A stretch of 64,000 nt of DNA from contig CM082578.2 in NCBI GenBank assembly GCA_040954595.2, forward strand, positions 15,050,998-15,114,997. The letters are read 5' to 3'. Below are positions 1 to 64,000 of the stretch, one piece after another. The stretch is from Balanoglossus misakiensis (taxonomy: Eukaryota > Animalia > Hemichordata). Numbering within the stretch: position 1 is the stretch's first letter; each line of letters begins with the position of its first letter. The notes under the pieces are model-generated. The model did not search any database. It was not told the DNA's origin and saw nothing but the letters and a program-made list of their open reading frames with translations. Position numbers and translations under genes: made by a program.

Positions 1-592
1 CTTATACCATATGTGTATATTGCTTCTGCAGATTTAGACCCATATCAGCAAGTTAGAGATAGAAAGTGGGAGAACACTTAACATTACCCTGAGATATAAA
101 GCATGCTGGAAGTTAGTCATACAGGAAAAGTTTGCTTGAAGTTCAACATTACAAGATACACAAAAGATAGAAGGGGTTATATTCAGACTGGTAGCAGCCA
201 CATGCAATAAACACCAATTTGTTAGCGGAAAAAATAAGGCTTTGCATAAACAGTGAGATAACATTTAAATTGCAAGCATCTGTGCATTGTTATGTTGTTA
301 AAAGCAACAACTGTTAGTCCTTGTGAACAGTGTCTGACTGTAGATGCAGTCCATGTGTCATCACACTTATGTATTTTCAGATCAATGCAATTGCATGGGT
401 GAAAATGTCACTAGGGTTGTCCGTGTCTTGGCAGGATTTGGGGAGAAAGTGGGTGTGTTCAAGTAACAGTGTTTTTTTTCATGGATGGCAGTCAGATAAA
501 CTGGTGTCATGTATTCAAAATTGAGCACAAACCAAATACTTGTTACTTGTACAAATCCTTCTTTCATTCAATTTGGCTTATGTGATGTACTG

Positions 593-3500
593 TCAATGGT
601 GGGATTCGTATCTGGAAAGTTTTTCATGTAAAGCTCTATGATCAACTGGAATGCTATATCCACGGTATTGACTCACTCGTGATGATTTCTGACGTCTTGT
701 TCCGGTACTCCGTCGTGAAGTCTGTCTCTCGTTATTAAGCTCATACTCTTCCAATCTTTGGGTGAGGGCTAATTTCTGCTGGATGGCCATACGCAGGAGG
801 GAGTTGAGGGTCTTCCTCTCCTCTTCGGCCGAGGAGAGTTTCCGTTGCATCTCATCCAGTTGGGTGACGTAGTCATCACAGCGAGTTGCGAACATTGCCC
901 GCAGACTAGCGAAAGTGGCTGCGTCTTCTTTGAGGGCCTTGAGTTCATTGCGTAGTTTCATCATAGTTTCGGCCACGATGGTCTTCTCATTTCCATATTT
1001 GCTCTTGAGGTTGGCCAGTGCCACTTCGGCCGTGGTCTTGTTGGCCTTCAGGACCGTTCTCAGAGTTGTGATCTGATCACGTTTTGTCGTCAGCAGCGAC
1101 TTCAGCTTGACGACCTGAGCCTGCAGGTCCTCGTTCTCGGCCAAGCTGCCCCCGTCAACTCGGTGCTGTCTGGACGCTTCAACCGTATGTTCGATGGCGC
1201 GTTTCAGGTACTTCACCTGATCACGCATTGTAGCCAACATATTAAAGCACGTGGATGCATCGGCGGGGCCTCCACTACCCAGAAGGCCGTTCTGTTCCTC
1301 TTGTGTAACTTTTCCGTCGGCCGTGCCGTTGGTGGAAGCGTCTTCCAGCATTGCCTCGTCAATGTCCTTCGAGTTTCTGTCTGCATTCCTGCGTTCTTTT
1401 CTGCTCATGCTGCTGGCGTTGTTGCTCCTGCTAGGCCCGATTCCTCGCAACTTGCTGGCGATGTGCGTGTGGAATCCTTCCCTCCGACTCAAACGCGACG
1501 TCTTGAAGTGTTCCAGCATCACCTTGTTTGGCGCCTCTCCGTTCACTGTGCAAATGTGGTGGTACAGCTGGGCAAGATCCTCACTGATGCTGATCAACTC
1601 GTCCCGCATACAATTCAAATGTCCTTGACTTTCACCCATGATCTCGTTTCTTTCCTTGAGCTTCCTCTCCAGTTCTTTCACTGTAGTGTTCTGCTTCTTG
1701 CTGCTATCACTCAGGACACTCATCTCGGCTTGCAGATCGTTGTAGACTTTGGTTGGGATGTTCTGATGCTCATCATCAGATCTTTCTTGATACATGTTCA
1801 GCTCGGCTTGCTGCTTCTGCATCCTGGCAACGGCTGCAAGGAACCGTTTCTCGTAACGCGCAATGTCTTTCTTCAGTCTGGTGATTTCTCTGTCCTTGTC
1901 CTGTAGGTCCTCGTATTCCTCGTGCTCCTCACCCTCGCTGGCTGCCCCGTCTTCCTCGAACTCACTCAGAACCTTCTGGTCAACAACAGCTGACAGTCGG
2001 TTCACTCGCTCGCTCTGCTCTGAGAGGGCACCCTTTGTATTCTCAAGTTCCTTGTGGGACTCCAGCAGGTGTTTGGACAGTTCCGATTTTTCGCTCTTTA
2101 AGGCACTGAGCTGGGCTTCCAACCTCTGGACTTCGGTTGTGTGCAGCTCACTCAGGAGATCGGAAACTGTGGCCGGCGCGGGCTGGGGTGAATCCTCAGT
2201 GGGCATAGATGCACGGAACTCGTGTTCCATTCTTCGCAGGATCGGGTGATCGGGGGAGCCGCACTCCTCTCTGTCCAGCTGTAATCTATCAGTGCTGCTC
2301 TCCAGATCCTCATTCAGGGCCTCTAACTCAGACAACATTTTGCCATCGAGTTCTTTCTTCAGAGCATGTTTCTGCTCACGTTCATGTTCAAGGGCAACTA
2401 AAGCTTCCTCGATTTGTTTCTCAGCAATCTCCTTCAACTTGGCCAGGTCCTCGATCTGGGAATTCAGGTATTCTGTTTCTTCATTCATTCTTCTGATTTC
2501 GTGTTTCATGGCTTCAAACTCCACTTGGGAGGATTTCAAACCAGAGACCTGAAAGCAATATAAACCATGAATAGGTCAAATGTCACTAAATACATACATC
2601 ACCACTGTGTCAAAGAAATGCATCAATTGTCTTCAGAAAATGGTTGTGTATATTCAAAAAAGTTTAGAGCACGTCAAGTTTTGGAGCTCATATATTTTAC
2701 ATCATCAGTGCAAAACCATTTTTACCTGTTTTTGTAACTGTATATTTTCTTCTTCCAACTCACTGTAATCTTGCAAAAGTCTTGTTTCCCGGAACTTATA
2801 TTCCCGCAGTTCATCTTTGATCTGTTTCCTTTGACTTTCCAACCTTTCCGAGATATCATTCAATTCAGATATCCTGGTGTTGAGCCTCTCATTTTCTGAT
2901 CTAGTCCTATCAACTGATAGACGACATTGTTTTGTTTCATTTTCTAAGTCACTGATCCTGGATATAAAGTCAGCTTCTCTGGATGCAGTTTCCTGTAAGA
3001 GTGTCTCCTCATGGTTGACTTCATAGGCCGTGTGTTTCTTCTGATTTACTAGTTCCTGATCAAGCGCCTGAAATACCAAAGAGAAAAGCAATGGATTAAT
3101 GTACAAAACAAACTGTTGGTTGAAGTGTGAAATTTAGCCTACATCCCAATTTAAAGGGTAGCGCCAATAAATTCTGATTTATAACATGTTGACTGCACAT
3201 ATTCACCTTCCAATACACAGGAGCAGACGGAGTGAGAAATCTATGTGATAATAAATTGTTGGGCTTTGTACCAAACACCTCGTTATTCATTCATTCATTG
3301 GTCAGGGGAAAATGAGACTTCCATTTCAATTAGGTGTTCTGGGATTTCCATGGATATTACAAGAAATCAATTATACTAGGCTGACACATTCCGCCATGCA
3401 CCTTGATTTAAGGTGTAATAAGTGCGACTACATGCAAATATCCCTCTTTAAATCTACTATATGTAGTACACACTGTGTAATAGAATATTTGGTAAAAGTA

Positions 3501-6500
3501 AATGAATGGATGATTTGGAAAGACAGTCTGTAGATCTGGAACATGGAAATGGTTGAGACAATGAGACCAACAAAATCAATACAGGCAATCTGATTGAAAA
3601 GAACACATTATCTTTGGTTGCTACATTTCAATATCCCAAAGGGAAACCTTTGTAATGCAGACTGAGACAACTAGTTATATAATTTGTAAAAGCATAAATG
3701 GTGCTATTGATGAATTCATGAAGTATAATGATATTGATGAGCTGATGTATGCATGGTGTATTAATTATTACTGGTATATGCAGAACCGAAGTGGGCCCAA
3801 AATATAGATTTGAATTTGTGCATGCATACGGTGCATATCAACATTAAACGTGTACAGCCCTTGAGTATTAAATCATCTGTTTCTAGAACACAAATACTGC
3901 ATATGTTGCCAGCTATTTTCCACATGGGGAAAGTTGTGACTGTTCTTTGAAAAGGGTAAACGATTGATTGGACACTGTTTCTATAATGGACAGACAAAAA
4001 AAACACTAATGATTTTCATGTCGTGCTAATTTAAAACTTGCATTGACTATGCCATAGTGGTTTTCACTGATTAGATTCCATGTCAATGACATCAAAGCAA
4101 TGTGGATTTGCTCAATTACACAGACAGACATCCTATCATATTATGCAAATAACTCTGAGCTGCATCAGCAGATGCCAGAAGGCTTTCAATGTTGGAAATT
4201 ACAGCTGTCTGCTAGGGCAATGGAAGAGGGGTCTTTGTTGTTTGTGCAGATCGTTTTCCAAATGTCACACACTCATTCTGGTTGAATGCAAGTACTGCAG
4301 AGTCCTTTGGGCAATCCTTGACCCAGTGGAGAGGGCTTCACAGGGAACTGTGTTTGTCAGTCGAGAGACGTGACAGATCTGCATTTGTCAGCTGAGAAGA
4401 CACCCACTTAGCAAACCCTCAAGTCATCCAACGCAAACTGTGCAGCAGACAGAGACTCATCTGAAGCTAATTCACGGCAGACATGAAATAAAACTGAATG
4501 GTGGCGCAGATTGCATCTTTGCATGCGTTCTAACAATTGATGAGAAGACTAAACTCCCTGGCAGCAAATTGATCTGTGCATGTGTTCTCAGAGTTGAAGA
4601 CAAATTGAATCCCTCAAGAAAACTGCATCCTACCTCTAATGGTGTGTCAAGAAACTAATATCCTTTTTAGCCAGAAGCCTGCACCGTATTTATAAAAGAC
4701 TTCTATCTTTCACTCTATTTCTTTGGTGATTTCCTGCAAGGGTATTATCAAAGCGAGTCGGTTTGTTTGGTTGAGTGAAAGTGAGACTGGATTAGACCCT
4801 GGAAAATGCATATATTTCTCCTAGATATTTTTTTATTTCTGTTACAAAGACTACAAAAATCGTGACAGAAAATAACGAGGCAAATGGTGATTTCTCATAA
4901 CATGTGCATGTGTATGGATTACAATGTATCACGGACAGAAACAGGAACTGCATCTCAGCATTCCATTGGCATTACACTGTGAGGGTCAACGTTTCCATTC
5001 CCTGCATCATGCAATCTGCACGGATGTCAACTCCTAGTCCTACAGCTATCCAAGGCTATAGCCAAATAATGTCGTAACTTAATCACCTAAATTCATTAAA
5101 ACGAACAAAACTCATTCACTGTTAATTTTCCTCAAAAGCAAGCTAACAACTTGACGTATGAACATAATTCGCAGCAGCTCATGAAATGCATCGCGTTGTT
5201 TGACTACTTTCTATGAGATCATCGGTAGCAGTAATTAAAACAATTTCATCTATTTTATCTTGGCTTTCATTGCTTATTGGATTACTAGTCTTTGAATAAT
5301 TATTGTGGTTGGTAGAATGTTTGAATGAGGAAAGTTCTCTCATAATATTTTTCATTCTGTGTATCTTGGAACTCCAGTCAGTAATGACCCACAGTGCAGT
5401 TGTATTCAAAATTCAAGAACAAAGCCTTCCTGGATAATGTCTTACGTGTGTATTGCAACTTAGTGTGGTGTCTGATCTGCCTTTTTATGGGTCTGCCAAA
5501 AATAAATGTATCTTCGCATTTAGATACTGGGCTACTTGCGACAGATTATCAAGTTGACATTTTCATCTTGACCTTGCAGTAACTGTTGATCCAGTTTCAG
5601 AGTGACTGATTTGACATTTACGTGTTAACATTATCATTTAAAGCATCCTGTTTTTCATTAATTTAGTACCCACACCATGTCCAAGCTATTACAAAAATAG
5701 CAGGACAGGGTTGACATTTAAAGACAATTTCGGATAAATGCCACCAAAATAAACTTTCCATTTTAACCATCATTTGCCAAGTGTATACAGTTTTAACATT
5801 TTGACATTTAAAGGCGAACATCTTCAATGTCAGCAGAGAATCAACTGATACAAAAGTGTTTCCCTTCTCTGCTGTCTATGGTTTCCTTTGCCACCTCTCT
5901 CTTCAAAGCAATGAAGACTGGGGGGGGGGGGGGGGGGGTCAAGGGCTTCCCATCCAGCTTAGTAGTTTCCCCATCATATGGACAGTAATTCACACATCAT
6001 TCACAGGCAAGTGGTCATTGCAACCACAGCAGTCCCCCCCCCCCTGAAGCAACAATGTTCCCACTACATGTACAATCATATACATTGTCTGCATTGATAT
6101 ATTTCATAACTGAATTATTGTTGCCTAAGGGTTAAATGTTGAAGACTACACAATGCAGGTACTGTTGTTACTATGCCCCACTATGGAAAAAGATTCAGGT
6201 TTTACTGTCCCCCCCCCCCATTTGCCACCTGTGCTTCAAACATTGCACGCTTCAAAATGCTGACCTACATTGAGGAAGAGCATTATATTGGTCCAAAGTT
6301 TAAGTATTAACAATGATAACAGACCAACTCTGTTTGGCATTTAAAGACTCACTTCTATATCCCTGATTGTCACATAAATGATTACCCCCACCCCAACACA
6401 CCAATATAACATTAGTCGCCAAATAAACTTTATTTTATAAATACGAAGTACAAAAAGCTAGCAGCTGATCAAACACTGAGGACATACACACACAAAACAA

Positions 6501-8057
6501 ATGACTGATCAAATCACATTTAGAAATATGTCATGAAACTATGAAACCATGTCAATCAGAAGACAATATTGATTTTTAAATAATTAACAACTACAATACA
6601 CACTCTGACTGGTATGGATTTTCCATATGCTGACTTGTGATGTTGAATGCGAAGAGATCAATAGATTTTACAGTAATTTACTTTAAAATCCAGGGAAAAT
6701 AATATGATCTCCAGGAAAGACTTTTTATGGATTTGAAAAATGTCCATGATTGACCCCAAAAATGTGAAGGTTTATTTCACAACATTCTTACAAAATGTGA
6801 CACTCAAATTCCCTATCCTCGCAGCCATTGTAAAATTTTGCCCATATGCTACACTGGTAATATTATCCCAACAGGGCATTATCAATGATTGATATTTGAC
6901 CCTTTCCGACGACAAATGGCAATGTTGATGTCTAAATTGCACAGGCAATGGTGAGAAAAATATAAATCGAAGTAAATGGAGCCTGACATTCCTGGCACAA
7001 TCCACTGTTGATAACAATTGACTATTTGAGCAGAAAACAATAGCATACTGTGAGGCATGTCCTATTGTTTGAACTGAAGTTCTTGTCTCAACTTGAAATG
7101 TAACCTACTTGACTTGCAAAATATCTAGGCCTAAGGGTGATATTTCCTGCTTACAATGACATTTGCAAACCAACTAGCCTTACTGCTTCTTTGCATCAGC
7201 AAATCAGCAAAATACATCAACCAGTAACTGGGGATGTAGTTTACTGAGATATCTGATGAGCTTTTGTCCCAATAAATTAAGATCAATGTTTGAATGGGCT
7301 ACTGCCAATAATGGTGCTCACTGCGATGTGACTCTTGGCAAACCACTGCACATTGTTTGGATTACTAAGGTATAAACCATTCAAATTATACAACATTTTC
7401 CCCACTGCAATGTCTGATTAGACAACACATCCTTATCTACATTGCGTGGGATTGTACCACCCCAAACTTCAGATCTTCCGGTGCTGACCCTTGCCAAACC
7501 TACATCAATATTATTATCATGATTATGGCACACCAATGTAATCAAATCGATATGGTTACTTCGTCTATCTGGTGTACGGTGAAGACTTCTGAAGAGGAAA
7601 AACCACAGTATACGCCACATAGCACCAGATCATAAAGAGCCGGTTGATGATGACATTTGAACTTCGGTTCTCGAGTTTATCCGGTGTGTGACATTGAAAT
7701 GAACAATACGTTAAAATCGTTATCGAAATAATGATCTAGTAGTTACTGCACTGGTCAGCTTTTAAGACACTGCGATCGTCGGTAATTTTTGTATCGAGTG
7801 ATTAACAACAATGCAAATTCGATTAATATGAGCACACTAACCGTTTTTGCCATTTGCAATTCATGTTTGGTACTTTCATACAATGTTTCCAAGTCTTCAT
7901 ACTGTTGCTTCAGCGATTGCTTTTCTTCCAATACCACCAGCCCGTACTCGGCCGCTTGAATTTTCTCATGGCTTGCTTCTGACAGTTCGCGGTTAAGGCG
8001 GTCTATCTCTATCCTAAGTTCTTCAATGCTTTCCATGTTTGTATCTTCGTGTGTCAT
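593..8057 (-). CDS. BICD: Bicaudal-D homolog (dynein cargo adaptor), 3 coding exons in window
   Basis: Exons 7842..8057 (MTHEDTNMESIEELR...EKIQAAEYGLVVLEEK), 2726..3067 (EETLLQE...YKFRETRLLQDYSELEEENIQLQKQ) and 593/677..2548 (SSQVEFE...KLKSLLTTKRDQITTLRTVLKANKTTAEVALANLKSKY...DAATFASLRAMFATRCDDY...LRMAIQQKLALTQRLE) are hallmark BicD motifs. The GT-AG junctions are all phase 0. The 3' end is either the stop at 593 or a splice at a GTGAGT donor after 677. Confidence 0.96.
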
Positions 8058-8392
8058 GATCAAAGGCTGGGGCGATCTTGGCAAAACGGGGCGAATATTT
8101 GGTGGTAAAAGGAACTATGCTCGACCGCGACCGACTGCCATGTTAATATTTATGTGGATATAATGACGTCATATTTCCTAGTTCAAGCGGCAGAGGGCGA
8201 ACTTTCAAAATGGAGGTGAGTATCAACACAACAAGACCAAACTCTGCGTCAGTAAAATGTAGTCGCATTTTCATGAAAGCTAATTACACCTACATTATTT
8301 TGTACATTTGTAGGCCAAGACAGTAAGAACAGATATACCATGCACCATCCTATAGCTATGTAACAACAGAAAGTTCCTAAGATATTGTCATT
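8058..8392. promoter_or_regulatory. Bidirectional promoter between BICD (-) and ZCRB1 (+)
   Basis: The divergent start codons are only ~335 bp apart. The region is CpG-richer, with a perfect CRE TGACGTCA at 8164-8171 and a YY1-like AAAATGG at 8207-8213 followed by a GTGAGT donor at 8216. Confidence 0.65.
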
Positions 8393-10179
8393 ATGAGTGG
8401 AGGTCTTGCACCGAGTAAAAGTACCATTTACGTGTCAAATCTTCCCTTTTCACTGACAAATAATGACTTACACAAGGTGAGTGTCATGACTGTATAAGTG
8501 ACAATTGTCTAAAATCCCTCTCTTGAAGATCATGGGATGGTGGGGCTAAAGCTCCATGTTATGGAATGTGTCAGTTCTCTCTATATGACAATTGAAGTAT
8601 GGAATATGACCTGCTACATTTATATATATAATTTTAGCGTATTATAATTTGTGTTTCAGATATTTGAAAAGTATGGGAAAGTTGTCAAGTAAGTAGACAC
8701 CACATCATTGTTTATGCTGAAGTTAGGAACATAATTAAAATGAGCTGGTAACACGTTGAACCTACCAGTACATTGTACATGCATGTTAACTGCCTGCATT
8801 GAACTATTGTGGGTGCAATGGATTCTGGGAAAGTAATATGAGCAGTTTTGGTGATTGAAGCCCTCTACCTAAAACTTGGCTAGAAACTCTGTGTGTAAGT
8901 ATGATTATTAAAGTTATCCTACCACATTATTTGCAGGGTGACAATAATGAAAGACAAGCAAACACGGCGAAGTAGAGGTGTGGCATTCGTATTGTATTTG
9001 AAGAGAGAAGAGGCATATAAAGCAATTAAAGCATTGAATAATAAAGAGGTAAAATAGATCATTCATATATGACATATAATTTCATCAACCATTGTAATTT
9101 GCATGTGCAAATTCCATTAAGATGTCTCTACCTAGTATATATTTATAGAATAAATTTACCTTGTCATTTGTATTATTTCAGCTATTTGGAAGACGACTAA
9201 CTTGTAAAGTTGCAGCAGACAATGGAAGGGCATCAGATTTTATCAAACGAAAAGATTATCCAGACAAGTCTCGTTGTTATGAATGTGGGGTAAGGCTATG
9301 GTAATCTTTTGTTTGGAGAAAACCAACTTCATATTTTATTGTAGTTTGGTGACACTTTCCTAAAATTTTAATTTTGTTTTCTATGAAGCAATTTTTAGCA
9401 ACACACAGAGGTGGGTTGTTTTCTGTCATACGTTTAGACCAGAAACGTAACAATCACCACAAGTTCTGTAAGAATTCATTTCACTTTCTTCTTGATCCTT
9501 GTTATTCAGGAGTTTGGTCATCTAAGTTACAATTGTCCAAACAATGCACTTGGAGACAGAGAGCAACCAAAGAAAAAGAAGAAAAAAGAAAAGAAAAACA
9601 AAGAAGAGTCACACAGGTTTGTTTCGAATTACTTCTTAGTCCAGCTGTACAATAAAACCTCTCTGCTGTCTGACATGATTTTAGATGAACTGAACTCTTA
9701 CTCTGCAAACTATATTTCAGTTAATAACATGAGTTTGCAAGACCAAATACTGAGAGGAAACATAAAGTGTTAATGTTTTTGTTATTACTTTTTTTTCTTG
9801 TTTTATCAGCTACCAAGTGGATGAAGAAGAGGAAGTTGATGATGATGATGATGACTCGATAGGTGAAGACCCAGCTTTAGAAAGTCTTAGTGCAGCTATT
9901 AAATACCAGGTAAGTGAGTAAGCTCTTGTGATGTAATCCACAAAAAATAATCTGCTGGCTATACCAAAAATATCTCCCCCAGTACAAAAGACAACTATTT
10001 TCTGTGTATATACATTCCTGCAGAGAGAAAAAATGGAAGAGGAAGAGTACAGATATCGTGTTGCAACGGGTAACTATGACGATGAAGGGCCATCAACAAG
10101 CACCACAGACAAAAAGATAAAGATTAAGAAAGACACTTATTTCAGTGATGAAGAAGAAGTAAATGATGCAGAAGTGTGA
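8393..10179 (+). CDS. ZCRB1: Zinc finger CCHC-type and RNA-binding motif protein 1 (U11/U12 snRNP 31K), 7 coding exons
   Basis: Missed as a whole by the ORF track. Exons are 8393..8476 ([28 protein letters not shown]), 8660..8688, 8937..9048 (SRGVAFVLY), 9182..9289 ([22 protein letters not shown]), 9510..9616 ([18 protein letters not shown]), 9810..9909 and 10024..10179 (YFSDEEE). All junctions are GT-AG with consistent phases. AATAAA at ~10318. Confidence 0.95.
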
Positions 10180-10933
10180 AATTTGGTCTGCAGCAGCTGT
10201 ATTTTTTTTTATTGTTCTCTGTGGTGAATATTCTGTTTACATTTATACATGTGTATTTCATGGTGTCCAGAAAGTGTTATTGCAGTACATGGTGTACTTT
10301 GTTTTTCCCTTTTCAGAAATAAAATGATATATCAAAATAACCTTTCTCGTGAAACCTGTTGAAATGACTGTAATCTGAAAATGTGGATTAGCATTATTTG
10401 TGCCTATTCAGGGCCAAAGTTGGCAGCAGAAAGAAAAGGGCCAACAAAATGATTGTTATCGTACCCTCTATCTTTTGAACACGTTTTCAACCCTGGGGAA
10501 ATCACCAGGGTTGTGGCCTAGGTCGTGCGCCACCATGCGGCGACCCGTGAGGCCAAATATTCACGGATTTTCTACTCGAATGTGATTCCACTGCTGACCT
10601 GACCTGTGACTGACAAAATGGCGTGCACGTGTGGTTTCGCAATTACCGGTGGCGTATAGAAGAAAACGTGTTGGTAGGTTCCCCTCCTGGGTAAGATTCC
10701 TGACTGAAGGCCTTAGTCCTGTCTGTCAGTCAGTCCGTTTAATCTAAGCCATTTGGACACCACAACCTCTAACACGATCTGTACTTCGTTAGGTGGGGGG
10801 GGGGGGGGGGGGGGGTTACAATGTGTACGAGCACATGTGCTGCAGTCAAAGTCTTCACCAGTGTCACACATGTTTAAGTAATAATGTTAATGATTTTCCA
10901 TTTCAGGTAGTTATAGCACCAGCCAAAACCACA

Positions 10934-12520
10934 ATGCTGAGAGGCAGTTCCATTGTTGCCATCAGAAGGCTACAGACGTCAATATTAGCACGTCACCGGA
11001 AGAAAATCAAGCCATCATCTGAAGTGTTGCAGACATTACCAGATATCTATGATATTTATGACAGCAGCCATGTAATACACAAACCTGGCAATGTTTTCAA
11101 GTACAGCTACCTGTCAAAGCCAGTTACAACTGTGTCACATATGCAGAGGCGTGGCCTCTGTGTTCAGAAACCAGGGTTTGACCTACCCAATGACGATCTC
11201 CTGGATGACACAGTTGCAAGAGGAGTCACAGGAGATCCTGAGCAGTCAGCAAGTGAAGCTAGCAATAAGGAGAAAAACTTGCAAGATGCAAGGCAGCTTG
11301 TCGATATGTGGCGCAAGTCGGGAAAGTTTGTGCCCGAGGAGATGACTGAAATGGAGCTGGCGGAATTCTACAAACTTGACACTAAAAGCAGTCGCAAGAA
11401 ATACTTGAAATTCCTGGCACGTCGAGAAATCATAAGGAGGACGGAGAAAATGAACAGGTTGCGTAAAGCGGAGGAGAGGGCGAAGTTGCAGAGTGATGAT
11501 AATTATGGCAAGTTTGAAAAAAACACCATTCTCCTGTTCATGCGCAACACCACCATGGCCCAAAGTGGTATGTGGAACATGGCCCGTGGCATGAAATTTG
11601 GACCGAAACTTGTGATTGATCACAGCTATGAAAGCGAGATGAACAGGAGGGAAATTATAGCACTTGGCAAACAACTGACGGAAGTTCTTGGTGCCATGAA
11701 AACTGCGTGGGAACCGTTTCATATGTACTGGACAAATGTCGAAGCTGGTGGAAAGATGGAGGCTGAAATGCGGCGGGTGTTTGGGGATTACTTGGACCGA
11801 ATGCTCATCGACATCACAGAAGAATCCTTCTTAGATATTTTCCCGAGAGAGCAGCTTGTGTATTTGAGCGCCGACTCTCCCAATGAGCTGACGCACTACG
11901 ACTCAGACAAGGTGTACATAATCGGCGGAATGGTGGACCTGTCAATCAAGCCACGACTGTCACTTGCCAAGGCAAAGCGGTACAACATTGCGAGCGCCCG
12001 TCTGCCTCTGGATCACTACATGAAGTGGGGCCCGGGAGGTGGCAAGAACTTGACCGTTGATCAGATGGTGAGAATAATGTTGGAGATGAAGACATCCGGG
12101 GACTGGCAGCAAGCGCTGAAGCACGTACCAATAAGGAAAATTGAAGGCATGTATGAACAGACATCCGCTGCTGGCTCAGATCGCAAACCGTGGTGCGGTA
12201 CATCACCTGGGTCGGAAGGGCAATCTCAGCAGTCCCTTACCGGCAAATTTTCTTTCAGTCGAGCTTCGGGTACAGAGAAGGGGAACAAGAGAGGTAAAAA
12301 GACTGAACAGGACCAACATGGTCTGTGGTATGGAAGGACTCCATACCCTGAAGAAGAACCCTACTTCACAGCTAGAAGAAAGGGTTTGACTGAGAACAAC
12401 ACAATACCACCAAACTTTGCAGAAAAATATTCTAAAATAGTTGAGAGGAATAAAAAGCAACCTAGTTATAAACAAAGAAGACAGATAGACAAAAACTACC
12501 TCAAAGATTTGTATGAGTAA
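10934..12520 (+). CDS. TRMT10C: tRNA methyltransferase 10C / mitochondrial RNase P protein 1, single coding exon
   Basis: Arg-rich N-terminal presequence, KKYLKFL helix and TRM10 SPOUT motifs (LVYLSADSPN, KVYIIGGMVD, ARLPLDHY, KNLTVDQMVRIML). An acceptor tttcag ends at 10906, just upstream of the ATG. A probable 5'UTR exon with AAAATGGCG lies at ~10615-10673. AATAAA at ~12768. Confidence 0.93.
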   Translation: MLRGSSIVAIRRLQTSILARHRKKIKPSSEVLQTLPDIYDIYDSSHVIHKPGNVFKYSYLSKPVTTVSHMQRRGLCVQKPGFDLPNDDLLDDTVARGVTGDPEQSASEASNKEKNLQDARQLVDMWRKSGKFVPEEMTEMELAEFYKLDTKSSRKKYLKFLARREIIRRTEKMNRLRKAEERAKLQSDDNYGKFEKNTILLFMRNTTMAQSGMWNMARGMKFGPKLVIDHSYESEMNRREIIALGKQLTEVLGAMKTAWEPFHMYWTNVEAGGKMEAEMRRVFGDYLDRMLIDITEESFLDIFPREQLVYLSADSPNELTHYDSDKVYIIGGMVDLSIKPRLSLAKAKRYNIASARLPLDHYMKWGPGGGKNLTVDQMVRIMLEMKTSGDWQQALKHVPIRKIEGMYEQTSAAGSDRKPWCGTSPGSEGQSQQSLTGKFSFSRASGTEKGNKRGKKTEQDQHGLWYGRTPYPEEEPYFTARRKGLTENNTIPPNFAEKYSKIVERNKKQPSYKQRRQIDKNYLKDLYE

Positions 12521-13529
12521 AACTAAAAAGTCAGTAATCGATGCAAAGAAATTATTATATCTGATCACTTCAAGACAGCCATAATCTGTCAAGATAATTG
12601 GAACTATTGAGATAATAGACCCCACTCTTTTAGGTGCATAGTGCCCAGTGATGACAGTTTGGTATTGTAAAATACCACTGTAGTTTTTGCCAGATGTAAT
12701 GCCATTGCGAGTTTGACTGAGTTTGTAGCCAAATCAGTTTTTTTTCAAAAGTTGGCCATTGTTATGGAATAAAGAGAAATTATCAAAAGTACATTATTTT
12801 GTACAAATGCTTCTTTCAGTATTCACATTTTTACATCTTTAACATACATGCCATGACAGTTTTACATACTATAATGAATGGTAAACAAAACACCATGAAA
12901 ACTGTTACATATTGCAATTTTTGTTTATTGACTGCTGAATACTTTAGTGCTAATGTGATTGTTATAAAAATGAACACAGTGTAATCTATTGTCCTACTGG
13001 TATGGTATAAAATGTCTGGCTATGGCTTTGCTGCCTTCCAACTCTGGTGAAACAATAGGACGAATCTTTTTCTGAGTTTAAATTCTCGACGCTAACTGAT
13101 AACCTTGTATATACTAATTGGAACCTATGTGGGCAAAGTGTACTTGTCCAGAGATGAAAGTGGTGACATTCAAAGAGAGAGAGCGAGATCACTGGCTGAC
13201 CAGCAGCAAATTAACCTATCTGGTCATAAAACAATTTTTGTACATACAATATATCTGGCAAATGCACCTGTCACCCACCAAATATGCTTAACCAAACATG
13301 ACTAACTCTGCATCTTCACCTGCCAAAGTATCTTCTCGGGCAGCTGCGTGCTCCCGGAAATAGTCGAGCTGACGACCCTTGCGAGTGGACAGTATGCTAA
13401 CTGACTGAATAGACCAGTTTTCGAATGCGTTTTCTCAATTATTTTTTTCAAATACATGATTATGTAGATGTAAAACTATATTAAGATTCATACTATGATA
13501 CATGTACTGTGTGACAGCTAGGGCTGTTT

Positions 13530-15285
13530 TTACCAATGTTTACTACTCCACACTTTATCATCACGAAGATCAAACATGATGTCTGCATTTCCATAGTTCA
13601 TGGCACTCAGCCTTGAAATGGACTCCAATGTTTGAGGTACAACTCTTCCATCTTTCCAGCAACTTTCAGAAACGTGCACAGCGAGAACCTGAAACAAAAG
13701 CATTTGGCACGGAAATCAGCCATTGTGTAATAATTGTTATATCACCGATTTTTCACTACTAGTATATCTGTATTGTACTCTACATTTTCCTCTATTGAGA
13801 AACACAATGGATCAACAACAGAAAACAGCATAACTCACTCATCATATTTCAACTTGCCTTCCCGACTACAATTGTTGAGCCACCATATTTAGGTGCCCCA
13901 ATATCCATACTCTTGTAAAGCGAACATTCCAGGGAGAGAGGTGATTCCTTAACTAACGGAGCAATTCCATGTTTACTGGGAATAGCAGTAAATCCAACTT
14001 CTTCAAATTCATCGACATCAGAGGGATATTCAGTAGCAGCTGTGGGAATAAGTCATCAGTGGATACCAGATTGGTTATTCTTTTTCAAAATGTCTATATG
14101 GAAAGTTAATTAGCAGTAAAGTTGGCTATATAAGTACTATTCCTTTGTAACTAAGTTGTGAGATTACAATGAAATGAATTTATACCAATGAAAAGAAATA
14201 GGACTAGTAACTGCTATGAATATCTTTACATTAACACAATCAATTGCATGTCTTAAGTGTGACCCATCAAGTGAGACAGGTATTAAATTTTAAAACACAG
14301 AAGCAGCTATAAAGCTTCCTGGCTCAACATGATAATTTGTATTGTTGCATCCTAACTGAGTGAATTAGATTTTTAAAACAGAGGGAATCATTAAAGTTAC
14401 TATTATAAAAAAATTTCCTAATGCAATGCGATGAATAAAATTATTAGCTGTCTTGACCGGTAAGTTGCAACTCATGACCTTATACATGACCTCTCTACAT
14501 GAAGAATTTAAAATCACAGTTGTTTAATTTGATACCTTGGTAGCCTTTGTCAAATATTGGTCGGACAATGTGGTTGACAACAAAGTGACCAGTGTCCAAA
14601 ATATTCACCAGAGTGTCCTTAGCAGCGTCATCACTTTTCCTGAATTATAATTGTAAAAAGTGAATATAAGGATAAATGGGGATCGCCTTGTTGATTTTGA
14701 ATTTTCAATACCTACAGCTATCTGGTAAAATACACATCATACGCAAACTGCATGATGTTAAACAAACATATACAACTAGTTTGATTTTGAAAGTAGGAGT
14801 TTACCATATGTTTCTCGCGTAAAGTAATGTTTATTTCAAAGTGATAAACAATTATCACATTCAGTCACTTTTTATATTTGCATAATGACAGAAACAATAC
14901 TCATGATTCTGCTAAGGTATAGAAATTATCTTTACCTTGTGATAGAGAAAGCTAGCGTCGGAGGTTCACTTGTCACTGGCATGAAGAAGCTAAACATGGC
15001 CAAGTTGTTCACTTTCCCATCCGCCGAACACGTACTGACAAAGGCGATGGGTCGAGGCACTATCGCTGCACACAATAAATCGTACACTTCGACTTTGTCC
15101 ATTGTTGATGCATTGAACTGCAACTTTGTGCTACTGTAAGGCAGTTGTGATGCCAGTCTGTTATCAAGCTTCTCTGACTTGTCGTCATGGTAATGCAATG
15201 TTGAAGCTTTACTGAAAACCCAGCTTTGTGCTTGTATTCTGTAAATCCTAGAATATATACTGTCAGAGAGTTTAACAATCTTCAT
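13530..15285 (-). CDS. Flavin reductase-like FMN-binding protein (DIM6/NTAB / flavoredoxin type), 4 coding exons
   Basis: Exons are 14936..15285 (start uncertain; YDLLCAAIVPRPIAFVST..GKVNNLAMFSFF...PPTLAFSI), 14536..14639 (KDTLVNILDTGHFVVN), 13858..14039 (EYPSDVDEFEEVGFT...PLVKESPLSLEC...IVVGK) and 13530..13688 (VLAVHV...DGRVVP...ISRLS..NYG, stop). Phases 2/1/0 join in frame. Intron 3 uses a GC donor. Confidence 0.88.
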
Positions 15286-16635
15286 ATGTTGTCAGTGTAT
15301 ATCCTGTTCTATGTTTGGCATAAAGACTAGGTTGAAATTATCCATGCAAGTCTCCATTATACCACATATACTATAGAAGAAAGGGATTAACTGTCAACTT
15401 TATCAACTTAATTCGTGGATGGGGTACACAGATTAATGGGAAATTCACGGATAGATTGTGTTCTGGTTCTGGATTCAGCAACTACATGTATAAGACAGCA
15501 AGTAATGTTTTATAGTGAAAACATCTACATGTATTACTTCTATTGCCCCCTCCCCCAACCATGTATTGTATCTCCGTGTGTGTGTTTTACACGTACAATA
15601 CGTACCTCTGTAGCCCGTGGAAACCAAACCGCCTGACTGTCGCACTCAAAAGGAAAACAGCCATTGCACTTCACCAATGTCAATTAACATTCACCTTGAA
15701 ATGGACACAAATGCCGCTTATATAACTTCGTGGATATATTAACATTTCAGCTGGCCAGGGCGTGACCAAGATCAATATCTCCCGTGTTTTTTCCTGAACG
15801 TTTTTGTGTTAGACTGAATTTCTGTGAATTTTACCTTATCCACACGACGGGCGTGGTCGATGATCCTTTGAACCCTTGTCTTTGACTGCTTTTTCCCCCA
15901 GGGAAACATTGAATATGTGTGAATGACCTGCATTGCTGAGTTCACAGCTTAGCATACATGTATTTTGCCATTAGCACACACTGGCTACCCAAGGTCCTTG
16001 TCACATAGTTGATATTTAATGTGTGAATTGTCTTTATGACTTGCCCATTCAGTGTGTCAGGGGGGGGGGGGGGGGCATTGCTCATCGTCCCGGGTAAGGG
16101 AAGAACCAATTGTTGTGAGGGGAGGGGGTATAAAGATTGAGAATGTGGCAGAATTTTTACCCAGGGTCTTTTCCAACCCATCAAAATTGCACCTTTCTTG
16201 CTGAGCTTCTCTTTCATCACACATATGGCTTACAGTTATACTTTGATAAATATCATTCATACAATGTCAAATTTCCAAGTGTGGCATGAAAAATATGACA
16301 AGTCTGAAATTAATAAACACGTTCCATTTTATTGTGTGCTTATGTTGCACTGCAAATATCTATATAACTGACATAAATACTTCTTTCACATTTTAAACTG
16401 TCAATAAATGAAAAAGTCTACCAGAAAAAAAAAAATTATTGCAAAATATTAAACAACACATCTGAAAAGTCTTTTTGGAGTAAACCAGAAGTTTACATGT
16501 TCTTTTTTATGAAACAGTGGCCTTCAATGGTATAATACAATTGTTCATCTTCATTCGACAAGTATCTGTTATAGTTGATTTACAAGTTGTACACAGAAAT
16601 TTCGTCGCCAGCTTGTTCTTTCACCTCTGGATCAT

Positions 16636-18741
16636 TCATGGTGTGAGTGGATGACAAGGAACATATTTGCGGTTTTCAAAGATCTGTCCGGCAATCTTCT
16701 GTTTCAACAGGTCACCATTAAATTTCTCACCTGTCGACACAAGAGACAAGTGTTACACATCTTGCTATGTCCCTTTGTGGGTATACATTCATTTCCCTTC
16801 CTTTCATGGAATTCTTTCCCCTTCTATCACATTAATAAGTGGGGTGTTGTAATAAGTGGCTTGATATCTCTTGGGGTAATCATGCTCCCCACCCCAGCCA
16901 ATGTAAAATCATTGTAGTGATGAAGCACAATATTATTGGGCAAGAAACGGACACCAAAAATGGAAATCAAATTGATACCTATTCCTATGTCATGGAAAGT
17001 GGCCTGGCATCTCTTGAAGGCATCATCACAGAATGCTGTTGCCAGCAACATCTCGTGGTCACAGTTACGCAAACCGTCTACTTTGGCTCTAGTTGCTCTC
17101 GACAACACAGCGGTCATGGCGTAAATGTCTATGCAAACATCTGCCATTCTTTTCAACATAATCTGTTCATGTACAATACCCTGAAATGAGATGATTGTGC
17201 TGGGAATAAGAAAATTCATGGAATCTTGCTAAGCCATGTCAGGTTTACAAGATATCATATTTTTGGTGCCAAACATGCTTCTTACTATAAAATAGGAGAA
17301 ACATAAAAAAAATTATTTTTAATTTTGAAAATCTGATGTGCAATCTGGAGGGTCACACCTCCATGATCATTAAACTGAAAATGCTGGATTAACATTCTAA
17401 TATTCTTCCAGTTGTGTAAGTGTAACATGCCAGTAAGTTGTGGCTGCTTTTTGCAGTACATACCCTCTTGTACTTTGTTAAGAGTGATTCTGCAAGCATT
17501 CCAAATGTCACAGCTGTATCTTGAAGTTTGATTGCACTTTCCTGAGAGAGAGAGAAAGAAAGAGAGAGAGGGGGGGGGGGACAGAGAGAGAGAGACTTGT
17601 CAGAACTTGCCTGAAACTCAACTGCATTAGTTACTACCTATGCAATTATCTACTGTAGTCCACAATTCCAATGAATAATTTTGCCATGGAAGGAAAACAT
17701 CAAGCCTCATTAACCTAACATGTTTCTTTAAGAATGCCACATGTAGTTTAAAAATAGAAACTTCAGAAGTGACACACTTTCTTCATTTTCAAGTTCCTGA
17801 ACCTAAGTTTTACATTTGTAACAGAGTAATTGTTACCTTCATGGATGGATGGACACCACCATCTTCATGAAACAGATGTAATGAGCGTTTCATCCTCAGA
17901 CCATGCAGTGCTTTCTTACTCAAGGTCCTCATAACCAGACCCATGTTCTGACCAGGGTTGCGCAATTTTCTGAAAAAGGGGATGTATGCTGGTTTTTTTA
18001 TCACAACTCTTACAATGCCAAATTAACCACAAACTTGAAATGAATGGAGTACAAAAAGTACTATGGACAGTCTTATCAGTAGAAGTCACAGGGAAATTTG
18101 CATCGGTTAATAATTATTTTACTCACTCAACCAAATCTTTCAAATGCCTTCCTGCATACTGCATTCCTGTTAAAGCGATGTACATCCTCAGAATTTCATT
18201 GGTTCCTTCGAATATTAGCAGAATTCGACAGTCACGTAGATAGCGTTCATAAGGATAATCCTTCATGTAACCCATTCCGCCCAAAATCTGCAGTGCTTCA
18301 TTGACACAGTGCCATGAGCCTTCAGAACTGAACACCTGACAATTTAGAAAGGAAAAAAAAATGATTGTTTTGCCAGAAATGCTGATCATCAGTCTGAACT
18401 TTCTCACAGAAACACTGCCCTCTATGGTCATATTAGGTGCAGTTGTGAGTTAATTTTCCCTGCATAAACCAGATCAGTATTCCCACATTTCCCACTGTAC
18501 CTTGACCATGGCTGCTTCCACAGAGCAATCCGGAAGTCCTCCTTCCCAAGGTCTGTCCATCATCCCAGCTGTCAGGTATGCCATGCTTTCCATGGCATAT
18601 GTCGTGATGGACATGTTGGCAAATTTCTCTTGGATCAAGCTGAAGTCACTGAGTTTTGTATTGAACTGTTTTCTTGTGCAAGCATGTTCTGCAGCCATCC
18701 CTATTGTGAAATGGTATGATCCAAATTAGATGAAGGCTGTC

Positions 18742-18772
<31 letters not shown>

Positions 18773-21293
18773 TGCAGGATGCTGACTGATATCATAAGCA
18801 TATACCAACTGGGAGCTAAGACAGACTTACCAACAAGTTTCTTCAGCATACCAGCTCCAGAACTGCCCATACTGAATCTCCCACTGTTCAAGATATTCAT
18901 GGCTATTTTGAATCCTCCTCCCACTTCCCCAATCACATTCTCTACTGGAATAGGTGTGTTATCAAAATGCACTTCACAGGCTGTAAACGACAGGACAAAA
19001 AAATCATATACACTGACTTTAAGAATCATTGTTGAATATTAATAGGTCGGTCAGACAACATGTTTATTTGAACTGTGTTGAGAGACACCGGTACTTACTA
19101 TTCGATCCTCTAATCCCAAGTTTATCTTCTGGCCTACCACTTGTTATTCCTCCAAATTCTCTTTCTACAATGAAGGCAGTCACTTTGTCTTTCTTCTCAC
19201 CCTGCAACACATAAATTGAATGAAAAAAGGAAGACTTGAGTCTCAAAGAACTAACTGGGACCACTTTGGCATCACATTGATTCTTCAAATATTGTTTTTG
19301 ATGCCAATGCTTGGAGACCATCGTACAAGATGGAATAACAGTTATTGTACTGTTGATGATACATGTAACTCCTACCTTTTCATCAGTGACTTCAGTTTTG
19401 GCAAAAACTGTGAAAATGTCAGCTATTCCTCCATTTGAAATCCAGATCTGGCAAGGGTGAGACAGTAGACACAATATTAAGAGCACAATAAGTTGTGTGT
19501 ACTGTGTCTGTGCACGTCTTTGATCAATTTTAGTAAGATCTTATCCAAATGTTTTCATGCACCAAGATAACATCCACTGAATCTATCTGAAAACTTACCT
19601 TGCCACCATTGAGCAGGAAGTGTTTCCCGTCTTCACTGAGAGTTGCTCTTGTTTGAATGGATGCTGCATCACTTCCACTGTTAGTAACGAAAGGGAGAAA
19701 AAAGCAAGCAGTGTATAACAACGAAGTGTTGACAATGTACTATCCTAGAGGGCGTTTTTACCATGACAAGCATGCAGTTTGAATATCAGCACATCCAGCC
19801 ACATTTCTCTGCTAATGTTAGAATCTTGCTGGCAAAAATAATAACCATAAATGTATGTGCTGTTCACCTTGTTGGTTCAGTTAGACAAAAAGCAGCTACA
19901 TGTTCTCCCGTTGCCAACTTGGGTAAATACTTGGATTTTTGTTCAGGTGTCCCTGCCAACAGAATTCCCTGTAACATGGAAATGTTTACAGAGAGAATTA
20001 TGATAAGAGCACTGTATTAGGATGGGTGTTCAATTTATGCTTCTTCCATGATCCAATTGTAGCATGTGGTACTATAAATGATTTGTATGATTTTGTTAAT
20101 GATTACCTTTAGACCAATGGCTTGATGAGCAGCTAAAGTAACTGCAATAGCACCATCCAATGAAGTGACTTCAGCTATTCTCGCATACTTTGTATTGGAT
20201 AACCCTAAACCACCTGTGAAGAGTTGGAGTGCATTGATAATTGTACTATTAAACACAACAATGACATCATCTTTTAACTGTTAGTAGTGTAAGACAGACA
20301 ATTAGCAATACCATAAAATGGGTAGACATAGGTGCAGTAAGAGTTCTTTTACATTTTGTAATACAAGTGTAATTAACAAGAATCTTACCATAATCTTCTG
20401 GTATTTGTTGTCCAAACAATCCTAAATCTTTCAGTCCTTGTAAAGTCTTCTCATCAATCTGTCCATCAACGTCAATCTGTTTGGAGTCAACTAAGCAGGG
20501 AAAAGCAACCACGAAAAGTTTATTTTCATATACGGATATACAATCAGTAAAGTTGACAGTATAACCATTTATTTCACAGTCAACATCACAAACGACGATG
20601 CAAGAAAATCACTAACTCCCCATCAAACTCGTCATTTATTGATTAAATCTAAACATACCATCATCTTCAAAGAATCTTTCTACAGGACTGATCAGTTCAT
20701 TGAGTGAGTCAAATTCTTCCTCACTGAAAGACGGATATGGGAAAACATCATCCTGTAATGAAAAAAATGGAGTTAAATATCCACTACTCATCAGATGTAC
20801 AAAGAAATCTTATTTTTAGAATCTTATGAACAAAACACATCTTTTTAACACATTTATTTAAATTTTGAGGTTCTTTTCAAGTCGTATTCTATCTGAAAGG
20901 AAATGTTATAACCCCAAAAGAAAGAAACAAAGGAGATAGCATCATCATAGAGTTGGGAGTGCATCAATCGGGGGGGGGGGGGGGGGGTACTACTGGGGTC
21001 ACTTCTAAAGAACTGATCATGAAAAAACAGAAGAGTCTCAATGAAATATGTGCCGAATTTAGGAAACTACTCTAGGACTGTCTGTAGCAACTTACTGTAT
21101 TAAATTTTCCCAGAAACAAGTCTTTGGCAAAGCTTTGAACACCCGCAGTTGTATGGAGACCCATACGTGGGCAAGTTGATGTCGTTTCAACTCGACATAA
21201 CGCCGATGGACGTAGAGCTCGTGAAACCTTATAAACGGGTTTTTCGAGGTCCCTGGCGATATGAGTAATCCTTGAAATGTTCCTGGTTAGCAT
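16636..21293 (-). CDS. ACAD9: Acyl-CoA dehydrogenase family member 9 (complex I assembly factor; VLCAD-like), ~15 coding exons
   Basis: Motifs across exons: [11 protein letters not shown] (21096..21293), [153 protein letters not shown], and last exon 16636..16730 ending [14 protein letters not shown] and [15 protein letters not shown] favour ACAD9 over ACADVL. Confidence 0.92.
18740..18772. repeat. (CAGA)n microsatellite in an ACAD9 intron
   Basis: cagacagacagacagacagacagacagacaga. Confidence 0.9.
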
Positions 21294-23335
21294 ATTGAAA
21301 AATACTTTGAATTTACACCGATTATTACATATAACACTGTATGTGTGGACATGGGACTTTTATTTTACCGGAGAATATTACCGGCGTTGCGCAAGTAACC
21401 TTTGCACTCTTATTTGATTGTTTGTATTTCTCTCCTACAACCATTTCGCGCGGGGGGGGGGGGGGCACAATACACATGATACATGTAGTACTCGTACAAT
21501 ATTGACAGGGGGAGGGGCTGTTGTGCCTGGCTGTAGGGCCTAATGATCTCAGTGGAGCGCCACGTACAGAGCTAGAGGCATTTGTAAGCAAGTATTCTAG
21601 AACTTCACTCGGGACATACTCTGTATTAGGGCCTACTGTCTATGGTTTAAAATTCATGAGGTCAGGTGGCAAGCAATCGAGGTAGTAATTTTCATCTGTA
21701 TTAAAACCTAAAACAAACATAAATAATAACCAAAATAATGTCAAAAGTGTACGACATTGCCTGTCTAGTATCAGTGGGTACACCTGCACTAGAACATGAA
21801 AAATGGAAATGGACAACACGTAAATACGAAAGTGCGATGTAAATGGTTGCTATGGAGAACAGCGCCCCTTAACGTCTATAATCGTCAAGATGAATTCGGA
21901 GGGTTTCAGACAGCGCAGATTTATTCTATCGTGCGTAATTTAATGTCTGCGCATGTGTCCTAGGCGTGTGCGTAAAAACTGGTCATTTTCTGCTGTCACT
22001 GAAGAAAGGGGCAACCGAGGGTCATTTCTATAGTATAAATACATATTTGTTATGAAAACGGTTGTGAGCACAGACTCTGTTAAAAACACGCGGGTTTGTG
22101 AGGTAGAGGAACAATAGCATTCCAGCCAGGAGGATTTGATAATTGCTTAGAGGTGGATTATTAAGGTACGTTTGATTTTCGTCATTACTTGACGTTGATT
22201 CGCAAGCATGTGTGATGACATGCCCAATGACGATTTCACATGCTTTCGATCATCAGGATTATTTGTCGGGGAAAAACTCAGCCATGATTTCATTTTCAGT
22301 AGGTGTACTCATAGCCATCGGGGACACGGGCGCGTGTCTGCACAATACATACGCGCAGGGCTAATATTTGCGCGTGTATGATATGAATCGGCTCCTAAAT
22401 TCAATGGTTTCTGAAAGTGGGCTTATCCCGTCACGTGATCTGTGTGAATAACGGAGACATTTGTACTGACATCATATGTCTCAATTCACCAAAATGGAAC
22501 AGTCATAGCATACACCGATAATTGTCTCGCTCACTTAATTAACTAGAATTAACTATTTTGAAAAAAAAGCGATGCACTTGTTTGGCACTTTAAATGCAGT
22601 GTTACGACATTTTAATAAGAATAATTAGCTAGATAATAAAATAATTTAGCTTATTTTTTCACCCCACTTTCTCTTCCCATGCCCAATTTTCGAATATTGA
22701 AATTGCAAAGTCTAATATGATTATTCATTTGACGTTAGACAATTCTTATCGTTTATGTTACTGCTGTATGCCGGACAAATTGGTGACTGGACAGTTAGCG
22801 ATAGACACGCAAATTTATGCACACGCTGTATGCATATTTAATGTGGTTGTGTAAAATTGATGTATACATGGCGATGGCAAAATGAGATGACTCGGGAAAA
22901 CAAAACAAGATTTCAATAGCATCATATCGACATATCACATACATGTATACAACAATAAGGCAAGATGTTGTATATGGTCTTCACATTATTGTCAATGAAT
23001 AACGCGCTAATACACACATTATTAATGTAGTCAGCTCACGACGATAAACAGTTCAAGGTCGAGACTTCCATCACCATGACAACGCCATGGTGCATTTACA
23101 GATATATTTTCTTGGAGAAGTCCTCGACCCAATTCCCGCTTCATCAAAAACAACTACTTTACGTGTACATGTACCTATTACACATAAATACGAGAAACAT
23201 CGCAACCTTGCTTTTGTGGTGGTGATACATACATTATTAGGCCTAATTATCTGTACGTCTCAAAAGTGAGTCAGTAATTAACTGTAATCACGAACTTATG
23301 TATTTCACGTGTCTTATGTTTTCAACAGAACAACT

Positions 23336-24424
23336 ATGCATAACTGCCAAGATCGTGACAGCGACCAAAACCAAGAACAACCAAACAACACACAGGATTT
23401 GATTCAACAAGCCGCTCACCAGGAGCAGAGAGGGGGCGAGAGAACATTTCTGAAGGACGTGATTAATAACCTCACGTTCGGTTCGAAAGGTAGAGACGAA
23501 CATGGGTTTAATGCATTACCCTGGAGTGAAATACAGCGAGCTGTTATTGTCATGTTGATAGGTAAGTCGAAAGAGGGCGCTATATATTTGAACAAATATA
23601 AAACATCAGCATTTCCAAATCGGACCAAATTTAAACTTGTCTGCACTTGACTGCACACACGACACAACTCAGCATTAGACTGTACTTTACAATGCAAAGG
23701 CAAATTAGAAGACGTAAAGGCTTTCACTTATAAGTATTTTTCTCTCCTCACTTTGTCTCCGACAGCTATACTGATTGGTGTCATGGTGTACTCTGACAAG
23801 AGCACATCGTGTGAACTGATCAAGAAAGACCATGATGTCTGCGAGATTTCCAAAGAAGACTGGGCCAGAAGAGCCAAGACGTGTGACGACAACTACAACT
23901 TCTGCAAAAAGAATATGAACCACCAAGAGAAGGAGAGCCTGAAGAAAATCCATCGACTGGAACTGAAAAACATGGAAGACCAGATCATGACGACGACGGA
24001 GCTTGAAAGGGAGAAAGTTCAAGACGTCTTGGTGGAAAACACCATCGTCTGGGAGGAGAAGGTCCGTCTGGAGAAGACCCTGCAAGAACTAGACAGACTG
24101 CGGCGGAAGTTGAGGGAGATGGGGCGGATCAAGTGCAGAGACGGTTTCTGGAGCGACGGAGAGGAGAAAAACACCATTTTGCAACAGCAGGATCAAGTGC
24201 GAGGGTTTGCAACCGAGGCGGAATTAGTGAAGGGTCTTGGGATTCTCAAGGGCTTGGAGGATCTCTTCGAAGAGCCTTGCTCGCTCAACGAGAGATTGAT
24301 TGAGACACAGTTGTTAGTTTGGGAGGGGAAGGCCAACGAGAGAATGTGGCATGATATCTACCACAGGAGTAAAGTCAGGCAGCTGTCGAATGACCCTGAG
24401 TTAGAAAAAGAGGAGGCGGAGTAG
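23336..24424 (+). CDS. Uncharacterised type II transmembrane coiled-coil protein, 2 coding exons
   Basis: Exon 23336..23561 (donor G|GTAAGT, phase 1) joins exon 23766..24424 (acceptor ctccgacag) in frame, completing a hydrophobic helix AVIVMLIAILIGVMVY. This is followed by four Cys and an E/K/L-rich coiled coil. Confidence 0.7.
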
Positions 24425-24655
24425 TTTTAGATGTGAATTTTATAGGCACCACGTTACAGCATTACACAACACTGCTTATCGATCGCAGCACAGCAACACA
24501 CAACACAACACATAACAACCGTATTTCATTTGTCATCTGAAAATGTTTAAACGAGAAAAATGGATATAATTGAATATATTTCCATTGTAGATAAAATCAA
24601 GGCAATAATGCGAACGGGGCATACAGTTCAGCCTTGACGTTCGGGGCATCAGCCG

Positions 24656-24730
24656 CGTAGTGTCGTCACGGTGTGGGTGACGTAGTGTCGCGCGGATGAC
24701 GTAGTGTCGTGTGGGTGACGTAGTGTCGTA
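24656..24730. repeat. ~19-bp minisatellite (core CGTAGTGTCG x4)
   Basis: CGTAGTGTCG at 24656, 24681, 24700 and 24719, with gtgtgggtga/gcggatga spacers. Confidence 0.85.
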
Positions 24731-25350
24731 TGGACGTTGATGTAATTTGGTTGTATGAATAGAAGTGTTTCGCATTCAAAATGACCATCAAACCCCCTTG
24801 GTTCGGCTATATCAGACAACATCGTCAAACTTTTTACCTTGAGCCCCGTTAAAAGATATCTCGGGGAAAAATGTTAGGTGTCGTTTTAGACCTAAGAAAG
24901 TTAAGTAATTCACTGATTACAGTGATTGTATTGATAGAAAAACAGTTAAATGTCAAGGAAACTAAGGAGCCGCTATTGTTCACAATTTTCTAGTATTGTG
25001 GTAATAAAAGTTAACGTAATTGCAGTTGTAATTTAGATGAACGAATATATGTCTGTCACAATAAGACACAAGAACAAATATTGGGGAACTGTTCTAGATG
25101 GTAAAGTGACCATGTAGTCGACGAGGAGGAAATTAATACCGAAAATCGATTCTCGCATATCGATTGCTTTAGGACAATGTAGTAATTTTGTGTGTAGACG
25201 AATGCGGAAGTCTAGCGAAGAGATTTTGCGAGGTTCATTTGACGTGAAACTTTGTTCACATTCATCTGTTGATAATAGTGTTGTGATGAAAGTTTTGTGT
25301 TTTGTATATTCTATGGAATTGTGTAACAGACTGACAGGATAGGCCTACAG

Positions 25351-25414
25351 TAGCTGCAATGATTGTAGTCGACACCAGTCAACCTAGCAGCACCCACTAC
25401 AATCATTGCAGCTA
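25351..25414. mobile_element. 64-bp MITE-like element with 19-bp perfect TIRs and 9-bp target-site duplication
   Basis: TAGCTGCAATGATTGTAGT (25351-25369) and its exact reverse complement ACTACAATCATTGCAGCTA (25396-25414). GGCCTACAG directly flanks both ends (25342-25350, 25415-25423). Confidence 0.7.
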
Positions 25415-26004
25415 GGCCTACAGTGAATTCACCGCATGTTATTTGAAAACCCATTTTGATATTTATTTGTTTGTTTGTTACATGAACTTGTGCGACATTT
25501 TGTATTTAAATCGCGAAAATAATTCAATAAAGAAAAATAAAAGGGACACGAAAAATCGTCTTACATTACTGTATATGCAAACTTCTCTCGAGGAGTCAGC
25601 TCACCCACTCGTGAAGTAGATTATGTGTCAAATAGCATCTCTACTAGTTCAAAAACAGATTTGTCGTCCACGCTCCGTACTTACAAGCGTGGCATTGCTT
25701 CAGAATTAAAATTATTCAACTCGGCTTACGAAGTCATATCGATTACATTGCTTTCAATTTGCGGGTGGAAGAATGGGGTTATTGTAATTGATCGATTGCA
25801 ATTGCACAAACATATTAACACGGCCCCAGGCCAGAGAAATCAATTCTAAAACAATGACTTCCGGACAGGTGTTCGTCTTCTCACCAAAGAGAGCGCTAAA
25901 AGCGTGAAATACCGTTCTCTTGTATTGTTCACGTTTGCCGTTGCAGCGTATTTAACACCCTTGGACAATATCTAAACAAAACACAGTAGAAATCTTCCTT
26001 TACT

Positions 26005-27040
26005 GTCACTTGCTGAACGTACTCCACGTAAAGACCTGTTGTTTTTCAACCTGTTGGTTTCGACTCCGTGATACAGTCCGCTTCAGACTAGATTGATTGT
26101 TTAAAGTCTCAGTCATGATCAATACTTTCGACTTTTATGCAGTATTTATGTGGTTATGTCGCAAAACATTGTTTCCACAACAACCAGATTTTATATTCCG
26201 TTTTATTATATTCGGGGATTTCAGCGATCAAGTAGTTTTTGTCTGTCATGGATACATAAGCACCGTGCTCATTCAATACTCACGACAGAAACCACAAGAC
26301 GAAGGGCTTTTTGCGCACCAAAGAAAAAAAACCCTCACCCTTCCGGTTTTTGACAATGGTCTCGACCAACTTTGTTGAAGTGCAATCGATAGAAAGCTAG
26401 CTCTCTCCCCCGCCTCTATCCCATTTCTTGACGTGTCATGGAGTTGATGAACACTGCCATCTTTGCAGGATGATTTCCGCGTAAAGCTGAGATAGGTAAG
26501 ATATTTTCCACTATATGGTGGGATGGGTTTGAAAAGTGTTTAAGAATTATAATCATGATGTTAGCCATGATAAAAGAAAATAAGAAACTCGGTCTGCTCT
26601 TCCACCAACTCGGGCGTGGAAGGATGGAAAACAAACAGCATAGGCTAAGTAAAGCAATCACCGGAGACTATGAATTACGGGCAGATGGGAGACTTCGGAT
26701 CTTAGCGCGTGCTTACAGGTGTAAAAAATCGTTCACTGTCTCGTATTTTGCAAGATTTTAATCCCTTTACAATTCAAGCAAATTTTCCTGGGACAACACT
26801 TCTAAAGTCACTGGCTAAACTCCGCGTAAAGACCTAAATTTGGTCTTCACCTTGTTAACTTCGAGTTCGCGACTGTCACGGCGCAACTATACAAACCAGA
26901 CTGTGATCAATTCTGTCGACTTCCACATTCATGTTCGCACAATTTTGTCTCGGAGACAACCTGGTTTATGTTCCGTTTATAATTTTCCTCGGGCCCTAAC
27001 TTTCAATTCGACCTTGCCACACCGCTGTTATTCAAGTACA
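26005..27040. repeat. Diverged tandem duplication (~800 bp period) upstream of the DEG/ENaC gene
   Basis: Collinear matching blocks: ctccacgtaaagacct (~26022) / ctccgcgtaaagacct (~26820); tgatcaatactttcgactt (~26115) / tgatcaattctgtcgactt (~26904); ttatattccgttttat (~26191) / ttatgttccgtttata (~26966). Confidence 0.6.
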
Positions 27041-27428
27041 CAGGAGTGAATCATTTATGAGACGACAGGCTATTTTGCATATAACAGTAAAGCGAGTTAG
27101 CCATTCCGTTCTTCGACAATACAATCCGCGACCAACTTTGTCTACGCGCAATCAATATGAATCTTTGTCTGAGTGCAATCAATACAAAAAGTAGTTCATT
27201 CCCCTCTACATCTTCTGGGTGATAAGTTGACGCCCAGCGGTGATGAAGAGTACTTGAAAATGGCCCATCTTCCGAAACATCGCGCATTCGAATGTCATAT
27301 GTAAATTGACAGGTAAGATTTTTTTTCACATAGGTAGATTTGTGACCACGTTCAAAATAGATGCGCCTTTGTAATACTTGATCAAAATCTCTTATTTACA
27401 TTTCAGATAGCGAAGACATAAGCTAAAC

Positions 27429-30400
27429 ATGTCTAATATCATACATGTCGCACCCGCTCCGTATGACGAAAAAGATGGGTTTTCGAACGATACCATTGCA
27501 CTGCCGCCACCGACGTACACCCGAGAGCTAACGAACGCCCCAGAGAAGCCCAAGAAAGAAACTTTCAGCGATGTCATTCAGCAGTTTTCGGACAACACCA
27601 CGGCCCACGGTATTCCCAGAATCGTTAATGCAAAGTATATGTGGTCAAAATTTCTATGGTTCATAGTTGTTGGAGGGAGTACCGGCGTCTTCTTGTGGCA
27701 GAGTACCTTACTGGTGAAGGAATTCTTCAGTTGGCCGGTAGAGGTGTCTATAGACGTCTACAGCAAAACGGATGTAGACTTCCCGGCGGTCACCGTGTGC
27801 AACATGAATCGACTCCGCCGGTCAGAAATGGAGGGCACGCGATTTGCAGGCATTCTAGACATTGACGGCGGAGCAAACGAAACCATCTGGGATTACGATG
27901 GCTTTGAGTGGTATTTTTACTCCGACATCTATTCCGATCTTAGTGCGACCAGTGAACCATCTACAGAAGCACCGATTGGTCGTCGGAGGCGACGCTCGGT
28001 CAACAACAAGGATTATCCAGAGCCATCCCTTGACGAGTTCCATGCTGACGAAGACGGTGCACAGCCCCCTCGCAAGTCCAACGACCGCAGCCAACGCCGC
28101 GAGCAATTTAAGCAAAGAAAGGCGCCTGGGCATCATAAAGGGCAGATGCACCCCTCCGAAGGAAATCTAGACTCCCCGGTCGACTACCCAGACCACGAAG
28201 ACTATCCCACACAGGGCCAAGGCACGAACCAAAGGAAACATCACCCTGTAGACCGCAAGAAATACAACGAAGCAATCCGCAAACTAATGACGCCTGAATT
28301 AGAAGCGCGCAAGCAGAAGATGGAAGCAAGGAAGAAGGAGAGACATGAGCACTTTGAAAAGGTGAAAGCAAAATTGGATCAACTGAAGGCAGAAGGAAAG
28401 TTGCCGAATCATCTCCGAAGAAGCAAGAGGGCCGGCGGATCATCATCATCATCATCTTCTTCTATGATGTCGTCATCTTCTATCGGTGGTGGTGGCGGTA
28501 GCAGCAGTTTCGGCAACTCTTTAGACTACAGTTGGTTTGATGATTTTGGTTGGGACTTTGACACGAATGAATTAGACTTCGAATATTACGACTACGGCTG
28601 GGGCGACATAGCAAACGAGAACGACTGGCAAGGATTCTACGATAACTCCAAAATGGAGGATTTCAGCGACTTGGCCGATGTCGCCAACCCGACCGATGAT
28701 GAGCTGCGCGGGATAGGACACCAGGCAGAGGACTTCATATTACAATGTACATTCGATAAAAGACCGTGTAATTATACGTAAGTGTTAAGATTTAGGCAAC
28801 CCGGACTGCCCTTTTCATTTTTAACCCCAAGCCGACATTTCACATACAGGTACATAGCCTGAATGTTTGTAAAGGCTTTGATCTGTGATCGACCAGTATT
28901 CAAGATGTACCATCTGCATCCCATAATACTATAGCAACACCGTCGATCCTGTGATCGCGTGAATGGGATTGTGGTGAAGACGTGATACATGTGTATGTAT
29001 AGATATGTGATGGTTCTTTCTCAGTATTAACATATCTAAATTTAAAAATAACAATATAATAGTGTGGATCATGAGAAAATTCGACCCAAGGTCTAGTTCC
29101 CTACATGTTTCGAATGGATGCGCTGAGTTTACGATTGAAACAGCAACGTATTTCGTGTCATTGGTCTTTTTATATAGATTTTTCAAACAATGGCAGAACA
29201 AGAATTATGGTAACTGCTACACATTCAACCACGGACACAACGAACCAGTGAGACAAACAAGCAAGTCTGGATCCCAATACGGTAAATGAATTTAATCGGC
29301 GTCTGTTCAAAATGATTCTAGCTTTGGTTCTCATTTCGTAGCTTTGGCTCAAGGGAATGACTCTGTGTACATGCAAAGCTGATGTGAAAGTGAAAACCCG
29401 ACTGTCGTGAACTCATGAGAAATAAAAGAAACTTGCCTATTGGACAATGCATTGGAAACAGATTCCACACACTTGTTTCTCAACAGGTTACTAACTTTGA
29501 TTTGTTTTATTCCCAGGATTGCACCTGACGCTATTTATAGAGCAACCTGAATACGTGGGGTTATTTTCACAGGAGAGTGGAGTAAGAATGACGGTGTCAC
29601 CACAAGGTGTGGCTCCATTCCCCGAGGATTTGGGAATCACAGCTGGTCCCGGTCTGTCTACATCTGTTGGTATTCGCCAGGTAAGAACGAGGAAGAGAGA
29701 GGGAGGGAGGGAGAGTGTGTGTGTGTGTGTGTGTGACGGACAGACAGAGACATGCAGACAAACAGAAACAGAGAGAGACAGACAGCAAATGGGAGAGGAG
29801 GAAGTGAGGGAAACAAGAGAGAACAGAGACATAGTCAGACAACAGCGTGAAACTTACAAATGTATCTTACCGTATAATATAATGTTTTGCAGTATAACTA
29901 TGTCCGACAACCCCACCCTTACGGAAACTGCACAACTGGGGAGGAAGTTTACATGGTTAACACGGACTATGATTACTCTGTTGTCCTCTGCAAGAAAGAA
30001 TGCCTGCAGAAGAATCTGATCGAGAGATGTGGTTGCGTCAGCGATATTCTCATAGACCACGATAAATGTAGCTTTCTGAACGTCACACAACGTAAGTGTA
30101 GAATAACATTTTGGAAGTCTTTTGGATTTTTTTATATTACAGATATAAATTGATATTTGCATAGTGTTTATATACGTTCATTATTGCTATACTTTTCCTA
30201 TCATTTTCCCAAAACAAACTCACATTCTATTTTATGAATATAACAGAACGATGTCGTCAAGTTGTTGAAGCGCTGTATGAAGATGATGAATTAAATTGTA
30301 CAAAGCCTTGCAAGAACCCATGCTCGTACGTAAGCGTATTTGCATATTTTCCATGGGTTATAGCTCATGAAAACTGTCAATAGATGACAAATTTTCGACT

Positions 30401-31516
30401 TTGCTGATGATTGTTTATCAACTGATGCAAAGAACAAACAATAGCTATGAAAATACGCCTAGTCTGTCGCCCAGTGACACCTATCGGAGAATGGTATCAC
30501 CCACACCATGGTGGGCGGAAGTTTGTCCTGGCGCTTTTTTTCCCATGATTCAAATTACAGTAAACGCCATATTGGAAATTCTGCCAACTTTCCCTAGATT
30601 TTGTAAAAAATCGCGCGACCTATACATGGCGAATATGTTTTTTTCTGAAAGAGTGACATCAAAGCTACCAAATTATGTAGAAATCAGCTACGACGGATTT
30701 CCCCTATTGTAGGGTACAGAAAACTCTTTAGTAGTTTGCCCATTTAAATATTTCGATTCTTTCAATACGTTCTGTTTATACAGAGAAGTAAGCTACACAA
30801 CGCAAGTTTCGTCTTCATTATGGCCATCTGAACGATACGAGAGCCACTTATATGACGTTTTAGCGGACAAAAGTATCAAAGCCGCCATTACACTACAAGA
30901 TGTCAGTGCGTCCAGGTAAGTTTCAAACACCATATTTATAATTTAAGCACGCCCAAACTTCCAGAGAGAGTGGTTTCTGACATGGAATTATGCAATGGGA
31001 TGCGTGTATTTTCATGACAATAACTTCCTCTTCTCTTTCACGCAGGAAAAATTTGGTTCGGTTGAAGATCTTCTTCGAAGAATTGAATTTCCAAAACATC
31101 ATTCAATCGAAAGCTTACAGGGTAAGAGTTATTGATCTCAGTGATACGTGCATATCCCATATATCAGGCGTATTGACTGTGTTAGACTCTCTCACAGCCC
31201 CTCTCGCCGTCAATGCAGGCTTACTTGCACGTGTGCCCAGAGAGAGGTTCGCTGCGCAACACCATATGGGGCTTCTCCTTTGCTACACGGGTGAGGGCGC
31301 GTCAATGAATGCCTGTTATACTACTTGCCAAAGACCACTACGCCATTGCTCACACTGTTCCAACTGAATGTATTTTCACAGATCGAAAACCTACTGGGTG
31401 ACATCGGAGGAACCTTGGGTCTCTACATCGGGTTGTCCATCATTACCGTCACTGAAATCATCGTGTTCTTCTTCCATACTTGCCGATTCTTTTTTTGTCG
31501 AAGCAAGATGGCATGA
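27429..31516 (+). CDS. DEG/ENaC (amiloride-sensitive sodium channel/ASIC family) subunit, 8 coding exons
   Basis: Motifs: FSDNTTAHGIPRI (HG motif), TM1, FPAVTVCNMN, FILQCTFD, YGNCYTFN, GLHLTLFIEQPEY, PHPYGNC, Cys-rich thumb, LWPS, LVRLKIFFEEL, and TM2 LLGDIGGTLGLYIGLSIITVTE. Exons are 27429..28777, 29178..29281, 29517..29680, 29893..30091, 30247..30325, 30784..30915, 31046..31121 and 31382..31516, with consistent phases. Confidence 0.94.
29690..29830. repeat. Compound GA/GT low-complexity microsatellite in a DEG/ENaC intron
   Basis: gagagagggagggagggagagtgtgtgtgtgtgtgtgtgtg...gagacagac. Confidence 0.85.
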
Positions 31517-32837
31517 TCGAACACGGACATGAAATGTCACCCACAGTAGGCGCGCCAGAAGTGTTCGGAAGTGAATGCGTGAATGTGTGAAATTAACATT
31601 CTGCAGTTGTGCACAATTTGGCACTGATTGAGTGTGGCCATCAAATAATCATTTCATGATTTTTTCCTTATACCTGGAGGGTTTTAGTAATACGAATTTA
31701 CTCTTTTTATGACCTTGCAACGAGAATTATTTCTTCCAGTCCCCCTAAATATGACAGGAAGCGGAAATGCGCAATATTTCCCAATCGATATATGGTCACG
31801 TATGGGGCAGTACTAGTATGTTTAAATATAGGGAACGGTCTTTACTTAGCGTTGTTGTGGTGTGGGTACAAATATTTTATTGCTAATATTATATACACAT
31901 TCTTGGTAGGTCATTGAGAAAGGTAACCATTAGCGTGGCTGGTAAAACTTAAAGAATGTTGCATTTACTTGAGTGCAAATTTAGATGATAAATAACGCGG
32001 CATTATGACACTGTATGGGAAGTTCTTAGGAATGGATTTTCACACAAGCTTGAAGTGTTTTTTAACTTTATCAATTTTATAAATGAAATGCGTTTACATT
32101 CGCACACAGAGTTGTATCAAAAACATGAATATAGGATTTTTTTTTCCGAAAAGAGCTTCTTTTCATGCGTAGCTCTACACGAGTGCTGGTTAGCATCGTT
32201 TAATGTTGTCCTAGGGTTTTGCCGTTTGCTCTTCCAATAAATGATTAAATCACAGAAATGATTTTTTTTGTATTTTCTGTTGTTCTTCATTTTAAACATT
32301 AATATGTGATACCATTGCAAACCCTTCCGTGGGGTAAGAAAACGCAGGTTGAGTAAGAAACGCCCTCTAACGGCCGGATTCTATCTCTTATAAGGAAATC
32401 TACCGCCACGGCACCCTTTAAAAACTGAACTATCAAGTAGCTTATTTAACTCCCACTATTATTTAGTTCATTGATCTGGGGATTATTAAGAACTGTACAT
32501 TAATCTTTCCTTCAATAACACAGCAGCGACGGCTTTTCGTTTCCCATACAGCGAATTTTACCACGGTCATATTTCTCACGGTAAATGTAATACGTCTTTG
32601 TCACTTGTATGATGTATACGTATCAGCTTAGTACGGTTCAAACGGTTCAAAGAACGTTGACATTTTGCATCTTTCGTTACTTTGCCAATATCCATGCGAT
32701 GTCTACGACACCTGGGTGTCTAGCCTGCATCGTGTAGATATCTATGCGTTTGTCTCCAACGGAGAAAAAATACTAAAAACATGAGGTTACACGAGAACCC
32801 ATACAATTACCTACTTATACCATGAAAGAGGGCGTAA

Positions 32838-33351
32838 ATTTGAAAAATATCGTGGTCTAGTTGTGCAGTGACGTCAGACCGATTAATATACATCGCACCT
32901 TATACACCTGGTCATTTAGGGATGTAAATTCTGACACAATAGAATGGCATAATGCAGTTATCTCATTGGCTAACAGACTAGGTGCACATCGATTCACCAC
33001 GTGCACGTCGTACGATGCATGGGCATGTCACCGTGTTTTAGTCACGCCACCAGTACGCGGATATTTCCGATACAGAGTATTCAAGCGAATTGGAACAGTT
33101 TTCGCTCTCAGTTTGAAAAGCCCGGTACCACTGGATGACAGAGAAGATGTTAGACGGCAAAACAGGCACGTGAAAGTTTTCAGGCTCCTGCGAACAGTCA
33201 CAATTGACAGAAAAACCTGGATCTCGCGTACCACAAAATATACGCAAGTCTACCACGCGGAGCATGAGAGTGTGGGGTGTATGGGGAAGAGTTACACGCC
33301 ATTCTGGCAAGGTAAGTTTCACTTATTTTTACACATTTTCCTAGCGCGAAA
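32838..33351 (+). repeat. Dispersed ~510-bp repeat, copy A (paralog at 58741..59285)
   Basis: Long collinear matches with copy B, e.g. ccgatacagagtattcaagcgaattggaaca, gacagagaagatgttagacggcaaaacaggc, gtgaaagttttcaggctcctgcgaacagt and gcaaggtaagtttca. Confidence 0.88.
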
Positions 33352-33367
33352 GTAATCGTTATTGTAG

Positions 33368-34325
<958 letters not shown>

Positions 34326-36288
34326 GTAAGTTCCACTATCATTGCCTGAATTTGCCGAGCGTGTCAGATCCAGGTGTGGTGTCTGGTTGTCAGATTAGAC
34401 CCCGGTTCTTACTCTGGGATGAGCCGCAATGACGTAACCGGCTCCTTGAGTTTGTCTCCTTGTCGAGTGAAATTTCCCCTTCATAAAATACGAACGGGTC
34501 GTTTGCACACAATCATTAATTATACATGTACGCAAGACTTTTGTAGACACACTGTGAGCTACCTGGTCAATACGACTTTTGAAATCAAAACTATCTGGCA
34601 CGCAGGCGCTATCCTAGTTAAAATGCATGGAATCCACGCCACGACGGACAAATAAACCCAGAAAACGAGACCACGTTGGCCTCGGAAGACTCATTTCTGT
34701 CAGAAGGCATCACATACTGACACGAGACTGAGCACTCCTTAAAGAAACTCGTTACTTAAGAAGCACATTTTCACTTCGCTATCCACACCCAACCGTCCCT
34801 CTGCTATCCCTGGCCATCAAATATAATCTATTGAATCAGACGAAGATGTCTACGATGTCCGTAGCCATGGAAATAGTAGTCCGTGACCAGAAAGCAAAAC
34901 ATGCCCTGTACATGTCGCGGGCATTTTCACAAAACGCTGGGCGAAAGTAAATGTGTAAATTTCTACTCCCGTAAATAACAGTGATTCGTCCTTAATTTGA
35001 TATTAATTTTGCGCTTTTCTATTAGTGGTATTTATCCATACAGACTCCTAAACTCTGTGTGTATCAGTAAGCGAATTTTTATGGCAACACGTAATGCTCG
35101 GCAACCATTATGACCACTGCATTTACAGTTGGCGATTTCTCCCATAAATCAAGTCGACATCGGGTCTATTTACTAGTTAGTGATTCATCTGATTTCCATT
35201 TCTGAGTGTCTCATTGCCAATCGGTCGACCTAACAAGTCGTCTTGTAGGGACCCGCCGCACAATATCAGTAAATTGCACACCTACTAGTTACATCGGCGC
35301 CAGTGCCATGAAATCACATCAACACAACGCGGAAATATGAATCTTAAACTGACAGATTCATTTCTTTTATTTCCAACAGAACTGCAATTTTTCACTTGAT
35401 AAATCTAAATGTCGTATTTTTCGTGATTGCATACTTGGACAGACGTGTGCGCTTTCTCATATTTTCTTGCTGAAAACGAAAATGATAATCAAGAATTGGA
35501 GACCCCCATTTGTAATTAGCCCATTCTGAAGTTAATGTAACATTCGTCCACTCGTGCCAACATGAAAAGTGATTTCGAAATCCTGAAATATCAACGAACA
35601 CACAGTGAGATACAATGTTTCTGTTACTATTTAAAACTCGATGCATATTGTGTTTTCGACAGTACGGCAGTCTTAGACTAGTAAAGGTACACGTATTTAG
35701 GCAGTCTATTTATAACGATACAAGTATTTAAACATTTAACGGTATTATATTTGCCTGAAATTTAACGTTTTCGTGTCAGGTTGACACAAGATATGCCGAT
35801 TACTGATAATTCACAATAACTGTCGACCCTTTTTCGAATACCATAGCCTTCCCTCTCTGTGAGGCCTGGTACGATCGTAGCACGAATATTACAAAACTTG
35901 ATCTACACACCTGCATTCGCAGAATTACAGACCCCCCCCCCCCACACACACAGACACCATACATAGAATTCATAACACTGCCTTTGTAAATGCAGTGTCG
36001 AAATGCTTATTACCACCCAGAGGCCGCGTCCAACATTATAAAAAATACGTACACATTTTGAATTCCTAATATTGCATAATGCTATAGTTCTCTTAAGGAT
36101 AATGTTTTATCGTTAAAGCATAATATCAAGTGGACGACCGCCAGTCTTTGAGATGTACGACGTTAATGTTTAAACAGCCGTGCTTGCTTCAGAAATTGAA
36201 GTCCTCATTGAGAGTATGTATGGCCCTCAGGGGAGCGATACATCATAGGAGTTGCCGAGGTTTGTGACAGCCAGTCGCGTCGTCCGCT

Positions 36289-39200
36289 TCACACATCGTC
36301 ACCATACTGGCCTCGTTCTGATATACTAGACTTCGTGCTGAACACGGTGCCGTTAGGTATATTTTGAACGGTCGCATAGTACGGATTGTACTTATAAAAT
36401 TTCACGTCTGGATCTGAAACGTACAATAGAAATTCGAAAATGAACAAGAATGAATTAAACATACACATTATATATTTTATTCCACTGACAAAAGTATACT
36501 GACCAAATCACGAAAACGGGCCATTTATAGTGTCCCAAGTTATGACCCTAAAAGGTTACGTTGGGGATATTAAGGGGTCGCCGGATACTGCTTGCTGATT
36601 GGCCATTTTCATAATCTAAATAGGTCGAGTCTTTTAACCTTGATAATATCTTCCCAGGTAAACAATATCGTATCAAATTGTTCTATTTGTTGTTCCAATT
36701 AGAATTCTGTGTTCTAGTCAAACTAAAACAAGATTATTTTATTTTGTAAAAGGTCACGGTCCCGGAGTACCACACTAAATATTTTCACCAATTCATCGCC
36801 ATTTCACTCAAAATTCTAGTCCCATTCCCGATCTGGCCCTAGGATCAATTGGCATGTAGCAATTACTGCATTTGAAGGCGAGCAGTGTCTTCTGGAAATC
36901 CTAGGAAGTAATTAATGCACAATACGTGCGCTGTATTTCAATAAGATACGCGGGTCGCTAGCTTACTTCTCCCCAAGGATTTGCTTCTTCATGCCGTACT
37001 GATCGCGGCCCATTGCATATTATATAAAACATCGAAATATATTTGTCGCGGACGATTGATTCATTAGAACATGCAAAGCGATAAGCCTTACGCGGAAATG
37101 CACAAAGCCCCTGTTATTTACCCAAATACGGAAAACGGCTGAAGTTGCAGATCATACGCAAATCTTCTCAATTCAGTACTGCTAACTATTCAAAGCACGA
37201 CGTCTCTGCTGGATTTTCAACGCATTTATTTGCGAGAATCCCGATTAAATTTTCCGTACTTTCCCCTCTTGAAATCCGCCAACATCTTCCATTTTGCTGG
37301 AGACTGCCGACTGGTCCTTTGAATCTGTGATCATGTCACATGACAACGGACCTAGAAATTTACCGCCGATTACTCATCGTTATACTTTGTATTTAGTCAC
37401 GTCACTCCGCATGCGTGAAATTAATAAGAACAAAATTTCCCGCAGTTAAGTCGAAATCAGATTCATTCGTGCCTTTACCTATAACGCATATAGCAATTAC
37501 ATCAATCCAAGTGATGGCCAGGAGCGAGCAAATTTATTGCATGAATAATTAAGACCAGGGTGAGTGATGGATTACCTGTGGAGCTCTGGACAATCGACTG
37601 TTTTCTCGTTTTATTATAACGGATGGTCGACTTTCTGCGGATAATGATTAGTACCACTACTCCCAGAATGCCTAGCGCGATGACAAGCCCGATGAGAGAG
37701 AAGCGTAGAGCATCGACTGACATCGTTTCTGTCACTAAACTTGCAGTCGTTGTGACAATTCCAGGCTTTCCTGCTCCGATTGTGGCGTACTTCCCTGTTT
37801 ATGATTAAAAAATAAATAAAAGTACGTACGTTCAGTTTAAAAGTATTTAAAATCTAACAAAACCTGAAAATGATTTATGTTTAGTAATTGAAAACAAGGT
37901 TGTGGACACGGTTGCTGAGTAAACCTTGCCTTTGACCGAGAAATCTGCTTCCGAAAAATGTTAGTAACGATTTTACAGTCGTGTTATGATCAGAACTGTC
38001 GTTACAAGGGCCCCTGGGTAATTTATCATTATGCATAATCAACCAAACCAGTGATTTCTGCCGATTTATGAGAAGGCCCTTTAGGTAGTCTCCGAACGAG
38101 TTTGGACCTCAGATATTAATATCCTGTCACAGTTAGAGCTACAAACAGTGTGGTCGACATTTGTCAGTTGACGAATATTCAACTGTAATCGGAGCTCAAC
38201 TATACCACTGTGACTGACTCGCTTCACTGATTTCATGTCTTCTGAAATTTCTGCCAACCATCAACACATTGGAAGAATTCGATTACAAACGTGATGAATA
38301 AATAAGATTGACATTGTTTCTGTGTCATAAAATACGTGCGGCCAGCAAATCTGGTCATTATGTTACTGTATATATCCACATACATATATATCACTTTAGC
38401 TTCCCTGACCAAAAATTTAATTAAAAACACTGTCACTTGAAAAGACCATTTTATTCTCCACACATCTAGGGTGTCTGAGTAATTTTCTTCAGCTGAACAT
38501 TCCTTTTTAATATGACTGAATCCAATGAAAGAGATGCCGATAAGGTATTCATGGGACTACAATGACCCAAGCAATAAAATTAACTTTGTATTCTCCGAAA
38601 GAATACGAACTGACTACAGTGTCTAGGTTACGATTCACTGGTGTCGTCATAAAAAACATTAATGGAGTGATTTTATTCGTGTCAAAGTGAAACGATCACA
38701 TTTTCGCCATCTTAATTCGAGGTCGAGATTATAAGGAAGTCGCAAATTCCCTCCTTGTGAAATGTGAATCTGTGAATGAAGTGGCCGACACTTTTTGTTG
38801 TTGTTGACATGCTGGGCACGGTTATCTGGCGACTGGTCAGTTGTATCATTTCGTGGATTGACCCTTACCTGTAAATGTCAGATTTTGTGGCTCGGTGACG
38901 TCAGCGGCAGAGGTGAAATGTGCAGTCTCGTTTGGGCAGTTTGTATTAGACGTCGCATTTGAGATATCGTCGCAAAGTTGAGCCGCGTTCGCCTGGGCAG
39001 CTATCACCTGTGTGACGTCATGAGAACAGAACAACAATTAAACTGGTGGCCCGTTACGTAATTTTCGCGCCGATAAATTTCATTCTATTTTTAGAATTAA
39101 AACTGACATCGGCCATCTAAACATTCACCTCACGTGCTCTAGTTTTTTTTCTGCAAATATCTGCCAAACAATTGAATGGGCGCCAAAAATGCCTATTACA

Positions 39201-39915
39201 AACTATTTCAAAGTATCCTGACGTTTCTTTGTGTCGGGGTAATAAAATGTCTTCTGAGTGACGAGAAACGTCTATATGATAGTCTCTTTTGCCAGAAATT
39301 AATTTTGGCCTAATAAAATCTTCGTTGTACCACCATGAAGTCACCAACTGTCCCGTCCATCCACCCATCGCATATGCGTTGTATTTTGGTGACATACTGA
39401 CTGACCACAGACAATGTCGTTCTGTTTCTGTTTGGTTGAATTTCCAGACAATATGGGCGTGCAGTATGTTTCTACTTCAATGCAGGGCATATTCGCATGA
39501 TTATTATTCTGTCAAATTATGCCGTGAGCTCCACAGTTTACAAACGCCCCGTGGTAACCCCCCCCCCCCCCCATGGCCAGTGTGCATGCCGTGGCTTACA
39601 TCATGGACGTAGGGTCCATGGAGCTTGCTCCATTCACATACTATTTTTGCGAACATGTTCTGATGCTTCGCTTACGTCACTTGAAGGTGTGAATGCATCC
39701 GATATCTGTGATGTTGGTTTCATAACAAAACAGGTGCGATATGCGAATAAAAACAGAACACAATCGCAAGTTCTGTTTATGGACAATCAACTGTCTGTAC
39801 CATACATACTATTTTAGGCTCTTCTGGGAGTGGTAATGCTTACCCTGAGCGCAAAGAGTACAACCGCCGAGTACAGGGATGTTCCTAACGTAAATTCATG
39901 ATATCGATCCTCCAT
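36289..39915 (-). CDS. Uncharacterised small type I membrane glycoprotein (~184 aa), 4 coding exons
   Basis: Exons 39844..39915 (MEDRYHEFTLGTSLYSAVVLFALR), 38869..39007 (VIAAQANAAQLCDDISNATSNTNCPNET...NLTFT), 37576..37794 (Thr-rich stalk, TM FSLIGLVIALGILGVVVLIII, RRK) and 36289..36413 (DPDVKFYKYNPYYATV...GDDV*) join in frame via canonical GT-AG sites (phases 0,1,1). The product has a signal peptide, N-glycosylation sequons, a TM helix and a cytoplasmic tail. Confidence 0.72.
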
Positions 39916-42747
39916 TTTTATCAGTCTTGTTGTACAACTTCTTGCAATTTTCGGCGCTGACGCCCAACTGCTAACAGAGTGTACTACCGCTCTCGCAGTT
40001 AGGTCGACAGTGTCAGTGAGCGTCGGTCTCGCCTGCACGATCGATGTCTCGTCTTCTAGCCAGCTAGCCGTACCGTCACCTTCTGCCGGGCGTCCGCACG
40101 CAGCGTGTCATAGCGAAATGTTCTCCACGATCGGGGCAAGCGAGGGAGATACAGACGACTGCGTGAGAAACTGCGGAAAGGCTTCCGTTCTACGGTTCAC
40201 AGGATTCGCGGCAAGTTGACATCTAGGCAGGGAAACATGCAGAACCGCGGCTTCTTCTGGGGTGTTCCGAGTGTCGGTATGCAGTTATGCAAAGCCTCCC
40301 TGCAAAGGTCAGAGTTCAAAGGTCAAAAGGAGAAGGGAAACTAATAAGGTGCTTTTTAAATACCACATGCGAGACCTCACCACTACTTGTATGTATCTAT
40401 AACTCAACATCTTGCTGTTTGGGTTGATTTTCAACTTCTTGTCTCTTGTTTACACCTATTGGCATTCAGTTAATGAATTATTGTCTTGAATAATAAAAAA
40501 TATAATTACAAATAGCGATCACAAAGTGACAAGCTTTTGAAATATTGTTCATGCTTTCGGAGCAAAGTGTACACGAATAACCTTTGTGAAATTAAGCTAT
40601 TAAATCGAATGAATAATTTGACTTTGATGGGTTACACTTTCTCAATTTCTTGTCGAACATTTGACAGTATATACGTGGTGCAGCTATGGCATATTTCAAC
40701 TTAATTGTATTAGTTACTCGCTTCCTTACAACTGGCGCAGTGGTGATGAGTTGGCTTGGTTGTTTGTCTCCACTGACTCGCGAATTTTAATTAGTCAGCT
40801 GGGGTTTGTTTTCCGTGCATTGTTCCCAAGGCCCCCAAGAAAAAAAAATGTTTCAAAACATTTCGGAGTACACACCGGATTTAACTTTTCTTGGCAAACA
40901 GGAAGATGACTCAATCACTCGTGGACGATTTCAGACCAAAAACACAAACGTGGGTATAGGGTGATATCTGCTCCCATATTTAAAGCTTCCTACTAAGTAA
41001 TACGTAGCAACTCGTATCGCTGATAAACTTAATAACCAGCTCCATTTCTATCAAACGACAGTCGTTTAACGAAGAATACGGGCTTGTGCCATTGCCACGA
41101 CTTCGGGAAAAAAACGTGACTTTTTAAACGTTAAAAACATCTGGTGACAGTGACAGAAATAGACCCCTTTCCAAAACGAACAAATTGATTGACGACTGAC
41201 GGGCGTATGTATATTGCTACGAAATGCAGATATCACACCCATGGCAGATAACTCAATAAACAGTTGTTCTGGAGGACAGTTTTCATGATGTATCGTTTGA
41301 AAGCTGCTACTACATTGTAAAAGCTTTACTGACGTGACTGAACTTTGTAGACAAAGGTTGCATGGCCGGTTCGAGGGAAATTTGTCCTTTTGGAACACGT
41401 AGTTCATTTTCGCTGTCCATGTTTATAGACGCTTGACGTATGAATACAAGCGCAAGATAGGGAAATTATTAGGACCATAAAGTCTGTTCTAACAGGAGTG
41501 TGTTCTTGGGCAAGTAAACAGTGTTTTCAATAGTAGAATCGGTGTTTAACCATAAAATCACAAATACAAAAATAAGTTTATAAAGGTATAGTTCGTGCCA
41601 TAAAATACGAAACGTACCAAGGTATTTTATGATTGTATTGTATTCCACCGTTTATTGAAATCAGTAACACAGTCTGTGTTTTGATGAGAATCAAACACAA
41701 ATCGATCCATGCACATGCATTGTTCTGCTCGTCCTTGTACATTATCGTGTTACTTTTATTTCTGTCGCAAGGCCATACGAGAAGTCCGCCGTCCTTTAGC
41801 TGGGACCATATAGGATGTTCTCAAAACTTGACAATACGGGTGGATGTAGTTCCATTTAATAGAACAGCTACCACATTTTGAGTAATTGCTTTTCGAGTGT
41901 TATTTCGACAATTAATTTACCTTTTACGCTTTAAAGGGCATAGTCATCTACTGAATAGTAAACCTTCAGGATAAAACACATTTCACTTTACCTTTATTTC
42001 AGACTATGGTGTTGCGTTGTCAATGATGGGCGTATTCCATATAATTGGAATAAAACGACACCAGTACTCGGTAGTCAATCGTCGTATAAACATTGTGACC
42101 TTCAACCGAGATATGTGCTCAGTGGCCCGAAAACGAAAGAATCCTATACTGATAGCTAAAGATGGCGTATATTTAAAAAAAGCTTTCACTTTATCTCTCG
42201 ATTATGTTTTGTGAATTTTTTAAAATGTGTGCCTACAATTGACATGATAGTACATTTTATCATTGTCGTGCTCTTCTGTCGGTATATACCACACAACAGG
42301 TTTTAACTGAATGAGAGGCAAGCGAGGCAGACGACAATTTTTGACCAAGAGATCACGTCCGTCGGTCAAGCTGACGGTGACAGTGCCGAAAGTTCAATCT
42401 TCATGAATTGAATTGAATTAAATTAAGTGGGACCGCCAATAATTCACAAAGGTTTCGGAACACTCCATCTGTTTCAGATCTATTTTGGAGAATCCGTGAA
42501 TAATTAGGTTAAATAAAGACCCAGAAACGCCAGTTAAACCACTTTACAGAAAAGAGTGTCACTTTGACACAATTAAAACACCAAGCTGCTCTCGTGTTAT
42601 TTCCAACAGTTCTTTTTCAATCGTTCTATGCAAGCTTTGCACCATTAAAATCACTATCACGTGGATCTTTACAATACTAAATGTCTGTTTCACGTGTCAA
42701 TTTCATATGTTTACACTGCCTGATGTTCTGTATATCGTACATTACAG

Positions 42748-42916
42748 AGCCTACTGCCAGCTGTCGCCTCCCATGTGCTAGTTATCCAAGACGGGCGGCA
42801 GGGTTCCACGGTTGTCACGACCGTTCAATTTACGTCCACCGACGGTTATCAACTTTTAGGTAGTGACTCAGCACGTTGTGAGAACGGAAACTGGAATGCA
42901 CCCCTTCCCAGATGTC
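42748..42916 (+). pseudogene. Decayed sushi/CCP-domain exon
   Basis: The exon is bounded by ttacag and C|GTAAGT. It encodes ...TTVQFTSTDGYQLLGSDSARCENGNWNAPLPRC, with the second Cys replaced by Ser. At 169 nt it is out of frame with its 5' part. Confidence 0.65.
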
Positions 42917-45900
42917 GTAAGTGTAAAAAAATATTATTCTCTCACACCTCTTTGTTGACTCTCCATTTTCCAGTGAGTATACCAAATCAAATCGCACTTA
43001 CGGGTCCCGCTCCGATGATAGATAAAATCAGGTTTCCGGTAAACACCCCTTATTTCCATGATATCAGCCCTTTTCCGTCGCCGTCTATTTTGGTATACTC
43101 CATCCGGTAAAAAGTTCGCCATGCCCCTATTCATGCACCATTAACATTGCTGACCTCTGTAAATTGTATCAGTGGTTTTCAACATTAGACACAATTGCCA
43201 AAAGAATGGAATATGTCGTTAAAACAGCCAGTTAAAATAGAAACGATTTTATTGTAACTTTTGAATATTTCGTGTATAATTTGTTGTTATATGGTATACA
43301 TGTAACTGCTGTTTTTTGTTTTACTTTCTACATCAGCTAAACACTTCATATTCTGCTAGTCCTGTGTAGGCCTGCCTGGCGAACTTTGTTACCTACAGGT
43401 ATAGGATGCATACATTTTACAACTCAAGTAGTATAAGTGCTTATAAGCTTCTCGGGGACAGATTTTCAGTAAAATGATAGTCCTTCAAACCTCTTAGTTC
43501 ATCACTATATTAAAGCATAGACCATGGAGGGTGTATGATTAAAGTACCGACCCTATCGCCAATTGTGGTTTTGTCACCATATTCAACACAAACTAACGGC
43601 CTCCTCAGTTGTCAAGACGAAAACCATACTTAAAAGCCAAACACAGTCACCAAGCATACAACATAACTTGATCAAACCGGGTACTCACCGTCTGATTTCG
43701 GCCAAAAAAGTCATTTGTTAAATTCCAATCTCCATATTCGTATTGTTCGTCCGTGAATCGTAAATATCAGCACCATCATTGGTCGATGTCTAGATAAAGA
43801 ATAAGCTTACCTCGTGATTTTTCAGCAAATGCGATACGGACAATCAAGAAAGGTGCTAATCGTCTTGCAGCCTTGTAGAGTCGATCAATTGTCTCAGCAA
43901 ATTGATTATAATGAAGACGAATATCTTACTTTCTTTTCTGTGTAGATGCGTTTGGTAGAAATGTTCTCTTTTGAGATATTGTATATCAACGTTTTGCGAC
44001 AAAATCAATAACAATGATACTCTAATCAGTGCTGTGCATATTGCATGACGTTTTTGACAGGTCGTTTTGTGACTGTGATCCATTCGATTGCCCAATCGCG
44101 GACTTGTCGGCGACACTGCTTCTATAAATAGGAGATATGTATCGTGATATATCAAACAAACGAGTTCTATATCTGCAAGATTAAAGACTACATTCATAAG
44201 TACCCTGGACAATTTGTACTGGGTCAGGAAGGACGAAGTGACATTTGGGGTCAGAGTATGCTGGACATTCAATTGTCGAATTGATGCATGTGAAAGGATA
44301 CCCATGCAAAGCCCACTCACATCGAATGACAATATCCAGGGTGTCACTTTATTGATCGACGAATTCATTGTTCATTGAAATGCCCTTGATGCAACAAGTG
44401 TCTTTACGCCTATTATTATGCACATATCATACGACATGAATAGTAAATGCTTCTCCAGAAATGAGAAGGCTGTTGCCGCGCAGAAAATGCAATTCATATA
44501 CGCGAAAATCAAATTCCCCAAGCAAAACATTATATTTGCTTCCAGTCCACCGGCGTTACACAGATCAATAAGCTTCAGGCGCAATGCGTTGTTTGGAGAC
44601 ACTAACTTTTTGTCTTTTTTTCGTGCTTTCTTTTTGTTCACTCGGGGTTGTCAATTTTATTATTCGGATATTAAGATGTCGTACGATTCGGCAATAAACT
44701 CTAATTCTTCCAAAACTTAAAAATTTCAAAGCATATTACGTACGCATTTTAGTACCACCATGGCAGTAAGTAGCACAGTAAATACAATCTGTCTATGTAA
44801 AGTCGTTCACGAAACGAGCGTTTTTGAATTTGGTTCCTTAATTATAAGCCCGACTTTTCAAACCCACAGAATAACATATATAACTTTTTAAGGAAAACAA
44901 ACGTAGTTGAAACTTTGCATAGGATTGTCATTAATGTAAGTTTCGAGTTATATAGCCAATGATGACTGGCGATATGCTTATAGGACAAGACATAAATTAA
45001 AATAACCGAAATAATGTAAAGTGCAAGCGACATTGCGCCTTCAAGTGGTGATATGTGTGTAGCATTAGCAAAAATATCTCTTAGCTGGCATGTTTCCATT
45101 CGACTTAGTTACACGCAGTCAAGTCCTAATCTTTGTTCAGAACACAAAACATGCGCAACACTCGCGCACACGCGTGTACGTGCTTCATGTTGTTTTGAGC
45201 AGCTGCATCGTCCGATGTCTGTTTACTCTGTATGTAATTTGGGAGTGTTTGGTTACTAAATTTAGCCCGTCTTCTCAACCTTACGCCCTCGTGTTTCTAA
45301 TTTTAGGCTTGCGTTGTTTGTTTTCATCGTTTGTGTTACTAAATTGGTCATTTACAATCTGGCCCGTTTATGGCTGGAGATAACGGCGTGCCGTCGAAGA
45401 TTTATGGTGGATCAACGCGCACTCAATCATCGGCGAAGCAAATTTGCGTGGAAACACAGACGATCGATCGATGAACTGTAGGAATCACAACACGAATAAG
45501 TTAGTTGAAGCATAGGCAGTAGACTGTCTATGGTTGAAGCAGGTTGTTTGAAGCAAGTGTGATTTCAACGAAATGTTTTGCAAACTAGGCACGTGTTACA
45601 CGGATCCTCTTTCAACCTTTGTAGCGAAGTGCGAATCGTCAGCCGACTCGGGAAGGAAAACATTTGCGTTAACCCGCACTGAATTTGTCTTATAGAACAG
45701 AGTCAACGCGTCTGCTTTAGTCAAAAATTAAGCGAATCGTAGTTACTGGTTAAGGTACAAATCCGCATTCACGGCCTGGGCCAATTTGTTATCCTGGGCT
45801 AAACCCTCCACTTGTACGACAGTGTCGTAAACACAAAGTGTAATGACATGTTTGTAGTCGCCTGTGTTTCGAGTTTGACTCGCATCACAACGAGACACAC

Positions 45901-48900
45901 GATTATTTAAACATCCATTCCTATCAACAAATAAAATTCCACTGGTGTGTCCCGTTAGCCCATCGAAGTCGTCCCAATGTTAATCGCTGTGATGTGTGCA
46001 GACTTGTATTCAAAACCACAGTGTGTTATCCGGCCAGCAAGTACACGCGTAAATATTTCTTCTCCGCTATTCCGATAACCGTTCGTATCAATTTGTAATG
46101 GTTGGTTTGTCAATCACTTCTATCCACATTTGATCAGGCTAGCGATTCTCACGTGAGTCAGGAGAACTCGACAACTTCCATCGACATAATTTATCGTCAT
46201 CGATGCCAACAGTATCATCAAAAGTGCCAAGCCCGACTACACACCTCCTCGTGTTTTTTTGTTGTTGTTGCCTAAAATAAACGTTTTTTGTTCACTGCTT
46301 GGGTAGGGAGGGGTCGACTGATATGATTACAGATGACGGATGACCTGTGATCGAACTTTAATGCGTGTTTTAGTTTGCCGGTAAGCTTAGTGCTTTAGGA
46401 ATGATCAAATGAACCGAAAATAAGACTAATTTCTCGAGAATTTATCGATAGGCCATTTTGAACCCTAAAATTGTACAGAAGCCTTCTCTGCTGTTTATGG
46501 CTAACTTTCTGTTTTCGGTGGTGGGTTTATTCTTGAGGTCATTGTAACCTCCAAGATGTTCTGGTGAAACCAGGCATAAATTCTCGATTTCTCATTCGGT
46601 GTCATCAAAGGAGTAGTCACCTCAAATTTACATATGCCCATATATGGTCTAATTACCATGTCGTGGCTTTCTTTTTGTATCATGATGGAAACCAAGTGAA
46701 AATCAGTGATGAGATTTGTCCGGTGGATCAAGCAGATCGTCTGAGAGGCTCTGGTATTGGAACGATATGGAGGCGTATGGACATGACAATGGCCATATTA
46801 ATCACCATCTTGTGTGTCACATAGATTTGACATGCTTGATGGACCACATAGCTATGCGTAATATCAAGAATCATCATTATCACAGACAGAAGACGTAATT
46901 CATGTTTGACTTTCTCGTTCTTTTGCAAAGGCAAAGCTACTCGGATCTGACCAGAACGTCTATCGTCCAAAAAAACGTTTTCTAACTTCTTGTAAATTGT
47001 ACAATGAATCATACTCCCAATTTTGCAAAGAGGGCATTCTTCAACTTAGCTTCTTTATTCCCGATGCAAAGAGGGTAAATGATAGAAAATGGTTGAACAA
47101 TTTCAGAGCGCTTTACCGTTTTGAAAGCATCAAAAGTTAAACAAGCGAACGAGAGACTCAGAGAGACAGAGCGAGACTGAGGCTTGATACAAATAATGTG
47201 GAGAGGGGAAAACTAACAAACACAGAAGAGCAAATATACTTAAGATAGACAGGTTTGAGTAATATATTTCACGGGCATTGGATACCTGAAACGATAAGCA
47301 ATGCAACATGCAGACCTTTCCAAATATGATAACGATTTCCATATTTAATCTAGATGTTCCGTGGGGGCCAACATTCGTGTACCAACACGTTTCGCGACAA
47401 GAATGATCCACTTGAACCGACCCGGTCCCACTGTTGAATTGCATATCCGGCACTTAATCTCAGACCTGGTAGAATCCTTCTTTGGTCGAGAACTCTGAGT
47501 CATTTCATTTGTTCTTGTCTGTCGTTGAAATTAACAAGATGGAACAAGAATTTCAATTCAGATACTCTCCTCGAATACCTGAAAATGTTTTAATAGTGAA
47601 AATTGAAAGGAAAATGCTGTTGAGCTTACACTTTAAAAGAAATATCTACATGATACATCATATCTATACACTTGTGCACCAAATTATGTTCCATACTGAC
47701 ATTAATTCAAAAGCATGTGCTTTAAAACAAAATACACGTCGAAATATCGATGACAGTTTCAAATACTGAAATTCCATTGAATCCTCCCCAAGTTCTTATT
47801 TGATTCAGCGCGCCTTCTGGGCGTTCACCATTAGAATTCAAAAGCAAATCCCCGTCGAGTTAACACAAAGGTTTGCGTTCATTTCGATTATCTTGTGTAG
47901 ACTATTAAAGAAAAACCACGATTTTTACACATTCAAATATACATACTTTTGAAATTTTCTTCAAGAGAAATAAGAATAAAAGTTGCCGTCTTCATTTGTA
48001 AGGTACATTCGGGCGAAAGTTCATGCCCAATTATTCCTGGCTTCCTCCGACAGCCATGAAGTCAATAGGATGTCTACCAGATCATGTAAAGTCATATTTC
48101 GGTCACATTTTAACCAGACCGAGTCATCTCAACGAAAATTCTATAAAGCAGACGACTATAAAATACATTATGCGCTGTTAAAGTCAGAAATGGTTGATAA
48201 AATCTTTAAAATTTCCCCAATTCCCACTGAATTGCCGATAATCATTTTTTTGCTGAGGAAATTGTCCGGCAACTTTGGCCAATTTTCTAATGAATGGTCA
48301 CGTGATAGTATTCATATAGTGATAAGTAAGTCAAATGTTGCATTTCTCGCTAAATGCGAGAAAAGACGAAGTAGAGGAAGTTTTTTGCACCAAATTTCAT
48401 AAAATTTCGCCGAGCAACAAAAAAATAAGAGTAAAGAAGTGCTGGTATCCTAATGTAGGAAGAAACTAACTTTATCAGTCATATGTTGTGTGATATTTCA
48501 ACTGTAAAATCCAAAATATTTGGCGTTTAAATCTTGCCATCACATTTCAGTCCAATTTCGGGGACAGTTCACTCAGTACTTCAAATCAGTATCTCAACTG
48601 AACAAAGCAGCGTCGTTACACGACATCCGCTGAGTGTTTTACTAGTAATAAGTGTTGGTCGCGGTCTGTGTGCAGTGACAGTGTGAGGGGTTTTGAAGAC
48701 GCATCCAGTCACGTGACAGCAGGGTCGTCTGCAGCCAACGAATCGGTTTACTCACATTGAGTTAGTCTTTTGCGGGAACTGTTATTTTCACCTTGTTTGG
48801 TCTTCATTTATATTTTAAGACGAGGTTTGCGTTATCCGTAAAGATTGGTGTGGCCATTCTGTCCCATTGGCTTCTCTCATTGACCGAAGTAACATTTTGG

Positions 48901-49228
48901 AAGTGCATTATTCTGCATTGCATATTACTTGCGCGTCAAACTGCTATTGCTCATCTAACTCTATTAACCCTTTTCTACTTATTTCATACACGTCCACCAG
49001 CCCCGTCCAACTATTCCTTTTCACCTCTCTCTCTGGTTACTTCAGAATGTATCCAAGTAGCTTAATTTCATGTTGATGTCTGCACCAGTACCCGAGAGTT
49101 CACCCCACGATAAACACCCCTGCCTGCCGCCTTTCGTGCTGGTCCCCCACTCGCTCGGCGATAAGAAAAGTCAACGAATGAGCGTTTTAAACGGTTGGAA
49201 ACCTTCTCTGAAGGTTTTTAGTGACACC

Positions 49229-52200
49229 TCACTCGTGAACGGGTAAACACATTGGCAGGTCTTGCAGCGTTGGCGCCCCGTCCAACTTGAACAGTGAAGT
49301 GCCGTCATCCTCGCCATTGACACTGTTGTTTGGCCAAGCGTTGGTTTCCAATGCCTCTGTAATATATACACAAAAATATTTGACGTTAAGCTGCTGTACA
49401 ATCGATTATTTTCCGATTTGCACAAGTTTTACCAATTAATTTATAGAATGCGTACTCGTTAAGTGCGTCGACTTTTCTGTCAGTCGCAGGGGTTGATTTA
49501 TTGCCAAAGGTACCGTACCTATAAATTACCTTGGAGACATTGCTACAAAATAACAGGGCCAAAAAGAACTGACAAAACGTGGGACACGATTCCTTTGAAG
49601 ATTGGCGCAGCAGACGCATACTATTGTCCGAAATAACACCTTATCCGGCGCCAGAATGCATCCAATTACAAGACCAAACCAAAACTTCGTTTACAAAATT
49701 AATCTGTTTTAATAGTACGATTGTCATCTTGAAGTTGTATGAGCACTATTGAAACAGGAATTCGACTTCGTGTGAGCAATCTTACTATAGCTATTGGAGG
49801 AACCAGAGTCAAAATGTGAATTTGGATTGCCGTGCCACGGTCATGTCGTGTCGAGCGCATTGGTATACTAGTATAATATTAATCACACTTTCAAAGTTAA
49901 TTATGCGTACATTTGTTACAAGCCAAATGGATGTGTATCTGTGAGCGCAGTCATCACTAGAATTGAATGATAGATTCAACAAGAGAGACTAGTAAGAGAT
50001 ATCGTCCCAAAACTTGGGTGCGTTTTCCAGAAACGAATGATTCGTGCGTCGGTTGAGTTGTCAATCGCGGCTCAGATGTGAGTGTTATCTCAAACAATAG
50101 CCAATGTTTTTGTACACCTATCACCTGAATGGAGCAGAATATGGTTCAAGGGAAAATTTATGTGAGACAAACGAATCTGCAGCCCTGCTGGTTCGTTTCT
50201 TGTGGAAACTTTAGCAAGTTTTTGCCACCAAGTACAAATACTGACGAAAAATAATGCCCTCTTAAGATAAATATACATGTTCTTCTAGCGGAGATAAGAT
50301 GAACAACCATAAAGATCTTTCGAGGATACGCTCGTCACCCGCGATGAGAAGTGGACACCTGCAACGAGTTCGATCGTTGTTGCTGATATCTCTTTTGAAC
50401 TAGGGGATTTCGCGTGGGATTGTCTTGGGATTTGTACCGAGATGTCAGATCAATGCTATTGCTATACGCTGTCCATACAACCCTTGTTATTCTTATCAAC
50501 TTAGAAAGCATCACTTGAGACGGAAAACACACACTCCTTTTCTCTCAAGTTGTCACTTTACAACTGACTGTGCTAACAGCGAGAAGCCTTGGCACTGCAT
50601 TTAGTGGAGTTCAGATAAGTGGCGGCCGGCCTGTACACCTTTATGGCATGACACGTTAAGTACCGGCACACGATCGGAGTGTTTTAAGGTACGCTTCGTG
50701 ACTATAGCAATCACGAAGGGAGACGTTTAACAGATGTTTTTACGACAGAAAGGTCGCTATTGTTACCGAATGAGCTAAACTTGTGTCAATTACTGAGGCT
50801 TACTGGTTTTACATGTAATGAGACTGGTGTGGCCACTATACGTTAGGACGAAGTCACATGATAACTCTGAAATTATTTCATTGTAAATTACACAAAGAAG
50901 TATGGATAAGATGCAGTAAATTTCTATAGCTTGGCATATAGGCCTAACTGAAAAATTTCTTACAAAGTTTGACTTACTTATAAGATCAGCAAACGATGCA
51001 CTGGACATGGCTGATGGATGTGTTTCATTTCCAAGTACACCTTGATCGACTCCTTCTCCACTGTCTTCGCCACCTGACAGAACAAACATTGAACATTAAC
51101 AAAAATTAACAAATTTTCCCAGTTCGTTCTTGCATGTAAGCGACTTTGAAAGATATATCCCTCCATGATGTATCAGAAACGTTTATTTTAACCGGTTCAT
51201 ATTGAGGGGACATTTGCTTTCACGAAACGTGTTCTGGAATATGTCAACATGGTCTTTACTACCAAAGTCACATTATAAAATCCAAGAAATGTTTGTGTCT
51301 GAAGTTTTATAGAGTAATTGTTTCGTCTGCTTGATCATAAGATTGTCATGCGATTGTTAAATGACGCAAACTACTAATCATGTTGCCATAGAAACTGAAG
51401 ATTACACAGTCACATGGAGCGGCCGTGATTACACCGACCATGGAACGGACCTGTTATTTGCATAGGCCGGAATGTTGCGGTTAGGTTGGATTTTTCGGTA
51501 AAATTGCATGCAAAGCAAATGGATTAATTTTGAAAATTGTGTTCGTCACTATAATCCTTCAACGATTAATGGCGGCGATCTGAATCCACGTTTTGACCCA
51601 GCGTTATACGGCAACACTCAATGTTTACTCGCACTCTGCGTTGCTTTGCTTTTGCTTGGCTGATATCGTCATCGCTTTGTGTTTGATATTATGATTAGCA
51701 GCGCTGGAACACTGGCATGGGAGGCCACACCAACTTCTATTTTGGAGTTGGCAATGCATTTTCAAGCCACTTCAAAATCTAAACATGATTTGCAGCAAAA
51801 TTCCAGCTAAGTTGTATTGTGATTTACCTACAGAAGAGTTTATCGAGTATTAGACCAGATTAACACTAGGTTTCGTATAAATATAGACAATCAGCAAAGG
51901 AAATATCGAGTACATGAATCATGCGGCTTAAATTGGTTTTGTTGATCTGGATGAGCGCCAATCTCCTTGGCAAATAATTGTCTAAAATAACTGTCATGGC
52001 TAGGTTTATGGCGGCAATTACACAAATTGTCTGAAGCACGGGGAATAACAACACACTTCCCCACGCGTCCACCGTCAGTTTATGGCAACGTGTCATAACA
52101 AAAACTTCGCCGAAGAGAATAGGATATAAGAAAACAACTCGTTTCAGAGTAGTGTTCCTATGACGGGTGAGTCGATAATACCGTGGTTCTATATCTTTTG

Positions 52201-54077
52201 TAGTTATCTAGCTCGGTATTCAAACTCTCGTGCACTCTATGTACGCTCAGTATGCTAAAAATAACCAATTGGATATCCAGATAAGTTGTCGGGACAATAG
52301 TCCGGCATTACTAATAAACTGACCCACCTGTTGAAGTGTCGTCCCCCTTGTCCAGCGACTGCAGTTCAGTGTCTGTACTGCCGTGGGCTATATCAATATT
52401 TTCGGGTGAAGAACTTTTGGTATCATTACATGGCGCCTGGATGTTGTCGTAATCTTGGTGCTCGTTCATAGTGAAGTGTAGTGCACTCGGAGATTCTAAA
52501 CTTCTCTTTCGCAGTTGTTGCTGCAGTTGATGTTGTTCTTGTTGTTGATGGTGGTGGTGGTGGGGGTGTTGGTGTTGGTGGTTATGCTGCTGTCTGTAAT
52601 GCTGCTGCTGCTGCTGCAGTAATCGTTGTTGTGCAGGTTGTGAGTTGTGGTGGTGGTGGTGGTTGTGAAGAGGTCGCTGTTGAGACTCGTGCTGCTGATT
52701 CGGATACGAAGACGCTTGGTAGTGTTGCTGCGTTGGGTAATGGTGGAGGTGGTTCTGTTGCTGGTATTGTGAGGCAAACTGCTGTTGTTGTTGTTCTGGA
52801 TGATGATGGTCGTGATGTGGTTGTCTTTGTTGTTGGTTCTGTTGTTGTTGTTGTGGGTTCTGCTGAAGGGTCTGTGTCACCAAGTTACTGGTTATTGTGG
52901 CCCAGGAGTTCAACAGAGCTTGAGAGGCTCCGGGCAAGTTCAGTTGTTGAGTTATGAAGTGCTGTAAGTTCTGAATGGTCGTAGCCGCCGATTGGGCACT
53001 GTTGGTGGGAGCAGAATTTGGGGGATTCGGAGAAGGATAACCGACAGTCGACTGGCCGCCATTCTCTTGTGCGCATGAGCTGCTCATCTGGTTCGCGCCA
53101 CACGAGCATCCACAGGAGTGAGACTGGTTGTGATTCGGGACCGGTGACGGAAATCGGAAATGTTGCGAATGGTTGGGAGTGCCGCAGCTGCCACCGTTGC
53201 AATCGGGTGGGGAGATCAGGGGCGGAACGGGAGACGCCTTAGAGAACTCTCGCGGTATCTGGTGAGGGAGTGAACTTGGACGAGGGGCGGAATTGTTCCT
53301 CTGACTCAGGGACTTGATGAAATCGGCCACTGACGGGGTGAAATGCTGTTGCGGAACGCTTTGCTCTGAATCAGGCGACGCCGGCTGTTGTTTATTGACT
53401 TGAAAAGCTGCCGGGTTCGAAGTGCACCGGGGCTCCGCCGTGGTTTGTTCCCCCGACGGCGAGTCTGAGTGAATTACGGAGTCGGAATCGTCGAGCATGT
53501 CGTCGCTTGAATCGTCTTGCTGGATTCCAGCGAAGTTGAAACTGCACGGGCGATTCCAAGGCGGTGTCATGGGCTCGGCTTTGATCCCGTTGTGCAGGAT
53601 ATTTTCGAATCTGGACCTCGTCTTATAAGACTGCAAATGGTTGAGCAGCGAATGGACAAAGTCCCCGACGTTGTTTTGACACTGTTTCTCTTGCTGTACC
53701 CAATGACTTAGCTCGCTCACCCACTGTTCTGCCTCAAAATACATCCTAGGGTCATTCAGGAGCCCCCCTGGATGTACTTGGTGGACTTTGTGGAGATAAT
53801 CAATCGTCATCTCTAATATTTCAGCCTTGTCCAGTTTCTTAGCAGCGTAGGCACTCATGGAGTAAGCCCTGCATTCCGGAACCAAGGTTTTCAAAGTGTT
53901 CAAACAATTATTGATTCTATCTCGTCGCCGCTTCTCGATGTTTTTGTGCGTGTCAAGGTAGTTTCGTGACTTCTTTCTGCCGGCCACGTCTTCGCCCTTG
54001 TCCTCCGGCGCCTGTGCGCTCAGCCGCCTCTTCGTGCCTTGCCGTGGTCCCTTCACTTTGTTGTCTTCTGGCTCCAT
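49229..54077 (-). CDS. Hairy/E(spl)-group bHLH(-Orange) transcription factor (HELT/DEC/clockwork-orange-like) with Q/H-rich region
   Basis: The main exon 52328..54077 contains the bHLH HKNIEKRRRDRINNCLNTLKTLVPEC...KLDKAEILEMTIDYL, a degenerate Orange-like helix pair (VSELSHWV...SLLNHLQ) and poly-Q/H tracts. It either stops at 52311 or splices (G|GTGGGT, phase 1) to putative exons 50978..51073 and 49229..49356, which join in frame. The last two exons are lower confidence. Confidence 0.85.
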
Positions 54078-54181
54078 TTGGAAACCACGTGGACTATCGT
54101 TGTCCGTGTTAAACCTTGGCAAACAGAAATGGACACAGTTAAAAAACTGACCCTGCGTGTATCTCTTGTCGATCGGCCCTC

Positions 54182-54825
54182 TTTATAATGTCATGTACGG
54201 AGTACACGGTACGCATAATGTATGGGCTGACCCATTCGTCACAAGTAGCCGTCCGATTTGTTTTATCACATTTGCATACACCTAGTACATAACAGTTACA
54301 ATCTAACTGTTAACCACTACAGCAGTGGACAGATTGTCATCAAGGTGAGATCAACATTACGCAACGAAGGTGTTCTAACAATTACGATTTGGCAAAGAGC
54401 GACAACATTAACACATACTTCATAAATCGCGGTAAATCGAGGCTAATTAGTTCCAAGTCATATGTTCTTTCCTGAGTACTGGGTGTACGACAGATATACG
54501 ACCGGCCACTTGTCTAATGCATAATGATCAAACAATCTTGGAGCTCGTAAAGATATACCTAACCCCGGTGGCCTCCTTAACTTATTACCAACCAACGGAA
54601 CTATGAAATTAAAAAAGAATTAAAAAAGTACGTACATGCTAGTCAGCAACTCAGGTCAGCGAAGGATTACGTTTTGTCCGGACAACTCGGATGCAATAAC
54701 GTGGTGCGTGTAAGAACTTGGAAGAGCATTAAATGACACCAAATCTATGCCCCCACTGGTTAAGTTTCAACAGTCACGTGTTTGATGGGACGATAGATTT
54801 CAGGCTTACTGAATCCATGACGTCA
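54182..54825 (-). promoter_or_regulatory. Putative promoter of the bHLH gene (TATA, E-box, CRE)
   Basis: TATAAA on the minus strand at 54182-54187 (~105 bp upstream of the ATG), CACGTG at 54775-54780 and TGACGTCA at 54818-54825. Confidence 0.45.
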
Positions 54826-57800
54826 GCAAAGACAGGAAGATAAATAGGCCCATTAGATTATTCCACAAGATAGTATCGTGTTTGATTGTATCACACTAAT
54901 ACGCACAGGTAGCTGGCGCGATCTACCTGTCGCATGCTGTTTCATTTTTGGGCGCCGGGGACGAACTCAAGCAATTGTTTTCTACATGTACTTTTATGCT
55001 CACACATTTTGTGATCCAACGAGACGTTGTCATATTTTCAGGTGTAGCCACACTGACGTGTCTTGGGTGGGGATTTATCATAGACACAAGCACTCACCTG
55101 TTTTCGGACTGCAATCTTATCGAAATGTGACCTGGTTGCATATTCCACTGTTCGTTCCTCTTTAATTTCTTTTACATTAACTTACTTGACTTTGCATGTC
55201 ATTTATGAAACTGTCACCACAGCAGTCATGATGCCCAGTTTCACGACGCATTTCAAAATATCCCCGACTTTTGTCGGTTCCACGATCTGTTCATTTACCC
55301 ACCATTCGTGCAAGGTTGACACACAACGCCCTTTATCAATTTATTTGCTAAACTCGTCCTTTTCGTGGGTTCCGTAAACTGCTCCTATGCCCATGCCCAA
55401 AATATGTACAGGTTATCAGCGACACTACAGTATAATAGCTTCTGTGACCCAAAGGGTGGGGGATATTCACTCACGCCATATGGGATGTTCAGGTGGTTGT
55501 CACCCAGCGTAATAGCACACAAACCATCATACAAGACATTGAAATACATGTATATGCCGACGGAGAGACTTATACAACAAATCGATTCGCCGTTAGTCAC
55601 TCTCATGATCTGCAGTTTTGAGAATGACACCAGATGTTCGATGACACCGTAACACGTCAGATTAAACCCACGTCAAGTGAAGTTACGTTAGTGACGAACG
55701 AAGAAAACAACAATTCGATGTCACCAAAACTAGAATTTGATGAAAAACTCGCATGTTTTTTTCTCTCTCTCTCTTTCTCTTGTTTGTTCACAGTACTCTT
55801 ATCAGAACACGGACTCGCGGCAGAACGTTGCTGATAAACTTTTCCAGCGTCCAATGAAAAAGACCTCTTGAGGTTTTGGCGTTACCCATATCAAAAGAGA
55901 GTTTACAGTGTTGAGGGGAAATTAACAACAGGAAATGTGTATCTCCGTAGTGATAAAACATTTCTCATGCTTGTAGTTTAATCAGAGGCGACTCACTATG
56001 TACACTGGATACAAGGACACTCTATCGATAGGTTTGTCGGTTGATTTATAGATTCGAATATTTAGATAAGCAGTGCAATAATTCATAAAGTCACTGCAAA
56101 ATGTTTTTAAAATTGCAATTACAATATGTTGTGGAAGTAATATACAACTTTCCAGCGCGTGTCCTGGATTTATATATACACACTTCAAGGAGGGCGACTG
56201 GTACGAACAAACATCTGTTGGCAGTAACCGCAGAATGCGTTTACTTCATAAGTTAAAAATCGGTTAAAAAGAGATTCCGGTGTGTCTCCATGGCAGGGCC
56301 GGCTGTCTTAGAGTGGTTTGGGGTCATAAAGTCGAGGGCAGTCTGAAAGTATAGACATTTGCGACCTTGTGTTAATATTTTGGGACTTAAACGGGGCCAA
56401 TACATGTTTTGAATCAAACTCGTCTTAAACTCAGTCCAATCTGCATGACGATCATATGGAGAAGCAGTCATTAGTTTTGGTAATATCTCACTACAAGTAA
56501 TCTTGGGAAATGAATGGCGGAGAAGTGTGAAGGATTATTTTTTACCATTTCTGCAAGCAAATGTCATTTACTGAACAAGACGTGCACATGAACCCTGGCG
56601 ACTGGGTTCTTGAGCGGGATATCTTCTCGAATCAGTAAACTGCACTTAATTCATGTTGGCTGTTACAGTAGACGAAAACGATCTGCCCCTTTATAAGTTC
56701 TCCAATGTACAACAAGCTTCTATATTCAACATTAATCCCTGACACTGAATGGCGCATATCGGCCGAGAGCCACAAGGGCAAACTAAATTGTTTCATAAGA
56801 TGTCAGACATGTTGCTAAACCTTCCATTCCTCCATGTTTTCATGAATCTGAAAATGACTTTGAGGAATATGTGACAATCATTACATGTCACGATGACCGT
56901 CACAAAAAAGAAATGACATTTCATCAAACGTGTTTTGTAAACAAAATAACACTAATTTTTGTCCTCGGAATTACTTTTGCAAAATGACATATTTTTGAAT
57001 GATTCACCAGAATTTCTGATTATGTTTATTATATTATTATGTTATTCACATCAAATTCAGTCAGTCACAGCGACAACGCGACGTCACCATTTTATCGTTT
57101 TGTCTGACGTCATCATGGCGACTAGACACGGCGGCCTTGGAGTGTCATTGACTCAAACCGTGGTCAGCATCTGGGAAATATACAATACGCTTCCATATTC
57201 TACATTATTCCCTCAAGCATCGATTTCATAGCTAGATTGGTTCATTACAAATTTATTTATTAATATATAAGTTTACGAAAAACAATGTCATAGAATCGAA
57301 AAGTTTGTACCTGATGAAATCATACCGTTTTGCGTCTTAAGGAAGTCCAATGTCAACTGTTACTAGTCCTTGGTAGATCATATTTTTTCATTGTTTTCCA
57401 TTCATCATCTGACTCTGTACATTTGTGTAATTATACCAAACATGACTTTTTGAATAGTAATAACTCGGCCAGAAAAATCACACGCCCCCACAGCATGTAA
57501 CCATTGTTCAAATTTGACCAATAGGACCTCAGATGATGGTGGGAAGAGAGGAGTAATGTAAACAAACAAACAATCAAACAAAAGAACGAACAACGTGCTA
57601 ATCAGCGCTTGTCATGCATCTTACCAAGTCAATAATTATAGGCTATTTTTTGCCAAAAAGAGCTCCTGATTCATGTACAAAGATAACATTTAACCTCCAA
57701 GACTAAAAATATCAAAATCATGTGTCGAGTACTGCTCCACAATAAACACAGTCTCAGATTTTGTGACTAGATAATAGCGACAAATGACTCGGACACGACG

Positions 57801-58740
57801 CGACAAGACATGACACTGATTTTCCTGTTCAACAGTCGAACCCTGATACAGTTAAGATGACTTTTCGAACGACACACAGTAATCGTCGAGGTTCTATAAT
57901 GGCTGAGCTTGACGCAGTAGTGACACTATGTGTGTTAACCCATTCCCTCCTCAAATTGCATGTCCCTCTGTTTTGTGGCGTTAACATCCATGCTTTTAGT
58001 GGTATTCTACCACTTAAAATAGTTATAAACTGCAAGGCAATGAAACGTTGATGTAATCGTTTGTCGAACATAATGGCAATTCCAAAAGAACGTAACCAAC
58101 ACCGTAGAATTCATGGACATTTCAAAATCATAACTTTAGGGATGACATGATAAAACGACTCAAATACTATTGACCCGTGGTAATTATTTGACCGATGACC
58201 ATTGGATAAAAAAAATCATGATTGAAGGTTACAAAAAAATGATGCATCGTCGCAACATTTCATGAGAAAATCCACGCCGCTGACAATCTGTGTTTAATGT
58301 TTAGCCAGGACGGTGCTGACGTACGAGGGCCTGTATTATTAGATAACAATGACGTAGCAGAAAACACTGACGTGAATAAGGGCGTAAATAAATGTAAATG
58401 TAAATATCAACAAAGAGTGCAGTTACGGCCTTCTTTCTATAGGAAAGTTGTTTTGAAATTCTGCTCGAGTAGCCCCAATATTTGATCGTAAAAACCTCGT
58501 TGAAGAAAACAGGTACATCTGGTCCCATCTCACCAACACCACTGGTTGCGCCAGCGTAGCGCAGCCATCGGCGGGAACGGGGCAGGCAATCGTTCGAACC
58601 GAATATTTTCCCTGTGCGTCGGCTGATGGCGCAATTTAACCACCATAGGTAAATGGGTTCGAACGGGTCTACAATTCTAAACCTCGCCGATTTAGCTGGC
58701 ATGTTGTGAACCGCGTGGGACCGAACACGAAAAAATGTAC

Positions 58741-59285
58741 ATTTGAAAAATATCATGGTCAAGTAGTGCAGTGCTGTCAGACTCATCGGTATACACCGCA
58801 CCTTTATACACCTGGTGTCATTCGGGATGGAAATTCTGACACAATAAAATGGCATAATGCAGCCATTTCATTGGCTAACAGACTGACTGTACTGTACTGG
58901 TCCAGGTGCACATCGATTTGCCACGTGAACGTTGTACGATGCATGCGCATATCACTGTGTTTCAGCCACGCCACCAATATGGACGCATTCTCGGATGTCT
59001 CCGATACAGAGTATTCAAGCGAATTGGAACATTTTTTGCTCTAAGTTTGAAAACCCGGTACCACTGGCCGACAGAGAAGATGTTAGACGGCAAAACAGGC
59101 TCGTGAAAGTTTTCAGGCTCCTGCGAACAGTGCACAATTGACGGAAAAACCTGGATTTCGCGTAGCACAAAATACATGCAAGTCTGCCAGGCGAGGAATG
59201 TCAGTGTGGGATGCATGAGGAAGAAATACACGCCATTCTAGCAAGGTAAGTTTCAGTTATTTTCTCAAATTTTCCGAGCGCGAAA
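58741..59285 (+). repeat. Dispersed ~540-bp repeat, copy B (paralog at 32838..33351)
   Basis: Collinear similarity with copy A in the same orientation, with small indels. Confidence 0.88.
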
Positions 59286-59570
59286 TTTAACTCACCGTGA
59301 CTTGAGCTGGAAAGTGACGTAAAACTAAAACTATTACCCTTTGCTATATCAAGCGGGAAACTGATGAAGGGAAACAGATTTACAGAAAACAGGAAACATG
59401 TTTTTAGAAATTGATAACAATATGGAGGAAATGTGTTTTATGTCATAGACGTGTACATGTAACTCGAATCCTTGGTTAATTGATCTTGAGGAAATAACAC
59501 AAGGAAATAACAAACCTACATGTTTTATCGACAACGTTCATCGTACACTGCGTTCGTTCGAGTAAAAAAC

Positions 59571-60568
59571 ATGTCCGTGAAAACTGCGAGGAAATTTGCG
59601 ATTTTTCTGTCCTACTGCTTGGTTTGTGGCTACGACTTGTATGTGGCGGGAACGTGCATCCCGGCCACGAATGTCACGTGTGCTTCGAAGTGCCACTGCG
59701 ATTATTGCAACAACGGAGAGCCTTACAAGACGCTGGCCTGCCGTTGTCCTGCCAGGGAGCTCAGCGCCGTGCCGAGAGACGTGCCCAAAAACACAAGCTA
59801 TTTGAGCCTGTTCAAAAACAGGATAGGAAAACTGAGCGCTTCCGAGTTTTCAGGTCTTGGGAATCTTATACAACTGGATCTGGGTTACAACTTTCTTGAC
59901 AGTAACGGCATCGACGGAAATGCATTTCTTGGTCTGGAAAATCTGAAGCATCTGAGTCTGAAGTTTAACCGAGCTCTCAACCGGATATCTAGTGAGTGGT
60001 TCCGTCCTCTGAAAAGTCTCTGGAAAGTTGATTTTGAAAGAGCAAATGTGGAGTCGCTGTCAGAAGATACATTCAGGTTTAACTTAAAATTAGAATACGT
60101 AATCCTTCGTGGAAACCAGATCAAAAACATCGAACCGTCACTCTTCCGAAATTTGCCGTCACTGAAGAAAGTACTCCTGCAAATTAATCAGTTGAAGTCA
60201 CTCCCTCCGGAAATGTTCAACGGTTCTATGGAAACGGATGAACTGAATGTCAATAGTAATAAACTCATGACAATATCCCCTGAAGCTGGGCTTCAGGACA
60301 TGGAGAACTTGAAGAAACTTTCAGTGTATCAGAATCCCTTGGACTGCGGCTGTGATCTTGTTTGGTTTCGCCAGTGGATTGACACTGTTGACGTCATCGT
60401 CAAGGTTCACAACACGACGTGTGCATCGGGAGGAAATATCATGAAGTTCAATCCCGATGACTTGCAGTGTGAGTTTCCCGTCGTCATGGTGACCGTTCTG
60501 ACCATCGCCGGGTTTTTGGCTCTTTGCACATTGATAACAATCATAGTTCACAACAGATGGAGGATAAG
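59571..60568 (+). CDS. LRR receptor cassette 1 (signal peptide, LRRNT, ~8 LRR, LRRCT, TM; Toll-like ectodomain)
   Basis: MSVKTARKFAIFLSYCLVC...CIPATNVTCASKCHCDYC, LRRs, NPLDCGCDLVWFRQW...C, TM and HNRWRIR. There is an AG|GTATAT donor at 60569; if unspliced the ORF stops at 60593. Confidence 0.9.
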
Positions 60569-60587
60569 GTATATATTATTTTACAAA

Positions 60588-60590
<3 letters not shown>

Positions 60591-60643
<53 letters not shown>
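60591..60643. repeat. (GAT)n microsatellite
   Basis: ~17 uninterrupted GAT units. Confidence 0.95.
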
Positions 60644-60831
60644 TAAGTCTTTTATAATTGTGATGGGATACGTGTCAGAAATTAGAGATTTAAACTGTAA
60701 GCATTACATGCAGGATAGGGCAATGAGAAGTTTGTGAAATCTCTGCAAAATATCTCGTTCGACGAAAACAAAATGGACGTCAAGAATCAGGTTTACTTTC
60801 GCCGCCTAGCAAATATGCAGGGAAAGATGAG

Positions 60832-60841
60832 GGGAATTCCC
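60832..60841. promoter_or_regulatory. Canonical palindromic NF-kB/Rel site upstream of LRR cassette 2
   Basis: GGGAATTCCC matches GGGRNWYYCC and lies ~240 bp upstream of ATG 61077. Confidence 0.55.
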
Positions 60842-61076
60842 GTTTAACAACAGATCAATTTACGGTATTACAAAGTTTTAAACGTTCGAAACTCAACACC
60901 GACGACCTTTGACCTGCAGTTTCGAAGTTGAGGTGGTATGAAGCCTATGACGAGCGCCACCAATTTTCCTGTACATATGAATAGTCACGTGAGCAGATCA
61001 AAAATGCAAATTTATGTTCGGTAGTTTGGTTCTGAAACTCTCCTGGTTGACATCGAACAACTCATTACCTATTGCA

Positions 61077-62074
61077 ATGGCAATCGTTCCGAAGCACCTT
61101 ATTATTGTCCTATTCGTGGTTATCCTGTGTTGTGAGTTGGGTGTGTGCGTCGACTGTGTACCAGCTACCAACATCTCCATCCCGTCGCAATGCACATGTG
61201 AGTACTGCACGAAAGGAAAAACAAGTACGTGGTTAACTTGTAACTGTAATTGTGGAAGACACCAAACTAAGATTGTACCTAAAGGACTACCACCACACAC
61301 TACCCACCTTTTCGTTCAAAACTGTGGTATCGGCAAACTCGACAACCATGAGTTTGCGGGTCTCAGTAAACTGGTAGAACTGAATCTGAGTAATAACAAA
61401 TTGGATGCTCAACAAATCGAGCCACATGCATTCGAAGGTTTGGACAATCTTAGAAAGCTCATTCTGAAGTTTAACCGAGCACTAAAAAATATTCCAGCTG
61501 AATGGTTCCGTCCTTTGAAGAATCTGTGGAAAATTGATCTTGAGAAGGCGAGCGTGGAGACACTGTCAGAAGACGCCTTTCGGCACAACTTAAAATTGCA
61601 GTACATAGTCCTGAAAAACAACCAGATACAAAATGTAAAACCGGCCTTATTCAGAGATTTGCCTTCGCTGAGTAAAGTTCTCCTGCAAATAAACCAGTTA
61701 GAATCGCTGCCTCCTAGTATGCTGAATGGGTCCACGAGTGTAGATGAAGTAATTGTGTATAACAACAAGCTTATGACAATCACCAGTGAAGTCGGGCTTC
61801 AAGACATGGAGAACTTAAAGAAACTTGCAGTGTATCAGAATCCCTTGGACTGCGGCTGTGATCTTGTCTGGTTTCGCCAGTGGATTGACACTGTTGACGT
61901 CATCGCCAAGGTTCACAACACGACGTGTGCATCGGGAGAAAATATCATGAAGTTCAATCCCGATGACTTGCAGTGTGAGTTTCCCGTCGTCATGGTAATT
62001 GTTCTGGCCTTGGCAGCGTTGATCATTCTCAGCACTATAATTACACTTCTTGTTGCCAACAGGTGGCGGCTGAG
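61077..62074 (+). CDS. LRR receptor cassette 2 (signal peptide, LRRNT, ~8 LRR, LRRCT, TM; Toll-like ectodomain)
   Basis: MAIVPKHLIIVLFVVILCC...CVPATNISIPSQCTCEYC, LRRs, NPLDCGCDLVWFRQW, TM and ANRWRLR. There is a strong AG|GTAGGT donor at 62075; if unspliced the ORF stops at once (TAG 62076-62078). Confidence 0.9.
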
Positions 62075-63389
62075 GTAGGTCCTGTTTCAGATGAACTGCT
62101 ATCAATGTCAACACCATCAACTTCCTCAAACTTGACATTCACTCGTCAATAACATCTGTTCCACTGCTTTTAGCTCTTAATGATAATTTCATTGTTGGGG
62201 TTTATTTCGAACAAAGTACAAATTCCGTCCAAAGTTTGACATGTGCCAACGTACCATGTGTGAATAGTCATACACAAATGAGCACAAGGACGAAACGAAA
62301 CTCCTGCGCTTTGGCGCTATGCACCACAGAGGTGTGATCACCAAAAAGTTTAAGTTATCTCCCTTCGTCAGAACAGATACCTTCCTGAAAAATACTGAAC
62401 GAAAACAAGACCGAATAATGCGAAATACGTCACAACTTAAAGTTGTTTTTGCATTGGCCGACATCATGGCAACTTAACTATGTAAACATGAAATGACATG
62501 ATCTAGTCTTGTCTTGTCTTAGGTCAGGTATGTACCAGATTTCCAGCATAACAACTAAAACATTTACCGTCGTCACTGAAGAATCCTTATTTTGCTATGT
62601 ATAGACATTAACTGGTTACGACCGTACCATAACATTTCCTCATCGATGCGTGCATAAAATATCAGTTTAGGTACCTTTGTAGGGTTGGGGAAAAGGTTGC
62701 TAGATTTAAAACTACATTTACTCATTCTTGCAATATAGAACAAACTATGGCCTGACACTCTTCCGCCAGACTGTTTGTTCCTTCCTGGTATGATAGTCTC
62801 GGTACAGTTTGTTGTTCTCAAACCCTGGCATATTTCGTGCATTTTGTCCAAACAACATTGAAGTCGACACGAAAGTAGCTCGAACACAATTAGGTGTATT
62901 GAAGTCATGGGAAAATGTGTTAATCTCTAGGGTCAGGAAATCCGCTGTTTTCTTTCTTTCGGGAGATCGGAAAACAGGCATGACAAGAGAAAGACTCGCT
63001 CTTGTCACCTGACATTTTAAATACGAGTCGTCACGTTCAAATGTTTTGAGCATTGTCGCCTCATGACAGACAGATGTCAAAATCTTTGTTTGTGAAGAGG
63101 CTGTTGAGGTAGAGGTTGCGGCGCATATGTGTAACCATTGCAAATATTTTAGATAAGAACGTCTGATTAATTACAACTTGATCCATATGGATTGGACTTA
63201 GTACTAATATTCAGTCAAAAGATTTGCATGCACCAGCTGGAGTATTGCGCCCTCGACGGGCTTGTTGAGCACCGCCTCCTATTCTGTATCTAATACTAGA
63301 AATCACATGACCACTACAACTTTTGCGTGGTTTGCCCAGACCGATTTATAGGAAGTTAGTGTACAGTTAGACTTTTGTCAGCTGCAGCG

Positions 63390-64000
63390 ATGGTGATCAA
63401 AACATCTGCTTTAACCCTGCTTTGCCTCTTAGTCTTGGGTTACACGCGTTACGCGAATGCCGGCAGTTGTGTTCCAGCGACGAACGTGTCTTGCCCAAAT
63501 GTGTGTATTTGCGAGTACTGCGACATGCCGTGGCCGTTTAAAAGGCTGAGGGTTGACTGTGCATCAAGAAAGCTGAACGCTGTACCAGACAATATACCGC
63601 TGGAAACGGAATCTTTGAACCTGGCCCAAAATGGTATCGGCCGACTTATAAAACCTGGCGATATCTCGTATTTGAAGAGACTCTACCGACTGGACCTGAG
63701 CTACAATCTTTTGGACAGCAACGCAATGTATCCCGGGGTTTTTGAAGGCCTCGAAAATCTGAATAATCTTATTTTGAAGTTTAACCGAGCTCTGAAGACG
63801 ATCCCTAACCAGTGGTTCCGAACTTTGAAAAATCTCTGGAAAGTTGATCTCGAAAGAGCACACGTAGTAACGATTGAAGAAGACGCCTTTCGATTTAATT
63901 TGAAATTACGATTCATTGTTCTTCGCGACAATCAGATAAAGCACATCGCACCTTCGCTTTTTCGGGGACTTCCGTCACTAGAGAAAGTTTTGTTGCAAAC
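63390..64000 (+). CDS. LRR receptor cassette 3 (partial, runs off window end)
   Basis: Not in the ORF track because it has no stop in the window. It is open from ATG 63390: MVIKTSALTLLCLLVLGYTRYANAGSCVPATNVSCPNVCICEYC...LILKFNRALKTIPNQWFRTLKNLWKVDLERA...LFRGLPSLEKVLLQ, paralogous to cassettes 1 and 2. Confidence 0.9.
   Translation, partial: MVIKTSALTLLCLLVLGYTRYANAGSCVPATNVSCPNVCICEYCDMPWPFKRLRVDCASRKLNAVPDNIPLETESLNLAQNGIGRLIKPGDISYLKRLYRLDLSYNLLDSNAMYPGVFEGLENLNNLILKFNRALKTIPNQWFRTLKNLWKVDLERAHVVTIEEDAFRFNLKLRFIVLRDNQIKHIAPSLFRGLPSLEKVLLQ

What the first reader, a model, noticed from the sequence alone, without database searches (positions are those of the whole stretch)
59571..64000. Tandem LRR-TM cassettes ending at the same phase-2 splice donor: candidate protocadherin-style variable-exon Toll-like receptor locus
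Seen: at least three paralogous same-strand cassettes start 1.5-2.3 kb apart. The two complete ones encode signal peptide, LRRNT, LRRs, LRRCT and TM in one exon. Both end at the identical position of the juxtamembrane motif (NRWRIR / NRWRLR) with a GT donor splitting the last Arg codon (AG|GTATAT at 60569, AG|GTAGGT at 62075). Read-through hits a stop within 0-8 codons, and I see no TIR-coding sequence between cassettes. Known: a basic/aromatic RWxxRY-type motif after the TM is typical of Toll-like receptors just before the TIR domain. Clustered protocadherin and UGT1A loci use arrays of promoter-bearing variable first exons spliced to common 3' exons. Inference: each cassette is an alternative first exon spliced to one shared constant cytoplasmic (probably TIR) exon downstream of the window, diversifying an innate receptor by promoter choice.
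Basis: partly seen in the sequence, partly recalled or inferred. Interest (0 to 1): 0.85.

Follow-up and report, generated by a model that had tools for sequence, protein, structure and literature searches.

The report
Acorn-worm tailless Toll-receptor duplicates
Three side-by-side genes, likely from an acorn worm, encode short Toll-like immune sensors; two have intact outer parts but no signalling tail beside them and likely work as tailless decoys or helpers, while splicing onto the third gene's predicted tail remains possible but untested.

Summary
In detail: three same-strand, single-exon LRR cassettes; c1 and c2 stop 7 and 0 codons after AG|GT at RWRxR; no TIR in the window. They belong to an acorn-worm short-TLR cluster. 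The c3 orthologue in Ptychodera flava (75%) continues into its own TIR; the c1 orthologue (65%) is annotated TIR-less. In three acorn worms, 0 of 16 paralogue pairs share an identical tail: each gene has its own TIR, near-identical within a species, likely by gene conversion. AG|GTA is what Arg(AGG)-Tyr(TAY) codons of the family motif spell, and the codons after it (YILF, *VLF) still resemble the family's coding tail (p about 0.02 each). Best reading (0.57): old, maintained TIR-less paralogues, likely decoys or co-receptors. Splicing of c1/c2 onto c3's TIR stays open (0.33 in two forms): c2 and the c1 orthologue stop exactly at the site, and two database models splice there. No genome or RNA data were available. 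The scan noted a similar, unchecked 13-cassette array in a feather star. A single constant exon for the whole cluster is not supported.

The parts
59121..59570 (+). Likely promoter region of c1, with 9 GGAAA half-sites (motif recalled and chosen after looking)
   Evidence: 0 of 394 other 450-bp windows reach 9, mean 1.48; its 5' part overlaps a dispersed repeat
59571..60593 (+). c1: single-exon ORF, 340 aa; predicted signal peptide, LRRNT, 8 LRR, LRRCT, TM (about 60477-60551), RWRIR-YILFYKF-stop; no TIR; orthologue of P. flava XP_070557402 (65%)
60281..60490 (+). 210-bp tract 96% identical to c2 61787-61996 (last LRR and LRRCT), likely gene conversion
   Evidence: 8 mismatches; pS 0.09 inside, 0.72 in the 207 codons upstream
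60567..60575 (+). AG|GTATAT: Arg-Tyr codon junction; candidate phase-2 donor (GT at 60569)
60570..60593 (+). Relic of the family's cytoplasmic tail, YILFYKF-stop
60591..60643 (+). (TGA)17.7 microsatellite that begins with the c1 stop codon
60831..60841 (.). Palindromic NF-kB-type site GGGGAATTCCC, about 240 bp before the c2 ATG (consensus recalled)
   Evidence: 3 of the 8 window matches lie here; the window total is not above shuffles (19 of 100 reach 8)
61077..62078 (+). c2: single-exon ORF, 333 aa; same architecture, ends RWRLR-stop; no TIR; no orthologue among the P. flava models seen
61787..61996 (+). Partner of the c1 conversion tract
62073..62081 (+). AG|GTAGGT: Arg codon plus TAG in place of the family's Tyr; candidate phase-2 donor (GT at 62075), followed by codons V-L-F
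63390..64000 (+). c3: 5' part of a third ORF, orthologue (75% over 203 aa) of the second half of P. flava XP_070557404, which continues through TM into its own TIR; c3's Arg-Tyr site is predicted about 385 bases past the window end

Best explanation
c1 and c2 are intact duplicates of the outer and membrane part of a short Toll-like receptor gene, likely from an acorn worm, that have no TIR tail beside them and likely act as membrane-anchored decoys or co-receptors, while c3 is predicted to be a complete receptor with its own TIR. Shown: intact ORFs under purifying selection, no TIR in the window, orthology of c1 to a TIR-less and of c3 to a TIR-bearing Ptychodera model, private but near-identical tails among relatives. 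Inferred: the family gene is one exon from signal peptide to TIR; a deletion a few codons after RWRIR-YxLF removed the TIR once, before c1 and c2 split and before the split from P. flava; AG|GT is the Arg(AGG)-Tyr(TAY) junction and c2's stop is a Tyr-to-TAG change; each copy has its own promoter; gene conversion keeps LRRCT and TIR alike while the LRR heads diverge. The tailless proteins would bind microbial ligands or pair with full receptors and dampen or redirect signalling (untested).
For: (1) Tyr follows the RWRxR motif in 13 of 13 TIR-type relatives scored and in 48 of 80 motif rows of more distant hits; AGG is 38 of 183 Arg codons in the window's long ORFs. (2) After the GT, c1 reads YILF and c2 *VLF, against YIMF, YVIF, YVIF, YFIF in Glandiceps. 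Family-profile scores at codons 2-4 are reached by 39 and 27 of 1834 GTA sites and by 2 and 2 of 93 donor-like sites. (3) c1 and c2 match at 4 of 4 second, 1 of 4 first and 1 of 4 third codon positions in codons 2-5 after the Arg; 22 of 4278 unrelated AGGTA pairs match at all four second positions. (4) 0 of 16 within-species pairs of full-length relatives share a tail; tails are 66-98% identical, ectodomains 37-89%. (5) In three pairs with unlike TMs the first 12 tail residues are also unlike (5, 3, 5 of 12); identity rises to 10-12 of 12 from block 2 or 3. (6) c1, c2 and P. flava XP_070557402 form one TIR-less clade (96/95); c3 pairs with the TIR-bearing half of XP_070557404 (99/97). (7) pN 0.30 against pS 0.72 over 207 unconverted codons, no frame break. 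(8) No database protein joins a c1-type head to a TIR. (9) Most sea-urchin TLRs and mussel TLRs are single-exon (PMC3367398 section 9; PMC10279657 passage).
Against: c2 and XP_070557402 both stop exactly after the Arg. A real donor predicts this (67 of 93 donor-like sites give an in-frame stop at that codon); my reading needs two Tyr-to-stop changes, or one and a reversion. Two unnamed distant proteins also end there (P0167, P0171). Two database models break at this very codon: Glandiceps XP_077977599 leaves there (RWKI-S) and Ptychodera XP_070557406 enters there (DDLQ-YRLY). Neither spacer has AATAAA or ATTAAA on the + strand, and the 483 bp after the c1 stop have none of 11 hexamer variants. 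The codon tests were chosen after looking and rest on 3-4 codons. It is not clear why a dispensable tail would keep a coding signature over saturated silent divergence. No genomic DNA of any TIR-bearing relative was seen, so the single-exon structure is inferred. Expression and function are untested.
Confidence: 0.57

Rival explanations
1. One reading: the family has a true phase-2 intron at the Arg before Tyr, and c1, c2 and c3 are alternative promoter-bearing first exons that splice onto the one TIR exon behind c3, with further whole genes downstream.
For: Stops exactly at the site in c2 and in XP_070557402; 67 of 93 donor-like sites would give that stop. The GTs rank first in their ORFs. 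Models XP_077977599 and XP_070557406 use the site as donor and as acceptor. No canonical poly(A) signal in the spacers. Separate promoter-like motifs before c1 and c2. Intact heads without any TIR relic. An unchecked scan note reports such an array in a feather star (a lead only).
Against: Post-GT codons resemble the family's coding tail and show a second-position pattern. Donor scores are ordinary once AGG-TA is given. No two relatives share a tail, and the constant part starts 12-24 residues late. RefSeq leaves the c1 orthologue TIR-less. No conserved upstream motif between the three upstream regions (blastn best E 0.32).
Confidence: 0.25
2. Recruited splice sites: the family is intronless, but tandem duplication copied the AGGT of the Arg-Tyr codons, so the copy in c1 or c2 now serves as donor and the AG|G inside c3's (or a later gene's) open frame as acceptor, giving the tailless heads a borrowed TIR.
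For: Reconciles the coding-like post-GT codons with c2's move toward the donor consensus (7/9). Intron gain by tandem duplication of AGGT is a described mechanism (PMC3443670 passages). XP_070557406 enters at this AG in frame.
Against: It needs skipping of one or two whole cassettes and use of an acceptor inside a translated exon. c1's site is only 6/9. 34 of 93 AGGTA sites are as strong as c2's. No chimeric protein turned up.
Confidence: 0.08
3. c1 and c2 are recently disabled copies on the way to pseudogenes, as is common in tandem TLR arrays.
For: Several database models of the cluster look broken (XP_070557311 leaves the TIR frame; XP_070557406 lacks the TM; XP_077977599 lacks the linker). 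67 of 253 sea-urchin TLRs are pseudogenes (PMC3367398 table passage). The TIR-less branches are longer (0.23, 0.62, 0.82 against 0.13, 0.18).
Against: Both frames are intact across saturated silent divergence, pN is well below pS, the TIR-less state is shared with P. flava, and no TIR relic is left in the spacers.
Confidence: 0.1

Closest known systems
Short TLRs of acorn worms and echinoderms (database models: P. flava XP_070557310/311/402/404/406; Glandiceps talaboti XP_077977596/598/599/600/604/605; Saccoglossus XP_002733943, XP_006825331, XP_002741806; sea-urchin 'short' group in PMC3367398, section 9 and passages read)
   Same: Short LRR ectodomain capped by LRRNT and LRRCT, TM, RWRxRY motif, several copies per species, on one chromosome in Ptychodera and in Glandiceps; 50-75% identity to the Ptychodera models
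   Different: c1 and c2 have no TIR beside them; 8 counted LRR motifs against nine in the sea-urchin group; orthology to the sea-urchin group was not tested
Mammalian TLR1/TLR6 gene conversion (PMC2077338, abstract read)
   Same: Tandem paralogues whose last LRRs, C-cap and TIR are kept alike while the N-terminal LRRs diverge
   Different: Here the c1/c2 tract stops at the start of the TM, and two members lack the TIR
TIR-less TLR-like genes of Ciona robusta and vertebrate decoy TLRs (PMC12816324, passages read)
   Same: LRR proteins without a complete TIR, proposed to help recognition without signalling
   Different: The Ciona genes lie on different chromosomes and are not close paralogues of the full TLRs; the vertebrate decoys named there lack the TM; c1 and c2 are anchored, clustered paralogues
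Variable-first-exon clusters UGT1A, GCNT2, clustered protocadherins (PMC1885805, passages read)
   Same: Tandem, same-strand, equal-sized large exons from the signal peptide onward, in one reading frame, each probably with its own promoter
   Different: No shared constant exon is seen in relatives; no conserved upstream motif; the donor is explained by codons; splicing is not shown
Nogo receptor, VLR and GPIb-alpha type LRR folds (Foldseek)
   Same: Capped solenoid of similar size (5o0l E 5e-14; TM-score to query up to 0.67 among Nogo receptor chains)
   Different: At most 27% identity among listed matches; a generic LRR likeness that says nothing on the ligand

Membership tests
Toll-like receptor (single cysteine cluster, short type) | LRR ectodomain capped by LRRNT and LRRCT | tested here: met
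   Pfam LRRNT only weak (E 0.004, c3); caps read from the cysteine pattern and the alignment
Toll-like receptor (single cysteine cluster, short type) | Signal peptide and single TM helix | tested here: met
   hydropathy and predicted helices 4-22 and 303-327; no dedicated signal-peptide predictor was run
Toll-like receptor (single cysteine cluster, short type) | Cytoplasmic TIR domain in the same protein (c1, c2) | tested here: not met
   none in the reading frames or spacers; a spliced TIR beyond the window cannot be excluded
Toll-like receptor (single cysteine cluster, short type) | Cytoplasmic TIR domain (c3) | not testable with these tools
   beyond the window; the orthologue has PF01582 at E 3e-18
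Toll-like receptor (single cysteine cluster, short type) | Descent from TIR-bearing TLR genes | tested here: met
   nested with Ptychodera TLR models (99/98)
Sea-urchin 'short' TLR group | TIR sequence groups with the short clade; nine LRRs | not tested
   no sea-urchin short TLR sequences in hand; the supplement could not be read; 8 motifs counted
Variable-first-exon cluster (UGT1A/protocadherin type) | Tandem paralogous large exons in one orientation and reading frame | tested here: met
Variable-first-exon cluster (UGT1A/protocadherin type) | Functional donor at the same phase at the end of each exon | tested here: inconclusive
   GT present, forced by codons and ordinary given AGGTA; coding-like sequence follows; stops at the site fit a donor
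Variable-first-exon cluster (UGT1A/protocadherin type) | One shared constant region, identical in all products | tested here: not met
   tested in relatives only: 0 of 16 pairs identical, boundary displaced; not testable in this genome
Variable-first-exon cluster (UGT1A/protocadherin type) | A promoter with a conserved motif before each variable exon | tested here: inconclusive
   no shared upstream sequence; different promoter-like motifs before c1 and c2, none before c3
Variable-first-exon cluster (UGT1A/protocadherin type) | Transcripts joining each variable exon to the constant exon | not testable with these tools
   no run was listed for read laying

The most novel reading that the evidence does not exclude
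c1 and c2 are alternative first exons that splice at AG|GT onto the TIR that follows c3, through either an ancestral intron or splice sites born from the duplicated Arg-Tyr AGGT. One acorn-worm locus would then make at least three Toll-like receptors with different heads and one tail by promoter choice, a protocadherin-like design I did not find described for TLRs (searches).
Probability: 0.33. Interest if true: 0.8.

Novelty: new member of a known kind. Interest (0 to 1): 0.42.

Why it matters
On the best reading it is a modest result: acorn worms keep a branch of tailless, membrane-anchored TLR paralogues inside a short-TLR cluster, candidates for decoy or co-receptor control of innate signalling, and their full receptors reach 'many heads, one tail' by keeping private TIR copies alike. 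It also warns that the TLR juxtamembrane motif Arg-Tyr spells AG|GTA by itself, so truncated TLR copies will mimic variable exons. If the splicing rival is true, it would be a TLR locus diversified by promoter choice in an invertebrate deuterostome, and about 1 kb of further DNA plus one RT-PCR would show it.

Tried and rejected
Whole genome: none is held, so nothing beyond 64000 was seen. Sequencing runs for 59200-64000: no RNA holder listed; this is no evidence either way, and no reads were laid. A TIR relic that I thought I saw by eye after the c1 microsatellite: rejected, tail HMM best E 0.57 over 18 frames. Two readings of the 29-residue linker in the fused model XP_070557404 (match to DNA before c3; shifted TM frame): both rejected, 34 of 194 and 93 of 300 null cases score as high. 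A 5' UTR donor at 59246: it lies in a dispersed repeat and is present in the other copy too, so it was not used. Metagenome scan for genomic DNA of relatives: 2 loci of 129 pattern matches, both unrelated prokaryote-type TIR genes. Conserved promoter motif among the three upstream regions: none. Tree of the last LRR and LRRCT: too short to resolve, 9 of 14 forks open. Earlier findings near the place, by sequence and in relatives: nothing. A PNAS 2017 paper on deuterostome TLR pathways (recalled) is not held. Supplements of PMC3367398 could not be read; they may hold gene structures of the short TLRs. No complex prediction was run, since binding is not claimed.
Full report
Observation. The window end holds three same-strand ORFs: c1 59571-60593, c2 61077-62078 and c3 from 63390, cut by the window end. 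c1 and c2 encode a hydrophobic N-terminus, a cysteine cap, 8 LRR motifs at the same positions, an LRRCT and a TM helix. The AlphaFold model of c1 has mean pLDDT 90 and resembles Nogo-receptor and VLR-sized solenoids, a generic likeness. The GT dinucleotides at 60569 and 62075 split the last Arg codon in phase 2, and read-through stops after 7 and 0 codons. No TIR-like sequence is detectable in the window by tblastn (best E 1.3) or in the spacers by a profile of 13 tails (best E 0.57).

Relatives. No genome is held and no run was listed, so the case rests on proteins. The closest are five Ptychodera flava models on one 47.3-Mb contig. A search with the LRRCT-to-TIR part added six Glandiceps models on one 32.3-Mb contig, four from Saccoglossus and one from the crinoid Anneissia. 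The source is therefore likely an acorn worm close to Ptychodera. In a tree of 20 ectodomains cut before the last LRR, c3 pairs with the second half of XP_070557404 (99/97; 75% over 203 aa), which runs on through the TM and RWRIRYRLY into a TIR (E 3e-18). c1 pairs with XP_070557402 (91/88; 65%), which ends at WRIR. c1, c2 and that model form a clade (96/95) with no TIR in any member. These database models are automatic, and several look broken or fused.

Is there a constant exon? I compared the tails after the RWRxR motif for 11 full-length models (3 Ptychodera, 5 Glandiceps, 3 Saccoglossus); P0003, P0142 and P0143 were left out because their tails are broken. 0 of 16 within-species pairs are identical; tails are 66-98% alike, ectodomains 37-89%. 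In the three pairs with unlike TMs, the first 12 tail residues match at 5, 3 and 5 positions, and identity rises to 10-12 of 12 only from the second or third block; in the P0002/P0023 pair the first block is identical and the second matches at 5 of 12. So the constant part does not begin at the proposed junction. Near-identical private TIRs behind divergent heads fit gene conversion, as described for TLR1/TLR6 (PMC2077338, abstract). The window shows conversion-like exchange directly: 210 bp with 8 mismatches between c1 and c2 over the last LRR and LRRCT, with pS 0.09 against 0.72 upstream.

Is the GT a donor? Tyr follows the motif in 13 of 13 relatives scored and in 48 of 80 rows from 77 of 151 more distant proteins. 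Arg as AGG followed by TAY spells AG|GTA, five of nine consensus positions (consensus recalled). Given AGGTA, 70 of 93 window sites score as well as c1 and 34 of 93 as well as c2; that set may include real donors. The codons after the GT read YILF in c1 and *VLF in c2, against YIMF, YVIF, YVIF, YFIF and YGFF in Glandiceps, YGIF in three of four Saccoglossus models and YRLY or YKLY in Ptychodera. Such scores are reached by 39 and 27 of 1834 GTA sites and by 13 and 8 of 536, or 2 and 2 of 93, donor-like sites; over codons 2-6 c1 weakens to 97 of 1834. Between c1 and c2 these codons match at 4 of 4 second positions but 1 of 4 first and 1 of 4 third, the same pattern as the TM codons (22, 15, 13 of 26); 22 of 4278 unrelated pairs match at all four. 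This says the sequence past the GT evolved as protein code. The tests are post hoc and short.

Evidence the other way. c2 and XP_070557402 both stop exactly after the Arg, which 67 of 93 donor-like sites would produce. Two unnamed distant proteins end at the same residue and one two residues later (P0167, P0171, P0150); these could also be cut records. Glandiceps XP_077977599 leaves the family frame at this codon and Ptychodera XP_070557406 enters at it. An AGG-TAY junction in a broken intronless gene offers both an AG and a GT, but a real intron explains both as well. Neither spacer has AATAAA or ATTAAA on the + strand. An unchecked scan note describes 13 such cassettes in a feather star; I could not test it, and it raised my odds for splicing somewhat.

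Function. c1 and c2 are intact over saturated silent divergence with pN 0.30 and pS 0.72, so the heads have long been under purifying selection, though the TIR-less branches are longer than those of the c3 pair. A GGAAA cluster before c1 and a palindromic NF-kB-type site before c2 (motifs recalled, chosen after looking) suggest separate, possibly inducible promoters; this fits both main readings. On the best reading (0.57) the proteins are anchored LRR sensors without a signalling tail that would compete for ligand or pair with full receptors. That step is inference from general TLR biology and from TIR-less TLR-like genes in Ciona (PMC12816324, passages). Rivals: true variable exons onto c3's TIR exon (0.25), recruited AGGT sites after tandem duplication (0.08; PMC3443670, passages), decaying copies (0.10).

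Comparison with the known. Sea urchins have a short TLR group with nine LRRs, mostly single-exon TLR genes, tandem arrays and 26% pseudogenes (PMC3367398, section 9 part 1 and passages; supplements not readable). Orthology to that group was not tested. UGT1A-type clusters are defined by a shared constant region and separate splicing of each variable exon (PMC1885805, passages): the layout matches, the shared region fails in relatives, and splicing could not be tested. Eight literature searches (listings only, except the papers named) gave no description of this acorn-worm cluster or of a variable-exon TLR; the library lacks most subscription papers.

Verdict. A real locus; most likely a short-TLR tandem cluster with two maintained TIR-less members, a new member of a known kind. 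Interest 0.42, carried largely by the one-in-three chance that the splicing model is right and by how cheaply it can be settled.

Noticed in passing
window 58737-59285 and 32834-33351: A dispersed repeat of about 550 bp (83% identical copies) sits 290 bp before c1; both copies carry a CAAG|GTAAGT donor-like site.
   Followed up: partly
window 60591-60643: A perfect (TGA)17.7 microsatellite starts with the c1 stop codon and ends at a GTAAGT donor-like site (60643).
   Followed up: partly
P0140/P0141, P0136/P0137, P0002/P0023 (database proteins): Acorn-worm short TLR pairs with 38-59% identical ectodomains have 85-95% identical tails, in three genera: many heads on near-identical private TIRs.
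   Followed up: yes
P0150, P0167, P0171 (unnamed proteins): Other TLR-like LRR-TM proteins end at, or two residues after, the same juxtamembrane Arg; either a recurrent truncation point or a widespread intron position.
   Followed up: partly
window 593-2509 (-): 638-aa single ORF matching Bicaudal-D (PF09730 positions 126-717) without introns over that stretch.
   Followed up: no
window 10835-12520 (+): 561-aa single ORF with a tRNA m1G methyltransferase domain (PF01746), likely TRMT10-type.
   Followed up: no
window 27429-28781 (+): 450-aa exon of an amiloride-sensitive channel (PF00858) with a long insert holding an RRRRRS motif and Ser/Gly runs.
   Followed up: no
window 52311-54077 (-): 588-aa single-ORF bHLH protein (PF00010) with a Gln/His-rich tail, HES-like by eye but without a terminal WRPW.
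   Followed up: no
window 62500-62535 (+): A short (CTTGT)n run ends in an acceptor-like AG five bases before an 8/9 donor-like site (GT at 62528) in the c2-c3 spacer.
   Followed up: no
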